A DNA stretch of 64,000 bases from Bdellovibrionales bacterium (GTDB lineage: Bacteria; Bdellovibrionota; Bdellovibrionia; Bdellovibrionales; UBA1609): contig JAHBUX010000001.1 of the NCBI GenBank assembly GCA_019637855.1, positions 16,754-80,753 of the forward strand, read 5' to 3'. The notes under the pieces were generated by a model. That model ran no database searches and was not told the DNA's origin. It saw nothing but the letters and a program-made list of their open reading frames with translations. Of this stretch, positions 1 to 64,000 are shown in pieces. The translations under genes were made by a program, and so were the position numbers. The stretch's first letter is position 1, and each line of letters opens with the position of its first letter.

Positions 1-1182
1 GAGTATTGGCGCACTTGGGTCAAGCACTGCTCGGTGCCCACGTTGTTCCAAAAAGAAGTGATCCGTTCTGCACTTGCATTGAAACTGCACGTGTACGAAG
101 ACACCGGCGCCATTCTCGCCGCCCTGACTACCAGCCTGCCAGAAGAAGTCGGTCACGAGCGCAATTGGGACTATCGTTTCTGTTGGCTACGTGATTCTTA
201 TTTCGTTTTGTCGGCCTTCCACAATCTGGGCCAGTTCGAAGAGATGGAAGGCTTCTTGAAGTTCGTTTTGAATTTGGCGTACAAGCGCGAAGAGTCGCGC
301 ACTCGTCTGGCGCCGGTCTACACCCTCAATCAAGACCTACCGCTGCCCGAAACTGTGCACGCCAATTGGGCCGGCTGGAAAGACAGTGGACCCGTGCGCA
401 GTTTGAACCAAGCCGCTGAACACGTGCAAAACGATGTCTATGGCGAAATGGTGCTGACACTCTCACCGATCTTTTTTGATGAACGCTTTGCTCAGCTGCG
501 CACCAGTGAACATGAAGAGCTGATGGCGCACTTAGGTCAGTTGTGCGCGCGTACCATCTCTGTGCCCGACGCGGGTTTGTGGGAGGTGCGCAATGGTTGG
601 CAAGAGCACACCTTTAGCAATCTGATGTGTTGGGCTGGCCTTGAACGCATCGAACGCATTCAGAAGAATGGCTACCTCAAGAATCTGCCTTTTGACGTCC
701 GCAAAGAGCGCGAGCGCGCCGAAGCGGCGGTTAAAAACGCGATCAAGGAAGGCATCGTTTACAACGGACCTACCGATCAAACTTTGGATTCGGCCTTGGC
801 ATTGTTGGCGGTGCTACGTTTTCCTGATCCAGCGGCCAACGAGGCCACTCTTGGCAAAATACGCGAGGTTTTGGCCACCGACGGTGGCGAGGGCTCCTAT
901 CTCTATCGCTATTTGCGCAATGACGATTTCGGCAAGCCCGGATCTGCATTTGTGATCTGCTCGTTTTGGATCGCTCAAGGTCTGGCGCATTTGGGTCGCA
1001 AGGAAGAAGCCCGCCGCATCCTTGACGATCTCACCAAGGCGTCCAATCAAGTGGGACTCTTGGCCGAGCACTTCGAGCCCAAGAGCCGCACGCAGTTGGG
1101 CAACTTTCCGCAGGCGTATTCGCATGTCGGTATGATCAATGCCGCGTTCGATGCCAGCCCGCCGTGGAGCGAGATCCTCTAG
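1..1182 (+). CDS. Glycoside hydrolase family 15 (glucoamylase/trehalase-like), 5'-truncated by window edge
   Basis: Frame is open from base 1. GH15 motifs TGAILAALTTSLPE, RNWDYRFCWLRD, GLWEVR, AFVICSFW, GLLAEH, GNFPQAYSH. Confidence 0.92.
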   Translation, partial: EYWRTWVKHCSVPTLFQKEVIRSALALKLHVYEDTGAILAALTTSLPEEVGHERNWDYRFCWLRDSYFVLSAFHNLGQFEEMEGFLKFVLNLAYKREESRTRLAPVYTLNQDLPLPETVHANWAGWKDSGPVRSLNQAAEHVQNDVYGEMVLTLSPIFFDERFAQLRTSEHEELMAHLGQLCARTISVPDAGLWEVRNGWQEHTFSNLMCWAGLERIERIQKNGYLKNLPFDVRKERERAEAAVKNAIKEGIVYNGPTDQTLDSALALLAVLRFPDPAANEATLGKIREVLATDGGEGSYLYRYLRNDDFGKPGSAFVICSFWIAQGLAHLGRKEEARRILDDLTKASNQVGLLAEHFEPKSRTQLGNFPQAYSHVGMINAAFDASPPWSEIL

Positions 1183-2132
1183 ATACTTTTTGTGAGTTCT
1201 TCGTAGGCCGCGGTAAAAAGCGGCGCTTCCAAGACTTGAAAGGACTCGTCGAAAAGCCCATCAAGCTTCTTTACATCCTCATCGGCGGTGAGTTTAGCGA
1301 GATCCTTGCTCCACCCTTGTTTGATCGGCACCAGAGGCGCATCGAGCGACACGGCTTTGTCAGGCCTCTCGAGTGCAAAGGATAAACCACTGGCTTCTTC
1401 ATAGCCTAGGCGCGAAGGCGTGTCGGTATAGTTGATACGGACGGTCTCGGCGCTCAAACTTTTCTTTGCGCCCGCCCAACGCTCGAAATGGTAGTCTCTT
1501 CCGGCCACCACGATCTTGGGTAGGGCCGTCCCGGTTTTCGAAAAAGCCGCGCGAATATGACGTTCAAAAGCCATCATAATGACTTTGTTCCAATGCACGT
1601 AGCGGTCTTTCAATGGCGACTTCTTCAACAGGCGATACAGATCGCATTGAATCTCCACCACTACGACGGCACTTTCGCGCACATAGTAACGAATAAACGC
1701 GAAAGCGCTTTGCAGATGGCGATAGGTGGGAAGTGGAACGACCTTTTCAAAATGCAGCTTACGCTCCTCTTCCGAGAGATACATTGCGTACAAATGGCAA
1801 TCGCTGCCGAAATCCACCAAGCAGTCTTCGCTGAAGAATTCGCAAGGGTAGGAGCGAAATGTGGCAGGGAAAAGGCGCACAGATTTCTTCTTCGACGAGG
1901 CGGGGCCAATGACCTCTTTGCGCGGGGTGAGCGATTCATGCAAACGGTACAGCGGATTGTTGAACACGCGTTCGACTTCGGCCAACTGCTTGCCTTTGAA
2001 ATATTGACGATCCAAGAGCAGCTCTTCCCAAGGTCGACCGACCGCTCTTTGCATAGCGATCTGTTGAAGGAGCTCTTGCGGGTTCGCGGCTGAACGTATT
2101 TTGTGGATGACGGAATTCTTACCAAGATGCAT
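1179..2132 (-). CDS. Hypothetical protein (317 aa)
   Basis: Long ORF convergent with the GH15 gene. No family recognised; contains AFIRYY...VVVVEIQCDLY. Confidence 0.65.
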   Translation of the reverse strand: MHLGKNSVIHKIRSAANPQELLQQIAMQRAVGRPWEELLLDRQYFKGKQLAEVERVFNNPLYRLHESLTPRKEVIGPASSKKKSVRLFPATFRSYPCEFFSEDCLVDFGSDCHLYAMYLSEEERKLHFEKVVPLPTYRHLQSAFAFIRYYVRESAVVVVEIQCDLYRLLKKSPLKDRYVHWNKVIMMAFERHIRAAFSKTGTALPKIVVAGRDYHFERWAGAKKSLSAETVRINYTDTPSRLGYEEASGLSFALERPDKAVSLDAPLVPIKQGWSKDLAKLTADEDVKKLDGLFDESFQVLEAPLFTAAYEELTKSI

Positions 2133-2168
2133 TTTATTGATACTAGCTATGGCTATGGGAGTCGTGCA

Positions 2169-3029
2169 ATGCGGGGCGAGGGCCAGGTTTCTGCTCTTCT
2201 TTATCTCTTTTTAGCGGCCGCTTTATGGGCTGTTGGCTACCCGGCGACCAAGTGGGGTCTGGAAAGCTTTGCGGTTTTCGACCTTTGTCTGGTTCGCTGT
2301 GTGTTGGCTGCCCTAGTCTTAACTCCCGTAGCTTTGCGTTTTCCGATATCCCGCGGAGAACTGCAATTCGCCTTCTTACAAGGCGCACTCTTTTCCGCCA
2401 TCTTAGGTTTGCAAGTGCTCGCCCTTGAACGCACATCCACCGCCAACGCAATCTTCTTTTCCAATCTATATGTTTTGTTTATTCCTTTGTTTTTGTGGGT
2501 GGGATGGAGGGCACGACCAAGCGTGTGGTTGCTCTTGTGTTTTCCTCTCGCCGTCGCCGGCATCTATTTCACCGCTGAAGAGGATTGGTCACGCCTGCAG
2601 TTAGGAGACGTCTTTGCGCTTTTGGCGGCGCTGATCTCGGCGTTTCAAATTATCTCACTTGAGCGCTGGAATGATCGCATCACGTCCGCCACTCGTTTCG
2701 TGACCATTCAGTTTTATATCGCGGCGGCCTTTTTTGCTTTGGCACGGGTGTTTATGAGTGAAACCGCGCCTGATATATCCACGATCACTCCGTTCGCATG
2801 GGTAGGGCTAGGCATTCTGGTGGTCGGCTCTACCATAGGCGCCTTTGCGCTACAGATTCTTGGCCTAAGAAAGATCAGCGCCACAGTCTCGGGATATATC
2901 TTTTTGCTGGAAATTCCATTGGCCGTGTTCTTTGCATTTTTGATGCTACGAGAGACCGTGATTTACGATCAGCTGATCGGCGGGCTTTTGATTTTGCTGG
3001 CTGCAATTATCGCCGTGGCTGTGGGCTAA
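2169..3029 (+). CDS. EamA/DMT family transporter
   Basis: About 10 hydrophobic segments in two EamA-like repeats (LW..GYPATK, GDVFALLAA, IFLLEIPLA). ATG at 2169 chosen to avoid overlap with the divergent gene. Confidence 0.88.
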   Translation: MRGEGQVSALLYLFLAAALWAVGYPATKWGLESFAVFDLCLVRCVLAALVLTPVALRFPISRGELQFAFLQGALFSAILGLQVLALERTSTANAIFFSNLYVLFIPLFLWVGWRARPSVWLLLCFPLAVAGIYFTAEEDWSRLQLGDVFALLAALISAFQIISLERWNDRITSATRFVTIQFYIAAAFFALARVFMSETAPDISTITPFAWVGLGILVVGSTIGAFALQILGLRKISATVSGYIFLLEIPLAVFFAFLMLRETVIYDQLIGGLLILLAAIIAVAVG

Positions 3030-3035
3030 AAAACA

Positions 3036-3061
3036 CTTCACCCGCGGCGCCGCGGGTGAAG
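3036..3061. terminator. Perfect 26-bp palindrome, probable bidirectional terminator
   Basis: CTTCACCCGCGGCGCCGCGGGTGAAG is its own reverse complement, lies between convergent genes and has an A-run on the left. Confidence 0.7.
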
Positions 3062-3076
3062 ATTTCGATCAAAAGA

Positions 3077-3643
3077 TTAAAACGTCCATCCTAATGAAAA
3101 CTCTGCCGACAGGCCGGCAACGCGATTTCTAACTGTCTCTTCAGAGCCATTGTTAGAATCGCGAACTTTGATATCGGTGCCACCAAGACCGGCAGTCAAA
3201 CCTCCACCCAACATCATATTGAAGCTATCCCAGAACCATCCGTAACCTACCAAGCAGCCGAGAAAGAGCCCAGAGGCTTTTCCAGTGGAGGTTCCCAGTG
3301 AATCTTTGATCGACACTTCGACGTCGGCATAGTTCAACGACGGGCCGATGTAGAGACCGTCGGTGAATACTCCATTTTTAAACCAGTTGGCGCGAGCCCC
3401 AATCCCCATAGCCTTGATGCTGTATTCATAAGAACCAAGACCTTCACTACCCCACTTGATATTCCAGTAGGTCAAATCAGGACCGATGGTCCATTCGGGC
3501 GCCACGGTGACGTCCAGAGCCACACCGATAGAGCCTGCGATCAAACCGATCGGATTAAAGCGAAAGTTAAACTGGCTTGCAGAATCAGCATGGGCCAGGG
3601 ACGAGAACAATAGAATGGAAACAACGGACAATAGGCGTTTCAA
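3077..3643 (-). CDS. Outer-membrane beta-barrel protein (DUF3575-like)
   Basis: Signal peptide ending AHA, alternating beta-strand pattern, C-terminal LGWTF (BAM-type terminal Phe). Confidence 0.75.
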   Translation of the reverse strand: MKRLLSVVSILLFSSLAHADSASQFNFRFNPIGLIAGSIGVALDVTVAPEWTIGPDLTYWNIKWGSEGLGSYEYSIKAMGIGARANWFKNGVFTDGLYIGPSLNYADVEVSIKDSLGTSTGKASGLFLGCLVGYGWFWDSFNMMLGGGLTAGLGGTDIKVRDSNNGSEETVRNRVAGLSAEFSLGWTF

Positions 3644-3733
3644 CGAATCCCCCCTTTTTAGTCCCTAAATGGAAGCGTAGAGGAAAATGAGAGTCAACAA
3701 TCCTCCCGTTGCGCAACAGCGCTTGCTACTTAG

Positions 3734-4303
3734 CTACTTGGTATAGAAAACAAAAGTTTTAGCTAAACTCTCCGTGCGATTCCCGGCGTTACCGAACCAA
3801 CCCTGCAAGCGAACCACCACTTCATATCTAAATCCGGGAAGCGGTGGGCCCACCTCGCCTGCCAAGAAGAACGCCGGCTCGATCTCATCACAAGAAGCCA
3901 TGGCAGGGTCTACCCCAAGTCTAAGTACTCCCCTGTCACCCGGAAGATAGGTACCAAATGAAACATACCGAATTTCTGTTACGACCGAGTTGCAAATTGT
4001 TGTTCGATTGTAGTCGGCCGGGGCGAAGACAATCGTCTTTAAAGGCTTACTCTTATCGGCCGGGTCAAAAATATCGTAGATCACACTCACTATCGTTAAG
4101 GTCTGCGAGGACTGATTCTCCACTACGATTCGAGCGCCAAACCATGGCCCTAAAACACCATTCCCATTGTGATCTCGTGTGGCGCCCAAAATCACTACGG
4201 GCACTTCCGGACGCACTGAGGGCTGCACCAAATCGCCTAGCTTCGGTCCAGCCAGCACATTTACGGAATGCGCCAGAAGAGCTGCCAAAATCCACCTTGT
4301 CAT
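3734..4303 (-). CDS. Secreted hypothetical protein
   Basis: N-terminal signal peptide, GGA(G)G-like RBS, directly downstream of 4317..5354. Confidence 0.65.
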   Translation of the reverse strand: MTRWILAALLAHSVNVLAGPKLGDLVQPSVRPEVPVVILGATRDHNGNGVLGPWFGARIVVENQSSQTLTIVSVIYDIFDPADKSKPLKTIVFAPADYNRTTICNSVVTEIRYVSFGTYLPGDRGVLRLGVDPAMASCDEIEPAFFLAGEVGPPLPGFRYEVVVRLQGWFGNAGNRTESLAKTFVFYTK

Positions 4304-4316
4304 TTCATCCTCCTAG

Positions 4317-5354
4317 TTAATAGGGCCTGCACGTCGCTGCCTCGGACCCATAGGGCAGTAAATCAAAACCTTCATTTGTATACCGCATACCGATATCCAA
4401 AGAGGAAATCGCCGTACGCGTGAGTGCGGAAAGGAGCATCCCCTGTGCACTGAGTTTCAACTCCACCACAGCCGTACCCGGATTAAAGCCATAGATTTCA
4501 AGTGGACTGACCAAGCGACCTGACGAAGCCGCCACTATTGTGTCGTCGGGATTAAAGAAAATCTGATTTTGCAGAATATCTTGGTGCACGTCCGTACTAA
4601 ACGGCTGACCGAAACGCGCGAACACCACGCGATAGCCTTGCGGGTAGTAAGGCGCCTTTCTAGAGAGTGGATAAACCCAGTAATCAACGGTCGCACCAGA
4701 ACACTTAAACACCCAACGATCTCTTGGAATCTGTACGAAAGACGTGGGTAAACATGCTTCATCCTCTGACAACAAGCAAGCATTCAAATGGCGAGAGTAA
4801 ATGGAATTGTCGTGCCTAAATGTGGTCTCACGCATCGTTTTATAAATAGCCTCGTGCAGCCATGCACCGGCCATGTGACGCGAACTGATCAGGCTACCGA
4901 AGATCTCCACATCCAAATCAAGTTCAACGGTAAGGCCGTTAAAACGCATCATGCCTTCGGCAGGAAATCCAGAGGGGAAATAGTCGAGCTTAAGATCAGC
5001 AGGCAATTGAATGCGAACACCCGGCGGTAGTACGCGAACATGCGAACGCACGTACTCGTAGTCCAACCGTACCTGCGTCGCCAAAGTAGGATCTGCTTTG
5101 GAGAGACGAGTGATTGCGGAAGCAATTAAAGTGTCAACGCTCTCTGATGTCTCATCCTTAATATGCAATGTACCTACTCGGTTCGGCCACTGGAAGGGAA
5201 TATGCTGTGCCTCCCAGATATCGATCAACAAAGCGCTTTGTACTTTGCCAGTGACATCACGCTGAACAAATGCGCCGCCACCGCCACTGGTAGCTGTACC
5301 CTGGAAAGCCAGGGCCGCAAAGGTGTACAGGTAGATCGATAAAATTGAAACCAC
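4317..5354 (-). CDS. Secreted hypothetical protein with GGGG motif and HExxY motif
   Basis: Signal peptide followed by GTATSGGGG; WLHEAIY motif; divergent from a TIGR02147 gene. Confidence 0.7.
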   Translation of the reverse strand: MVSILSIYLYTFAALAFQGTATSGGGGAFVQRDVTGKVQSALLIDIWEAQHIPFQWPNRVGTLHIKDETSESVDTLIASAITRLSKADPTLATQVRLDYEYVRSHVRVLPPGVRIQLPADLKLDYFPSGFPAEGMMRFNGLTVELDLDVEIFGSLISSRHMAGAWLHEAIYKTMRETTFRHDNSIYSRHLNACLLSEDEACLPTSFVQIPRDRWVFKCSGATVDYWVYPLSRKAPYYPQGYRVVFARFGQPFSTDVHQDILQNQIFFNPDDTIVAASSGRLVSPLEIYGFNPGTAVVELKLSAQGMLLSALTRTAISSLDIGMRYTNEGFDLLPYGSEAATCRPY

Positions 5355-5449
5355 GTTTCCCCCGATTGAATCTCAGGCTATTTTCATTGACCGTGTCATG
5401 TCGATGTCATTTTAATAAATTTATAACTTCGGATTTTAGGTTTTTATAA

Positions 5450-6247
5450 ATGCAGCTCAGCGTCTTTGATTTCAAAAATTATAAAGACTATTTGAAAGCA
5501 CGCCTGGCGGGTAAAGGCGAAAAATCAAACTTTGCTAAACATATCGGATGCCAACCGTCGTTTCTGTCACAGGTTTTGTGTGGCAACCCCAGCCTCTCGC
5601 TCGAGCAGGGCGTCTTAGCTAACGATTGTTTAGGTCACTCGAGCGCGGAGAGCCAATACTTTCTCGCTCTTCTACAATTTGAACGAGCCGGCAGCGTGCG
5701 TCTAAAACAACACTTCCAAACCGAGATCAATCACGCTCTAAAAGAACATTGGCAAGTAAAAGAACGGTTGGCACCATGGCGCGAACTGACACCCGCGGCA
5801 CGTGCAACTTACTACTCCTCATGGGTTTACGGCGCGGTACATGTGCTAACCGCTATTCCGTGCGCAGATCAGATCGATTTTTTTCTTAAACGCACAGGAC
5901 TTCAACGCGATGAACTCAATGAAGTTCTCAAGTTTCTTTGCCAATATGGGCTCGTCGCTACCAATGCAGAAGGCACCTATCGCCCCACTGAGACCCGCGT
6001 TCACCTGCCGAGCAGCGACCCCCTAGTTTTGAATCACCATCGCAATTTACGAGCCCGTGCATTGCACGAAATGCAAATGCCCAATGAGGACAACTTGCAC
6101 TACAGCCTTTTGATGGCCGTAGCGAAAAGTGATGGCCTTAAAATTCGTGAGATGATTTTAAAGATGGTCGAAAGCACGGATAAAATTATCCGCCCTTCTC
6201 AAGAGGAGTCCGCCTTTCAACTCAATCTGGACTTTTTTGAACTTTGA
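5450..6247 (+). CDS. TIGR02147/DUF4423 family HTH regulator
   Basis: FDFKNYKDYL start, HTH-like FAKHIGCQPSFLSQVL, YYSSW, C-terminal FQLNLDFF. Confidence 0.85.
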   Translation: MQLSVFDFKNYKDYLKARLAGKGEKSNFAKHIGCQPSFLSQVLCGNPSLSLEQGVLANDCLGHSSAESQYFLALLQFERAGSVRLKQHFQTEINHALKEHWQVKERLAPWRELTPAARATYYSSWVYGAVHVLTAIPCADQIDFFLKRTGLQRDELNEVLKFLCQYGLVATNAEGTYRPTETRVHLPSSDPLVLNHHRNLRARALHEMQMPNEDNLHYSLLMAVAKSDGLKIREMILKMVESTDKIIRPSQEESAFQLNLDFFEL

Positions 6248-6267
6248 GACTGTCGCGCAACGGGTGC

Positions 6268-6804
6268 TCAGTCTCGATCACCGTAACGTTTATGTCCCCG
6301 CCGACCTACCTGATTCTGGTAAGCCATCTCGCCAAAATGTTTACGAGCGGCCGAGTTGTACGCTGACGCGGCTTCGTCTTCCGAATCGAAATGCCCCAGA
6401 TTGATCGAGCGACCATCGACTTCGATGCCCGCGCGCCATTTCCCGTCGGCCTTCGAATAAGAAACCCCGCGATAACTAGAGGACGCGTTAATACGCTTCT
6501 TCGGCAATAGGCGTTGACGCTCGGCCAGCGTGCAAACGATCAAATTGTTCTTGCGATAGTCCAAACCCTCATTGAATCGCCGCGGATACACTTGCTTGCC
6601 CTTTGGCGGTTTCATCAAGAACTTACCCAAGGTCACGCTACGCACACCTTGCGGAGTACGCACCGAAGTCACCACGCGCTGCCGACCTGTCGTGCCCTTC
6701 GTCACCCGCCATGAGTGTTGACTGACGCGCTCCAAATCTTCTTTGTCGATCTTTACTTTTAGATTTGGGTGAACCGAAAGATAACACCATGCCTTGGCCG
6801 CCAT
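6268..6804 (-). CDS. AP2-domain DNA-binding protein with degenerate HNH domain
   Basis: AP2 motif SSYRGVS...KWRAGI...INLGHFDSEDEAASAYNSAARKHFGE. Upstream HNH-like segment GLDYRKNNLIVCT. Confidence 0.85.
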   Translation of the reverse strand: MAAKAWCYLSVHPNLKVKIDKEDLERVSQHSWRVTKGTTGRQRVVTSVRTPQGVRSVTLGKFLMKPPKGKQVYPRRFNEGLDYRKNNLIVCTLAERQRLLPKKRINASSSYRGVSYSKADGKWRAGIEVDGRSINLGHFDSEDEAASAYNSAARKHFGEMAYQNQVGRRGHKRYGDRD

Positions 6805-6952
6805 TCAAGTTCTCCTGATAAGGCTTTTTTAAAGCAAAACATGTCAGATCGTCGTTTACAAGAGATGGAATCTCAGTAAGCTGGAGATATGAGAACAGGG
6901 ATGTTTGCTCTATCAGTGGCCACGGCTGGCCACGCTCTCGAGGGGGATCGCT

Positions 6953-7300
6953 ATGCCGATTAATTCCGTTTTACAACTCCCCTGCAGCGATCCGGAACGC
7001 ACCAAAAAGTTCTTCGTCGATCAACTCGGCTTCGAGTGCAAAAAGGACTACACCGACGTCTTCGTCGTCGCCAAAGACAGCATCGAACTTTCTTATTGGA
7101 AAGTGTCACCCTCCGAAGACGCTGTCCTGCTGGCACGCAATGCGGACTACTTCGTGCGCGTAAACAACCTCACCGCCCTAATGCAAGAGTTTGAGGCCAG
7201 TGACCTGGATTTCGAAGCCAAGGTCGAACGCCAACCTTGGGGCGGAGTGGAGCTGCATATCTCAGATCCCGACGGCAATCGCATCCGCTTTGTTGAATAG
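6953..7300 (+). CDS. VOC/glyoxalase/bleomycin-resistance family protein
   Basis: FFVDQLGF and QPWGGVELHISDPDGNRIRF motifs; G-rich RBS before ATG 6953. Confidence 0.85.
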   Translation: MPINSVLQLPCSDPERTKKFFVDQLGFECKKDYTDVFVVAKDSIELSYWKVSPSEDAVLLARNADYFVRVNNLTALMQEFEASDLDFEAKVERQPWGGVELHISDPDGNRIRFVE

Positions 7301-7306
7301 ACGATT

Positions 7307-7936
7307 TTAAGTAAAGTGGCGCCCGGCGTATTTCCACTTTGGGCGAATAGAGAAGAAATAATAAAGCACACCCGCCAAGGCACCGCCTAAATGCGCGCCA
7401 TGACCGATCGGCAGCCCGCCTCCCTCTGCCTGTGCACTCAATCCCCAGATATCAAGAGCGACAAAAGCCAGAGCGCCGATCAATGCGGGTATGGGGATCA
7501 GGCCGAACAATAAGATTTTCTCGCGAGGAAACATAAGCGCAAACACGAGTACGGTTCCGGCGATCGCACCCGAAGCACCAACAGCCGAAAGGCTGGGGTC
7601 ACCCACGATAAAGGCCGACATCACCGCATGCGAAAACGAGGCAACCACCCCGGCCAAAATGTAAAAACGCAAGAAACGCCAGGAGCCCAGCACCTGCTCT
7701 ATCAGAGAGCCGAAGCTGTTGAGCACGAACATATTAATAAAGAGATGCAGTAAGAAATTGTGCGAGAACACCGAGGTGAGCAGAGTCCACCAGCGCCCCT
7801 CCATAAGTCCTGTCCAGCTCACCGTAAAGTTATTCGACAGAAACTCTAAAAGGTCGGGGTCGGCGAATTGCCACGCCAAGTAAACGACAACGTTGATTAG
7901 AATTAGAACACGAACCACGACATTTCGGCGAGACAT
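7307..7936 (-). CDS. Rhomboid family intramembrane serine protease
   Basis: WTLLTSVFSH, HLFINM, GASG (catalytic Ser) and AHLGG (catalytic His). Confidence 0.93.
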   Translation of the reverse strand: MSRRNVVVRVLILINVVVYLAWQFADPDLLEFLSNNFTVSWTGLMEGRWWTLLTSVFSHNFLLHLFINMFVLNSFGSLIEQVLGSWRFLRFYILAGVVASFSHAVMSAFIVGDPSLSAVGASGAIAGTVLVFALMFPREKILLFGLIPIPALIGALAFVALDIWGLSAQAEGGGLPIGHGAHLGGALAGVLYYFFSIRPKWKYAGRHFT

Positions 7937-8042
7937 CGGGTGAAGCTAGCACAAAACGGACACTAAGTCCTAAGCAGTTTCCCTTTAGTCGCGCCGATGA
8001 CTAAAGAAGCCATCTTGAACAGACCAAAGTGGGGGAACAACG

Positions 8043-8798
8043 ATGAAAGCGACGAAGTGGTTATTTTCAGTGATCGCCATGAGCCTATACCTGGCTCCCT
8101 TTAACCTGACGGCACAAGCCACCGGCGAAATCACTTATGAAGGATACGATCGCCAATCACCGGAAGAAATCGAGCGCGCTCGGCAAGAGATCGAGGCGAC
8201 CTTCGGCGCGCCCGATGCGGCCGTACCCATGTTCACACATGAAGGCGATCGCATGCAGATCCTCTTGCGCTACGCCTTTTTAGACCCGATGCAACAGGTA
8301 CCGACGGATCTTCTGGAAAAGGCCGTTCTTTATTTCGATAAGAACAAAAGCAAGTTTCCCAACGAAGACTATATGACGATCGTGGATTTTAAACCGCGTT
8401 CGGACAAAGCTCGCCTCTTTCTTATTAATATTAAGACAGGCGAAGTTAAAAAATATCACACCAGCCACGGTATCAATTCTGACAAGAACAAAAACGGCTA
8501 TGCCGAAAGCTTCGGCAATGTGATCAACTCAGGCAAAAGCTCGCTGGGTTTCGCGCGCGTTTCAGAAGTCTATAGCGGCAAATTCGGCCGCTCGATTCGT
8601 CTCGACGGTTTGAGCTCGACCAATTCCAATATCCGCGCCCGGGCCGTAGTCTTCCACGGCTGGGAAAAAACCTACGAGCGCGACACGCTTCAAGGCTTGA
8701 GCTGGGGCTGCATCACCATGGACTACGATGTTCGTGATGAGGTCCTGGACAAAATCAAAGAAGGCAGCCTGATGTACGTGGGAGTTTCGGGAAAATAA
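8043..8798 (+). CDS. Secreted murein L,D-transpeptidase (YkuD_2-like)
   Basis: Signal peptide; TSHG, SSLGF, RLDGL, RAVVFHG...GLSWGC catalytic H/C motif. Confidence 0.85.
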   Translation: MKATKWLFSVIAMSLYLAPFNLTAQATGEITYEGYDRQSPEEIERARQEIEATFGAPDAAVPMFTHEGDRMQILLRYAFLDPMQQVPTDLLEKAVLYFDKNKSKFPNEDYMTIVDFKPRSDKARLFLINIKTGEVKKYHTSHGINSDKNKNGYAESFGNVINSGKSSLGFARVSEVYSGKFGRSIRLDGLSSTNSNIRARAVVFHGWEKTYERDTLQGLSWGCITMDYDVRDEVLDKIKEGSLMYVGVSGK

Positions 8799-8875
8799 CA
8801 GGTCCCATTTTCGAACCTATCTAGGCGAAATGCCTCGCCAGACGGAACAGATGCCCATATCGGGTGGTTCCGTCT

Positions 8876-8891
8876 TGGCACACTGAATGCT
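8876..8891 (+). promoter_or_regulatory. Candidate sigma-54 (-24/-12) promoter
   Basis: TGGCACACTGAATGCT has GG-N10-GC spacing, just upstream of ATG 8905. Confidence 0.4.
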
Positions 8892-8904
8892 CTTACTACA
8901 CGGC

Positions 8905-9468
8905 ATGAAGAAGAACGCCGCATTCGCCGTGTTTGCGAACAAACAAGATGTAGAGAGAGCTTTCCTTGAACTCAATAGCGAGGGATTTCGCCCTGAGGAA
9001 GTCGCGGTTATTTTACCCGACCACGATGGGGACAAAGACTTCGCCGCCTCCGACCACCTCACGCGCATCACGCAAGGTGCGGGAATCGGTGCAGGCATAG
9101 GATTGATCGCCGGTTTGATACTGGGCTTTCTTGCCGGCTTCGGAGCCATTCCGCTTCCCACTTTGATCGATCTTCCTCTCAACGCGCTGACCGGGCCATT
9201 CATTGGTGGCATTTTTGGCCTGATCGCGGGCGCGGCTAGCGGCACACTGGTGGGGATCGGAACACCCGCCTCTCCAACAGAACGCTATGCCAAATATCTC
9301 GAGGACGGTGGCATCTTGGTTTCTGTTCATGCGGAGGAACATGCGCGTGCCCTACGCGCTATGGAAATCCTCGAACGCAATGACGGTTCGGACATTTCAG
9401 AAATCAATGAGAACGACGGCTGGAACGAAGTCCTGACCCGTACGCGCAGTTTCCGACCGGTAACTTAG
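8905..9468 (+). CDS. General stress / DUF3341-like membrane protein with glycine-rich hairpin
   Basis: AVFANKQDVERA, GAGIGAGIG glycine zipper, YAKYLEDGGILVSVH. Confidence 0.7.
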   Translation: MKKNAAFAVFANKQDVERAFLELNSEGFRPEEVAVILPDHDGDKDFAASDHLTRITQGAGIGAGIGLIAGLILGFLAGFGAIPLPTLIDLPLNALTGPFIGGIFGLIAGAASGTLVGIGTPASPTERYAKYLEDGGILVSVHAEEHARALRAMEILERNDGSDISEINENDGWNEVLTRTRSFRPVT

Positions 9469-10238
9469 CTTTTTATTTCAAGCGCAACGGGGCAATGATC
9501 CGAACCCATCACATGCGTGTGATGGGTTGAAGCCGTAAGACGTGTCTTTGAATCTTCATCCGCCAAGAAATAATCCAAGCGCCAACCAACGTTTCTCTCG
9601 CGCACACCCGGGCGATAACTCCACCAGGTGTAGTGGTTAGGATCGGGAGTGAAATGGCGGAAAGCGTCCACATACCCCCGCTTTAAAAACCGTGTGAGCC
9701 AAGCGCGTTCTTCAGGCAGAAATCCCGCGTTCTTCATATTCGACTTCGGATTGCGCAGATCGATTTCGGTGTGCGCGATATTCCAATCGCCGCAAAGCAA
9801 AAGCGTCTTACCGTTTTCTCTTTCACGCGCACAGAACTTGGCAAAGGTCTCGCAAAACTTAAGTTTGAATCCCAAACGGGCATGATCGCGTTGAGAATTG
9901 GGAAAATAAGCGCTGACCACCGTGAAGTTCGAAAATTCAGCGGCCAGAATGCGCCCCTCACGATCGAATTCTTTTTTGCCCAAACCATAGCGCACAGCCA
10001 ACGGTTCTTTTTTGCTGAATATCGCGACCCCGCTGTAGCCGGGCTTTTCCGCCGGATGCCAGAAGGCATTGTAACGGCCGGGATTGCGTAATTCGGGAGT
10101 GAGCTGATCGGGCTGCGCTTTGATTTCTTGCAAGCACACCACATCAGCACCGTGATCATCAAACCACTTCGCCAAGCCATAACGAGCACAAGAGCGCACG
10201 CCGTTCACATTCCAACTGGCCAGTTTAATTTTCGCCAT
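9465..10238 (-). CDS. xth: Exodeoxyribonuclease III (AP endonuclease)
   Basis: SWNVNG, LQEIK, GYSGV, GDWNIAH, YTWWSYR, GWRLDY, SDHCP. Start at MAKIK (10238). Confidence 0.95.
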   Translation of the reverse strand: MAKIKLASWNVNGVRSCARYGLAKWFDDHGADVVCLQEIKAQPDQLTPELRNPGRYNAFWHPAEKPGYSGVAIFSKKEPLAVRYGLGKKEFDREGRILAAEFSNFTVVSAYFPNSQRDHARLGFKLKFCETFAKFCARERENGKTLLLCGDWNIAHTEIDLRNPKSNMKNAGFLPEERAWLTRFLKRGYVDAFRHFTPDPNHYTWWSYRPGVRERNVGWRLDYFLADEDSKTRLTASTHHTHVMGSDHCPVALEIKS

Positions 10239-10302
10239 CAAATGCCTCTTAGTACACAAACACCAGCCTTGTAAAATTCTTTGTTTCCAGCAACATGTAG
10301 AG

Positions 10303-11577
10303 ATGAAGGAACCGATTTTAGCCGTTGATTTTGGCACCAGCAATTCACTCGCCGGCGCCTGGCGCGATGGCCAGCGTGTCGAAGCCCTAGCGCTCGACCG
10401 CAAGGCCTCCGATCCTACGCTGATGCGCACACTCCTGTATTTTCCCGAAGCCGACGAGTGCTATTACGGCAGTGAAGCCATCCAACGCTATCTCGAAGAG
10501 GAGATGGAGGGACGGCTTTTCCGTTCGTTCAAATCGCACTTGCCGAACTCTTCTTATCTCGGAACCTTCGTCGGCAACCGCCCGCTCACTTTGGAAAACA
10601 TGATCGGCATTTTTCTGCTCGAAATGAAAAGACGAGCGGAGCACGAGCTCGCTGCGCCCGTGGAAGCCGCCGTGATCGGTCGACCCGCTCGCTACTCGAT
10701 GGACACCACCGCGGATAATTTCGCTCTTCACCGCATGCAGAAGGCCGCCGAGTTCGCCGGCTTCAAGCACATCGAGTTTGTGCCGGAGCCTCTGGCCGCG
10801 GCTCTCGATATGCGTCGCAGTTTGCGTCAAGAAAAGCTGGTGATCGTTGGCGACTTCGGTGGCGGCACCAGCGACTTCACTCTCTTGCGTATCGGTCCCT
10901 ACGCCTTCAAAAAAGAACATGTGCTCGGCTTGGACGGCTGCCCTCTCGCCGGCGACGCCTTGGACAGTGTGTTTATGAGCCATCGGTTGAACGAATGGTT
11001 CGGCGCCAAAGCGCAGTACAAAGTTTCTTTGGGTCGCAATCTTCTGCGCATGCCGCAATCAGTGATGGAGCGTCTAAACAAACCGGCACATATCGTTCAT
11101 CTCAAAGAACCGGCCACCTACGAATTTATCCGCCAAGTGCGCAATGGAGCCACCAACCCGCGCGACAAAGCGGCGATCGAACGTCTGTTTTTGCTGATTG
11201 AAGACCAACAGATTTTCTCCTTTTTCGAAGGCATCGAGCGTACCAAGCGCTCACTGTCGGAATCTGACGCGGCCGAATTTACCTTCGACTACCCTGGCTT
11301 AGAAATGACTGTAGGCTTTAGGCGCGGGGATTTTGTGACCTGGTCTCAGGAAGTGAAAGCAAAGATTTTCGCGGCACTCGACGAGTGCCTACGGCAGGCC
11401 GGCGTGGAGGCCGCACAGGTAGATCTGGTGTGTCTAACAGGTGGCTCCGCCCAAGTGCCGTTGATTCGCGAAGAATTGGTGCGCCGCTTTGGAGCCGACA
11501 AGCTTCAGACACAATCACACTTCCATTCCGTGCTCTCAGGCCTAATTGAACGAGCCGGCCAGATGGCCGAAATTTGA
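10303..11577 (+). CDS. yegD: Hsp70-family ATPase, YegD-like
   Basis: VDFGTSNS, IGRP, EPLAAA, DFGGGTSDF, LTGGS motifs; no substrate-binding domain. Confidence 0.85.
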   Translation: MKEPILAVDFGTSNSLAGAWRDGQRVEALALDRKASDPTLMRTLLYFPEADECYYGSEAIQRYLEEEMEGRLFRSFKSHLPNSSYLGTFVGNRPLTLENMIGIFLLEMKRRAEHELAAPVEAAVIGRPARYSMDTTADNFALHRMQKAAEFAGFKHIEFVPEPLAAALDMRRSLRQEKLVIVGDFGGGTSDFTLLRIGPYAFKKEHVLGLDGCPLAGDALDSVFMSHRLNEWFGAKAQYKVSLGRNLLRMPQSVMERLNKPAHIVHLKEPATYEFIRQVRNGATNPRDKAAIERLFLLIEDQQIFSFFEGIERTKRSLSESDAAEFTFDYPGLEMTVGFRRGDFVTWSQEVKAKIFAALDECLRQAGVEAAQVDLVCLTGGSAQVPLIREELVRRFGADKLQTQSHFHSVLSGLIERAGQMAEI

Positions 11578-11623
11578 TAGGTCAGCCTTTGACCAGGCCT
11601 TTCAATTGGATTAGACCCAAAGA

Positions 11624-12694
11624 ATGCCAGAGATTCAGCGACGCACGTCGCCCACACAAAAGCCCATTCCGCCGGCCAAAGATCTTAAGTTTGGCCAACA
11701 CTTCAGTGATCATTGGTTCTGGAGCAAGTACAGCGAAGGCAAAGGTTGGTTCGAATCCCGCATCGAACCCTATGGTCCGCTGGCGCTCGATCCCGCCGCC
11801 TCTGTTTTCCACTATGGCCAAGCTCTGTTCGAAGGCATGAAAGCCTTCCGCCGCGCCAATGGTGAGATCGGTATTTTCCGACCGGAGTTCAATCACTCGC
11901 GCATGTGTGACGGCGCCGCTCGCCTATGCTTGGAAGCGCCTCCCAAAGAGCTCTTCATGCAAGGTCTAAAGCAGCTGATTCAAGTCGATGAGCGCTGGGT
12001 GCCTTCCGACGAGGGGTGCTCGCTCTACATTCGCCCCACCCTGATCGGGACCGAGGGCTTTTTGGGCGTACGTCCCTCACGCGAATACGTTTTCTTTATT
12101 CTGCTCTCGCCGGCCGCCGCCTATTATTCGGGGGGCAACCAGACGGTGAAGATCTGGGTGGAGGACAAAGCTCTACGCGCGGCCCCCGGCGGCCTCGGCG
12201 CCACCAAGGCCGGAGCCAACTACGCCGCTAGCTTGCAAGCTGGTCTGGAGGCCAAGAGACGAGGTTATGCCCAGGTGCTGTGGCTTGATGTGCAGCACGA
12301 AGGCATCGAAGAAGTCGGCACTATGAACGTCTTCTTCGTATTGAAAGACGAGATCGTAACGCCAGCTTTAAACGGCAGCATTCTGCCCGGCTGTATGCGT
12401 GACTCGGCTTTGCGGCTCTTGCGCGAGCAAGGAGCTAAAGTCAGCGAACGTCGCATCACCATTAGCGAGGTGGCCGAACGCCACGCCCGCGGGGAACTGC
12501 TGGAAGCTTTTGGCACCGGCACGGCGGCGGTGATTTCACCCATCGGTGAACTGAACTTACGCGGCAATACGATGGTGATTCATGGCCATGAGCCTGGCCC
12601 GGTCGCGCAAAACTTGCAGCAGACTTTGATCGGCATTCAGCGCGGTACGGTTGCCGACAAGTTCGGCTGGATGAAAACTCTCGAACAATTATAG
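11624..12694 (+). CDS. ilvE: Branched-chain amino acid aminotransferase
   Basis: HYGQALFEGMKA, LYIRP, KAGANY (PLP Lys), EEVGTMN, ILPG, GTAAVISP. Confidence 0.95.
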   Translation: MPEIQRRTSPTQKPIPPAKDLKFGQHFSDHWFWSKYSEGKGWFESRIEPYGPLALDPAASVFHYGQALFEGMKAFRRANGEIGIFRPEFNHSRMCDGAARLCLEAPPKELFMQGLKQLIQVDERWVPSDEGCSLYIRPTLIGTEGFLGVRPSREYVFFILLSPAAAYYSGGNQTVKIWVEDKALRAAPGGLGATKAGANYAASLQAGLEAKRRGYAQVLWLDVQHEGIEEVGTMNVFFVLKDEIVTPALNGSILPGCMRDSALRLLREQGAKVSERRITISEVAERHARGELLEAFGTGTAAVISPIGELNLRGNTMVIHGHEPGPVAQNLQQTLIGIQRGTVADKFGWMKTLEQL

Positions 12695-12704
12695 GAAGTA
12701 AGAC

Positions 12705-13874
12705 ATGCACTCTATTTTGCGACGAGCGGGATTGAGTGCACTGACTGGAATTCTGGCCGGGCTGGCGGCCGCGGTTTTTCTCTACCTTCTCGAGTGGGCC
12801 ACACAGACACGCGACGCTCACACAGTGATCATCTACGCATTGCCCCTGGCTGGCTTACTCATTGGCTGGGCCTATCATGGCTATGGCAAAGAGGCCGTGC
12901 CCGGCAACTCTCTGATCATCGACGCCATCCACGATCCTAAGAAGACCGTGCCCTTGCGGATGGCTCCACTGATTTTATTTAGCACGGTCCTTACCCACCT
13001 GTTTGGCGGTTCGGCTGGGCGTGAAGGCACGGCCGTACAAATGGGCGGCTCCCTTGCCGATCAGGTGGCACGTCGTTTTGGGCGTGAAGGCCACGAACGC
13101 CGGGCGCTGCTGATGGCGGGAGCCGCGGCTGGTTTTGCCGCAGCCATAGGAGCTCCTTGGGCCGGTGCCATTTTCGGAATGGAGATGCTTTATGTCCGCC
13201 GCCTGCGTTTTGCCGGATGGTTTGAGTGCCTGATTGCCGCCTTTGTCGGCTATGGAACGACGCTACTGGTGCACGCGCCGCATTCCGTCTTCCCGTCGAT
13301 CACCGTTCCCGAGATGGATTTGAACGGAATTCTGTTCGTAGCGCTGGCGGGAATGGCGTTCGGTCTGGCCGCGCGAGTGTTCGTTTATTTCACGCATGCG
13401 GTCGAGTGGCTACAAGCGCGCACCGTACGCATTCCGATGTGGAAGCCCTTCGCCGGCGCAATCTTGCTGCTTGTGATGTTTAAGATCGAGGGCTCCTATC
13501 GCTTCGCGGGTCTCGGCATTCCGGTGATCTCACAGGCACTAGAGTCGCCCAGCTCTTTCTACGATTCTTTTATGAAAACGATTTTTACAGCGGTCACTTT
13601 GGGTTCCGGCTTTAAAGGTGGAGAATTTATTCCGTTGGTATTTATCGGGGCCACCTTAGGCAGCGCTCTTTCTATGGTGTTACCTGTTTCCTTCCAACTA
13701 CTAGCCGCCGTGGGCTTTGCCGCCTCATTCGGAGCGGCAGCAAATACGCCTCTGGCCTGTGCCGTAATGGCCATGGAGATTTTCGGTTGGTCCATCGCGC
13801 CTTACGCCCTCGTCGGCTGCTATATGGCATTTATCGTCTCGGGTCCGCTTGGAATCTATAAAAGCCAACGCTAA
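12705..13874 (+). CDS. CLC family channel/antiporter, CLC-F (fluoride exporter) type
   Basis: GNSLII, GREGT and GGEFIP match the CLC-F signatures GNNLI/GREGT/GEVTP. Confidence 0.85.
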   Translation: MHSILRRAGLSALTGILAGLAAAVFLYLLEWATQTRDAHTVIIYALPLAGLLIGWAYHGYGKEAVPGNSLIIDAIHDPKKTVPLRMAPLILFSTVLTHLFGGSAGREGTAVQMGGSLADQVARRFGREGHERRALLMAGAAAGFAAAIGAPWAGAIFGMEMLYVRRLRFAGWFECLIAAFVGYGTTLLVHAPHSVFPSITVPEMDLNGILFVALAGMAFGLAARVFVYFTHAVEWLQARTVRIPMWKPFAGAILLLVMFKIEGSYRFAGLGIPVISQALESPSSFYDSFMKTIFTAVTLGSGFKGGEFIPLVFIGATLGSALSMVLPVSFQLLAAVGFAASFGAAANTPLACAVMAMEIFGWSIAPYALVGCYMAFIVSGPLGIYKSQR

Positions 13875-13945
13875 AGGCGCTTTTCGGCTTGGCTCATCTA
13901 TTAAATTAAGTTACTCGTGAGGCCCAAAGCAAGAAAGGCAGGCCC

Positions 13946-14431
13946 ATGAACATTGGTGCAGAAACCGTAGTCAGCATTCATTACACTTTGAAAAACGATG
14001 CCGGTGAGGTGCTGGACAGCTCCGATGGCGGCGAGCCTCTAGTTTATCTGCATGGTTCGGGCAATATCATCCCCGGTTTGGAAAACGCTTTGACCGGCAA
14101 AGCTTCGGGCGCCACTCTTAAAGTGACCGTGCCGCCTGATCAAGCCTACGGTCAACGCAATGAAAACCTCGTTCAGCGCATCCCCAAAAATCAATTTCCC
14201 GATCCCAACAAAGTCGAAGCCGGCATGCGCTTTCAAGTCAATGGCCCACACGGCCCGATGGTTCTATTAGTTCAAGAAGTCACACCCACCGAAGTGGTGG
14301 TCGACGGCAACCCAGAGCTCGCCGGTCAGACTTTGCACTTCGACGTGCAAATCACCGACGTGCGCAAAGCCACCGCCGAAGAACTCTCACACGGCCACGT
14401 GCACGGCCCCGGCGGCCACCACCACGATTAA
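13946..14431 (+). CDS. slyD: FKBP-type peptidyl-prolyl isomerase SlyD
   Basis: VVSIHYTL, YLHG...IIPGLE, DGNPELAGQTLHF, His-rich tail HGHVHGPGGHHHD. Confidence 0.93.
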   Translation: MNIGAETVVSIHYTLKNDAGEVLDSSDGGEPLVYLHGSGNIIPGLENALTGKASGATLKVTVPPDQAYGQRNENLVQRIPKNQFPDPNKVEAGMRFQVNGPHGPMVLLVQEVTPTEVVVDGNPELAGQTLHFDVQITDVRKATAEELSHGHVHGPGGHHHD

Positions 14432-14478
14432 GGTACCAGCTTCCTTTCTGGCATGTAGTGCGTTAACTATCTGATAGG

Positions 14479-14499
14479 AGAGGTGAGATGATCACCTCT
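14479..14499. terminator. Inverted repeat between convergent genes
   Basis: AGAGGTGA-gatga-TCACCTCT forms an 8-bp stem; no strong U tract. Confidence 0.4.
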
Positions 14500-14521
14500 A
14501 GACGGATCTCGGACGCAGTTT

Positions 14522-15322
14522 TCAACTGCCTCGTCCCTTCTGCACCTCAGGCAACCGCTTTAGTAGAACATCCGGACGACGATAGCGCGGCCGCTCTGGC
14601 AGCTGCGACCAGGCCATGGGCTTTTCTTTTAAAGATGGATTGTTTATCTGCATAGAGTTCAAACGCTGCACTCCCATCTGCACGGCCGCCGCGAATTGCC
14701 GGGACTGTGGCGAAAACGGCGCATACGCATCGTCAGGCGCAAGCACGGGAATCTGCTTTAAATACGCAAGTGCTTGGCGGGAGGCATAGAAGTGTTGAGT
14801 GTCGTCCCAATGCGAATCTCGCTCCGGGAGCTGCGGCAAATCCCTTGGGGGCACGACTACCAAAGAGCTCGCGCTCACATTCTCCACTCGGTCTTGCGCT
14901 TGTAACAACTGCCGAGTAAGCGGCGTGCTCGCATAGTAATGAATCTGCGCCGGCTCCACCGCCTGCTTAGCCATCTCACACTCACCGGCATCAACGGACA
15001 GCTTCACGTGCACTTCATACTCATAAGTGCCACGCACGCTGTAGCGACTATCGATCCGCGTGCTCTTGGGGATCAGCGAACATTCGTTGGCGATATCTTC
15101 AAGAGCTGAGCCTTCGGCGCGTGAGATTGCTCCATCCTTCAACAGCCCTCCCGCGGCACCGACGTAAATGATGCGCCCACCTTCGGTGAATCGTACGCCG
15201 CGACTAAGCCACGCAGGCTCAGCAGAAGGTGAGGGAGCTTGTGGAGCGATGGATGCGCAGGCCGAAAGAATCAAAATCGCCAGCCCGAACCATAAGCTTT
15301 GCATAGAGCGGCATAATCTCAT
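14522..15322 (-). CDS. Hypothetical lipoprotein
   Basis: Lipobox LSAC after a hydrophobic stretch; start codon uncertain. Confidence 0.7.
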   Translation of the reverse strand: MRLCRSMQSLWFGLAILILSACASIAPQAPSPSAEPAWLSRGVRFTEGGRIIYVGAAGGLLKDGAISRAEGSALEDIANECSLIPKSTRIDSRYSVRGTYEYEVHVKLSVDAGECEMAKQAVEPAQIHYYASTPLTRQLLQAQDRVENVSASSLVVVPPRDLPQLPERDSHWDDTQHFYASRQALAYLKQIPVLAPDDAYAPFSPQSRQFAAAVQMGVQRLNSMQINNPSLKEKPMAWSQLPERPRYRRPDVLLKRLPEVQKGRGS

Positions 15323-15343
15323 GTCAGCCTTGAGTCAGGCAAG

Positions 15344-16321
15344 CTACTGAGCGGTGCCGACGCCCGTATCGGCGGTGCTGGCCGGAACATAGGTGGACGG
15401 AAATGTGGAGGCTGGCGAACGCGGCTGCGGCATCGAATAACCGCGGTAGAAAACAGGCTGTGCCGGATAGGCGGGAACCAAGGCCGCATTCACACTCGCC
15501 ATGTTCGCGGGGCTGCTGCAATATCCGTAGAGTTGCTGGCCGGCATACTGATTGTACATCGGATAGCTTGGAGTCGCACCGTACATCGGACCGACTTGAT
15601 AGCCACCGGCGTAAGGTGAAGCATAAGCCAAGGGTTGGCCGTATTGATTCAACACTTGAGCCTGCACCACTCCCGACGGCTGCGGTTGGCAAGCGACGCG
15701 GTAAGGATAATCTTGCGGGCGATAGTAACCTTTGTTGCCGTTGTTGTTCGAAGCAACCAAGCCGACTACTCCGCCAAGCGCCAGAATGCCGCCGGCCATT
15801 TGCATGTTGGAATTTTGCGAACCAAACATCATACCTAAACCGCCGCCGGTCATAGCGCCAAAAAGCGCACTATTTAAGTCAAAGCCGGCATGGGCCTGCG
15901 GCAAAATCCAATCTATAAATGCGAACGATTTAGTATCAACGATTTTCTCCAGCGTTTCCATATTGGCGCGATAGCCTTTGCTGAAGTCGAGTGTGAATTT
16001 GCGGCCGTTGTACGAGAAAATGCCTTTTTGCAGATCTTCAGCTTTAAATGGCTTATCTAAACCCTGAATATAAAGTAGATCGCCTTTGCCACGAGCCAGA
16101 GGAAGCTTTTTGGATTTACTCGTGATGCGGGCGGCTTCAAGATAAGCTGCATCGCCGTCGCTGGCGCCGATTTTCAAAAAGCTAAAAAGACGATCCGGTG
16201 TCTGCACTAGGTTAAAACTCACTGCGGCCAATTCCATCGGAGTGCGTTTCTTCGTTTGTTGTGCGGCCATGGCATTTAAGCTGGTGAAGCTGAGACTGAT
16301 TCCAAGCATGAGTTTCAACAT
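15344..16321 (-). CDS. Secreted hypothetical protein with glycine-zipper helices and Pro/Tyr/Gln-rich tail
   Basis: Signal peptide ending AMA, GGGAGG RBS, internal GAMTGGGLG and GGILALGGVVG segments. Confidence 0.75.
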   Translation of the reverse strand: MLKLMLGISLSFTSLNAMAAQQTKKRTPMELAAVSFNLVQTPDRLFSFLKIGASDGDAAYLEAARITSKSKKLPLARGKGDLLYIQGLDKPFKAEDLQKGIFSYNGRKFTLDFSKGYRANMETLEKIVDTKSFAFIDWILPQAHAGFDLNSALFGAMTGGGLGMMFGSQNSNMQMAGGILALGGVVGLVASNNNGNKGYYRPQDYPYRVACQPQPSGVVQAQVLNQYGQPLAYASPYAGGYQVGPMYGATPSYPMYNQYAGQQLYGYCSSPANMASVNAALVPAYPAQPVFYRGYSMPQPRSPASTFPSTYVPASTADTGVGTAQ

Positions 16322-16350
16322 TCGGTCCCTCCCGGCTTACCCTCTTAACG

Positions 16351-16366
16351 AGCAAGTTCGATGCCT
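16351..16366 (-). promoter_or_regulatory. Candidate sigma-54 promoter of 15344..16321
   Basis: Minus strand AGGCATCGAACTTGCT has GG-N10-GC with TTGC, about 30 bp upstream of the start codon. Confidence 0.55.
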
Positions 16367-16475
16367 GGACAAGTCCCTGTTTTAGGGGCGGAAAGCATAA
16401 AAACCGTGAATGGACCTAACGGCTGTCTATGGGCTGCGCGGACTATATTGAGAATGTATCAAAATGAGAAGCCGG

Positions 16476-17111
16476 CTAACGCGGCTTTTTATCGTTCACG
16501 CCGACCAGTACAGTCCAGTAATCCAGCACATTGACCGGAATGGCGGTGGTCACTTCGAAACCGGTTTGTTCCAAGAAGTGGCTGAGCGGAAAGTCCGGAT
16601 GAAAACCGATATGCTTCGCTAACCGTTGCACCAACGCTTCGGCCTTGCGAATCAGCGGATTCTTATTTTGAAAATGATTGAGAAATACGATTTTTCCACC
16701 GGGCTTGCACACGCGGCGAATTTCATCCACCAGTTTGCGTGCATCGGGAACCACGGAGGCCACATACATCGCGACTACAGAATCAAACGAGTTGTCAGGA
16801 AAGCTCATCTGCTGAGCATCCATTTGCAGCAGAGCCTCGACCTGTGGCAACGGCTCATCTTCTATTCTCTTCTTGGCCAGCTTCAGCATATCGCCAGAAA
16901 GATCGATGCCCACCACCTTTACCTCTTGTGGGTACATCGCTAACGAAAGCCCCGTACCGACACCGACCTCGAGAATGCGATCACCGGCGCGGCAGTGCAA
17001 ATGCTCGATCGCCGTTCTGCGACCGGGATGGAAGACGGCACCGAACACCAAATCATAATAGCGGGCGTAACGGCGATAAGCTTTTTTAACAGAGTCACTG
17101 GTCACAGACAT
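16476..17111 (-). CDS. pmtA: Phospholipid N-methyltransferase PmtA-like SAM methyltransferase
   Basis: AYRRYARYYDLVFG, LEVGVGTG, VAMYVASVVPD, NHF motifs. Start chosen at MSVTS; uncertain. Confidence 0.8.
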   Translation of the reverse strand: MSVTSDSVKKAYRRYARYYDLVFGAVFHPGRRTAIEHLHCRAGDRILEVGVGTGLSLAMYPQEVKVVGIDLSGDMLKLAKKRIEDEPLPQVEALLQMDAQQMSFPDNSFDSVVAMYVASVVPDARKLVDEIRRVCKPGGKIVFLNHFQNKNPLIRKAEALVQRLAKHIGFHPDFPLSHFLEQTGFEVTTAIPVNVLDYWTVLVGVNDKKPR

Positions 17112-17136
17112 AATCAACCGGTTACCATGTTCATTC

Positions 17137-17643
17137 ATGCTGCTGCAAGAGCTGTCGAGCGAACACGAAAACGCATTTTTAATAGCCATGGCCGACTACC
17201 AAGGCGGTGACGCCAAAGTCTTCGCCTGTTTTGGGAATAAATCTTGGGATAAGAAACAGTTCGCTGTGCACTTGAAAGAGACACAGAAACGACGCATGGA
17301 TTGGCGCCCCAAGCAGGGTAAAGTTTCTGAAACCTCATACGTCTTGATCGACGAAAACGGTCGTCTCTGCGGTAACGGCCTTATGCGTTTTCCGTTAAAC
17401 CCGGAGATGGAATGGAACGGCGGCAATCTACTTTTCTCCGTCCCCCCTAGCCTACGCGGCCAGGGATTTGGTGCCTTAACATTAAATCGCATGCTGTTTG
17501 AGGCCGTGCGCGCAGGTCTGGCGCGCGTGCTCGTTTCTTGTCCATCATCTGACAAGGCGATGCGCTGTTGCATCGAGAAAAATCGTGGCCAGTTGGCGGG
17601 CGAGCAAGACGGCGTCGTTCAGTATTGGATTCGTTTTCGCTAG
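17137..17643 (+). CDS. GNAT family N-acetyltransferase
   Basis: GGNLLFSVPPSLRGQGFG acetyl-CoA motif; CIEKNRG. Confidence 0.8.
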   Translation: MLLQELSSEHENAFLIAMADYQGGDAKVFACFGNKSWDKKQFAVHLKETQKRRMDWRPKQGKVSETSYVLIDENGRLCGNGLMRFPLNPEMEWNGGNLLFSVPPSLRGQGFGALTLNRMLFEAVRAGLARVLVSCPSSDKAMRCCIEKNRGQLAGEQDGVVQYWIRFR

Positions 17644-17661
17644 TCATTAAGGGGGGACAGC

Positions 17662-18483
17662 ATGAAAATCAGACTTACCATCGCCACAGCTACGCTTATA
17701 GTGTTATCCGGTTGCCGAGGTACACAAACTATTCCCGATGCTTCGATCGAAGCACCTCCCCCTGAACTGCCGGCGGTGCGGATTGAAGAGACTCCTGCCA
17801 AACCGGAAGCCCGCGCCCCCATCGTCGAACGCTCGCGACTGATTCCTTTAAATGAAAAATACTTCGAAGTGCAATACGATCCCGGGCATCGCATGGCCAA
17901 GTATGTGAAGTACACGGTCACAGCGGCACAGCTGCGTTTGCGCCATGGTCGCCGTCGCGATAACTTTCATCCCGACCGCCAGTTACCGGAGAAGCTGCAA
18001 GTCCGCCCCAAAGAGTACGCAAAGAGCGGATATGACAAAGGCCATCTTGCACCAGCCGCTGATTTTAGTTTCAGCCAAGAGGCGATTGACTCCACCTTCG
18101 TAATGTCCAACATGGCCCCGCAAAAGCCCGATCTGAATCGCCGCGCCTGGCAAGCCCTTGAGGCCCGAGTGCGACGCTGGGCCTGTGGCGAGAGCAAAGT
18201 TACCGTGATCACCGGCCCGATCTTTGAAAAAGAAATGCCGCGCTTAAAGAGCGGATTAGTGATTCCGCCACAATTCTTTAAAATCGTGATCGACGAAACT
18301 CCACCGCGCAAAGTTCTGGCCTTTGTCTACAATCAAGGCGATCGCGATCCTAAGCTCATCGACCGCCGCACTGTTCCCATAAGGCAGGTGCTGGAAAAGA
18401 TTCAGGAGACTTTTGAGAGTGAGATTGGGGAACCGATTCGCCAGCCTTCGCAGATTAGTTTGTGGAAGGAGGAGGAGTGCTGA
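17662..18483 (+). CDS. DNA/RNA non-specific endonuclease (NucA/EndoG-like) lipoprotein
   Basis: Lipobox LSGC; GYDKGHLAPAAD, SNMAPQ, LNRRAW..LE, VITGP. Confidence 0.92.
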   Translation: MKIRLTIATATLIVLSGCRGTQTIPDASIEAPPPELPAVRIEETPAKPEARAPIVERSRLIPLNEKYFEVQYDPGHRMAKYVKYTVTAAQLRLRHGRRRDNFHPDRQLPEKLQVRPKEYAKSGYDKGHLAPAADFSFSQEAIDSTFVMSNMAPQKPDLNRRAWQALEARVRRWACGESKVTVITGPIFEKEMPRLKSGLVIPPQFFKIVIDETPPRKVLAFVYNQGDRDPKLIDRRTVPIRQVLEKIQETFESEIGEPIRQPSQISLWKEEEC

Positions 18484-18513
18484 TGCCCTGGGCCCTGCAC
18501 AACCGAAGCCCCC

Positions 18514-18975
18514 TCAAGAAAACTCCTCAATAATCGCCTTAACTGTCTCCCCAATTCTTTTCGCAGAGCTTGGCGCAACAAAAATCGTATCATCACCCGC
18601 AATGGTCCCAAGAATCCCCTCCGGCTTCGACGTATCAATCTGTCGCGCCAATAAATTGGCTGAGCCGGGAGTCGTATGAACTACAATCAATGAACCGTTG
18701 TGCGAAATATCGATCAATAGCCCCTTCAAATCTGTATTTACCGGAACACTCGCCATCACATCTTCGGGGAGCTTATAAATCACCCTTCCCGAAGCATCGC
18801 GCGTTTTCACGGCGCTAAGTCGCCCAAGATCGCGAGATATTGTGCTTTGCGTGACCACGAATTTTTGAGCGCGCAATTCCTCCACAAGTTCTTCTTGCGT
18901 GGAAATGCGGCCCTCAGCCAAAAGCTCGCGCAAAGCGCTCAAACGGTTCATCGGATCAATGGTCCTAGATGACAT
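18514..18975 (-). CDS. argR: Arginine repressor
   Basis: TQEEL, TQSTISRDL, GTIAGDDTIF. Confidence 0.96.
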   Translation of the reverse strand: MSSRTIDPMNRLSALRELLAEGRISTQEELVEELRAQKFVVTQSTISRDLGRLSAVKTRDASGRVIYKLPEDVMASVPVNTDLKGLLIDISHNGSLIVVHTTPGSANLLARQIDTSKPEGILGTIAGDDTIFVAPSSAKRIGETVKAIIEEFS

Positions 18976-19936
18976 GTGAATACTCGAATCCTTTTGCGGT
19001 CATATTCTCTTTTGCTGCAAACAGTCCAATGAGAAGCGCCTTTTGTGCGTGCAAACGGTTTTCCGCCTGCTGAAACAATGCCGAGCGCGGATGATCCGCG
19101 ACTTCGTCACAAATCTCTTGTCCACGCACCATGGGCAAACAATGCATTGCAATGGCGTCTGGGGCGGCTTTAGAGAAAAGCTCCATGTTCAGTTGATAAC
19201 CTTTAAAAGCTTTTGCGCGATCAACGCTCGAGCCCTCTTGTCCCATGCTGGCCCAAACATCCGTGTACGCCGCCTGCACGCCGCGTAGCGCACGCGCCGG
19301 AGTCGAAAAACTTTTAATCTTGCCCATGTCTTTTCCGAGAGCTCGACTTTGCGCGCGGGCCAAAATCTCAGGATCTGGCTGATAACCAACAGGACAAGCG
19401 TAATGCACATCGACGCCTACCAAAGGCGCAAGCAAGAGTAGTGAATGCAAAACATTGTTGCCATCACCAACATAGCCCAGCTTCAAGCCTTGCAAACGCC
19501 CAAAACGCTGAAACAGCGTTAACAGATCCGCCAAGGCCTGACAGGGATGGTGAGAGTCCGACAAACCGTTAATGATGGGAATGGTGGCTTTCGTGACCAT
19601 TCGATCAAACACACTGTGCTCAAATGTGCGCATCATCAAGCCATGCACCATGCCCTGCAAAACACGAATCGTATCCTCAGGCTCTTCGCTCTTCTTCTGG
19701 CTGCCCAGAAGTTCCACCACCTGGCCACCAAGCTCATTGATGGCCACAGTGAAGCTTAAGCGCGTGCGCAAGGAAGGCTTTTCGAAAATCAAAGCGATCG
19801 TTTTACCGTTGAGCGGGCGGTATTGAAATACACCACGGTCTTTGCGCAACAGCTCCGCACTCTGAATCAGCTGCAGCAACTCTTGTTTGCTCAGCTCTTC
19901 ACCGGTCAAAAAATGAGAGGAATCAAAGTTCAACAC
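18965..19936 (-). CDS. argF: Ornithine carbamoyltransferase
   Basis: FEKPSLRT, HPCQALAD, GDGNNV, DVWASMG, HCLP, QAENR. GTG start at 19936 follows AAGGAGG. Confidence 0.93.
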   Translation of the reverse strand: MLNFDSSHFLTGEELSKQELLQLIQSAELLRKDRGVFQYRPLNGKTIALIFEKPSLRTRLSFTVAINELGGQVVELLGSQKKSEEPEDTIRVLQGMVHGLMMRTFEHSVFDRMVTKATIPIINGLSDSHHPCQALADLLTLFQRFGRLQGLKLGYVGDGNNVLHSLLLLAPLVGVDVHYACPVGYQPDPEILARAQSRALGKDMGKIKSFSTPARALRGVQAAYTDVWASMGQEGSSVDRAKAFKGYQLNMELFSKAAPDAIAMHCLPMVRGQEICDEVADHPRSALFQQAENRLHAQKALLIGLFAAKENMTAKGFEYSHVI

Positions 19937-20702
19937 AGACTTCCTCCTTCTGAGAACGGAGCATGCACTGCGTGCCCGAATCGGGATCTTGGGCCTTGGA
20001 TACGGAAACCGCAGCCACGCCATTTTCCAACGCATTCAAAATAGCCAGTGCCTTCGTTAGCATTCCGCCCGAAACCACTTTGCACTCGATCATATTGCGC
20101 AAGCCTTGTGCGTCGACTGACGGGATCTTTAAGCCCTCTTCATCCATGATGCCGAATTGATCGGTGAGGAACAAAAGACGATCCACCTTCAAAGCCACAG
20201 CCAAATGACTTGCGGCCCAGTCGGCATTGATATTGAAGCGCTGGCCATTGGCCCCCACGCCGAGAGGTGCCACCACGGGCACCGGTTGGTCGACCGAGAT
20301 CAGCTCATTCAGCCAATTCGCATTCACTGTCACGATCTTTCCGACCTGACCGAGCTCAAGCGAAGCCTGTTCGCACAAAAGCATCTGACGGTCGGTACCC
20401 GCGAAACCCACAGCCGGAACGCCGTGCGAATTAAAATGCGAAACCACATTATGGTTCACATTGCCGCACAAAGTGCTCTCAATAACATCCATCATCGCCG
20501 ATGTGGTTACCCGCTGACCGCCGACAAAAGTCCACTGGATGCCGCGCAAACGCAACTCAGTATTGATAGACGGACCTCCACCATGCACCATCACGACACT
20601 GATACCGCGAGCGCGATAGTCTTGAATCAACTGCGTAACTTCTTTTAACGTGGCCTGGCTTTCAAGAGCCGCACCGCCAAGTTTGATCAATACGCGTTTC
20701 AT
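19923..20702 (-). CDS. argB: Acetylglutamate kinase
   Basis: IKLGG, VHGGGP, NINAD, LTD, GGMLTK. ATGA overlap with the argJ stop. Confidence 0.93.
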   Translation of the reverse strand: MKRVLIKLGGAALESQATLKEVTQLIQDYRARGISVVMVHGGGPSINTELRLRGIQWTFVGGQRVTTSAMMDVIESTLCGNVNHNVVSHFNSHGVPAVGFAGTDRQMLLCEQASLELGQVGKIVTVNANWLNELISVDQPVPVVAPLGVGANGQRFNINADWAASHLAVALKVDRLLFLTDQFGIMDEEGLKIPSVDAQGLRNMIECKVVSGGMLTKALAILNALENGVAAVSVSKAQDPDSGTQCMLRSQKEEVCVEL

Positions 20703-21895
20703 GAGTACTCCGTGTTGATGTCGACATATTTTTTTGACAGATCGCATCCCCAAGCGACCGCCGATTCGGCTCCACTCTTGAGATCGATTTCAATATGCAC
20801 TTTGTTTTTGCGCAGCAGACTGCGAACCGCTTCGCGGTCAAAATCCATCGGACTGCCTTTTGAGAACAGCACAGTTCCCTGCAACTTCAAGGTCATGTTG
20901 ATCAAACAGCTCTCGGGCACTTTCTCTGCACCCAAACGCGAGAGAATGCGCCCCCAGTTGGGGTCCTCACCATGCATGGCGGTTTTCACCAATGGACTCA
21001 TCGTCACGCCACGGGCCGCCCGGCGTGCAAGATCCACTGTCGGCGCACCCTTCAAATCCACTTCGATCAGTTTCGTCGCACCTTCGCCATCCGAGGCGAT
21101 GGCCTTGGCCAAAAACTGAGCGATCTCAGTCAACGCCTTCTTGAACTTCACCATGTCCTCATCTGTGATCAGCTCGACGCCGGCCGCACCGCTAGCCATG
21201 AGAAAATTGCAATCGTTGGTCGAACAATCACCATCAACGCTGATCATATTGAAACTGACATCGGTCACCTCTTTGAGGAGCGAATGGGCCAGCTCGGGAG
21301 TCAACGTCACGTCGGTCAACAAGTAACCCAACATCGTGGCCATGTTCGGGTGAATCATGCCTGAGCCTTTGCAAATTCCGGTGATGCGAACCTTACCTTG
21401 CGAAAGCTTCACCGTAGTCGTGACCGTCTTGGGCACCAAATCAGTGGTCAGAATAGCCAATGCAAACGGCTCAGCCATCTCGGTTACACGGTCGACCAAC
21501 TCAGGCACGGCAGCTTCGATCTTTTCGATCTCAAGGGTTTTGCCGATCACACCCGTCGACGCCGTCAAAACCTGCGACGGATCAATACCCAGCTCTTTGG
21601 CCACTGCATCGGCCATACGCTGATTGTTGGCACGTCCCATGGCACCGGTCGCCGCATTGGCTTGACCTGAATTCGTAACCAAAGCGCGGATCTTGGCCGA
21701 CGGCAAAAGGCTTTGCGAATACAAGACCGGTGCAGCCTTAGCTTCGTTGACCGTGAAAACGCCGGCGACGACACAGTCTTGCTCGGTGAAGAGCAAGCCT
21801 AAGTCGGGGCGATAACGGCGCACACCGCAGTTGACTCCGCTGGCGAAGAAGCCCGTTGGCAATAGAGTGTTATGTAGGCCGGGTCCTGGCGACAT
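20699..21895 (-). CDS. argJ: Glutamate N-acetyltransferase / ornithine acetyltransferase
   Basis: NSGQANAATG, STGVIG, KGSGMIHPNMATML, DGEGATK, DPNWGR. Confidence 0.96.
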   Translation of the reverse strand: MSPGPGLHNTLLPTGFFASGVNCGVRRYRPDLGLLFTEQDCVVAGVFTVNEAKAAPVLYSQSLLPSAKIRALVTNSGQANAATGAMGRANNQRMADAVAKELGIDPSQVLTASTGVIGKTLEIEKIEAAVPELVDRVTEMAEPFALAILTTDLVPKTVTTTVKLSQGKVRITGICKGSGMIHPNMATMLGYLLTDVTLTPELAHSLLKEVTDVSFNMISVDGDCSTNDCNFLMASGAAGVELITDEDMVKFKKALTEIAQFLAKAIASDGEGATKLIEVDLKGAPTVDLARRAARGVTMSPLVKTAMHGEDPNWGRILSRLGAEKVPESCLINMTLKLQGTVLFSKGSPMDFDREAVRSLLRKNKVHIEIDLKSGAESAVAWGCDLSKKYVDINTEYS

Positions 21896-21897
21896 AG

Positions 21898-22941
21898 TTA
21901 TGCCTCCTCGGAAAGAGAAAAACTTGAGGGAAGATCAAGCAAACGGTTCAAGTTTTCAACCGCTTGGCTGGCCGCCCCTTTCATAAGGTTATCAATGGCC
22001 GCAAACACGTAGAGTTTGTTTTCGGTTAGCGTATAAGACAAATGGGTATAAGGCGTGTGGTTCACGTGCTGAAGACGGGCGTATTTGTCCACTTCGGTCC
22101 CATGACGAACGAGTGGATAGTCGCCGTACTCTTGCGCAAAGGCCGCATTTACGTCTTCAATCCGTGTGGTTTTGGCGGTGGCGTAGACACCGGCCAAAAT
22201 CCCCCGCTTCGCCGGGAGAAGATGAGTTACAAAATGCGGATCAATCTCAGAGCCGGCGAATGCAGCCACAGCTTCTTTGATCTCAGGCAAGTGTTGGTGA
22301 CGGCCGACCCGATAAGGCAGACATTCCCCATCCACCTCCGAGAAAATAAGATTCTCTCCGGCTTTTCGACCAGCGCCAGTCGTCCCCGACTTAGCGTCGA
22401 TCACCAAACCTTGAGTTTCAATCAAGTCATGCTTTAATAAAGGAATCAGTGCCAAGCTGATTGCCGTGGCGTAACAACCGGGGTTGGCAATAAGACGTGT
22501 CGACTTTTTTGCCGGGCCGCAAAAAGGATTTAGGCCGTATTCGGCTTCCGACAGAAGCTCACGATCCTGATGCATAAAACCGTACCATCTATGCGTGTCG
22601 TTTTTTTGCAGACGGAAGGCTCCACTCAGGTCGATCACCTTTCTGCCTGCCGCCAAAATCGGCGGCGCCAGTTTTAAAGACACTTCGGCCGGCGTCGCTA
22701 AAAAGACAACGTCGGTAAGATGCTTCATCAACTGATCGTCCTTCAAACACAGAACAGACGCGGCTTTGCGGTCCACAATATCGGAAGTGAGCGAAAAATC
22801 CTGCGTCGCAAACGCGTGCGTGAGATTCACCGACGGATGGCGTAACAAAAGCTTAACCAGCTCAAGACCCGAATATCCTCTGGCGCCAACGATCGACGCC
22901 GTAATATTGCTTGAATCCGTCCGTGAATTTTTATGCATCAT
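21898..22941 (-). CDS. argC: N-acetyl-gamma-glutamyl-phosphate reductase
   Basis: GARGYSG, DLSGAFR, ANPGCY, SGTTGAG, DNLMKGAA. Start 22941/22938 uncertain. Confidence 0.95.
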   Translation of the reverse strand: MMHKNSRTDSSNITASIVGARGYSGLELVKLLLRHPSVNLTHAFATQDFSLTSDIVDRKAASVLCLKDDQLMKHLTDVVFLATPAEVSLKLAPPILAAGRKVIDLSGAFRLQKNDTHRWYGFMHQDRELLSEAEYGLNPFCGPAKKSTRLIANPGCYATAISLALIPLLKHDLIETQGLVIDAKSGTTGAGRKAGENLIFSEVDGECLPYRVGRHQHLPEIKEAVAAFAGSEIDPHFVTHLLPAKRGILAGVYATAKTTRIEDVNAAFAQEYGDYPLVRHGTEVDKYARLQHVNHTPYTHLSYTLTENKLYVFAAIDNLMKGAASQAVENLNRLLDLPSSFSLSEEA

Positions 22942-22960
22942 AAGTGAATATTTAGTGACC
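22922..22960. promoter_or_regulatory. Tandem ARG boxes (ArgR operator)
   Basis: cgTGAATTTTTATGCAtc (22922-22939) and agTGAATATTTAGTGAcc (22943-22960) are two 18-bp boxes 3 bp apart, the canonical ArgR geometry. Confidence 0.8.
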
Positions 22961-23004
22961 ATTTTAGCTGAAGTCAAATTTTATTTGCATTTGGCGAGGT
23001 CGAC

Positions 23005-23022
23005 GATGCATAAATATTCTGT
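23005..23022. promoter_or_regulatory. ARG box upstream of argG
   Basis: gaTGCATAAATATTCTgt matches TGMAT-N4-ATKCA with one mismatch. Confidence 0.65.
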
Positions 23023-23054
23023 TTCCAATTTTCCTTAGAAAGGATGCTTTGGTC

Positions 23055-24263
23055 ATGGCAAACAAAAAAGTTCTGTTGGTTTATTCGGGAGGCTTAGACA
23101 CCTCGATCTGTATTCCGCTCATGCGTGAAGAGTATGGTTACTCGGATGTGGTCACCGTCACTATTGATGTGGGTCAAGACGCCGCCGACATCGCGCAGGC
23201 GGAAGAAAAAGCCAAGATCATGAAGACCGAACACTACACAGTGGATGCGAAAGAAGATTTCGCCAAACTGTTTTGCTGGCCCGCGGTCCAGGCCAACGGG
23301 GATTACCAAGGATATCCGATGTCGACTTCCATAGCACGACCGCTAATCGCCCAAAAGGCCGTCGAAATGGCGCGGCAAGTGGGCGTGACCGACTTTGCGC
23401 ATGGCTGCACGGGAAAAGGCAACGATCAATATAGAATCGAGTTTGGTATCCGCGCCTTAATGCCAGAGGCGACCATTCACGCCCCCGTGCGCGAGCGCAA
23501 TATGACTCGCACCTGGGAAATCGATTACGCACAAAAAAAGAACGTGCCGATTCAACAATCGCTCAACAAGATTTGGTCAATTGATGAAAACCTGTGGGGT
23601 CGCTCGATCGAAGGCGGCCGCTTGGAAGAGCCCGACTTCGCGCCACCCGAAGAAATTTTTAAATGGACCAGCAGTATCGACAAGGCTGCGGCCAAACCCT
23701 CGGCTGTCACCATTGGATTCAAAAATGGCGTCCCCGTCTCTCTAAACGGAGAAACGTTTTCACCCGCCACCTTGATTCAAAAAGTAAATATGCTGGCCGG
23801 CCAGCATGGCATCGGGCGCATCGACGTCATGGAAGATCGTATGATGGGTTTGAAGGTACGCGAAAATTACGAGTGCCCCGGCGCCACCGTATTCCTGAAA
23901 GCTCATAAAGCTTTGGAAAATCTAGTGCTGACTCGCGAAGAGATCCGCATGAAGGCGCTAATCGATCAGGAGTGGAGCCGCTTGGCCTATGAAGGCCTGT
24001 GGTGGGACCCCTTGAAAGAAGATCTGGAAGCTTTCATTGCCAGCACCCAGCGCCGTGTGACCGGCGAAGTGAAACTGAGCTTGTACAAAGGTCAGCCAAC
24101 CGTAGTTGGCCGCAACTCTCCTTGGGCGCTCTACTCGGAAGATCTGGCGTCCTTCGACACCACGACATTCGATCAGCGCGAAAGCACAGGCGCGGTGAAG
24201 AACTTCGGTTTGCAATCGCGCATGTATCATCAGATTCGCAGCAAAATGGAACGGGAGATGTAA
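23055..24263 (+). CDS. argG: Argininosuccinate synthase
   Basis: YSGGLDTS, HGCTGKGNDQ, SIDENLWGRSIEGG, RENYECPG. Confidence 0.97.
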   Translation: MANKKVLLVYSGGLDTSICIPLMREEYGYSDVVTVTIDVGQDAADIAQAEEKAKIMKTEHYTVDAKEDFAKLFCWPAVQANGDYQGYPMSTSIARPLIAQKAVEMARQVGVTDFAHGCTGKGNDQYRIEFGIRALMPEATIHAPVRERNMTRTWEIDYAQKKNVPIQQSLNKIWSIDENLWGRSIEGGRLEEPDFAPPEEIFKWTSSIDKAAAKPSAVTIGFKNGVPVSLNGETFSPATLIQKVNMLAGQHGIGRIDVMEDRMMGLKVRENYECPGATVFLKAHKALENLVLTREEIRMKALIDQEWSRLAYEGLWWDPLKEDLEAFIASTQRRVTGEVKLSLYKGQPTVVGRNSPWALYSEDLASFDTTTFDQRESTGAVKNFGLQSRMYHQIRSKMEREM

Positions 24264-24264
24264 G

Positions 24265-25635
<1,371 letters not shown>

Positions 25636-25657
25636 ATACGCCGAAAGAAAGACGTGC

Positions 25658-26041
25658 TTATTCGCAGGCCGCGCGTAGATCGAACTCGTCAACCTTATGC
25701 GAGGTGCATTGAGCGGGGCCGGGTCTCAGACCAATCACACTGTAATACACGCTGAAAAGTTTGTTGCGTGCATCCCAAACTTGTTCATTCCGATTGCGGT
25801 CCGAGCTGAAGTAGCACACCGGCATACGGTGAATCTCTTCCCACGGTTTGCCCGCACACTTAACCGCGACACTGATCATATATCGGTTGTACGAGGGCTC
25901 CATCACCTCTTCAGGTTCTACGACCTTGAGACGGAATGATCCTAAGCCTGGTTCCGAAACGGTGCGGGTGTAGATGACCCTATCTGCCGCATGAGCTGAA
26001 ATTCCGATAAGCATTGTGAGTGCCAAAACCATGCTTTTCAT
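25658..26041 (-). CDS. Small secreted hypothetical protein (4 Cys)
   Basis: Signal peptide MKSMVL...AHA. ATG overlaps the upstream stop (TAATG at 26043-26039); GGA RBS. Confidence 0.7.
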   Translation of the reverse strand: MKSMVLALTMLIGISAHAADRVIYTRTVSEPGLGSFRLKVVEPEEVMEPSYNRYMISVAVKCAGKPWEEIHRMPVCYFSSDRNRNEQVWDARNKLFSVYYSVIGLRPGPAQCTSHKVDEFDLRAACE

Positions 26042-27219
26042 TACCAAGTCCTTCCGCCGTTGCAACCAATACTAAAGTGAATATGTGGATGATCGCCGCG
26101 AGGAGATCTATGAGCGCGGTTACCGCGATCATGGAGGATCTTCGTGCGAACTCCCACAAAAGATTTGTCGTGCAAACAATCGGCCACCTTTGTGAAGAAG
26201 GCCGAATATTTCGAGACGGTTTTACCACCGCAGCGCAATCCGTCGATATCGATGGCACGACGCGAATAGTGGCAAGATCCACGAATATGTCCGTGCGAGG
26301 CTCCGGAGTTGTAACCGGTCGGCTCACAGCCCGGGGCGCACATCGCCAGTTTCGTAATCAAAGTGTTCCACAGCAAGGGTACCCCGCGGGCTTTCGTGCT
26401 GGTAGTGACCGTTTGAAGCCTGACCTGGCGACGTTGCGACGGAGTGATCTTCTGGTCAGGAGCTGTGCGACGAACCTGGGTTTGAGGCGGCGGTGTCGGC
26501 CTAGCGACTGGTTTTACAGGCTGACCCAGCTTCGGTTTGGTCACCGCTACTGGACGCTCCACTGGAGAGGCGGGTTGCGGACGTTGCACTTCGGGCTCCA
26601 TTTCATCACTCATGGCCACGCGATCAGCCACCTGCAATGAAGAGCGAACCATAGTCGGCTGTTGCTGTTGCGGCGGCGAGGGCAATGGAGCCGTACGTTG
26701 CGGAACTTGCATAGAGACCGCTTCGGTACGCGCCTCGGGAGCTGCTGCATAACGATTGGGTAGGACGATTTGATTGTTCTCAATAGGCAAACGCTCCACC
26801 ATCGAGCGGCGAGGAGTGCTACAGTCTAAACAGGGTTCATTAATAGACGAACCGCCCAAATTGAATGTCCCATTACTTCCACCTAAACCACCAAATAAGA
26901 GTGGCGCGGCCATCGCCAAAAACGAACCGATGCCGTTTTGTTGCTGTTGCGGCGGCGGCGGCAGTTGCTGCAACGGCAGCATGGGGTAAATAGGATACAT
27001 TGGATACATCGGGTTCATCTGACCCATGGGATTCATTCCCATAGGATTCATTGGCATCATCGGACCTGCGCGCATTATGAAAGGCAGCGGACGCGGACCG
27101 AGCAATCCAACCTGCGGCATCGGCTGCTGAAAGGTCGGTAAAATATAGTTTGGCGGAGGCGGTAACATCGCCAGTGCCGGGCTACATATTAATGATAAAA
27201 TCAAAATTAATTTAAACAC
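26041..27219 (-). CDS. Secreted Pro/Met/Gln-rich protein with C-terminal peptidase M15/extensin-like Zn domain
   Basis: Signal peptide (start GTG 27219 or 27276); low-complexity linker; SCHYSRRAID and HPHIH give the H-x6-D...H-x-H LAS-type Zn motif. Confidence 0.7.
   Translation of the reverse strand: MFKLILILSLICSPALAMLPPPPNYILPTFQQPMPQVGLLGPRPLPFIMRAGPMMPMNPMGMNPMGQMNPMYPMYPIYPMLPLQQLPPPPQQQQNGIGSFLAMAAPLLFGGLGGSNGTFNLGGSSINEPCLDCSTPRRSMVERLPIENNQIVLPNRYAAAPEARTEAVSMQVPQRTAPLPSPPQQQQPTMVRSSLQVADRVAMSDEMEPEVQRPQPASPVERPVAVTKPKLGQPVKPVARPTPPPQTQVRRTAPDQKITPSQRRQVRLQTVTTSTKARGVPLLWNTLITKLAMCAPGCEPTGYNSGASHGHIRGSCHYSRRAIDIDGLRCGGKTVSKYSAFFTKVADCLHDKSFVGVRTKILHDRGNRAHRSPRGDHPHIHFSIGCNGGRTW
26980..27060 (-). 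repeat. Low-complexity coding repeat (MNPMG / MYP units)
   Basis: Encodes MMPMNPMGMNPMGQMNPMYPMYPIYPM. Confidence 0.6.
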
Positions 27220-27361
27220 CGGCTGGCAGTAGTGCAAGAGCGGCACAGTCTGAACACCGCCTTTATTGCAGTTCACCTAGAATCGCTGTCGGAAGCCAAG
27301 ACACGTGGATGACATTCTACGCCAATCCGCACCTCGCAATAACTTTTATTCTATAGTAAAA

Positions 27362-29629
27362 TCATATACTTAGGTCGTTATTCACAGTTTTAGGTAGAGT
27401 CACTGTGAACGTCGTGCCGGCGCCAGCCTCGCTGCGCACGCTGACTTTTCCGCCATGGGCTTCTGTCACTCCACGCACCAAGGTCAATCCGATCCCCCAA
27501 CCGACCTTGCCGCTCACCTGCGCCTCGGAAGCGCGATGAAGATAGTCGAAAAGTTTGTCACGGTTTTGCGGCGGGATGGGTGCACCATAATTATGAACAG
27601 AGATATCCACCGAGGGCCCGGCCTCATGCACAGACACCGTAATAGGCGTACCGGGTTCGCCGTACTTCACGGCATTGGTGCATAGGTTTTCGATCAAGCG
27701 ACGAAGGCCATCCATATCCCACTGCCCATTCACCGGCGAATGCTCTTCAACGCGAAAGCGGTCGCCGTGGATACTGGCCAATTCATCCACCGTATTTCGA
27801 ACCACCGAGATCATCTCAACGGCGGTCGGTTGAATCGGCAAACGCTGTCCTACACGGATGCGATTCGCATCCAGCAAATCCCGAATCATTTTATCGGCGC
27901 GATCCAAACAGTCGATCACCTTAGCCCCATTCGCCAAAACCTTATCGCGATTGTTGACGTGACGGGAAACTAGCTGGGCCGCCATGCGAGCCGCAGTTAA
28001 AGGCGTGCGCAGATCATGACTTAAAGTAGAAACGAACTGCTCACGCAAAACCTCTGCTTTTTTTCGTTCCGTGATGTCGATATCAGTTCCCAGCATCACA
28101 TTGCCGCCATTGACCTCATCGAGAAGACGCCCGTTCGATTGAATCCAGCGCGTCTGCCCGTCTGCCAGGCGCACCCGATATTCAAAGCTGGTCTCCGTAT
28201 CCGGCAGGCCTGGGCGTTCAATCAATCCCGTGATCTTCGACAGATCGTCCGGATGAATCATGCTGCAGAACTTCTCCCAATCCAACGGCGATCCAGGTTC
28301 AAGATGGAACATGGCGTACTGACGTGCACTCCACTTGATCTCGCGACTTTTCAAATTCAATTCCCAAACCCCAATGTCACCGGCACGCAGAGCCAGATCA
28401 AAGCGCCACTGCTGCTCACGCAACGCTTTTTCCACGGCTTTCTGTTCCGAAACATCAACGACCATGGCGCCAATGCCAACGGTCACCCCACTTGCCGTGC
28501 GTACAGGATAAAAACTGGTTTCAAAGATATGCACTCGTCCCGGATCGGAAGCCGGAACGAGTTCATGCTCCACGTTGGAGACTGCCTCGCCGGTTTCCAT
28601 AACGTGGCGGATGATGCGTTCGGGAAACACCGACTTTTCTCCTAAAACTTCGGCCAGCGTGCGCCCAATATGGTCTTTGACGGCAACGCCATTCCAGCGG
28701 GCCAAAGGTTCATTGATGCGTATATAGCGCATTTCTGAATCTAGAACACAGAGACCGAAAGGCGCTGTGGCCAGCAGCGCATCCAAGGTGGCCACGTTCC
28801 GCTCAGCTTGCACGCGAGCTCTCTCTTGTTCCGCAAATGCTGCGAGTGCCATTCGCCGCGATTCCCTCAAGGCATTCGTGATGTATGCGACAAGAAAGGA
28901 ACTGCCAGAGAAAATCGCGACACGTACAGATTCGTTGATATCCGGGAGCGCCATAAAAAATGGCGGTGGGACAAATACGGTCTCGGCGAGAAGGACAGAG
29001 AGCAGAACAGCCAACGGCGCACTTCCATACAATGCGGCCAGAGTCACGGCGGGATAAAACATAATGTACGCCAACGGTTCCAACAGCGGCCAAAGTGCCC
29101 ACTGCAGTACCGCAAATACGGCAACTAAAGCCACCGTTCGCACATACCGTTGCCAAAGCGTAGAGTTCTCCAACCGCCAAGCTTCACTATGCAAGTGTTG
29201 CCGCTGTCGCCGAGTGTGCTCAAACACGGCATTGCGCACGGAAACGTCGATCACATTGAGCAAAATATCGCGCTGGCGCACGGGCAACTGCGAGGGTGTC
29301 TCTAGCACTTCAAGTAGAACTTGGCGCAAGACCGTATACTCGTATATCAACTCATTCAGATCGAAATGGATATCGGCACGCTCGGCACCGTGGGCGCGGG
29401 AAGTGATGCTGAGCCTTTCCAGCTTGTAACGCGATTCCGGATTCTCCAAGGCCTGGCTGAGATGATCGAGCCACTGAGGAAGAGAGTTTCGCAACAAAGG
29501 TTCTGGTAGTCCTCGCGCTTGGGGAACTTCGCGACGTAAGCGCTCTTCCCAAATCCGGATGACTTCATCTTTGTTCAACAGCACGCGTTCGGACTCGTTT
29601 CGGCTTATATTGGAAAGATGAATTTGCAT
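27362..29629 (-). CDS. Sensor histidine kinase (RsbRD-N-like, DUF4118-like TM, 2 PAS, HisKA, HATPase)
   Basis: H box LSHDLRTPL, N box NLCTNAVKY, G boxes GWGIGL and GAGTTF; PAS motifs IHPDD and WIQSNG. Confidence 0.93.
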   Translation of the reverse strand: MQIHLSNISRNESERVLLNKDEVIRIWEERLRREVPQARGLPEPLLRNSLPQWLDHLSQALENPESRYKLERLSITSRAHGAERADIHFDLNELIYEYTVLRQVLLEVLETPSQLPVRQRDILLNVIDVSVRNAVFEHTRRQRQHLHSEAWRLENSTLWQRYVRTVALVAVFAVLQWALWPLLEPLAYIMFYPAVTLAALYGSAPLAVLLSVLLAETVFVPPPFFMALPDINESVRVAIFSGSSFLVAYITNALRESRRMALAAFAEQERARVQAERNVATLDALLATAPFGLCVLDSEMRYIRINEPLARWNGVAVKDHIGRTLAEVLGEKSVFPERIIRHVMETGEAVSNVEHELVPASDPGRVHIFETSFYPVRTASGVTVGIGAMVVDVSEQKAVEKALREQQWRFDLALRAGDIGVWELNLKSREIKWSARQYAMFHLEPGSPLDWEKFCSMIHPDDLSKITGLIERPGLPDTETSFEYRVRLADGQTRWIQSNGRLLDEVNGGNVMLGTDIDITERKKAEVLREQFVSTLSHDLRTPLTAARMAAQLVSRHVNNRDKVLANGAKVIDCLDRADKMIRDLLDANRIRVGQRLPIQPTAVEMISVVRNTVDELASIHGDRFRVEEHSPVNGQWDMDGLRRLIENLCTNAVKYGEPGTPITVSVHEAGPSVDISVHNYGAPIPPQNRDKLFDYLHRASEAQVSGKVGWGIGLTLVRGVTEAHGGKVSVRSEAGAGTTFTVTLPKTVNNDLSI

Positions 29630-29850
29630 CGCTGAGAAGTTTTAGCAAACAATTTGAGTTTTCGTGGCCGGGAATAAATACAACCACGCGTGCCTGTTCC
29701 CTGAAATGATTGGGAATGACCGACGTCCCACATTGGCACTGCTCGACCAAAAGCGAGAGCTCTAGACTGGTCCACTCTACCAAACGCGGGGGCAAAATAG
29801 CTTCTCTGTACACACCTTTACGGCGCCGATAATATTGAAGTGGGGGAGTT

Positions 29851-31089
29851 ATGCAGCGACTGTTACTAATGGCCGGCATCGCGGGCCTTATCATGCTGGG
29901 ACTTTATTTTGCCGCGAGCAAACCCGTCGCGCCCGCGCCCCCACCCGCAGCTTCTCCGCGACCACAAGCCCCGCCGCCATCACCGCCACCTGCGCCCGTC
30001 GCGGCCCACATCCCCCCCCGAACCGTCCCCGTACCGGCACCCGTTTTCACGCCACCACCGCAATCACTAAAAAACCAATATCTACGCTCTGGAAAGTTGA
30101 AGCTTGAACTCACACGCTTATTTCAGAATCGCCGCTTCACGGGAAAGAATCCTGAAATGAATCTGCAAATGGCGGCGCAAAACAGAGCGGCAAATGACAA
30201 AATGGTTCTGCCGTCCAATCTGCCTCTGCGCTATGAGCTCCTGGCGAAATGCGAGCAGGCACCCAAGAATGTAGAGTTGTCGCGACAGGAGCAACGTTGG
30301 ATTAAAATCATGCCTGTCTTCGTCAATGTGAAACTGGTCAGCGACACCACGGTTGGAATTTTAGCGGCGCAGATATCACGCGAGCCCTGCGTGCGCGAAG
30401 TCACCAGCGAGCACCCCAATACGATTGTACAACCGCAGCAGTTCGCCAATGACTATCGTCGTATCGCTGACGACGCCGTCAGCAAAGTACGCGCTAAGGG
30501 CAAAGCGCCGCGCGTGCAGTATGTAGGCACCCTGGCTTCACTGCTCAAAGTCGATCCCATATTGGCAGATGAAAATCCGAAAACCACGAAACTAATGGAG
30601 ACCCCTGGGGTCTACACGATGATCAGCGGTCAGGCTGTCCCCGTCTTAAGACGCGCCGTTCAGATCAAAGCCCGCTCGCGCGACGGAAAAGTCACCGACT
30701 CAGCAGTGAGCATGGGAATCGTGCGCAGTGTGAATAACAAAGCCGATTTGATCGTCCTCGATATTCAAAACTACGATCCTGAAGACCATGAGTCTGCACT
30801 TGCATATGCCGCGAAGGCCGGAGCTGTCGTAGTCAACAACGTGCCCTTCCCCGTTGCTGCTCCTGGTGTGAAGAGCAATGGTACCGGCTCGGCCCTGGCC
30901 TCCCCCGCCAAGAAATCGCTTCTCGATCGCAGCAAGGTTAGCGGCGCGAAAAACGGCGAGCGCGGCGACCGGGTCGGCCGTAAAGGTCGCGGCAAGGGCG
31001 GTGGTGCCAACACCGGAACCGGCCAAGGCAATGGCGGGAAAGGCAAACGCCGCGGCGGTGCCGGCAACAACGGAAAATCTAAATCCTAA
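29851..31089 (+). CDS. Membrane-anchored Pro-rich protein with degenerate subtilase-like region
   Basis: N-terminal TM, Pro-rich linker, segment resembling the S8 core strands/helices, Gly/Lys-rich tail. Confidence 0.65.
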   Translation: MQRLLLMAGIAGLIMLGLYFAASKPVAPAPPPAASPRPQAPPPSPPPAPVAAHIPPRTVPVPAPVFTPPPQSLKNQYLRSGKLKLELTRLFQNRRFTGKNPEMNLQMAAQNRAANDKMVLPSNLPLRYELLAKCEQAPKNVELSRQEQRWIKIMPVFVNVKLVSDTTVGILAAQISREPCVREVTSEHPNTIVQPQQFANDYRRIADDAVSKVRAKGKAPRVQYVGTLASLLKVDPILADENPKTTKLMETPGVYTMISGQAVPVLRRAVQIKARSRDGKVTDSAVSMGIVRSVNNKADLIVLDIQNYDPEDHESALAYAAKAGAVVVNNVPFPVAAPGVKSNGTGSALASPAKKSLLDRSKVSGAKNGERGDRVGRKGRGKGGGANTGTGQGNGGKGKRRGGAGNNGKSKS

Positions 31090-31416
31090 CTATTTCTTTT
31101 TGCTCGTCGAACCTGGCGCGCGCTGGTTCGACGTGGGCTTCACACCCGTAGGATAGCCGGCCGTGCTAATGCGATTGGCGGCCTCTTCCAACTGATCTCG
31201 CGTAATGGCGTATTTGTCCTGCACTGTAGAGAGAGCTTCGCGATGGAGTTTACCCTCGTTGCGTAAACGTAAATACTCAACCACAGCTTTATCGGATGCG
31301 CTGGAAGGCTGGGCCATAGACGGCAAAGAAGCCAAAACCGAAGCGACGGCGAGGAAGATCAAAAAGCCTTTAATGAGTTTCATACGCATCCCCTTCTCTG
31401 GCTCATCCGTAGACAC
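31090..31416 (-). CDS. Small secreted hypothetical protein
   Basis: Signal peptide-like MKLIKGFLIFLAVASVLASLPSMA; start uncertain. Confidence 0.55.
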   Translation of the reverse strand: MSTDEPEKGMRMKLIKGFLIFLAVASVLASLPSMAQPSSASDKAVVEYLRLRNEGKLHREALSTVQDKYAITRDQLEEAANRISTAGYPTGVKPTSNQRAPGSTSKKK

Positions 31417-31505
31417 ATGCCTGCTGCCTTAACAGTGAGTTCCGCCTCGAAGCTTCTCGAGTAGATAGCTTTAGACTTCTGCAACTGATGGACCAGAGGG
31501 GTGTC

Positions 31506-31994
31506 TCAGTTTGAGATTTTTTTCGGAGCGATAACGTTTAGTTTGCCCGACATCACGGGTTTACCCTTCGCGTTCAACGCCGCCGCATCGAAGGTCAAAT
31601 CGTAGCTGCCATTGCCCTTGCGCCGTTCCGCTGCGACTGTCACTTGAATCGAAAGCTCATCGCCGATCAATACCGGCGCGCTAAACTTCCATTCGGAGAC
31701 GCCCGTAAAGATCGTACCCGGACCGGGAAAACCAGCACCTAAGAGTGTCGAGAAAAAATTGAACGACAACATGCCATGGGCAATGCGCGCTCCAAAGATG
31801 CTAGCCTTAGCGGCGTTCTCATCCAGGTGGATGGGATTGCGGTCACCGTATTGATCCGCATATTCACGCACCAAAATATCACTAATGACCACCTTCATCT
31901 GGGCACGATCGCCCACTGAATAGGCGTCGGGCGCCTGCAACTGCATCTCTATGTGAGTCGTTTGGCCACCATAGTTCAACTCTACCGTTTTCAT
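31506..31994 (-). CDS. MaoC family (R)-hydratase / dehydratase
   Basis: GDRNPIH, IAHGML, FPGPGTIF, FSAPV. Confidence 0.9.
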   Translation of the reverse strand: MKTVELNYGGQTTHIEMQLQAPDAYSVGDRAQMKVVISDILVREYADQYGDRNPIHLDENAAKASIFGARIAHGMLSFNFFSTLLGAGFPGPGTIFTGVSEWKFSAPVLIGDELSIQVTVAAERRKGNGSYDLTFDAAALNAKGKPVMSGKLNVIAPKKISN

Positions 31995-32006
31995 CTTGCC
32001 GCTCCT

Positions 32007-32381
32007 CTAAGCATTTCGTCGCGTGAATACAAACAGCATCATGGCCGCCATAAATATCAAGAAGGATATCTTACCGGCGAGCGGAATTGCTTCCATCATA
32101 AAAATCATCACACAGGACCCACTCATCATAATACCAGCAATGATCTTATAACGCGGGCGAATAGCGCGATTCCTGCGCCAATCCAAAATAGGCGGGCCAA
32201 ACAGCGGATGATTCAATATCCAAGTGTGAAAGCGCGGCGAACCTTTGCTAAAGCAAGCAGCAGCCAAAATCATAAACGGAGTGGTAGGCAACAGAGGTAA
32301 GAAAATGCCAAGAATTCCCAGCGCGAACGACAGCCAACCGATGCTCATATAAAAATAGGATTTGAAGTTCTCGCCGCTCAC
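32007..32381 (-). CDS. ybaN: YbaN (DUF454) membrane protein
   Basis: GIFLPLLPTTPF...CFSKGSPRFH.W...HPLFGP. Confidence 0.9.
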   Translation of the reverse strand: MSGENFKSYFYMSIGWLSFALGILGIFLPLLPTTPFMILAAACFSKGSPRFHTWILNHPLFGPPILDWRRNRAIRPRYKIIAGIMMSGSCVMIFMMEAIPLAGKISFLIFMAAMMLFVFTRRNA

Positions 32382-32428
32382 TCTTTCTCCCTTGCCCTTG
32401 AGTAACAGGACTGGGGTAACATAGGCAA

Positions 32429-33412
32429 ATGATCCTACGCACCGTCTTCGTACTGGTTTTCATTGGCAGCTGGGCGCACGCTCAAACCCCACAGCCGCAA
32501 CGCCCTGGTGGCTCAGCGCTCTTGAGCAGCCTCGGTGCAGGCCTCGGCCTGGCCGGTTCAGAAAAATCCGTAATTGTCTACGGAGGCGGCGAAACTCCGG
32601 AGCGCGATCCATCGGGACTGCGTCAGCATCGTTTGAATATCTCGACTCCACTGTACAAGGGCGAGAACAACACGCTCGCGGTTTCACTAGGGGGCGGGAT
32701 GTTGCATCTCGATCGACCCGTCGTACTCGAAGATTCCAACACCATGGTTCCTTCAGATTTTTACCGCACTGAATTGGGTATGCAATTCAATCACCGAATG
32801 GAGGGCGACAGACAATGGGGTTTACGCCTTTCCGCCGGTTACGCCAATGACAAGCCGTTCAATGGCTCGCGTGACACCACGTTCACTCTCGCCGGCACCT
32901 ACTCCTATCCAGGGAATGAGTCGAGCTACTGGGTACTCACAATATTCGCCTCCAATAGCAGCTCCTTTTTGCCCAACTATGTTCCCATTCCGGGATTTCT
33001 ATATCTTTATCGCGGCGAAAAATTCTCCGGCATGTTCGGCCTGCCGATATCCGTTATTCAATGGCGGCCAGTAGAGCCGTGGACCGTGGCGTTCTCTCTG
33101 TTCGGCGCTAACGTCAGCAGCGACTTGATTTACGGTCGTACCATTCAGACTTACGCCGGTGCGGGACTTGCACACCAGTCCTACATGCGGGCCGCGCGCG
33201 AAAACGACAAGGATCGCATTTACTTCACAGAAAAGAAAGTGTACGTCGGCATGCGCTCACCCATGTTTCTACCCATTGGCGCCGACCTACAGGTGGGACA
33301 ATCTTTCGAGCGTACCGTACAAGAAAGCACGAGCGCTTTTAAATCCGAGCGCGGCAAGAAGAGCCTCGGCTCCTCTTGGTATCTGACATGGAATCTACGC
33401 TACATATTCTGA
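32429..33412 (+). CDS. Outer-membrane beta-barrel protein (DUF6268-like)
   Basis: Signal peptide ending AHA, beta-strand periodicity, C-terminal LRYIF. Confidence 0.7.
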   Translation: MILRTVFVLVFIGSWAHAQTPQPQRPGGSALLSSLGAGLGLAGSEKSVIVYGGGETPERDPSGLRQHRLNISTPLYKGENNTLAVSLGGGMLHLDRPVVLEDSNTMVPSDFYRTELGMQFNHRMEGDRQWGLRLSAGYANDKPFNGSRDTTFTLAGTYSYPGNESSYWVLTIFASNSSSFLPNYVPIPGFLYLYRGEKFSGMFGLPISVIQWRPVEPWTVAFSLFGANVSSDLIYGRTIQTYAGAGLAHQSYMRAARENDKDRIYFTEKKVYVGMRSPMFLPIGADLQVGQSFERTVQESTSAFKSERGKKSLGSSWYLTWNLRYIF

Positions 33413-33858
33413 AACAGTGACGAACAGGCCTTGCCCGTAGCGAGGTCGGTTAGCTCGTGCAGGTCTTTGCACGTAGGCTGATAGATTTCATCGATGCACT
33501 CAAGCGTCGCGGCAGGCGTAGGCTGCAGCCAATGATTGGCACCGTCATCGTAAGCTTGGCCGAGCGTCACACCCACTGGCAAGCCAAAGGCCTGACCCAA
33601 CATCGGGTGATTGCGCACGTCCTCCTCGCAAGTCGCCGTATCCGTTAAAAATCCGCACTGCAAAGCCCGTTGGCAAAGCGGAATAACAACCGTCGGCACG
33701 GGCGCCAAAGTCGCAAATGCGTTGCCCGTGTCCGTGCCTTGAACTTTGTCCGCGTGACCGGGTTGTTTACCCATCATCTTTGCCGAACAGTTTTGAAAAC
33801 TGACCACAATTAGTAAAGCGGTCACAAGGCCCATGATTTTTAATAAACCGGATCTCAT
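33400..33858 (-). CDS. Cys-rich lipoprotein (FQNC lipobox, GTDTGN motif)
   Basis: VVSFQNCS lipobox; ATGA overlap with the upstream TIGR02147 C-terminal fragment. Confidence 0.75.
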   Translation of the reverse strand: MRSGLLKIMGLVTALLIVVSFQNCSAKMMGKQPGHADKVQGTDTGNAFATLAPVPTVVIPLCQRALQCGFLTDTATCEEDVRNHPMLGQAFGLPVGVTLGQAYDDGANHWLQPTPAATLECIDEIYQPTCKDLHELTDLATGKACSSLFQNM

Positions 33859-34732
33859 GCGGCCTCGCTTTCGTCTTTCTCAGGAGTCAAAAATGCAGTC
33901 AAAGGAAAGGCTTGAAAGTTGATCTGATAAACCGCTTGCGCTCCGCCTTTGTCCTCTTGGGCGACCGTCAGTAGAGAGCGGCGAAACTCTTGAATCATGC
34001 CTTCAATTTTTGAAAGGTCTCTTCCGAAACGAGAAGGGTCGAGGCCGAAACCTCACGTTCGAATCTCTTAAATCTATCGATGGATGTGCTTCCCATCTCG
34101 ATCATCTGGCGATGAAAGGCAGCAACAGCGCCAGAATCAACCTCGTGTCCCGTAGTGATATTTGTCTCGCGCTGGCGCGCCCGTCCTTTGCTGTCGCGCT
34201 CAAGCAGTCCGAGCTTGAAGAGATTATCTAGCGCCGCTTGGATAGCCTCAACATCAGGAGCGCCATACAGCTGCTTGGCGATCCAAGTCGCATCCTCTTT
34301 AAAGGCCGGTGAGGCGACCATCTCGCGAATCGCGATTGCAAACCAGTTGGCGTAAATATCGTGCTGAGCAACCTTCAGTGGATACAGGCGGCGAAAGGTC
34401 TCAATACGAAAAAGGTCGGCCGCGTGCTTGGCGCGCTCATGGGCTGTTTTGGCCTGGTTCACCAGCACTAAGCCATTGAAGAACTGCGTCTGTTCTTCAT
34501 TTAATCGGAAAGCGCGCGCCACCTTGGCACTGCTGCGCGGGGTGAGGTTGCGTTTGCCGTCGATCACCAGCTTCAAAATATTGGGCGACTTGAACCCCGC
34601 CAACTCAGAAAAGCGGCGATAGGAGAAATCCATGCTTGTCTTCTTATGATGTTGGTAAAGCGCTTTCAGGAACTCGCGGTAGTCCGCAAATCCGAACACA
34701 TCGGGAGCGCTGGGTAGATGGTCTCGGCTCAT
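33855..34732 (-). pseudogene. TIGR02147/DUF4423 regulator, frameshifted or split (33995..34732 and 33855..33998)
   Basis: N-part has FADYREFL, FSYRRFS..AGFKSPN and W..IAIRE, ending KLKA*. The family C-terminus MIQEFRR...VYQINFQAFPLT continues in the -1 frame from 33998. Confidence 0.8.
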
Positions 34733-34982
34733 ATGAAAAGTCTAAGGTCAGGCGTATTCTGCGGCCACTGAAAAAACGCATTCGTCTCGAAACGAAACGC
34801 GAAAGCCACTGATATGACTGGGAAAATCAAACATACCCTGTATACCGGCGGTCTACGTGTGATCTTCCAATTGCTAACATACGCTGAATAAGATTTGGCC
34901 GCCTACCCCCCACTATATCGCCAGCCAAGGTGGAGCAGGCATTGCTCTTGTCAAAGGCCGTAGTGTCTTGAAGGGGAATCTC

Positions 34983-36026
34983 ATGACAACAAATATAAAT
35001 ATTAAGACAATCAGCAAGCTCACAACGATGGCGTTGTTTGGCCTACTGACGACCATGGCTTTTCAAAACTGTTCGAGTGCCAAATCCAGCGAAGGTGGTG
35101 GCGATAACGGCAGCCAGAACGCCAGCGACTATATTAAAATAACGTCGCAACCGCCCGATCAAACGGTCAACAAGGGTTCGAACTACACACTGACCGTGGT
35201 TGCCCACTCGGTCGAAGGTAAAACCTTAAGCTATCAGTGGCGCAAAGACGGAGTGAATATCACAGGCGGCACGGCCGCGTCCGTCATCATCGCCGATGCC
35301 AAGATGAACTATGAGGGCAATTACACCGTGGTTATCTCGGACGGCAGACTTTCGGTCACCTCGCAGCCTGCCTATATCGATATCGTCGACACAGGCAGCG
35401 TCGGAACTATCACGATCACTAAGCAACCTGCAGCGCTCTCGGTGGAAGCCGGTGATATCGTATTGCTCGACGTGACTGCCACGGACTCAGCCGGCAAAAC
35501 TCTCACTTACCAGTGGTACCGCAATACGGTTGCCATCGCGGGGGCGACTAGCAACGTGCTGCTCATCTCGCCGGCGGCAGTGGCCGATGCCGGCAACTAT
35601 TATGTGAAGGTGAAGAACGGAACCGATGAGCTGAACTCATCTGTGGTTTTGGTCGAAGTCAGCGCTCCTTGCGCCGGGACTGTCTACAATGGCCATTGCT
35701 ACGTGGTTATCGCCACGACGGGCAACTTCGCTTACGCCAACAACCGTTGTATCGCTGAGGGCGGTTACCTTGCGAAAATCACCACTGCAGCGGAAAACAC
35801 CTTTGTCAAAAATCTCAGCAACGGCGCCGTTTATATCGGTGCCACCGACACCGCGATCGAAGGATTGTTCCAGTGGCGCGATGCCAGCGTCTTGTCTTAC
35901 ACCAACTGGCAAGCGGGCAAACCTGACAACGCCAACAATTCAGACTGCGTCGAGATGTTGAGCAGCGGCCAATGGGCCGATCTACGCTGCGACACCAATC
36001 GCCGCGCCATTTGCGAAATTGAATAA
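34983..36026 (+). CDS. Lipoprotein with two Ig-like domains and a C-terminal C-type lectin domain
   Basis: MAFQNCS lipobox; two ITxQP...YQWxxxG...GNY repeats; CTLD motifs GHCY, C...GGYLAKI, YIG, YTNW, PDN...DC, QWADLRC. Confidence 0.88.
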   Translation: MTTNINIKTISKLTTMALFGLLTTMAFQNCSSAKSSEGGGDNGSQNASDYIKITSQPPDQTVNKGSNYTLTVVAHSVEGKTLSYQWRKDGVNITGGTAASVIIADAKMNYEGNYTVVISDGRLSVTSQPAYIDIVDTGSVGTITITKQPAALSVEAGDIVLLDVTATDSAGKTLTYQWYRNTVAIAGATSNVLLISPAAVADAGNYYVKVKNGTDELNSSVVLVEVSAPCAGTVYNGHCYVVIATTGNFAYANNRCIAEGGYLAKITTAAENTFVKNLSNGAVYIGATDTAIEGLFQWRDASVLSYTNWQAGKPDNANNSDCVEMLSSGQWADLRCDTNRRAICEIE

Positions 36027-36033
36027 CGGGGAG

Positions 36034-36087
36034 AGCGGGTACTGGCGGTCTTGATTCCCCTACCACCTGGGATCGCCGGTACCTGCT
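36034..36087 (+). terminator. 19-bp RNA hairpin 3' of the lectin gene
   Basis: 36034-36052 pairs with 36069-36087 using 5 G-U pairs (plus-strand specific); 16-nt C-rich loop. Confidence 0.5.
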
Positions 36088-36091
36088 AGCT

Positions 36092-36661
36092 CTAGGATTT
36101 CAACTCTAGACCTGAATCCTTAAGCTCACCTTGAAGGCCCCACACACGAGCCAACAGGCGCGGAGCATGCGACGCCAGATACGCATACGCCATAAACTTA
36201 AGCATACGGCCCGCCACGATCACCAAAGCCAGTTGTCCCATCGGTGCATTCGACAGGCTAGCCAGAATCAGCGCCGGCTGCTGCACAATCGGGCTCGCCA
36301 TCACGGCGAACACCACAAGCAAGCCGTAGCTATCGAAAAACTGCTGCGTCACCAGCCATGGCCCGGTCTCATCGAGGCCAGGATAGAACTGCAATACCAA
36401 GGGTAAGCCATGCATTTTCACCAAGGCCACCAGAATCAATCCACCGATCGTCGAGCCGATGGCCACGCTCAAACCGAGCAAAATCCAGCGGCGGGTGGTC
36501 AGCATCGTGCTGGAGATTAAAATTCCGTCGGTAGGAATCACCAACACCAGATTGTCTAGTGCGGCCAAAACCCCGATCAGGGGCGCATACCAAATGCGAT
36601 TTACAAAACGTTGCAGCCATAGAACAGAGGCGCGAATCTTCTCATGAAAACGTGCGATCAT
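36092..36661 (-). CDS. YqaA/DedA (VTT) family membrane protein
   Basis: Hydrophobic; IPTDGIL, GSTIGG, GRMLKF motifs. Confidence 0.75.
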   Translation of the reverse strand: MIARFHEKIRASVLWLQRFVNRIWYAPLIGVLAALDNLVLVIPTDGILISSTMLTTRRWILLGLSVAIGSTIGGLILVALVKMHGLPLVLQFYPGLDETGPWLVTQQFFDSYGLLVVFAVMASPIVQQPALILASLSNAPMGQLALVIVAGRMLKFMAYAYLASHAPRLLARVWGLQGELKDSGLELKS

Positions 36662-36819
36662 ATGACGACGTTGAAGAAGAATGGCGGCGAAGTCAAATCA
36701 CCCTTGGGTCGAGTCCTAATGCCCCCGTCCAAATCCACGACGCTACAGTAATTAGTACAACGCCCATAGCGAAAGCGAATTTATGTGATATATCCGTCGC
36801 CTACAGGAAAGAGGCCCCT

Positions 36820-38343
36820 TTGGATACGTTCGATCAACTGACCTTACACCCCGCTCTACAACGCGCCATAAAAGATCTTGGCTACGAAAAACCCTCCGCG
36901 ATTCAGGCACAAGCTCTGCCGATTTTATTGGGAGCAAAAACAGATTTTATCGGTCTGGCTGCCACAGGGACAGGCAAGACCGCTGCCTTCTCTCTGCCAC
37001 TGCTGCAAACCATCGATCCGCACAAGCGCAGTGTGCAAGCTCTTATTTTGTGCCCCACGCGAGAGCTGTCGTTGCAAGTGGCCGGTCAAGTGGATCTGCT
37101 GGGCAAACATTTAGGGGTGCGGGCTTTGCCGATTTATGGTGGCTCAGGTTACGACGATCAGCTGCGCGGCCTTAAAAAAGGCGTACCGGTCGTAGTGGGC
37201 ACTCCGGGTCGTGTGATCGATCATATGGAGCGCGGAACTTTGCGCCTCGATCAAGTACGCACCGTCGTTTTGGACGAGGCCGACGAAATGATCTCTATGG
37301 GTTTCCGTGAAGCGATGGAAACTATTCTGCGCGAAGTGCCGCGTGAACAAAGCAACACCTGGCTGTTCTCGGCCACCATGAGCGGAGCCGTTCGCCGCGT
37401 GGCGGATGAGTTCCTGCGCGGTCCGAAGAGCGTGCAAGTGAATCGCACGGAAATGCTGGCTTCGGGGATCGAGCAGTATTTCTACATGACTCAGGAGAAA
37501 AACAAACCTGAAGTTCTCTGCAAATTGATTGAAGCGGCTGAAGATTTTTATGGCGTTGTGTTTTGCCAAACAAAAAATCTCGTTGTGGATCTGACCCGCT
37601 ATTTGTCCGAGCGTGGCTACAAAGCCGACTCTCTGCATGGAGATATGAGCCAAAGCGCGCGCGAATCCGCGATGCTCGCTTTCCGTGAGCGCCGTGTGCG
37701 CGTTCTCGTATGTACCGATGTGGCGTCACGCGGCCTGGACGTCAAAGACATCACGCACGTGGTGAACTACTCTATCCCGCGCGAGCTCGACTCTTACGTT
37801 CACCGCATTGGCCGCACGGCCCGCAGCGGTAAAACCGGTATCGCTATGAGTTTGGTCACCCCGAGCCACCGCCATTTGATCTCTAAGATTGAACGCATGA
37901 CTGGAAGCCGCTTGAACGAAGGCACTATCCCGACTCGCAAGGCGATTGGCTTAAAAAAGATCTCTCAACTGCTGGGCCCGTTTAACGATCAAACAGGACA
38001 AGAACGCGCTCGCGAGTTGATGGGCGATGCGTGGAAGACCGCCGTCACCGACATGAGTGCCGAAGATGTCGCGGCGCGCTTTCTTTCGCTGATGTTCCCC
38101 TACGTTTTTGCTGAAAAGGCCCAGCCGACGATGAATCGTCAAAAGGCGGAGGCAACGGCCGCGGCCGACTCGCGCCCGCCACGACGGCATGAACGCGGCG
38201 AGCGCAGCAATGATAGCAAAGTCGAACGACGGGATGAAAAGCGTCGCGCCAAACGCGACTTTCACAAGAAATTCAGCAAAGGCTTTCACAAAGGGCCGCG
38301 TAAGAATATGGGAGGCGATGCGCCTCCCCGCCGTCGTCCTTAG
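36820..38343 (+). CDS. DEAD-box RNA helicase
   Basis: ATGTGKT, PTREL, TPGR, DEAD, SAT, SRGLD, HRIGRTAR; basic tail. TTG start at 36820 inferred. Confidence 0.95.
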   Translation: MDTFDQLTLHPALQRAIKDLGYEKPSAIQAQALPILLGAKTDFIGLAATGTGKTAAFSLPLLQTIDPHKRSVQALILCPTRELSLQVAGQVDLLGKHLGVRALPIYGGSGYDDQLRGLKKGVPVVVGTPGRVIDHMERGTLRLDQVRTVVLDEADEMISMGFREAMETILREVPREQSNTWLFSATMSGAVRRVADEFLRGPKSVQVNRTEMLASGIEQYFYMTQEKNKPEVLCKLIEAAEDFYGVVFCQTKNLVVDLTRYLSERGYKADSLHGDMSQSARESAMLAFRERRVRVLVCTDVASRGLDVKDITHVVNYSIPRELDSYVHRIGRTARSGKTGIAMSLVTPSHRHLISKIERMTGSRLNEGTIPTRKAIGLKKISQLLGPFNDQTGQERARELMGDAWKTAVTDMSAEDVAARFLSLMFPYVFAEKAQPTMNRQKAEATAAADSRPPRRHERGERSNDSKVERRDEKRRAKRDFHKKFSKGFHKGPRKNMGGDAPPRRRP

Positions 38344-41300
38344 TCTTCTTTCTTGGCGCGCCGCCAAGCCATCAAGCTATACACGCTCGGCACTACGTAA
38401 AGTGTGAGTAGTGTGGAAACGAACACGCCGCCGATGACCGCAATGGCCATCGGTTGGCGCGCTTCCGCGCCGGGTCCAAAGCTGAGCGCGGCGGGCAAAG
38501 CGCCGGCAATGGTCGCAATCGATGTCATCAAGATCGGACGCAAGCGATTGGGACAAGCCATGATCAGAGCTTCGCGTACGGGAGCTTTGTCGGTCTCTCT
38601 CACCTGATTGGTGAAATCCACCAAAAGAATCGAGTTCTTCTTCACAATTCCCATCAACAAAACAAGACCGATCATACTGAACAAGTTCAGGGACTGCCCA
38701 CCAATCAAAAGTCCTAAGAACGCTCCGGAAAAGCTGAAAGGCAAAGCCACGAAGACTACAAACGGATCGATAAAGCTATTGAATTGCGACGCCAGAACCA
38801 TGTAGGCCACGACAAATCCGAGCACCAGTGCGATCACCAGTCCCATGAACGCGCTGGTGAACTCTTCAGCCGAGCCGCTAATGCGGAATGAATAACCCTC
38901 GGGCAGAATCGACTGCGCGATCTTCTGGGCGTGGTCGATACTCTCTTGCTGACTGAGTTTCTCACCCACGTTGCCAAAAATGCTGATGGCGCGTTCGCGA
39001 TTTTTACGCGAGATCGACGAAGCGACCACCGCCTCCTTAACATCCACTACAGAGGCAAGCGCCACTAGCTCTCCGCGATTGTTGCGCACAAAGAGCTCTT
39101 TTACGCGTTCAACCGGTGAGCGCTTTTCTTCCTCCAGCTTCACCCGCACATCATAGCGATGGCCTTCGTGCTCAAAGCCGCCCGCGATGGCACCGCCGAT
39201 AGTCGCGTTGACCACGCGACCAATGGCCGTCACTTCCACCCCGCGCTCTGAAGCGCGTTGGCGATTGGGTACGATATGGACCTCAGGCGCACCGGTGAGC
39301 AAATCGCTATTCACATCGGTCATGGCTTTTTGTTTTTTGATCTCGTCCATAATCCGATTGGCGTATTCGCTCAGCTTGTCCCACTCCGGACCTTGAATCG
39401 TGAACTCCACCGGGAAACCGCTACCGCCGCCGCCACCGAAACCTTGGGTGGAGGGATCTTGCACTTGCGGCTTGGATTCAGGCAGCTTCTCATTCAAGAA
39501 TTTACGCACCACTTCGATAAACTGTTGCTGCGAAAGCTCTTTACCGGTCTCCGTATCTTTACCGCGTTGACCGCGCGGCTTCAACTCCACGAATACGATG
39601 GCCGAATTGGTCTCTCCACCCGTAAACCCGCCCGCAGCGACGAAGAACGAAGACACCTCCGAGCGACTCTTCAGATAGTCCTCTACGATCTTCGCGCGTT
39701 GATCAGTGAGCGTGATGGCCGAACCGGGAGGATTGGTCATTTGAATCATCAACATGCTCTGATCCTGAGCCGGTTGGAACTCGCCTTTGAGCAAGGCCAC
39801 CGAACTGAAACTGAGCACAAAGAAAAACAAAGAAGCGCCAACGACTTTCCAACGGTGGTTCAGCGTTCGGGTCAGGGTACGCGTGTAGAACTCTTTGAGA
39901 TGAATGAAAGCCGCCTCGAAGCGGCGACCAAAAGTGGTAGTGCGCTCAATACTACCTTTAAAAGCCGCGGCTCGCATCGGAGTCAGAGTCAAAGCCTCCA
40001 GTAACGAGATCATCACTGCGGCGCTTAGAGTGACACCGAACTGGAACAAGAAGCGACCAATGATCCCTTCCATAAAGGCGATCGGCAAGAAGATCGCGAC
40101 CAAAGAGACCGAGGCGGCCATGGCGGCAAACGAGATCTCGCGCGCGCCATCGAGTGCCGCTTGCACACGAGATTTTCCCATTTCGCGATGGCGAATGATG
40201 TTCTCTAACACCATGATCGCATCATCCACCACGATACCGATCGCTAAGCTCAAGCCAAGAAGCGTAAAGATGTTCAGAGTGAAGCCCGCGAAATACAAAA
40301 TGATAAAGCTACCGAGCACCGAGGTCGGGATCGCCAAAAGCACGTTGAATGTGGACGACCACGATCCGATAAACATCCAGCACACCAAAGAGGTGAGCAG
40401 AGCCGCTAAAATCAGCGTCAAAATCAGTTCGTGCACGGCCTCTTCGACGAACTTTGTGCCGTCGAAGTTGACGATGATCGAAGTTCCTTCGGGCATCAGC
40501 GATTGCATTTTAGCGATCTTAGCCTTCACAGCCCGCGCCACACTCACCGCATTGGCGCCACGCTGCTTAACCACGCCTAAGCCCACAGCGGGTTCACCGT
40601 TGGTGCGGGCAAACTGCAGCACATCCACAGTACCGAGTTCAGTGCGCGCCACTTTACCCAATTCCACCGGACTAAAATTGGGGCCGCCGCCCCGCGAGTT
40701 GATCAGAATGTGTGAAAAGCCGTCGACCGACTTTTCCTCACCCATGGTGCGTAAGCTGTATTCCTTATTGGCGAACTCGGCCCGGCCTGACGGCGGCTCT
40801 TTATGTTCGTTTTGGATGGCACTCATCACATCCATTACCGAGAGCGCGTAACGATTCAAAGATTTGTTATCGACCCAAACCCGCAAATTGGGCTCGAGGT
40901 ACCCCGGCATCCATAGATTGCCCACGCCGGGCACGGTGGTCAGCTGGTCACGCACGTCGTTTTTTACAAACACCATCAGATCGGGCAAGGACATCTTAGT
41001 GCTGGTCACCGAAATCCACATGATCGGAAATTCCGACATGGCGATTTTCATAATGGCGATCGGCTCCATCTCGGTCGGCAACATCTGCTGCACTTGCGTG
41101 ATCTTGGCCTGCACGTCTTGAAAGGCCGCATCGATGTTGCGACTCAGGTCGAACTCGATCGTAATTTCGGCCACACCTACGCGCGACTTCGAAATCACAT
41201 TCTTAACACCCTGAATGCTGACCAATGCATCCTCTAGGGGATCGACCACATCGGCTTCAATTACCTCGGGCGCCGCACCCTCATAGCGCGCGGTTAAAGA

Positions 41301-41435
41301 CAGCACCGGGAATTCCACATCGGGCATCTCACTGACACCCATGCGCATAAAGCTGATCGCGCCAAAAACGATCAAACCGAACATCAACATCCAAGCAAAT
41401 ACGGGACGGCGAATTGAGAGGTCGGATAAAGTCAT
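38340..41435 (-). CDS. RND efflux transporter permease (AcrB/MdtB-like)
   Basis: SIRRPV, GIVVDDAIMVLENI, GIVKKNSILLVDF, RLRPILMT. Confidence 0.95.
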   Translation of the reverse strand: MTLSDLSIRRPVFAWMLMFGLIVFGAISFMRMGVSEMPDVEFPVLSLTARYEGAAPEVIEADVVDPLEDALVSIQGVKNVISKSRVGVAEITIEFDLSRNIDAAFQDVQAKITQVQQMLPTEMEPIAIMKIAMSEFPIMWISVTSTKMSLPDLMVFVKNDVRDQLTTVPGVGNLWMPGYLEPNLRVWVDNKSLNRYALSVMDVMSAIQNEHKEPPSGRAEFANKEYSLRTMGEEKSVDGFSHILINSRGGGPNFSPVELGKVARTELGTVDVLQFARTNGEPAVGLGVVKQRGANAVSVARAVKAKIAKMQSLMPEGTSIIVNFDGTKFVEEAVHELILTLILAALLTSLVCWMFIGSWSSTFNVLLAIPTSVLGSFIILYFAGFTLNIFTLLGLSLAIGIVVDDAIMVLENIIRHREMGKSRVQAALDGAREISFAAMAASVSLVAIFLPIAFMEGIIGRFLFQFGVTLSAAVMISLLEALTLTPMRAAAFKGSIERTTTFGRRFEAAFIHLKEFYTRTLTRTLNHRWKVVGASLFFFVLSFSSVALLKGEFQPAQDQSMLMIQMTNPPGSAITLTDQRAKIVEDYLKSRSEVSSFFVAAGGFTGGETNSAIVFVELKPRGQRGKDTETGKELSQQQFIEVVRKFLNEKLPESKPQVQDPSTQGFGGGGGSGFPVEFTIQGPEWDKLSEYANRIMDEIKKQKAMTDVNSDLLTGAPEVHIVPNRQRASERGVEVTAIGRVVNATIGGAIAGGFEHEGHRYDVRVKLEEEKRSPVERVKELFVRNNRGELVALASVVDVKEAVVASSISRKNRERAISIFGNVGEKLSQQESIDHAQKIAQSILPEGYSFRISGSAEEFTSAFMGLVIALVLGFVVAYMVLASQFNSFIDPFVVFVALPFSFSGAFLGLLIGGQSLNLFSMIGLVLLMGIVKKNSILLVDFTNQVRETDKAPVREALIMACPNRLRPILMTSIATIAGALPAALSFGPGAEARQPMAIAVIGGVFVSTLLTLYVVPSVYSLMAWRRAKKED

Positions 41436-41437
41436 GG

Positions 41438-42694
41438 TTAGTTTTCCTTACGTATGGCCGCGGGCAAGAAAGATGAGGCTAGGTCAAGGCGAATCAAATC
41501 CAAGCGCGCCTGATAGCGAGCTTGATCATAGGTGCGACGCGACTGTTGGAATTCGGTGAGACCGAGCTGCACTTCGATATTGCGGGTCAGCCCACGGCGA
41601 TACTCCCGCTGCAAAACTTGATAATTCTTCTCGGCCAGATCGGAGGCCCGTCTGCGCGCAGCCAGCTGAGCCACCCGCAGATTCAAACTCTGATGCAAAG
41701 TGCGGATCTCCGCACTGGCGGCGCGCTTGAGGCGAGCCAGCTCCAGTTCGGCTTCACGCAGTCGCGAGACGGCGGCCCGAGTTTCCGATGTGCGCAGACC
41801 GCCTTCAAAAATCGGCAGCTCCAACTTAAGCTGCACATCCCAGTTGATCTCGCTCAAAAATCCAGGGCGCGCCAGATAGTAATTGCCCGTCAAGTCCGCA
41901 GTGGGCCAATGGGCTCCTCGTGCAATGGACACTTCGGCTTGAGCGGCTCGTACGCGATCCTCGGCACCGCGAATATCCGGGCGATCATTCACTCGCGCCA
42001 AATAGTCGTCTAGACCTTTGAGCCGCGGAGCCTCCCCGTCTTTAGCTTCTTCTTCCAAAGAGGCATTGGCCGGCTGCCCCGTCACGAAAGCGAAGTTCTC
42101 GCGCGCCGTCTTAAGCGCGTCTTCCAAAACCACAATATCGGCATCTACAGAGGCCTCTTGTGACTGCGCCGTCAAGGCTTCGGTCTGCTGCGATTGCCCG
42201 GTACGCGTGCGCTGCAAGAGCTCTTTCACTCTCTGAGCGTAGAGAACTTTTTGCTCTTTTAGATTCTTCAGATCCTGCTCTTTAGCCAAGACCTCCAAGT
42301 AAGACGTGGCCACAGATCTATAGAGCTCCGTGAGCACATTCAATCGACGCTGCTCTTCTGAACTCAAATTGTAGCGGCGCTGACGACGGCCGGCGAATTC
42401 ACGCAAACCGCGAAACAGAGGCTGGGTCAGCGTCAGATAGGTCGTCGTCTGACTCTCTGGCGTGAATTCGCGCGCCAGAGGATTGGTGGGCAGCTCTTGC
42501 ACTTGATAGATCGTGGCAAATTTCAAAGTCGGAAAGATGGCACTAGTGGCCTGTGTCAGCAGCTCTTCCGCCTGCTTCACATCTTCGCGGCTTTGGCCCA
42601 CCAGTTCATTCTTTTGCAGCGCCGATTGAAAGGCTTCATTGAGCGTCAAGGCCGAAGCACTCGACAGAGAAAGCGAAAGGAGTAAGGAAATCAC
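41438..42694 (-). CDS. TolC family outer-membrane efflux protein
   Basis: Signal peptide; LTQPLFRG, RPDI, LPIFEGG repeats. Confidence 0.9.
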   Translation of the reverse strand: MISLLLSLSLSSASALTLNEAFQSALQKNELVGQSREDVKQAEELLTQATSAIFPTLKFATIYQVQELPTNPLAREFTPESQTTTYLTLTQPLFRGLREFAGRRQRRYNLSSEEQRRLNVLTELYRSVATSYLEVLAKEQDLKNLKEQKVLYAQRVKELLQRTRTGQSQQTEALTAQSQEASVDADIVVLEDALKTARENFAFVTGQPANASLEEEAKDGEAPRLKGLDDYLARVNDRPDIRGAEDRVRAAQAEVSIARGAHWPTADLTGNYYLARPGFLSEINWDVQLKLELPIFEGGLRTSETRAAVSRLREAELELARLKRAASAEIRTLHQSLNLRVAQLAARRRASDLAEKNYQVLQREYRRGLTRNIEVQLGLTEFQQSRRTYDQARYQARLDLIRLDLASSFLPAAIRKEN

Positions 42695-42783
42695 GATGTC
42701 GCTCCTGGATGATATGCGTTCAATTATCTTAATGAATCCAGCAGCGGGTACACAACTTCAGAATTGTTATGATCTTCGGGACT

Positions 42784-43290
42784 TTAGTTTGGTGCCGAAA
42801 TGAATTTGCGTGCGAGTGTAGCCTCATCGACACGCGCGGGAATCGCACTGCCATGCCATTTCGAGGACTGCCAACCGCCGTTGCGCACCTTTTCGGAAGA
42901 AAGATCCACATCAATCAGAGCGTTAAAGCCGGCCTGCGCGGCCATAAACGCTAGACGCATCACGGTCTCGTCTTTATCTAAACAATCTCTGACTTGAATT
43001 GGCTTTTCCGTACGACGGATAAAACGCGTTTCTTTCCCCTGAGTGCGAAAGAAAACGTTCACATCTTTGGCCAGCTCAAGTGTTTGATTATAAGCCTCAA
43101 GCACGGGTACCACTTGCGCTTCGAAGCACGGCGAGCAGTAGGCGTCATGACCAAGCTCAGCGGGTACCGTTTTCAAAAAACTCACGCTATCGGCGTCCAA
43201 AAACTGCGCACAGCCCTTACACAAAGAGCATTCGCATAAACCACATTTCAAGGCGGCTTTAGGACTCGCGCAGGTCATACAAACAGACAT
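42784..43290 (-). CDS. Cys-rich Zn-finger hypothetical protein with heavy-metal-binding-like C-terminus
   Basis: CxxC, CxxC, CxxC...CxxC; RLAFMAAQAGFNALIDV. Confidence 0.7.
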   Translation of the reverse strand: MSVCMTCASPKAALKCGLCECSLCKGCAQFLDADSVSFLKTVPAELGHDAYCSPCFEAQVVPVLEAYNQTLELAKDVNVFFRTQGKETRFIRRTEKPIQVRDCLDKDETVMRLAFMAAQAGFNALIDVDLSSEKVRNGGWQSSKWHGSAIPARVDEATLARKFISAPN

Positions 43291-43411
43291 GCCGAGGGTG
43301 ATAACACATCTCGGCAATAAGGTCTCGGAATTTGCCTCTCCGCTGAAAATCCTCCCCCAGGAGCAATTGGTTCGTTTTAAGACGTCTTTTCATCTATTTT
43401 TAGCGGCCACA

Positions 43412-43446
43412 TTGACTTTCTTTTAAATGTAACTAACATTGTTACT
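43412..43446 (+). promoter_or_regulatory. Sigma-70 promoter overlapped by Rrf2 operator
   Basis: TTGACT (43412) -16 bp- TAACAT (43434); inverted repeat GTAAC-N7-GTTAC at 43429-43445. Confidence 0.7.
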
Positions 43447-43448
43447 AT

Positions 43449-43889
43449 ATGGCTAATAGCCGCTTCGCGATGGCGACTCATATTATGACGGCCGTGGCAC
43501 TGCACGGGGACGATGACCTGATGAACTCAGGTGAGCTGGCCGATTCGTTGAACACTAATCCTGTGGTGGTTCGACGCATATTGAGTGACTTACAGAAGGC
43601 GGGCTTGATCCAGACACAGGCCGGGCGTTCCGGTGGTGCGTGGTTAGCCAGAAAGCCAGAGGCGATCAATCTGCATGAGATTTTCGCCGCTGTCGATGAT
43701 GGGGAGCTGTTCGCCTACAATCCGAACGACCCCAACAAAACATGTTCACTGAGCTGCGAAATCAAGTCCGTGCTGGAGCCCGTTTTTAAGGCCGCCAGTT
43801 CAGCCTTGGCTGAGAGCTTGATGAGCGTACGGCTCTCGCAACTGACAGAAGTTCTGTCTAAAAAGTGCGCCGGTAAAAAGAAGAAATAA
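43449..43889 (+). CDS. Rrf2 family transcriptional regulator (HypR/SaiR/YwnA-like)
   Basis: SRFAMATHIM, SLNTNPVVVRR, GRSGGAWLAR, C-x3-C. Confidence 0.92.
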   Translation: MANSRFAMATHIMTAVALHGDDDLMNSGELADSLNTNPVVVRRILSDLQKAGLIQTQAGRSGGAWLARKPEAINLHEIFAAVDDGELFAYNPNDPNKTCSLSCEIKSVLEPVFKAASSALAESLMSVRLSQLTEVLSKKCAGKKKK

Positions 43890-43900
43890 AGGCTTTGAAT

Positions 43901-43927
43901 AGCCGCGGCCAATACCCGCGGTTTTTT
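43901..43927 (+). terminator. Probable intrinsic terminator after the Rrf2 gene
   Basis: AGCCGCGG-ccaatac-CCGCGGTT followed by a T run. Confidence 0.55.
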
Positions 43928-43938
43928 AGGAACTAAAC

Positions 43939-43957
43939 TGTAACTATGTTGGTATCT
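43939..43957 (+). promoter_or_regulatory. Second Rrf2 operator-like site upstream of doxX
   Basis: TGTAACTATGTTGGTATCT has the same TGTAACTA left half and N7 spacing; the right half is imperfect. Confidence 0.55.
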
Positions 43958-43977
43958 AAATACCAGGAGGACCTCAG

Positions 43978-44394
43978 ATGAACGCAAAAATTACGACCGG
44001 CGCGAGATGGGCATTGGGTGGTATATACCTGATCTTCGGATTGAATGGCTTCTTACACTTCCTTCCTCAACCGCCACTTCCTGAAACCGCTTTGGGTTAT
44101 CTGGGTGGCCTCGCCTCGGCACCTTACTTTTTCCCCGTCTTAAAGGGCACGGAAGTGATTGCAAGCTTACTGTTGCTCAGCGGATTGGCGGCTCCCCTAG
44201 CGTTGGTGATTTTGGCGCCGATCACGATTCAGATATTCCTATTTCACTTCTTCCTCACGCCCGGTTTGCAGAACTCACTTCTGCCGCTGGCGATGATCGC
44301 TCTGCACCTGACCTCGGCTCTCGCCTACTGGTCGCTGTATCAGCCCTTGTTTACAAAAGACAACGCCCTTCAATCGGTCCGTCGGGCCGCCTAA
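43978..44394 (+). CDS. DoxX family membrane protein
   Basis: R..LG.I...FGLNGF, LAPITIQIFLFH; AGGAGG RBS. Confidence 0.85.
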   Translation: MNAKITTGARWALGGIYLIFGLNGFLHFLPQPPLPETALGYLGGLASAPYFFPVLKGTEVIASLLLLSGLAAPLALVILAPITIQIFLFHFFLTPGLQNSLLPLAMIALHLTSALAYWSLYQPLFTKDNALQSVRRAA

Positions 44395-44412
44395 CCACAT
44401 AGGAGAACAACG

Positions 44413-45483
44413 ATGACACTCTTCAAACCCGCGACTCTAGGTTCGCTTCAGCTCAGAAACCGCGTGGTGATGGCGCCGATGACAAGATCGCGCGCCATCA
44501 ACAACCTACCCAATGATATGATGGCGCAATATTACGCCAGCCGGGCCAGCGCAGGCTTGCTGATCACCGAGGGCACTTCGCCCTCGCCCAATGGCCTCGG
44601 TTACGCTCGCATACCGGGCTTGTTTAACGACGCGCAAGCGCAAGCATGGAAACTGGTCACCGATGCGGTTCATCAAGGGGGCGGCCGTATTTTTGTGCAG
44701 CTGATGCACACCGGCCGTGTCTCGCATCCAGCCAACATGCCTCCTGGCAGCAAAATCTTAGCGCCGGCGTCGGTTCCCCTTGAAGGTAAGATGTGGACCG
44801 ACCTTGAGGGCATGCAACCCTATCCTCTGGCGCACGCCATGACGGAAAAAGAAGTGCGTGGCACCATCGCTGAATTTATTCATTCGGCCGAACTCGCCGT
44901 TCGCGCCGGCTTTGACGGCGTCGAACTGCACGCGGCCAACGGGTATCTGCTGGAACAGTTCCTAAATCCCATCACCAACCAACGCACCGATGACTGGGGC
45001 GGCGCGGACGAGAACCGCATGCGTTTCGTGCTCGAAGTGGCCAAAGGTGTCGCCGCCAAGATCGGCGCCAGCCGGGTCGGCATTCGTGTATCACCTTATG
45101 GAAACGCGCAAGGTCTGGGGGCCTTTGAGGGCATCGACGAATTCTATGGAGAGTTGGCGCGACGGCTTTCGGCCATGGGTTTGGCCTACATTCATGTCGT
45201 CGATCATAGCGGTATGGGTGCACCCGCGGTGAGCGCTGAAGTGAAGCGCGCCATCCGCGCAGGCTTTCAAGGTGCGTACATTTTGTCGGGAAACTACAGC
45301 AGCGAAACTGCCGAACAAGATTTAGCGGCGGGCTTAGGCGATATGGTTGCCTTTGGCCGTCCATTTATAGCGAATCCAGATCTCGTGCGACGTATGCGCG
45401 AGCAAATTCCATTGGCCGTGCCTGATCAGACCAAGCTCTACACTCCCGGCCCCGAGGGTTACATCGACTACAAGGGTGCCTGA
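44413..45483 (+). CDS. nemA: Old yellow enzyme / alkene reductase (NemA-like)
   Basis: RVVMAPMTRSRA, QLMHTGR, GFDGVELHAANGYL, FGRPFIANPDL. Confidence 0.92.
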   Translation: MTLFKPATLGSLQLRNRVVMAPMTRSRAINNLPNDMMAQYYASRASAGLLITEGTSPSPNGLGYARIPGLFNDAQAQAWKLVTDAVHQGGGRIFVQLMHTGRVSHPANMPPGSKILAPASVPLEGKMWTDLEGMQPYPLAHAMTEKEVRGTIAEFIHSAELAVRAGFDGVELHAANGYLLEQFLNPITNQRTDDWGGADENRMRFVLEVAKGVAAKIGASRVGIRVSPYGNAQGLGAFEGIDEFYGELARRLSAMGLAYIHVVDHSGMGAPAVSAEVKRAIRAGFQGAYILSGNYSSETAEQDLAAGLGDMVAFGRPFIANPDLVRRMREQIPLAVPDQTKLYTPGPEGYIDYKGA

Positions 45484-45495
45484 TCCTTCCCAACT

Positions 45496-45528
45496 AAAGC
45501 CGGCGCGGTTGAGCTGTGCCGGCTTTTT
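45496..45528. terminator. Intrinsic terminator (bidirectional) after the OYE gene
   Basis: AAAGCCGGCGCGG-ttga-GCTGTGCCGGCTTTTT. Confidence 0.75.
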
Positions 45529-45530
45529 CC

Positions 45531-45971
45531 TTAACGGGTGCGCAGAGCCGCGCCAAGACCATCCAAGATCCCATCCCAACCTTCTTCCACCCGGTCCTTG
45601 AGATCGGCGTAGTCGGCGCTGATTTCGTGAGTCAACACGACCTCACAACCCTTGGGCAGCTCTTTAATATCAATCGTCACCAGATCGCCCTCTTTGGCGT
45701 TCTTCTGCACGGCGAATTCAAACGCCAGGTGTTTGGGAGCATCGATCTTCAAATATTTCCCGTAGTGTTCCGCATCGCCACCGGGGCGGCGATCGATAAA
45801 GGTAAATGCACCGCCTTCGCGCGCATCGATCTCGGCCTTGATCATTTTTCCGGTCATCGTTGCAAACATAAACGTCTTGGCCTTCTCCGGATCCAAGAGA
45901 GCTTGGAACACCCGACCTGGCGTAGCGTTGTAACGATGGCTGACTTTAACTTTGATTTTAGGCTCACTCAT
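45531..45971 (-). CDS. SRPBCC/AHSA1 domain protein
   Basis: RVFQALLDPE, DAREGG.F, LTHE, GWDGILDGL. Confidence 0.85.
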   Translation of the reverse strand: MSEPKIKVKVSHRYNATPGRVFQALLDPEKAKTFMFATMTGKMIKAEIDAREGGAFTFIDRRPGGDAEHYGKYLKIDAPKHLAFEFAVQKNAKEGDLVTIDIKELPKGCEVVLTHEISADYADLKDRVEEGWDGILDGLGAALRTR

Positions 45972-46057
45972 AATCAGGTAGCCTACTACAGGGGCATTTC
46001 GAGTTCAAAGATGAATCTGAGTGACTTTGCACAAGCTCGAGCGCTTAATAAAGCCAC

Positions 46058-46984
46058 ATGAATTCGGTTATCTCCGTCAGTAATCTCAGTAAAACTTACG
46101 CCTCTGGATTTCACGCCCTGAAGAAGGTGAATCTGGCCATCCGTAAAGGCGAAATTTTCGCTCTGCTTGGACCCAATGGCGCGGGCAAAACCACGCTCAT
46201 CAACGTGATCTGCGGCATCGTCAATCCCAGTTCAGGTCAGGTCAGTGCGGACAGTCACGACATCCTACGCGACTACCGCGCCGCTCGACAAAAAATCGGC
46301 CTGGTTCCGCAAGAACTCGCAACGGATATGTTCGAGCGCGTGTGGGACACGGTGCGCTTTAGTCGTGGGCTGTTTGGTAAAGCTCCCGACGATGCGTACT
46401 GCGAAGAGGTTCTGAAGGAGCTGTCGCTTTGGGATAAGCGCGACAATAAGATCATGGCTTTGTCGGGCGGTATGAAACGCCGGGTGATGATCGCCAAGGC
46501 GCTTTCGCATGAACCTGAAATCCTGTTTTTGGATGAACCGACGGCCGGTGTGGACGTGGAACTCAGACGCGACATGTGGGAGATGGTGCGACGCCTGCGC
46601 CAACGTGGGGTCACCATCATTCTGACCACCCACTACATCGAAGAAGCCGAAGAGATGGCTGATCGCATCGGCGTGATCAGCGGCGGTGAAATCATCCTGG
46701 TCGAAGAAAAGCAGACCTTGATGAAAAAGCTGGGGAAAAAGCAACTGCTGCTTCAGCTACAAACACCGCTTGAGGCGATCCCTGCTGATTTGAGATCGGC
46801 GCAGCTAGAGCTTTCCGATGATCGCTTACAGATGATCTACACCTTTGATTCTCAGGCGGAACAGACTGGCATCGCTGCGCTCTTGAAACGCCTGGGCGAA
46901 CATGGCATCGACTTTAAAGATCTGAAGACCACCGAAAGCTCACTTGAGGATATCTTCGTGAAACTGGTGGGAGGAAGGCGATGA
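46058..46984 (+). CDS. ABC transporter ATP-binding protein (YadG-like)
   Basis: [30 protein letters not shown]. Confidence 0.93.
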
Positions 46985-47742
46985 ACTTTTACGCCATTAA
47001 AGCCATCTACCGTTTTGAGTTGGCGCGCTTCTTTCGCACTTTGTTTCAAAGCATCGCCTCACCGGTGATTTCAACATCGCTGTATTTTATCGTGTTTGGT
47101 TCGGCCATCGGCTCGCGCATGGAACAAATCGATGGCGTCACTTATGGTGCCTTTATCGTTCCAGGCTTGATTATGCTCTCCGTTTTGACCGAGAGCATAT
47201 CGAACGCCTCCTTCGGCATTTACATGCCCAAGTATTCCGGGACGATTTACGAAATTCTCTCGGCCCCGATTTCCGCCCTGGAGATCGTGATTGGCTTCGT
47301 GGGGGCAGCGGCTACCAAATCCGTTATCCTTGGCGCCATCATTTTGGCCACGGCCCGAGCCTTCGTGGATTACAACATCGCTCATCCTCTGTGGATGTTG
47401 GCGTTTTTGATTCTCACCTCGGTCACTTTCAGTCTGTTCGGCTTTATCATCGGCCTATGGGCCGATGGTTTTGAAAAACTGCAAGTGGTGCCCTTGATGA
47501 TTATGACGCCACTGACTTTCTTAGGCGGCAGTTTCTATTCGATCAATATGCTGCCGCCTTTCTGGCAGAAACTTTCGCTCTTCAATCCGGTGGTTTATCT
47601 GATCAGTGGTTTTCGCTGGAGTTTTTATGCCGTATCCGACGTCAGTGTCGGAGCCAGTCTCGGCATGACCATGGCGTTTTTGCTGATCTGTCTGGCCATC
47701 GTGTGGTGGATCTTTAAAACTGGATACCGTGTTAAGGTCTAA
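46981..47742 (+). CDS. ABC-2 transporter permease (YadH-like)
   Basis: [37 protein letters not shown]; overlaps the ATPase stop. Confidence 0.92.
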
Positions 47743-48981
47743 ATGAATCCGAAACGTCCCAATAATTTCTATCTGATCCTTATGCTGGGCTCACTCACCG
47801 CGCTGAGTCCGTTTTCGATCGACATGTATCTTCCGGCTTTTCCGAAGATCGCTTCTGACTTTGGCGTCAGCGTGACCGAAGTTTCGCTCTCACTGTCGAG
47901 CTACTTTATCGGCTTAGCCTGTGGTCAATTGTTCTACGGCCCCCTGCTCGATCGCTTTGGCCGCAAGCCCCCACTTTACGGAGGTTTGATTCTCTACATC
48001 TTAGCCACTCTGGGTTGTATGCTATCGCGCTCGATTGAAAGCTTAGTTGCGTTTCGCTGTCTGCAGGCGTTGGGCGGATGCGCGGCTCAAGTCGCGTCCG
48101 TCGCTATGGTACGCGACTTTTTTGAAGGTCGCGAGATGGCCAAGATTTTCTCTCTGTTGGTTCTGATCTTGGGCGTGTCGCCTCTACTAGCGCCGACCAC
48201 CGGCGCTTACCTGGCGGAACACTACGCCTGGCACTCCGTCTTTATCGCTTTGCTGATTATCGGCTGCGCGCTGCTGGCGATGGTGTTCTTCTTTTTGCCC
48301 GAGGGACATCAGCCTGATAAAAGCCAATCGCTGCGTTTGGGGCCGATCTTCAAAGGCTATTTTTCTATTCTGTCGCATCCGCGTTTTTACACGTACACAT
48401 TTGCGGGCGCCCTCGCCTTCTCGGGTCTGTTCGTCTATCTCGCGAGCTCACCGGTGGTGTTTTTGGAGATCTATAAAGTCCCACCTGAAACCTACGGCTG
48501 GATCTTTGGAATGTTGGCGGCAGGTCTGATCGGCTGCAGTCAGTTGAACATTCTATTGATGCGCAAGTTCAGCAGTGATCAGATTCTGGTCAGCAGCCTG
48601 ACCTTCGGTGCAATCATCACTTTGATCTTTATGACTGGCTCTTATCTTGGAGTATACGGCTTGTTCGGGACAATTCTACTGCTCTTCCTTTACCTTTCAT
48701 CGGCCGGTCTGGTGAACCCCAATGCAGCGTCCTTGGCGTTGGCACCGTTTGGCCGCAACGCCGGTAGTGCTTCAGCCTTGATGGGCTCAATCCAGATGAC
48801 CGTTGGCGCCATCGCCTCGACCGCAGTTGGTTTGGTGACGGTAAAAGAGATGTTCCCGTTTACAGTTATATTCGCGATCGCTGCCTCTTTAGGTCTGGCC
48901 GCTTTGCTGTTCGGTAAGAGCAAACATGACAAAGCCGCAGCGACGAGCCAAACTATTCTCAGTGAGCCTGAGAGTTTATAA
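47743..48981 (+). CDS. Bcr/CflA family multidrug MFS transporter
   Basis: IDMYLPAFP, GQLFYGPLLDRFGRKP, AGSASALMG. Confidence 0.92.
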   Translation: MNPKRPNNFYLILMLGSLTALSPFSIDMYLPAFPKIASDFGVSVTEVSLSLSSYFIGLACGQLFYGPLLDRFGRKPPLYGGLILYILATLGCMLSRSIESLVAFRCLQALGGCAAQVASVAMVRDFFEGREMAKIFSLLVLILGVSPLLAPTTGAYLAEHYAWHSVFIALLIIGCALLAMVFFFLPEGHQPDKSQSLRLGPIFKGYFSILSHPRFYTYTFAGALAFSGLFVYLASSPVVFLEIYKVPPETYGWIFGMLAAGLIGCSQLNILLMRKFSSDQILVSSLTFGAIITLIFMTGSYLGVYGLFGTILLLFLYLSSAGLVNPNAASLALAPFGRNAGSASALMGSIQMTVGAIASTAVGLVTVKEMFPFTVIFAIAASLGLAALLFGKSKHDKAAATSQTILSEPESL

Positions 48982-51040
48982 CCGCAAACGTAAGTTCGCC
49001 GAGACGCCGGAGCCGCGCGGAAAATCGCGCAAAGGCGGCAAGGGACTGCTGCGTTTTGTGGTGCAGATGCACGCAGCCACACGCCTGCATTTCGATCTGC
49101 GTCTGGAATTCGGCGGCGTTTTTAAAAGTTGGGCGGTGCCTAAGGGACCGTCGCTCAATCCCTTAGATCAGCGGCTGGCCGTTTTCGTCGAAGATCATCC
49201 CCTCGCCTACGGTTCTTTCGAAGGCATTATTCCCGGTGGCAACTACGGCGCCGGCACCGTTCTGCTATGGGATGAAGGAACTTACATCGAACGTGGTTCC
49301 AAGTCGCGCAAAGACAGCGAAGCAGCAGTCAAGAAGGCGTTTGAGAAGGGGCATATCACCTTCATTCTCAATGGCCACAAGCTCAAAGGCGAATTCGCCC
49401 TGATCAAGCTCAAGAAAGACCCAAAAGAGAAAGCTTGGTTGCTAGTGAAGAAACGCGATGAGCACTCCACCTATAAACGCAAAGGCATCAGGAACGATCT
49501 AAGTGTGAAAACCGGGCGCACCATCGAAGAGATCGCCGCCGAAGCTGAGGGCAAGAAAGAAGTGTGGTCATCCGGCCGCAAGGTGAAAGCGGCACCGCCT
49601 ACAATAAAGTCCACGTCCACGCCAAGAAATGAAAAGGCCGCTTTGCCCCGCAAGATCAAACCCATGCTCGCAACACTTTCTAACAAACCTTTGACTTCGA
49701 AAGGTTGGCTGTTTGAACACGCACCCAACGGCCTTAGAGCGCTAGCCGAAGTCGAGAAGACACGACGTCATCTGTATTCCAAATCAGGGCTGTCCTTTGA
49801 CAAGAAGTTCCCGCAAATCCTCGCCGCGCTGAAAGCCCAACCCACTCCGCTTCTGCTCGATGGTGAGGTCACCCAGTCCAAATCCGGCAACGCTATTTAT
49901 CACGTTTATGATTTGCTCTATGAAAACGGCAAAGATTTACGCAAGACCCCACTCAAGGAGCGGCGCGAGCGTCTTGCGCAAGTGTTAAAGACGGGAAAGC
50001 ACATTCAGCTGGTACCGACCTTGAAAGCTCAAGACAGTAAGACTCTCACCGTCGCCAAAAAAGAAAGCAGTCTTTATCACTCGGGCACTTCAAAAGAGTG
50101 GCTGCAATTGCCCGAAACTAAGAAGGGCGAGACCGGAACGACCAGCGCGGATGAGCCTCGGCTTACCAATCTGGACAAAATCTATTGGCCCAAAGAGCAA
50201 ATCACGAAGGGCGATCTGATCGCGTATTACAAATCCATAGCTCCCTACATCCTTCCACATCTGAAGGACCGACCGCAGTCGTTGAATCGTTTTCCCAACG
50301 GCATCGCGCGCCCTGGATTTTATCAGAAAGACGTAACCGGCCATATTCCGCGCTGGTTAAAGACCGAACGGATTTTCTCCGAATCCGCGGATAAATCCAT
50401 CGACTATGCTCTTTGCCAAGATGAGCGCAGTTTGTTGTATCTAGTGAACTTGGGCTGCATCGAAATGAATCCGTGGTTTTCACGCGTGGGACACCTAGAT
50501 CATCCTGATTTTTTGGTGATCGACTTGGACCCTGACGACAATGAGTTCTCCCATGTGATGGAAGTGGCGCTGGAAATCCATCGTGTTCTGGATGAAGTCG
50601 GTGCTCCCAACGCGTGTAAGACTTCCGGTGCAACGGGCATTCATATCGGCATACCCACTGGCGGGCGCTACGACTTTGATGAAGTGAGAGCGTTCGCCGA
50701 AGCCGTCTGCCGCGTGGTCCTTAAAAAATTTCCGGCCACCACTAGCATGGATCGCAGTCCCGCGCGCCGCCGGCACAAAATCTATCTGGACTGTATGCAA
50801 AACCGGCGTGCTCAAACCCTGGCCGCACCGTTTTGCGTGCGCCCACGTGAAGGGGCGCCAGTCTCCATGCCGCTCGCCTGGAAGGACCTGCACCCTCGAC
50901 TTAAGCCTGAACATTTCCACATTGGAAACGCATTGCAGCGTGTACAGAAGTTCGGCGATTCATGGAAGCTCGTGCTCGGTACACCGCTGAATCTCTCGAA
51001 GTGTTTGAAAAACCTCCGCAAGATCTACGACGAGGACTAA
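48962..51040 (+). CDS. ligD: LigD-like protein: intact phosphoesterase and polymerase domains, degenerate ligase domain
   Basis: PE motifs VQMHAATRLHFDLRLE, WAVPKGP, EDHP..Y..FEG. POL motifs TNLDKIYWP, VIDLDP, KTSG..GIH, YLDCMQN. Ligase motif I reads EHAPNG. GTG start 48962 inferred. Confidence 0.9.
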   Translation: MSLRVYNRKRKFAETPEPRGKSRKGGKGLLRFVVQMHAATRLHFDLRLEFGGVFKSWAVPKGPSLNPLDQRLAVFVEDHPLAYGSFEGIIPGGNYGAGTVLLWDEGTYIERGSKSRKDSEAAVKKAFEKGHITFILNGHKLKGEFALIKLKKDPKEKAWLLVKKRDEHSTYKRKGIRNDLSVKTGRTIEEIAAEAEGKKEVWSSGRKVKAAPPTIKSTSTPRNEKAALPRKIKPMLATLSNKPLTSKGWLFEHAPNGLRALAEVEKTRRHLYSKSGLSFDKKFPQILAALKAQPTPLLLDGEVTQSKSGNAIYHVYDLLYENGKDLRKTPLKERRERLAQVLKTGKHIQLVPTLKAQDSKTLTVAKKESSLYHSGTSKEWLQLPETKKGETGTTSADEPRLTNLDKIYWPKEQITKGDLIAYYKSIAPYILPHLKDRPQSLNRFPNGIARPGFYQKDVTGHIPRWLKTERIFSESADKSIDYALCQDERSLLYLVNLGCIEMNPWFSRVGHLDHPDFLVIDLDPDDNEFSHVMEVALEIHRVLDEVGAPNACKTSGATGIHIGIPTGGRYDFDEVRAFAEAVCRVVLKKFPATTSMDRSPARRRHKIYLDCMQNRRAQTLAAPFCVRPREGAPVSMPLAWKDLHPRLKPEHFHIGNALQRVQKFGDSWKLVLGTPLNLSKCLKNLRKIYDED

Positions 51041-51096
51041 AGTCCATCTCGCCATAAGTCGATGAGTGGTATGGACCACCGTTGAGGAGATTCACC

Positions 51097-51702
51097 ATGG
51101 CGAAGGCATCGGCGAAAACCAAAAAGATCGATCCATTCAAAACCAAGAAGACCAAAACGGAATCCAACGATGCCGGTGATACGCTGTCTCCTCCCGCTGA
51201 AGTCGCGGAAGCCATCGATGCTTTCCGTGAGGCCCAAGATCAAGCCAAACACTTTGAAGGCGAAGCCACCATTCACAAAAACACAATTCTTGGCTATTCA
51301 GAAAACGAGTACGTCAAACGACTCCTGTCGGGAAAAAACAATTCATTCAAGGTCCTGGGCGAAGAAACCATGGTTACGTATGTGGTCATGGATGCCAGTG
51401 CTGGGCTCACCGACGAAGACATCGAGGACTTCACCAACAACTTTGGCGCCAAGGCTGCGGAAGACTTAATCGTGCGCGATTTCGCCAGCATCAAGTTTGA
51501 CGCCAAGGTGCTAGAAGCCAACTACGAAGCGGTGGTGGAGGCCCTCCAGGCGTTACCCGCCGACGTGTTGGAAAATCTCTTTAAGCCCATGCTTTACAAA
51601 GCCCGTCCAGGCGCGGCTGAAGGCGCAAAGCATTATGCGAAAAAGGCCGACGATCTACTGGATATGTTGAAGGCGTTGCGCATTAAGAACTACATCCGCT
51701 AG
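51097..51702 (+). CDS. Hypothetical protein (basic N-tail, predicted long helix)
   Basis: Strong GAGGAG RBS before ATG 51097; no family recognised with confidence. Confidence 0.8.
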   Translation: MAKASAKTKKIDPFKTKKTKTESNDAGDTLSPPAEVAEAIDAFREAQDQAKHFEGEATIHKNTILGYSENEYVKRLLSGKNNSFKVLGEETMVTYVVMDASAGLTDEDIEDFTNNFGAKAAEDLIVRDFASIKFDAKVLEANYEAVVEALQALPADVLENLFKPMLYKARPGAAEGAKHYAKKADDLLDMLKALRIKNYIR

Positions 51703-51749
51703 GAAACGATTTGCCCTAAAAGAGGGCATCCGCCTATCTTCAGCGCCAC

Positions 51750-52376
51750 ATGCAATTGAGGAATGGGCTGCCAGGAATTTTTGAACCTACGATCTTTTCG
51801 CCACGCCGGAGATTTGTGCCACCGTCTGTGTATATCAAAGCCATGCACCCCAAAACGGAAATCAGTCCGACTCTGCCGGCGGTGGAAAAACTCTTAAAAG
51901 CCGGCTGGGCCGGCCAGATGAAAATTCACGGCCATCGCGCACAGATCCATTTGCCCGCCGATCCCAAACTGGAAGTTATTGCCTACAATCGTCAGGGACG
52001 GCCGCATAAAAAACTTCTACCCGAGGAGATTGTGGAGGAGTTGCGCCGGCTTATTCAACCCCAAAAAGGTTGGACCGTCATCGATTGCGAATGGCTCAAA
52101 CCTGAGAACAAACTGTTCCTATTTGATATTTTGAAAGACAGTGATGAGAATCTCCGTCGCCTTACCTATGCCGAACGCTACGAACTTCTCCCACGCGCCT
52201 ATATTTCCCCCTATATTCAAACCCTGCCGCTTTTAACCAGCCCCCGTAAATGCATGGATGTGCTGACCAGCGACGATGAACACAGCGAAGGTTTGGTTTT
52301 CAAATCACTGAACAGCAAAGGCTTTGAAGACACGTCGATCGTGCGTTGTCGCAAGAACCCCCGCTCTAGAAACTGA
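51750..52376 (+). CDS. Stand-alone ATP-dependent ligase-like nucleotidyltransferase domain (no OB fold)
   Basis: Motif I QMKIHGHRAQ, Ia AYNRQG, III VIDCEW, IIIa LFLFDIL, YAERYELL, IV EGLVFK. Start 51750 or 51843. Confidence 0.8.
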   Translation: MQLRNGLPGIFEPTIFSPRRRFVPPSVYIKAMHPKTEISPTLPAVEKLLKAGWAGQMKIHGHRAQIHLPADPKLEVIAYNRQGRPHKKLLPEEIVEELRRLIQPQKGWTVIDCEWLKPENKLFLFDILKDSDENLRRLTYAERYELLPRAYISPYIQTLPLLTSPRKCMDVLTSDDEHSEGLVFKSLNSKGFEDTSIVRCRKNPRSRN

Positions 52377-52398
52377 ACTTTTCTGCCGAAGAGTTCTT

Positions 52399-53265
52399 AT
52401 GTCCAAGATTTACGTAGGCATGTCCGGTTGGACCTTTGAAGGCTGGCGTGGGGGCTTTTACCCCAAAGGTTTGGCGCAAAAGAAAGAGCTCGAGTACGCG
52501 AGCCGCCAAGTCACGTCGATCGAAATCAACGGCACCTTCTATGCCTTGCAAAAGCCAGCCACCTTCGAACGCTGGTACGATGAAACACCGAAGAACTTCG
52601 TGTTTTCGATCAAAGCACCTAAGTACATCACGCATGTGCGCCGTCTCAAAGAGGTAGAAGAGCCGCTGGCCAACTTCTACGCTTCTGGGTTGCTGTGCTT
52701 AAAAGAAAAGATGGGCCCGGTGCTGTGGCAGTTTCCACCAACGGTAATGTTGAAAGACGATCGTTTTGAGAGGTTTCTCGAGCTTCTACCCTATGACGCC
52801 AAATCAGCCGCGCGCCTGGCCAAACAACACGGCGCCAAAGTCGAAGGTCGCAGCTACACTAAGGTCAGTGGTGATATTCCCATCCGCCACGCTTTCGAGT
52901 TTCGCAATCCTAGCTTCTGTAAACCTGAGTTTATCAGTCTGCTTCGCAAATACGGCGTGGCCGTGGTGTTCGCGCACTCGGGTTTGAAATCGCCTTACAT
53001 GGAAGACGTAACCGCCGACTTTGTTTACGCCCGCATGCATGGACAAGAGGGACCTTATAAAAATGGCTACCCTAAAGAATCCATCACCTGGCTTGCCGAC
53101 CGTCTTTGTCATTGGACCAAGGGCACTCAACCCACCGATGCTGACTGCATCTTGAGTGAGCCGCCTAAGGTGAAGAAGCGTGACGCCTTTGTCTACTTCG
53201 ACACCGAAGCCAAGGATCATGCGGCGACGGACGCATTGAATCTGCTGCAAGAACTCGGTCGGTAG
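52399..53265 (+). CDS. DUF72 (YecE-like TIM barrel) protein
   Basis: VGMSGW, EINGTFY, KAPKYITH, LWQFPP, EFRN.SF, TADFVYARMHG, YFD. Confidence 0.92.
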   Translation: MSKIYVGMSGWTFEGWRGGFYPKGLAQKKELEYASRQVTSIEINGTFYALQKPATFERWYDETPKNFVFSIKAPKYITHVRRLKEVEEPLANFYASGLLCLKEKMGPVLWQFPPTVMLKDDRFERFLELLPYDAKSAARLAKQHGAKVEGRSYTKVSGDIPIRHAFEFRNPSFCKPEFISLLRKYGVAVVFAHSGLKSPYMEDVTADFVYARMHGQEGPYKNGYPKESITWLADRLCHWTKGTQPTDADCILSEPPKVKKRDAFVYFDTEAKDHAATDALNLLQELGR

Positions 53266-53326
53266 ATCCCTCGGTTTGCCTGCTCTCGATCTCCAGTATA
53301 GTATTGGCCAGAAGAAGAGGTTTGCG

Positions 53327-53866
53327 ATGAAAAATACTTTATTTATTGTCGGCGCCGCTGGCTTAGCTTTGGTTCTGGCGATTGCATTTGCTTGGAACAC
53401 CAGCTCCACCGTAGAAGTCTCTCACGTCATCAACGCGCCTGTGGACAGAGTTTGGGTTCTTTGGAACGAACCGGAGAGCATGAAGCGTTGGTGGGGACCG
53501 AAACACTACACTGCCCCCGACATCGCCAATGATCTGCGCGAAGGCGGTATTTATCTTTTGGCAATGCAGGCTCCCGACGGCAAAGTTCATCGCAATGTTG
53601 GGCGCTACACAGAGATCATCGAAAAAAAGAAACTCGTTTCACAAATGGCTTTCGCCGATGAAGCGGGAAAGGCGATTCCGGCCAGCGCGGCGGGTCTTCC
53701 TGGCAAATGGCCCGATGAGATCACCGTGACTGTAGAGTTCGAGGATCTCGGAGACAAAACCAAAGTCACCGTCACTGAAACCGGAATTCCATCGATTATG
53801 TATATCTTTGCAAAAATGGGTTGGAAGCAGCAGTTCGCTAAAATCGATCAGATGATCGAAAATTAA
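53327..53866 (+). CDS. SRPBCC/AHSA1 domain protein with N-terminal signal/TM
   Basis: INAPVDRVW, WWGP, DLREGG, GW...F..I. Confidence 0.85.
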   Translation: MKNTLFIVGAAGLALVLAIAFAWNTSSTVEVSHVINAPVDRVWVLWNEPESMKRWWGPKHYTAPDIANDLREGGIYLLAMQAPDGKVHRNVGRYTEIIEKKKLVSQMAFADEAGKAIPASAAGLPGKWPDEITVTVEFEDLGDKTKVTVTETGIPSIMYIFAKMGWKQQFAKIDQMIEN

Positions 53867-53949
53867 TGACTCAGCTGCTTGCGTCTTTCGGAACTCTTGG
53901 CCGCAGCAACAATCTCTTGTAGTAGTCAGGGCACTCACAGGAGACATAG

Positions 53950-54234
53950 ATGAACTTCTTCCTCTGGCTCGGCCGCTTTGAAGGGATTTCGGTTTTAATC
54001 TTATTTTTTGTGGCTATGCCCTTGAAATACATGATGGGCTTACCCGAAGCCGTACGTTGGGTGGGTATGATCCACGGCATTCTGTTTTTAATGTACATTT
54101 TTACGGCCTACTCGATCTCACAGGAAGAAAATTGGCCGGGCAAAAAGCTGCTGATGTGCGTACTGCTGTCATCGCTTCCATTCGGTACCTTTTATTTCGA
54201 AAGCCGATATTTAAAACCACAGACGCAGACATGA
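53950..54234 (+). CDS. DUF3817 membrane protein
   Basis: EGIS..LFFVAMPLKY, GMIHG.LF, PFGTF. Confidence 0.85.
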   Translation: MNFFLWLGRFEGISVLILFFVAMPLKYMMGLPEAVRWVGMIHGILFLMYIFTAYSISQEENWPGKKLLMCVLLSSLPFGTFYFESRYLKPQTQT

Positions 54235-54241
54235 GCTGCGC

Positions 54242-54832
54242 CTAACGGCGTACGACTTTGACTAAGAAACGAACCAGTTGCAATGCCAGCAAGGCGCCAA
54301 GCCATGTGCCGTAAAAAATCAAATCGGCTTTTTCGATCAGCAGAATATGGCCAAAAAGCAAAAGCTGTACGGCATACACCGTGCGATGCAGACGTTTCCA
54401 TTTTCGCGCGCCCAATTTTCGAACGCTGAAATTATTTGACGTCAGTGCTAGTGCCAACAAAATGACAAAAGCAAGAGTGGCGAAGATCAAATAAGTTTTT
54501 GTGTAGATTTGGTCAAAGGCCTTAGCTTCGAAGCCTTCGTTTACGAAGTAGAAGAAAATGTGCATCAGTAAAATAAGAAAAGCGCTGATACCCCAGAAGC
54601 GCCGTTCCGGAATCCACATTCTTAACCACAAGGGTGGCGGACGCCATAGATCCACCACGGCGCCCAACACCAAGTTCATCGTCAATAGCGCAAGTACAAT
54701 AGTGCCGAGTTTATGCGTCAGCTCGACGGCGGGTGACGCACCTAAATCACCGATAAAGATCTGTGCGATCCAATAGGCCGGCCATATCCATATCGCGGCT
54801 CGTACCGCCCAACGTAAAAGCTTTAGCTTCAT
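54242..54832 (-). CDS. msrQ: Heme-binding membrane subunit MsrQ
   Basis: RRFWG, LALTS, WKRLHRTVY, heme His residues; adjacent to msrP. Confidence 0.85.
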   Translation of the reverse strand: MKLKLLRWAVRAAIWIWPAYWIAQIFIGDLGASPAVELTHKLGTIVLALLTMNLVLGAVVDLWRPPPLWLRMWIPERRFWGISAFLILLMHIFFYFVNEGFEAKAFDQIYTKTYLIFATLAFVILLALALTSNNFSVRKLGARKWKRLHRTVYAVQLLLFGHILLIEKADLIFYGTWLGALLALQLVRFLVKVVRR

Positions 54833-54880
54833 ACCGTTGACAGTATGACACGATCATCCGAGCCTGAGAACGGAGGATAT

Positions 54881-55795
54881 ATGGCAAAACGAACGGACTG
54901 GGGCCTACCCCACAGCGCGATCACTCCCGAGGAAGTCTACCTGAACCGCCGTAAGTTTATGCAGGGAACGGCCCTTCTCGCCGCCACAGCCGTGTTGCCC
55001 AATCCCGAATACGCACTTAAAGACGCAAAACTCACCAAGCCCGAGCTTGCCACTTCGTACAACAATTTCTACGAATTCAGCCTAGAGAAGGGCGGGGTCA
55101 AACCATTGGCCGAAAAATGGAAGATCCCGTCACCGTGGAAGGTGGAAGTCACAGGCCTTACCGACGCCAAGAGGTCTTATACACTCGAAGAGCTCGTGGG
55201 CCTAGGCGGCCCGCTAGAAGAGCGCGTGTACCGATTTCGCTGTGTTGAGGCGTGGTCTATGGTGGTGCCGTGGACGGGATTTCCGCTATATCAGTTAATC
55301 ACGAAGCTGAAGCCGAAAAAGGAAGCCAAATACGTGGCTTTCACTTCCTACGCCAATGAAAAAGAGATGCCCAACATCAAAGCGCAACCGCACTATCCAT
55401 GGCCTTACACCGAGGGGTTGCGAATGGATGAAGCCATGCATCCCCTAACATTGATGGCCACCGGCCTCTATGGCAAACCCTTGCCGGGACAAAATGGAGC
55501 TCCGATGCGCTTGGTGGTGCCATGGAAGTATGGCTTCAAAAGCATCAAGTCGGTGGTGAAGATCGAGTTCAGCGCCGAGCAACCAAAGACACTGTGGAAC
55601 CAATTGGCTCCCGACGAGTACGGCTTTTATGCCAACGTCAATCCCGAGGTGGCGCATCCGCGCTGGAGTCAAGCCAGCGAGCGCGTGCTCGACGGCAAGC
55701 TCTTTCCCACACGCATCAAGACATTGAAATTCAACGGCTACGAGAAAGAAGTGGCCGGCCTTTACAAAGACCTCGATCTTAAGAAGAACTACTAA
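54881..55795 (+). CDS. msrP: Periplasmic protein-methionine-sulfoxide reductase catalytic subunit MsrP
   Basis: ITPE..YLNRRKF (Tat), YNNFYEF, RFRCVEAWSM, EGLRMDEAMHPL, VVPWKYGFKSIK; GGAGG RBS. Confidence 0.96.
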   Translation: MAKRTDWGLPHSAITPEEVYLNRRKFMQGTALLAATAVLPNPEYALKDAKLTKPELATSYNNFYEFSLEKGGVKPLAEKWKIPSPWKVEVTGLTDAKRSYTLEELVGLGGPLEERVYRFRCVEAWSMVVPWTGFPLYQLITKLKPKKEAKYVAFTSYANEKEMPNIKAQPHYPWPYTEGLRMDEAMHPLTLMATGLYGKPLPGQNGAPMRLVVPWKYGFKSIKSVVKIEFSAEQPKTLWNQLAPDEYGFYANVNPEVAHPRWSQASERVLDGKLFPTRIKTLKFNGYEKEVAGLYKDLDLKKNY

Positions 55796-55796
55796 C

Positions 55797-56939
55797 CTAC
55801 TGCCGTTCGCGCGGCGACAGCTCCTCCACTCGCTGCGCATGCGTTAGGTGTGTGTGCTGCGGCTGACCTTCCACCACCGGAAAGGTGTCCATCAGCAAAG
55901 ACTGCGCAGGAAGAGCAAAACTGATTTTCTCGCCATCGAACTTACGAATGATATCCAACAAGAGAATCTGCTGCAGATCCATGTATACGGCTTGGTCCGG
56001 ATCCTTCACCCAGTACACCAGCTCGAAATCGAGCGAGGATGCGGCAAAACCCATAAGATGGCAGCGCTCAAAGCGCAGCTTCTCGTGTTTTTCCACAAAA
56101 CCTTTGATCCAGCCCGGGATTTTCTCTAGCTTCTCGCGCGGCGTGGAGTAGACCACGCTCACCTTCTGCACCACGCGGCGCTGATACATGCGTTTGAAGT
56201 TACGAATGCGGCTCTCCAGCAAATCTTTGTTGGAAAAGATCAGTTGCTCGCCCGAGAGACTGCGTACGCGGGTGGTTTTAATGCCGATATCCTCAACGGT
56301 ACCCATCTCGCTACCGATGACCAAGAAGTCGCCGACGATAAATGGTTTGTCGAGAGCGATGGACAGCGAAGCCAACACATCGCCTAAAACGTTTTGCGCC
56401 GCCAGAGCAACGGCAATCCCACCGATTCCCAGGCCAGCCACCAGAGCGGCGATATTGACGCCGAGATTGCTAAGGCCGATCAAAACAATAACGATCAGAA
56501 ACAAAGCTTCCACACTGGTGTAGAGCAAACCAAGTGCCGCCGCAGAGGACGCATCTTTCTGGATCTTCTTTTTCAAGATCGAATCACGCCACTGCCGAAT
56601 TATGTAAAAGCCCCAAACGGCGGTTTGGAAAACCGTGGCGGCTACAACGGCAATCATCATCAGCTGATGGATGGTTTCGGGCGGTTTTGCCGACTTGGCG
56701 AAGGCATAGAAAATCCAGATAAACAAAACGGATGAACGCAATCCATCGATCAGATCGACCATGGTGTCGTCCCAGATGGAGGCCGTTCCCGAAACCAACC
56801 GGCGCAAGCGGACAGAGACCAGTTTCAACGCCGCCTTCACGGCGATGGTCAAAAGAATGGAGGCACAGAGAATAGCCAGCCACGTCCACCCGTCGCCGCG
56901 CTCTACCAAATACCGTATTTGCCGGAAGAACTCAGTCAT
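55797..56939 (-). CDS. Small-conductance mechanosensitive channel family protein
   Basis: AGLGIGGIAVALAAQ, DKPF.VGD, GTVEDIGIKTT. Confidence 0.93.
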   Translation of the reverse strand: MTEFFRQIRYLVERGDGWTWLAILCASILLTIAVKAALKLVSVRLRRLVSGTASIWDDTMVDLIDGLRSSVLFIWIFYAFAKSAKPPETIHQLMMIAVVAATVFQTAVWGFYIIRQWRDSILKKKIQKDASSAAALGLLYTSVEALFLIVIVLIGLSNLGVNIAALVAGLGIGGIAVALAAQNVLGDVLASLSIALDKPFIVGDFLVIGSEMGTVEDIGIKTTRVRSLSGEQLIFSNKDLLESRIRNFKRMYQRRVVQKVSVVYSTPREKLEKIPGWIKGFVEKHEKLRFERCHLMGFAASSLDFELVYWVKDPDQAVYMDLQQILLLDIIRKFDGEKISFALPAQSLLMDTFPVVEGQPQHTHLTHAQRVEELSPRERQ

Positions 56940-56997
56940 CCGGCAGTTTTAACGGAGCTGAGCTGAGTTGGCCACCCGGGAATACCGACGTGGCCGA

Positions 56998-57573
56998 CTA
57001 GACCTTACTCTTCAACTCGCGATAGCGAAAGCAACTGGTGAGATGGTCATTCACCATGCCGGTGGCTTGCATATGGGCATAGACAATGGTCGTACCGACA
57101 AATTTGAATCCGCGCTTTTTAAGGTCCTTGCTGAAAGCATCACTCTCTGGGGTCGAAGCGGGAATCTGGCCCGTGGCGGTTCGTCGATTCACGATGGGTT
57201 TACCACCCACAAACCGCCAACAGTAAGCATCAAAGCTGCCGAACTCTTTTTGCACGCGCAAGAAAGCTTCGGCGTTGGTGATTACCGATTCAATTTTTAG
57301 GCGATTACGAATAATTTCCGGATTGCCCATCAATTTTTTGATCTGCGCTTTGCTATACTTCACGATCTTCTTCGGATCGAAATCACTAAAAGCCTTCTTG
57401 TACCCTTTGCGGCGATGCAAGATTGTCCGCCAGCTTAAACCAGCCTGGGCACCCTCCAAAATCAAGAACTCAAAATGCTTCCGATCGTCGTGAACCGGCG
57501 CCCCCCACTCTTTGTCGTGATAAGCGATCATCAGCTCGTCCTCATTGCCCGGCCAAGTGCAACGCTTCTTCAT
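56998..57573 (-). CDS. tag: DNA-3-methyladenine glycosylase I
   Basis: RC.W, YHDKEWG, LEGAQAGLSW, IIRNRLKI, GFKFVG, GMVNDH...C. Confidence 0.95.
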   Translation of the reverse strand: MKKRCTWPGNEDELMIAYHDKEWGAPVHDDRKHFEFLILEGAQAGLSWRTILHRRKGYKKAFSDFDPKKIVKYSKAQIKKLMGNPEIIRNRLKIESVITNAEAFLRVQKEFGSFDAYCWRFVGGKPIVNRRTATGQIPASTPESDAFSKDLKKRGFKFVGTTIVYAHMQATGMVNDHLTSCFRYRELKSKV

Positions 57574-57654
57574 AAAGACTCCCGTAGGTGACAAACATGC
57601 AACCAAATCTTAAGATACCTGCATACTACGCCGCTCTAACGAAAGCGAATCTTT

Positions 57655-58014
57655 ATGAGTGCCGAACCGAAATGTCCCCAGTGCAGCGCTGAGTACACTT
57701 ATGCCGACGGAAACCTTTGGGTGTGCCCCAGTTGCGCGCATGAATGGAGTCAGCATGAATCCACAAATGCGGTCAGCGAACCGGAAGTCATCGACACAGC
57801 GATTCGCGATGCGCACGGCAATGTCCTGGCCGATGGCGATACCGTGACTGTGATTAAGGAGCTGAAGATCAAAGGCTCTTCTTCCGTGGTGAAGGTCGGA
57901 ACCAAGGTCAAAAATATTCGCCTCACCGATGGCGACGATGGCCACAATATCGCCTGCAAAATCGATGGTATCGGAGCTATGAATTTGAAGTCCGAATTCG
58001 TAAAGAAGGCTTAA
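57655..58014 (+). CDS. YjdM/PhnA zinc-ribbon protein
   Basis: CPQC...[34 protein letters not shown]. Confidence 0.92.
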
Positions 58015-59012
58015 AACAGAGTGAGCTGTTCTTGTCGGCCGCCGATCAAATCGCTTTCTGGAAAAGCCTCGACGCCCAGCTGACGGAGATGCTTTACCAA
58101 AGCGCCTTCACCACGGTGTTGAACATAAACGCGACGAGCCCCAGTCTCTTTGATCGTACGTAAAAGATCATTCCAATCCGCGTGATCCGACATGACAAAG
58201 CCATGATCGTACCCGCCACCAAAACCACGCTGCCCCCCCGCCATCCAACCCGAAGCAAATGCGGTTTCATAGCGCGGGCCCAAAAGATGAGACTGCGAAG
58301 ATTTCAAAAATGACTGCGGTACCAAAAACAATTCGCCCTTTAGAGGTTGCGTTTCTGTCACCTGACTCAAGCAAATCGTGGGTGCCAATGCGATGCCTTG
58401 CGCACGGTAATGCCGGTTCATCTCACTGACCAAAGGATCGCAGTGCACCGGGTTGCGTGTGTGCTTCTGCAAAACTCCAAGCACTCGCTGAGCTTTGCCG
58501 AGAGAATAGGCGAACAATACACTGTTCACACCACGTTGACGATTGCGCGACCACCATTCAAATATCTGCAGTCCTAGATCCTGCCCCTTTTCCCAGGTGA
58601 AGGCCGGCGTACCGAAGGTCGCTTCTGTTACGAACACATCGCAAGCAACGGACTCAAAAGGTTCGCAGGTGGGATCTTCATCGCGTTTATAGTCGCCAGA
58701 GGCGACCCAAACCTCGCCACCATGCTCGATGCGCACTTGTGAGGAGCCAAGAATATGACCGGCAGGATGTAACGATAGACTAACGCCGTTGATTTCAAAT
58801 CTTTCGCCAAACGAATATGTTTTTACTTTGACCGCACCGATACGGGTGCGCAAAAGATCGACGCCCGAATGCACGCAGTAGTACATGCTGCTGCCGCGAC
58901 GGGCGTGATCGCTGTGAGCGTGCGTGATGACCGCATGGTCTACCCGACGCTTGGGATCGATATAAAAATCTCCGGCAGGACAGTACAGCCCTTTAGGGGT
59001 AAGGGTGAGCAT
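58011..59012 (-). CDS. Ligase-associated DNA-damage-response exonuclease (MBL/beta-CASP fold)
   Basis: [55 protein letters not shown]. Confidence 0.9.
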
Positions 59013-59359
59013 CACTTGCAGTTATAAAGCTCATCGCCGGTAAACTCCAGGCGCAATTGCGCCAAGATCAGAGTTTCAGTCCCCGGCGTGGTGGAATGAA
59101 TCGTGGCGAAACCACGCAAGTGCTGAGTACGAATCGCTGAATTTGGATCACTGGCGTTCTCGCGATAGTAACGCGCGACTTCAAGATAGGGTACGACGCT
59201 GCCGCCCAGTACCGACACATTCCGGACTTTATAGGTGTTCTTTGGCAGTCCGGGCCCGTTTTCACATTCGTATGTTTTTTCGGCATACCCAAATGCGGTG
59301 GCGCTAATGAACAAGCTGCAAAAGCCAAGTGCCATCGTTGTACGCGAAATAAAAAACAT
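59012..59359 (-). CDS. Small secreted hypothetical protein
   Basis: Signal peptide ending AFG; GGGAG RBS; stop overlaps the exonuclease ATG (TGATG). Confidence 0.65.
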   Translation of the reverse strand: MFFISRTTMALGFCSLFISATAFGYAEKTYECENGPGLPKNTYKVRNVSVLGGSVVPYLEVARYYRENASDPNSAIRTQHLRGFATIHSTTPGTETLILAQLRLEFTGDELYNCK

Positions 59360-59497
59360 GATTGTGATCTCCCTTTAATTAAATTGCCTCAAGCATAGGC
59401 AAGTGGCCGTGCCGCTTCAACCTAAAGTTCTTGTCTCATGGACAGAAGCGAGCAACCGCGTGCATGATGACCACTCACGCAACCGTTACGAAAGGAA

Positions 59498-60265
59498 ATG
59501 CGAACTATGAAAATTATTTTGTTGGCCGTCAGCACACTGATTTTGTCGACGGTAAGCAGCTTGGCTTTAGCACAAACATGCCAAGATCTGCCCAAAGGTG
59601 AAGAGGTCAAGAAGGCGTTGATCGAGGCACGCAAGAACACCAATGGTGGTCTGAATCTAGATATGTGGGGCACTGTCGTAGATCGCAGCGGAACTGTCTG
59701 CTCTGTTGTCTACACCGGAGAAACAGTCGACGCGCAATGGCCCGGCAGCCGTGTGATCTCGGCGCAAAAAGCCAACACTGCCAATGCCTTTAGCTTAGCC
59801 GGTTCAGCCCTCTCGACGGCCAACTTGTATTCGGCCACTCAACCGGGCGGCTTTCTCTTTGGGTTGGCTGAGAGCAATCCGGTCAACCCGGCCGTTGCCT
59901 ATCAAGGCGCCGTGGCTACTTTCGGTAGCGCCAAAGACCCGATGATCGGTCAACGCGTTGGCGGAGTGAACGTGTTCGGCGGTGGACTCGCACTATACAA
60001 CTCGAAAGGACAAATCCTCGGAGGCCTCGGCGTGAGCGGGGACACTTCTTGCGCCGATCACAACATCGCTTGGCGCACACGCAATGCTCTGAAGCTCGAC
60101 TTCGTGCCCAAAGGCGTGAGTTCGGAAAAAGACAAAGTGGACAATATCGTCTACGACATCGGCATGACCGGAAAGAGCCGCGGCGGTTTCGGCCACCCCA
60201 AATGTGGCGGCAAAGAGCACGATCTGGCCAGAAAACTTCCGCCCGTTTCGACCGTCGCCAAGTAA
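59498..60265 (+). CDS. Secreted GlcG/HbpS-like heme-binding protein
   Basis: Signal peptide; VVDRSG, SAQKANTA, GGGLAL, GLGVSG. Confidence 0.85.
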   Translation: MRTMKIILLAVSTLILSTVSSLALAQTCQDLPKGEEVKKALIEARKNTNGGLNLDMWGTVVDRSGTVCSVVYTGETVDAQWPGSRVISAQKANTANAFSLAGSALSTANLYSATQPGGFLFGLAESNPVNPAVAYQGAVATFGSAKDPMIGQRVGGVNVFGGGLALYNSKGQILGGLGVSGDTSCADHNIAWRTRNALKLDFVPKGVSSEKDKVDNIVYDIGMTGKSRGGFGHPKCGGKEHDLARKLPPVSTVAK

Positions 60266-60268
60266 TTT

Positions 60269-61765
60269 CTAGCGACTGATCAAATAACGGCGAATCTCGT
60301 CCACATCGCCGTCTGCTGAAATCATCCCGATATAACCATCGGGACGAATAAGGTAGGCGGCACCTTTCTGCAAAAGCTTAGTCGCCATCTCTTCGTTCCA
60401 TTCATACAAATGAGTGTCCACTCCTGCTGCGACCACACCCAACGCTTTTGTCGCACCATAGACGTGAACCTGCCACGTCATGGTTTTTAACGGCGCAAAA
60501 TTATCCACACTGGAAATCCACGGCAACCGATCACCCGCGTGCAGCTCTCCAGCTTCGCCCTCATTGAATCCGCTATGGCGATAAGATATCGCGGTTTGCG
60601 AAATCGTACGGAATACGAAACGTTTCACAAAATCAAAATGCAAAGCTGTGGGAATTGCTATCGGCGCCAACCGCATTCGGATGAAACGAGCAAGTGTACC
60701 GCGCGAGCTGATCAGATGAAACGCCCGATCGGTGCTCTCAACCAGCTCACGGGCGAACGCAATACGTTCGGTTTCATAGGACTCAAGTGTGCGGGTGCTG
60801 CATTTACCCTTCAACACCTCGCCGAGCTTCCATGCCAGATTGATGGCATCTCCGATACCGGTGTTCATCCCCTGGCCGCCGACCGGCGAATGAATATGGC
60901 CCGCATCTCCCAATAGGAAAACACGACCTTTTTGAAAGTGCGAAGCCACGCGATGATGCACATGGTAAGTCGAGAACCAACGCACTTCTTTTACGCGGAT
61001 ATCCATCACCTTTGTCATATGAGGATTGATATCCTCCCATGTGAGCGACTTGTTCCCTACCTCTTCCGTGCGGACCGCGCCGATAAGGCGTGCATGACCT
61101 TTATCCTTCATAGGGAAGATGGCCAAAAAATCCGATTTGTCTAAAGAGGCGTGCAAGTCCCCATTGAGAACCGCGCCCTCACCTACAATATCAGCGACAT
61201 AAAACATTCCAGGATATGTACTGCCTTGAAAGCCTGTGCCCAATTGCTCGCGCACCACAGAGCGGGCCCCGTCACAACCCGCCAGGTAACTGACCGTGCA
61301 CTCTTCACTGGCGCCCGAAGGGCGGCGCAAGGTCGCGCGAACACCCGCTTCACTCTGTGTAAAGGACAGGAGCTCCGTTTGACGCTCGACCTCTACGCCA
61401 AGCTTCTTCAAGTGCGCCAGCAACAACTCTTCATGCTGATCTTGCGGAAAGATCAATACAAATGGGTACGGACTCACGCCCACACCGATTTCGCCGATAC
61501 TGAGTTCGGCTTTCGGCCTATGATCCACCCACAAGTGAACCTTAGGAAAGCGCAGACCAAGGTTGATCACCTCATCAGCCAAACCCATTTGACGATAGTA
61601 TTCCAAAGTACGGGCGTGCACGGCGAGGGCGCGAGAGGTCGTGCCAGGCCCCGTAGTTTTATCAATGATGCGAACGCGGATTCCGATTTTCGTTAGCCAA
61701 AGTGCCAACACCAGACCTGTTGGGCCGGCGCCAGCAATTAGGACTGAAGGCTTTGAATTGCTCAC
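60269..61765 (-). CDS. FAD-dependent monooxygenase (PheA/TfdB-like)
   Basis: GAGPTG, GCDGARS, GDAGHIHSPVGGQGMNTG, LIRPDGYI. Confidence 0.92.
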   Translation of the reverse strand: MSNSKPSVLIAGAGPTGLVLALWLTKIGIRVRIIDKTTGPGTTSRALAVHARTLEYYRQMGLADEVINLGLRFPKVHLWVDHRPKAELSIGEIGVGVSPYPFVLIFPQDQHEELLLAHLKKLGVEVERQTELLSFTQSEAGVRATLRRPSGASEECTVSYLAGCDGARSVVREQLGTGFQGSTYPGMFYVADIVGEGAVLNGDLHASLDKSDFLAIFPMKDKGHARLIGAVRTEEVGNKSLTWEDINPHMTKVMDIRVKEVRWFSTYHVHHRVASHFQKGRVFLLGDAGHIHSPVGGQGMNTGIGDAINLAWKLGEVLKGKCSTRTLESYETERIAFARELVESTDRAFHLISSRGTLARFIRMRLAPIAIPTALHFDFVKRFVFRTISQTAISYRHSGFNEGEAGELHAGDRLPWISSVDNFAPLKTMTWQVHVYGATKALGVVAAGVDTHLYEWNEEMATKLLQKGAAYLIRPDGYIGMISADGDVDEIRRYLISR

Positions 61766-61847
61766 GGGGCCAAGATAGCAGCCCTTCCGTCAAAACGGTA
61801 GCCGCATGATCCTTGGCTTTCTTGTTCACGGGGCGTAGGTTACGTCT

Positions 61848-62855
61848 ATGAAGACGCTGGCTTCGACTGCTATCTCTGTCCTTGATCTCGCCAAGATTTC
61901 CGCCGACAACACCATCGCGCAAACTTACGCCAACTGCAAACGCACGGCTCAGCATGTGGAACAGCTGGGGTACACACGCTACTGGTTGGCCGAGCACCAT
62001 AACATCGAGGGCATTGCCTCAGCCGCGACCTCTGTTTTGATCGGTTACATTGCGGAGAATACGAAGACCATCCGAGTTGGCTCGGGAGGTATTATGTTGC
62101 CCAACCACTCTCCTCTGATTGTGGCTGAGCAGTTTGCGACCCTCGAGACACTCTACCCTGGCCGTATCGATCTCGGCCTGGGCCGCGCACCCGGAACTGA
62201 TCGTCAAACCATGCTGGCCATCCGCCGCGACAGCCCTACGCGGGCCGATGACTTCGGTACCATGATCGAAGAACTACTCTACTACTTCAAAACGCCGGAG
62301 CCCGATCAAAAAGTGCGCGCTATCCCGGGGGCCGGTATGGAAATCCCGATTTATATCTTGGGTTCAAGTTTATTCAGCGCCCGCCTGGCCGCGCAACTCG
62401 GCAGACCATATGCCTTTGCCGGGCATTTCGCTCCTTCCGATATGATGAAGGCTTTTGATATTTATCGCAGTCAGTTTCGACCGTCAGCGGTTTTACAAAA
62501 ACCTTATGTGATGATGGGAGTTCCTGTCATCGCTGCCGATAGTGATGAGCGCGCCGCCTATTTGGCGACCAGTGTTCAACAGGCTTTTTTAGGAATGGTG
62601 CGCGGAAACCGCAAGCTCAACTTACCACCGGTGCCTAATATGGATGCGATCTGGAGTCCACATGAGAAACAAGCTGTGCAATCCATGCTTGGTCTGCTGG
62701 TGACCGGTGGGGTCACTCGCGTGCGACAGGAATTGGATGAACTGATTCGGGTCACTGGAGCCGATGAGCTAGTGATAACTTCCGACACCTATGAGCACAG
62801 CGATCGCCTCCGCTCATACGAAATCATCATGTCGGCCAAAAAAATTGAACCGTGA
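61848..62855 (+). CDS. LLM-class flavin-dependent oxidoreductase (YhbW-like)
   Basis: RYWLAEHHN, GSGGIMLPNH, GRIDLGLGRAPG. Confidence 0.92.
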   Translation: MKTLASTAISVLDLAKISADNTIAQTYANCKRTAQHVEQLGYTRYWLAEHHNIEGIASAATSVLIGYIAENTKTIRVGSGGIMLPNHSPLIVAEQFATLETLYPGRIDLGLGRAPGTDRQTMLAIRRDSPTRADDFGTMIEELLYYFKTPEPDQKVRAIPGAGMEIPIYILGSSLFSARLAAQLGRPYAFAGHFAPSDMMKAFDIYRSQFRPSAVLQKPYVMMGVPVIAADSDERAAYLATSVQQAFLGMVRGNRKLNLPPVPNMDAIWSPHEKQAVQSMLGLLVTGGVTRVRQELDELIRVTGADELVITSDTYEHSDRLRSYEIIMSAKKIEP

Positions 62856-62856
62856 T

Positions 62857-63225
62857 CTAAAGATAGTCTTTGGGTCGCAACGGCTTCAGGCCTTTGCCAC
62901 GCCGAGCCTCATCACAACGTGGATTGCGGATCCCATCTTCATAGCTGGGCTTGAAATCGCGGCAACAACTAGGACGGCGCAGGTAGATGCTGCAGCCCAC
63001 AGATTTGCCAATGTTCCCCGATAGAGCCACACAACGTGGTTTCGCTGTGTTTGTACCCAAGATCGCCAACGAATCAGGCGCCACTTTCTCGGTCAATTCT
63101 TTAGGAACGTTAAGAGAGTCGGGTTGAGTTTCGGTAGGATCAAAAAGCACGCGGTAGGTGGCACAGCAAGCGCCGCATTTTACGCACGGATGAATTGGCG
63201 TCGACGTCGGCTCTAAGGAATCCAT
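62857..63225 (-). CDS. YkgJ family cysteine-cluster protein
   Basis: CVKCGACC, RCVAL, CSIY..RPSCCRDF. Confidence 0.88.
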   Translation of the reverse strand: MDSLEPTSTPIHPCVKCGACCATYRVLFDPTETQPDSLNVPKELTEKVAPDSLAILGTNTAKPRCVALSGNIGKSVGCSIYLRRPSCCRDFKPSYEDGIRNPRCDEARRGKGLKPLRPKDYL

Positions 63226-63230
63226 TCCCC

Positions 63231-64000
63231 CTACTTTAGCTGCGAGAGGTACATCCACATGGCGCGCACTTCTGTCTCGCTGAGCTGTTTCAAAAGTGCA
63301 ACCGGCATGGGAGCTCGCAAATCCGTCTTGGTTTTTGCAGAGACTCCCGTGCGCACGGTGTTTACAAAATCCTCTTCAGTCCAACCTTCGGCGCCCAAAC
63401 GAAGCGAAGTGGCCGAGGGCCAATCAGGAGGCCCTCCCGGAATGGGACCACCTTGCAGGGCCGGGCCGTGACAGCCGACACACGCACTCTCTACCAAATA
63501 GCGACCAAAATCCTGAGTGGCTTCCTCGGGTGGCTTCTGCGTGAAAGGCGTTTCGATCTTCGTTTGTGTCGCCGGCAACAGAACGGGAATTTTATTGAAA
63601 GCTGAAAGAACTTTGGCCAAAGCTCCCACGCGCGCGGGCGGATTCGCCTTCTCGATCGCCGGCACCTGGCGCAAGTATGCAATAATGGCAGCCAGATCTT
63701 CTTTGCTAAGACTTTGATATTCATACGACGGCATAAAGATCAGCGAATGCCCCTTGCGATTCACTCCCGAGCGAATGGCCTTGGCGATCTCTTCGTCGCT
63801 CCAATCCTTCAATGCGTAGGGCGTAATATTGGCGCCATAAAAGGTGCCCATGGCCGGATCATCCATAATTTGTCGGCCAGAAAGATCTTCACCGTGACAA
63901 TCGGTGCAACCATTGCGAACGGTGACGATGCGTTTACCGATCTCGATATCGGCCTTAGGCATCTCCGCCGCAATTCCCAAATCAGGAATGGAATAGTGAT
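63231..64000 (-). CDS. Di-heme c-type cytochrome, 5'-truncated by window edge
   Basis: Two CxxCH motifs (CTDCH, CVGCH), ANITP, MP motifs. Confidence 0.9.
   Translation of the reverse strand, partial: HYSIPDLGIAAEMPKADIEIGKRIVTVRNGCTDCHGEDLSGRQIMDDPAMGTFYGANITPYALKDWSDEEIAKAIRSGVNRKGHSLIFMPSYEYQSLSKEDLAAIIAYLRQVPAIEKANPPARVGALAKVLSAFNKIPVLLPATQTKIETPFTQKPPEEATQDFGRYLVESACVGCHGPALQGGPIPGGPPDWPSATSLRLGAEGWTEEDFVNTVRTGVSAKTKTDLRAPMPVALLKQLSETEVRAMWMYLSQLK

Follow-up and report, generated by a model that had tools for sequence, protein, structure and literature searches.

An operon of Bdellovibrionota was identified in which a LigD paralogue (LigDx) is followed by a protein of no described family (unk206) and a protein that consists of a ligase nucleotidyltransferase (NTase) domain only (miniLig). 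From sequence comparisons, we put the chances at slightly better than even that this operon serves Ku-independent strand-break repair and that the ligase of LigD itself has been displaced by a two-gene ligase acting in trans. Bacterial NHEJ normally pairs Ku with LigD, the textbook self-contained, Ku-dependent end-joining enzyme that contains phosphoesterase (PE), ligase (LIG) and polymerase (POL) domains. The operon, hereafter the cassette, lies in the window analysed here, a stretch of 64,000 nt from a Bdellovibrionales bacterium (GCA_019637855.1, contig JAHBUX010000001.1, hereafter C1; C1:16754-80753). Its features are listed below by window position, and the residue numbers of the LigDx domains refer to the 704-aa frame of the longest ORF, which starts at 48926.

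48962..51040, + strand: LigDx, LigD paralogue with PE, a predicted dead ligase remnant and POL, in this order; 692 aa from GTG (longest ORF from 48926)
48965..49480, + strand: LigDx 3'-phosphoesterase (PE), residues 14-185 (PF13298, TIGR02777)
49640..50119, + strand: LigDx degenerate ligase NTase remnant, residues 239-398 (TIGR02779 below cut-off; alignments)
50156..50995, + strand: LigDx primase-polymerase (POL), residues 411-690 (PF21686, TIGR02778)
51097..51702, + strand: unk206, 201 aa, no described family (a longer frame starts at 51082)
51750..52376, + strand: miniLig, 208-aa NTase-only putative ATP-dependent ligase, motif I K58-I-H-G-H-R (PF01068, PF09414, Foldseek)
52399..53265, + strand: DUF72 TIM-barrel protein, 288 aa from ATG, facultative fourth gene (PF01904; a longer frame starts at 52324)

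The GTG start of LigDx at 48962 agrees with orthologues beginning MSLRVY, and the ATG of unk206 at 51097 sits 7 nt past GAGGAG. The gaps between the four genes are 56, 47 and 22 nt. Four co-oriented, closely spaced genes had been predicted originally, and both the ORF coordinates and the conservation of the arrangement in 38 further loci agree with this description. Because of that conservation, a chance arrangement is ruled out.

LigDx, unk206 and miniLig were found together in all 6 loci from the same genus and the same order. In a phylum sample of 401 Bdellovibrionota genomes, unk206 was identified in 22 genomes of 17 genera. Around the 21 copies other than that of the window, miniLig was adjacent in every case and LigDx in 19; LigDx was cut in one of the remaining two and displaced by an inserted AAA_14 gene in the other. 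In a wider set of 38 further loci from GTDB Bdellovibrionota MAGs, miniLig (37/37, one being cut) and LigDx (35/35, three being cut) were syntenic with unk206 wherever sequence exists, and the gene order was maintained down to 38–41% LigDx identity. Moreover, matches to the LigDx clade (E<=1e-100) were found in 20 of 331 genomes, all of which also contained unk206. The three genes thus co-occur in other genomes. The proposed module of four genes holds for LigDx, unk206 and miniLig, which are constant, but not for DUF72, which is frequent and not obligatory (24/35). The carriers are all MAGs or metagenome contigs. The distribution of the cassette is patchy, including only 5 of the 17 genomes of the genus; one copy from a different family is no more distant than the copies within the genus, and the flanks vary between loci. 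No integrase or transposase was found beside the copy in the window. The cassette is best read as an accessory, horizontally patchy operon of Bdellovibrionota.

The PE domain of LigDx scored 136 bits with PF13298 and 203.7 with TIGR02777 (cut-off 144), identifying it as a PE of the LigD type. Its H49, H55, D57, R59, H91 and Y95, which we take to be catalytic, were invariant in the alignment of orthologues (A1). Similarly, the POL domain scored 285.7 bits with PF21686 and 232 with TIGR02778 (cut-off 214.7), as an AEP primase-polymerase does, and D533, D535, H573 and D622 (DxD...D) were invariant in the same alignment. Different from these two domains, the ligase module scored only 67.9 with TIGR02779 (cut-off 227.75), and PF01068 covered only model positions 111-173. 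The scores against two whole-protein LigD models were also below cut-off (535 vs 895 and 313 vs 373). LigDx was 32%/30% identical to the canonical LigD of the same genome, and one BLASTP alignment spanned the ligase region. In this alignment, EHAPNGLR of LigDx takes the place of EIKFDGYR of the canonical LigD, and therefore the motif I Lys is missing, and some 100 residues of the OB domain are absent between motif V and POL. The remnant also lacks the Glu-Gly of motif IV and the lysines of motif V. Thus, LigDx does not possess a functional ligase core, i.e., an NTase domain that has the motif I Lys, together with an OB domain.

These losses are shared across the clade. The motif I Lys is gone in 28 of 29 full-length LigDx orthologues (the exception, G040, has EPKLDGLR), and the OB domain is missing from all 29. 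The mean pairwise identities among the 29 orthologues were 0.64 for PE, 0.55 for POL, 0.34 for the ligase remnant and 0.28 for the linker. PE and POL contained 48 and 46 invariant columns, respectively, and there were no stops. In two LigDx lineages (L077/G180 and L086) the ligase remnant has been deleted and the unk206-miniLig pair is kept. Judged by sequence, LigDx descends from a LigD of the PE-LIG-POL type, and its own ligase is predicted to be dead, with the remnant evolving almost at linker speed. The profiles, the missing Lys and the missing OB domain bear out the original prediction that the PE and POL motifs are kept while the ligase module is eroded.

It had also been stated that no ku gene is present in the window, which proved correct: the sole PF02735 match in the genome is at C1:643420-643971. 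This match belongs to a canonical ku-ligD operon that is intact at C1:643387-646609, about 577 kb from the cassette. Thus, "Ku-less" does not describe this genome; it does describe the clade, as 19 of the 22 cassette genomes in the 401-genome sample had no Ku match. A second, canonical LigD was found only in the same three Ku-bearing cassette genomes and in none of the 17 Ku-negative carriers (331-genome sample). LigDx, which has no adjacent ku and co-occurs with Ku in 3 of 22 carriers, is therefore not a LigD partnered with Ku as a rule, and the module would be Ku-independent in most hosts. In this particular genome, which also has the canonical ku-ligD operon, the cassette may cooperate with Ku.

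MiniLig matched PF01068 with 34.9 bits (cut-off 26.2) and PF09414 (RNA_ligase) with 32.2 bits. In an alignment with human LIG1, its Lys58 falls on the motif I lysine. The AF2 model (pLDDT 90, pTM 0.82) comprises the NTase domain only, and Foldseek matched it to ligase adenylation domains, namely those of LIG4, LIG1, LIG3 and archaeal enzymes (E down to 1.8e-10, TMq 0.57-0.67). The best 50 Foldseek matches listed were DNA ligases except for two chains of one CRM1 export complex, and no RNA ligase was among them. PF01068, Foldseek and the LIG1 alignment together support the earlier description of a 208-aa protein that is made of an NTase domain alone and keeps the motif I lysine. Invariant in 26 sequences were K58, H60, G61, R63, E114, W115, K117, F125, D126, E180-F184 and R199-R201, so that motifs I, III, IIIa and IV are invariant among orthologues; with motif V also present, miniLig has the set expected of the NTase fold. 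However, motif I is KxHGxR, with His for Asp, instead of KxDGxR, and motif V is RCR(K). Moreover, all orthologues end 7-10 residues past motif V and have neither an OB domain nor motif VI. In known DNA ligases, the OB domain and motif VI contribute to adenylylation and nick binding. Because motifs I and V deviate and the OB domain and motif VI are absent, miniLig may lack activity or have RNA as its substrate.

No gene of the cassette is better conserved than unk206 (identity 52-78% across the phylum), which is always a stand-alone protein. Its N-terminal tail is basic, disordered, Lys/Arg-rich and conserved, with a conserved PFKT+K motif, and its core is acidic alpha/beta (pI 4.9) behind a 44-residue helix; the secondary structure was predicted to be mainly helical, with five short strands. 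The predicted structure is confident, yet neither Ku nor any other protein was found to match its fold. Unk206 was also considered as a divergent Ku, and neither the Ku core fold nor Ku-like sequence was recognized in it. An acidic core is not expected of a DNA clamp. The nearest ESM-Atlas feature clusters were phage hypothetical proteins, with a score of 0.95 and recognition below the mark.

The unk206-miniLig pair is also found apart from the cassette. On metagenome contig L111, P0340 (28% identity with unk206) directly precedes a miniLig homologue (44% identity), and LigDx was not found within 6 kb of this pair. A second, diverged pair is present on L112; in context, the distant pair represents one independent lineage only (L110/L111 and L112). 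Because a diverged pair exists without LigDx nearby, unk206-miniLig looks like an older unit than the LigDx cassette, as far as sequence can tell. A gene for a Thg1-like 3'-5' polymerase is located 3 kb away from the distant pair, whose immediate neighbours include ArdC-like anti-restriction and ClpP-like genes.

The fourth gene clearly belongs to the DUF72/TM1631 (YecE) family. It scored 217.5 bits with PF01904 (cut-off 25.3) over model positions 1-216 of 217 and matched PDB 1vpq (TM1631) with an E of 1.3e-15. DUF72 lies downstream of miniLig in 24 of the 35 loci that are long enough and is missing in 11. In the available portions of the sources, DUF72 is described as a TIM barrel close to UV-damage endonuclease and as enriched near polB2 damage-response genes (PMC11791011), and it has been modelled with DNA in the manner of Endo IV (PMC3828134). 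In the publications covered, DUF72 has no assigned function, and none was found that ties it to an operon of the LigD type. Given its absence from 11 of 35 loci and its common occurrence elsewhere in the phylum (149/401 genomes), an excision-repair reading leans on a facultative member.

In the proposed mechanism, the PE domain of LigDx would clean 3' ends and its POL domain would fill in, probably with ribonucleotides. MiniLig would be adenylylated at Lys58 and seal the break. Unk206 would be its obligatory partner, standing in for the OB or C-terminal domain; alternatively or additionally, it might tether miniLig via its basic tail and acidic core. Where present, the UVDE/Endo IV-like barrel of DUF72 would make the incision. 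The comparative data fit the part of the original prediction that has ligation handed to the mini-ligase: miniLig is adjacent wherever sequence exists, its motifs are invariant, and two lineages no longer have the remnant while keeping the pair. Ku-independent nick or gap (excision-type) repair is favoured over classical two-ended NHEJ, because most carriers have neither a match to Ku nor another LigD, and because the cassette is linked to a putative lesion endonuclease. A more specific proposal, tentative and well short of even odds, is that unk206 and miniLig are the subunits of a two-subunit polynucleotide ligase not recognised before, with a new-fold protein substituting for OB in trans. 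In Bdellovibrionota, this ligase would have captured a LigD, whose own ligase thereby became redundant, to give a complete Ku-free machine for break repair with PE trimming, POL fill-in, the trans ligase and, optionally, DUF72 as the incision nuclease.

Ku-independent joining of double-strand breaks, as proposed originally, in which unk206 would replace Ku in end binding or synapsis, miniLig would ligate and LigDx would process the ends, is rather unlikely. The rarity of Ku and of a second LigD among carriers, the LigD/NHEJ-type POL (TIGR02778 above cut-off) and the conserved Lys/Arg-rich tail of the best-conserved cassette gene are consistent with it. However, unk206 was found to resemble neither Ku nor any DNA-end binder in fold or sequence, its core is acidic, its distant homologue pairs with a ligase and not with LigDx, and the DUF72 linkage points to nicks and gaps. 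That LigDx is a redundant paralogue decaying beside unrelated genes while the canonical ku-ligD does the work is hardly credible. An intact ku-ligD operon does exist elsewhere in this genome, as this explanation needs, and the ligase remnant evolves at nearly linker speed; simple decay is nevertheless contradicted by the strong constraint on PE and POL, by the gene order held in 38 loci and by the lack of any other LigD and of Ku in most carriers.

Repair of RNA or RNA-DNA hybrids is improbable. Here miniLig would be RNA-ligase-like and seal RNA or 3'-ribo ends, with PE healing 2',3'-cyclic or 3'-phosphate ends and POL adding ribonucleotides. The near-equal scores of miniLig on PF09414 and PF01068 agree with this, as does the resemblance of KIHGHR to the Rnl2-type motif, which we take to be KxHGxN. 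Other points on its side are the Thg1-like gene near the distant pair and the non-OB accessory domains that RNA ligases carry, according to the part of the source available (PMC7470946). It is opposed by the best 50 Foldseek matches listed, which include no RNA ligase, by the genuine LigD ancestry of LigDx and by the likeness of DUF72 to DNA endonucleases. More improbable still is a function in mobile elements or conflict, with incoming or invader DNA being processed or protected and unk206-miniLig as phage or conjugative cargo. The patchy distribution, the close copy in another family, the variable flanks, the ArdC-like and ClpP-like neighbours and the phage-related ESM-Atlas clusters would suit it, but the window proteins had no PADLOC or PHROGs matches, none were found in 50,697 phage records, in plasmids or in IMG/VR pattern scans, and no integrase or transposase adjoins the window copy.

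Together, the results describe a clade of LigDs that are predicted to have lost ligation and that are always accompanied by an OB-less minimal ligase and by a family of unmatched fold; most of the genomes concerned gave no Ku match. Should unk206 and miniLig prove to be an active ligase, they would represent a new ligase architecture with a non-OB accessory module in trans. They would also provide a naturally occurring case in which one domain of a multidomain repair enzyme has undergone non-orthologous displacement, and a small Ku-free toolkit for repair in genome-engineering hosts. DUF72, among the oldest unassigned families, would then gain a testable repair context. As every gene is short and synthesisable, the question is directly testable.

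Similar to canonical Ku and LigD of Pseudomonas, Mycobacterium and its own genome (C1:643387-646609), the cassette possesses PE and POL in the same domain order. Different from them, the ligase of LigDx is without the Lys and OB domain and is sometimes deleted, no ku is adjacent, and two obligatory genes, unk206 and miniLig, are added. The archaeon Methanocella has a split NHEJ gene set. In Streptomyces, ligase, polymerase and nuclease are also encoded by separate genes (PMC5124664). These sets resemble the cassette in distributing functions over separate genes; however, they retain Ku together with a complete NTase+OB ligase, whereas the cassette has an OB-less ligase, a new partner and a predicted dead ligase vestige inside LigD. 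Kinetoplastid REL1, similar to miniLig, has no OB domain of its own and relies on a partner encoded by another gene, KREPA2 (PMC4366279, PMC9891256). In the sections of these sources available, that partner is an OB-fold protein, different from the largely helical unk206 with five short strands and no fold match, and REL1 acts on RNA in eukaryotes, unlike the bacterial cassette. Mycobacterial LigC/Prim-PolC combines a separate ligase with an AEP, gaps from excision enzymes and ribonucleotide fill-in (PMC7470946, in part). Within that portion of the source, different from the cassette, LigC has a normal NTase+OB core and also needs Ku to be active, no unk206-like partner is described and Prim-PolC is not fused to PE. 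With its ligase separate from the AEP primase-polymerase, LigC/Prim-PolC is, on that portion, the closest functional analogue of the nick or gap repair favoured here.

The four co-oriented genes of the original prediction were borne out by open reading frame (ORF) calls, which were as follows:

48962-51040, + strand, ORF of LigDx, a LigD paralogue with a dead ligase; start common to orthologues
51097-51702, + strand, ORF of unk206 (201 aa); start common to orthologues
51750-52376, + strand, ORF of miniLig (208 aa)
52399-53265, + strand, ORF of DUF72, the facultative member of the cassette; start common to orthologues

Gene starts were chosen by agreement with the orthologues (MSLRVY... for LigDx, MAK... 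for unk206 and MSKIYVG... for DUF72). The intergenic gaps between LigDx and unk206, unk206 and miniLig, and miniLig and DUF72 were 56, 47, and 22 nt, respectively, and GAGGAG was found 7 nt ahead of the unk206 ATG. A promoter and terminator scan of positions 47500-54000 found no more sites than in shuffled sequences, so the operon boundaries are drawn from spacing only. The first 20 nt of LigDx, from its GTG start (48962-48981), are also the last 20 nt of the MFS transporter gene upstream; given this overlap, the cassette in this genome may be co-transcribed with that gene. The other neighbors in the window are an ABC transporter pair and AHSA1-like, DUF3817, MsrQ/MsrP-like, and MscS-like channel genes. 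No integrase or transposase was found among the neighbor genes in the window, and the GC content of the cassette region showed no difference from that of its flanks. The upstream ABC ATPase/permease pair (46058-47742) was 80% identical to a pair in the genome of another family (L046, G137:C13, 13075-15689), which sits just downstream of the displaced DUF72 of that cassette. The shared pair could be a case of local synteny or co-transfer.

In samples that overlap and whose related genomes are not independent, miniLig was found in 6 of 60 relatives (5 of 17 from the same genus and one from another family of the order), and unk206 in 22 of 401 genomes of the phylum sample, representing 17 genera. 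At all six miniLig loci, LigDx, unk206, and miniLig were syntenic, with different flanks. Among the 21 unk206 copies from other genomes, miniLig adjoined 21, LigDx adjoined 19 and DUF72 was present at 14; of the two without an adjacent LigDx, one locus was cut and in the other an inserted AAA_14 gene separates LigDx from unk206. Among 331 genomes, 20 had a LigDx-clade match, and every one of these was also positive for unk206. Pattern scanning of the species genomes in GTDB identified 38 loci, all from MAGs, labeled as Bdellovibrionales, Pseudobdellovibrionaceae, Bacteriovoracia, Oligoflexales, Silvanigrellales or by older proteobacterial names. In these loci, unk206 was followed by miniLig in 37 (one was cut) and preceded by LigDx in 35 (three were cut; one was inverted). 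Co-occurrence across Bdellovibrionota, as the original prediction would entail, was thus found for LigDx, unk206, and miniLig; DUF72 followed in 24 of the 38 loci, while 3 loci were cut and the fetched span of the other 11 did not contain it. In one MAG (L070, JBDSKY010000081.1, 1697-3832), LigDx is inverted relative to unk206-miniLig-DUF72, and an insertion of ~0.9 kb separates unk206 from miniLig in L082 and L087.

LigDx possesses full 3'-phosphoesterase (PE) and primase-polymerase (POL) domains, which scored 203.7 bits against a cut-off of 144 (TIGR02777) and 232 against 214.7 (TIGR02778) in NCBIfam, respectively. The PE and POL residues that we take to be catalytic, as in studied LigDs, were invariant in the LigDx set. 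Erosion of the ligase module, also proposed originally, was confirmed by a ligase model score far below the cut-off (67.9 vs. 227.75 bits), by a missing motif I lysine (EHAPNGLR aligned with EIKFDGYR in the canonical LigD of the same genome) and by loss of the OB domain, as the motif V region is followed by POL within ~15 residues. Also missing from LigDx, relative to the canonical LigD, are the loop that separates motifs III and IIIa, the motif IV Glu-Gly and the motif V lysines. The motif I lysine was missing in 28 of 29 full-length orthologues, except for that of G040 (EPKLDGLR), and the OB domain in all 29. The mean pairwise identities were 0.64 for PE, 0.55 for POL, 0.34 for the degenerate ligase region (the remnant) and 0.28 for linker 1. 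The remnant was deleted in two lineages (L077, which is genome G180, and L086), both of which retain unk206 and miniLig; in G180, a stretch of ~50 residues links PE residues 1-206 to POL. One BLASTP alignment with the canonical LigD extends from PE across the ligase region, so the remnant derives from a genuine LigD ligase, of which it is a vestige. In the G180 lineage, moreover, LigDx and unk206 are separated by an inserted gene for a 422-aa AAA_14 ATPase (L048, G180:C70, 8426-9694, - strand).

The confident AF2 model of miniLig (pLDDT 90, pTM 0.82) matched in Foldseek the adenylation domains of LIG4, LIG1, LIG3, and archaeal ligases, with E-values down to 1.8e-10 and TMq of 0.57-0.67. By sequence miniLig is remote, the best PDB profile match being 3qwu (3.9e-4), with LIG1 at ~1e-3. 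Its Lys58 aligns with the motif I lysine of LIG1, and K58-x-H-G-H-R, E114-W-x-K, F125-D, E180-G-L-V-F, and I197-x-R-C-R were invariant in 26 miniLig sequences. This fold match and the invariant K58 uphold the predicted mini-ligase made only of a nucleotidyltransferase (NTase) domain with the motif I lysine. The polypeptide ends just past motif V and thus contains neither an OB domain nor motif VI. Near its N-terminus, miniLig carries a conserved peptide, LPGIFExTIFS. Moreover, BLASTP matched miniLig to the canonical LigD only with an E-value of 0.028 over 31 residues; miniLig is therefore not a recent split-off of LigD.

No family for unk206, the best-conserved gene of the cassette, was found in Pfam, NCBIfam, PHROGs, or PADLOC. 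Searches with all 64 members of its family set (A2) gave scattered weak Pfam matches (DUF7376 in 4 of 64, best E-value 4e-4) and scattered PHROGs matches, and a search with profile A6 returned only 6 proteins, none of them named. The nearest ESM Atlas entries were phage hypothetical proteins (0.95), with recognition below the mark, a lead only. When 1.84 billion representatives were searched exhaustively with phmmer, 99 clusters were identified, of up to 261 aa and mostly ~200 aa, with some short partials; no fused form was found among them. A candidate unk206-miniLig fusion in G421 was rejected, its 423-aa open frame being merely an upstream open stretch. The N-terminal tail of unk206 is basic, with a PFKT+K motif kept even in distant members, and its core is acidic (pI 4.9); miniLig and LigDx are basic. 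With the mark set at 0.32, prediction of a miniLig-unk206 complex, run without controls, gave ipSAE values of 0.25 and 0.00.

The A2 profile added only two marginal matches in the phylum, so the distant unk206 subfamilies lie outside the sampled genomes. One distant relative, P0340, on metagenome contigs L110 and L111, was 28% identical to unk206; 54 nt downstream of it lies the gene of a 201-aa miniLig homologue (44% identity, PF01068 42 bits), with no LigDx-like sequence within 6 kb on either side. A second, diverged pair was found on L112. These contexts represent one lineage only, and on its evidence the unk206-miniLig pair appears to be older than its link to LigD. The neighbors of the P0340 pair (L111, 1717-12125) are ArdC-like (ArdcN plus zincin peptidase), ClpP-like, Thg1-like, methyltransferase, and ThiF-like genes, and this region may be a mobile element. 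A mobile-element function is one rival reading of the cassette, and RNA repair is another. Five pattern scans of IMG/VR yielded no relative. A phage or plasmid origin was rejected, since tblastn gave no matches for unk206, P0297, P0321, P0340, or miniLig in phage and plasmid collections.

The cassette was originally described as Ku-less, which does not hold for this genome: the whole-genome search identified one Ku gene (C1:643420-643971), ~577 kb from the window. The ku gene (289 aa) runs into the beginning of a ligD gene for a 789-aa PE-LIG-POL protein with an intact motif I (EIKFDGYR), and this intact pair (C1:643387-646609; L003, 78-3300) is the ordinary NHEJ operon of the genome. The original prediction had counted such a pair, together with simple decay of LigDx, against itself; plain decay, however, is contradicted by the conservation of the cassette across relatives. 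A further rival reading is true Ku-free end joining in which unk206 would bind the ends. Ku was found in 67 of the 401 phylum-sample genomes and in only 3 of the 22 with the cassette (this genome, G331, and G208), 16 of the 19 carriers without a Ku match being at least 90% complete. A second, canonical LigD was found in the same three carriers only, and none of the 17 sampled carriers without a Ku match was found to have another LigD. Of the canonical LigDs seen, the Ku-linked one of G208 came closest to LigDx, at 47% identity.

The fourth gene encodes a clear DUF72 member (Pfam; match to PDB 1vpq). DUF72 is common in the phylum sample, being present in 149 of 401 genomes, with extra copies in several cassette genomes. 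Published reports describe the DUF72 family as a TIM barrel and a close relative of UV-damage endonuclease, enriched in the vicinity of damage-response polymerase genes (PMC11791011), and as modeled with DNA in an endonuclease IV-like manner (PMC3828134).

Both the history and the mechanism that follow are what we infer. The data fit a history in which a PE-LIG-POL LigD gained a neighboring ligase module of two genes and its own ligase was then no longer needed; this ligase would have lost its lysine and OB domain and would now be on its way out. The cassette would repair nicks, gaps or broken ends without the need for Ku: DUF72 would provide optional incision, PE would clean 3' ends, POL would fill in, and miniLig, adenylylated at Lys58, would seal, with unk206 as its obligatory non-OB partner.

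No description of a dead-ligase LigD with unk206 and miniLig was found in the literature searched. Searches on LigD in Bdellovibrio returned only unrelated ecology work, those on LigD with a missing or inactive ligase returned none, and those linking DUF72 with a ligase returned nothing relevant. A search for other ATP-dependent ligases in this genome identified two more genes. One (C23; L004, 1291-2022, + strand) encodes a 243-aa NTase-only ATP-ligase (PF01068 93.7 bits, motif I KYDGYR) with a hydrophobic N-terminal segment, which is OB-less, ending right after motif V; it adjoins a 291-aa HNH-motif protein in a context unrelated to the cassette. The other (C12; L002, 1111-2718, - strand) encodes a 535-aa LigB-type ligase flanked by Lhr-like helicase and metallo-hydrolase-like genes, a locus that looks like the known ligase-associated damage-response operon.
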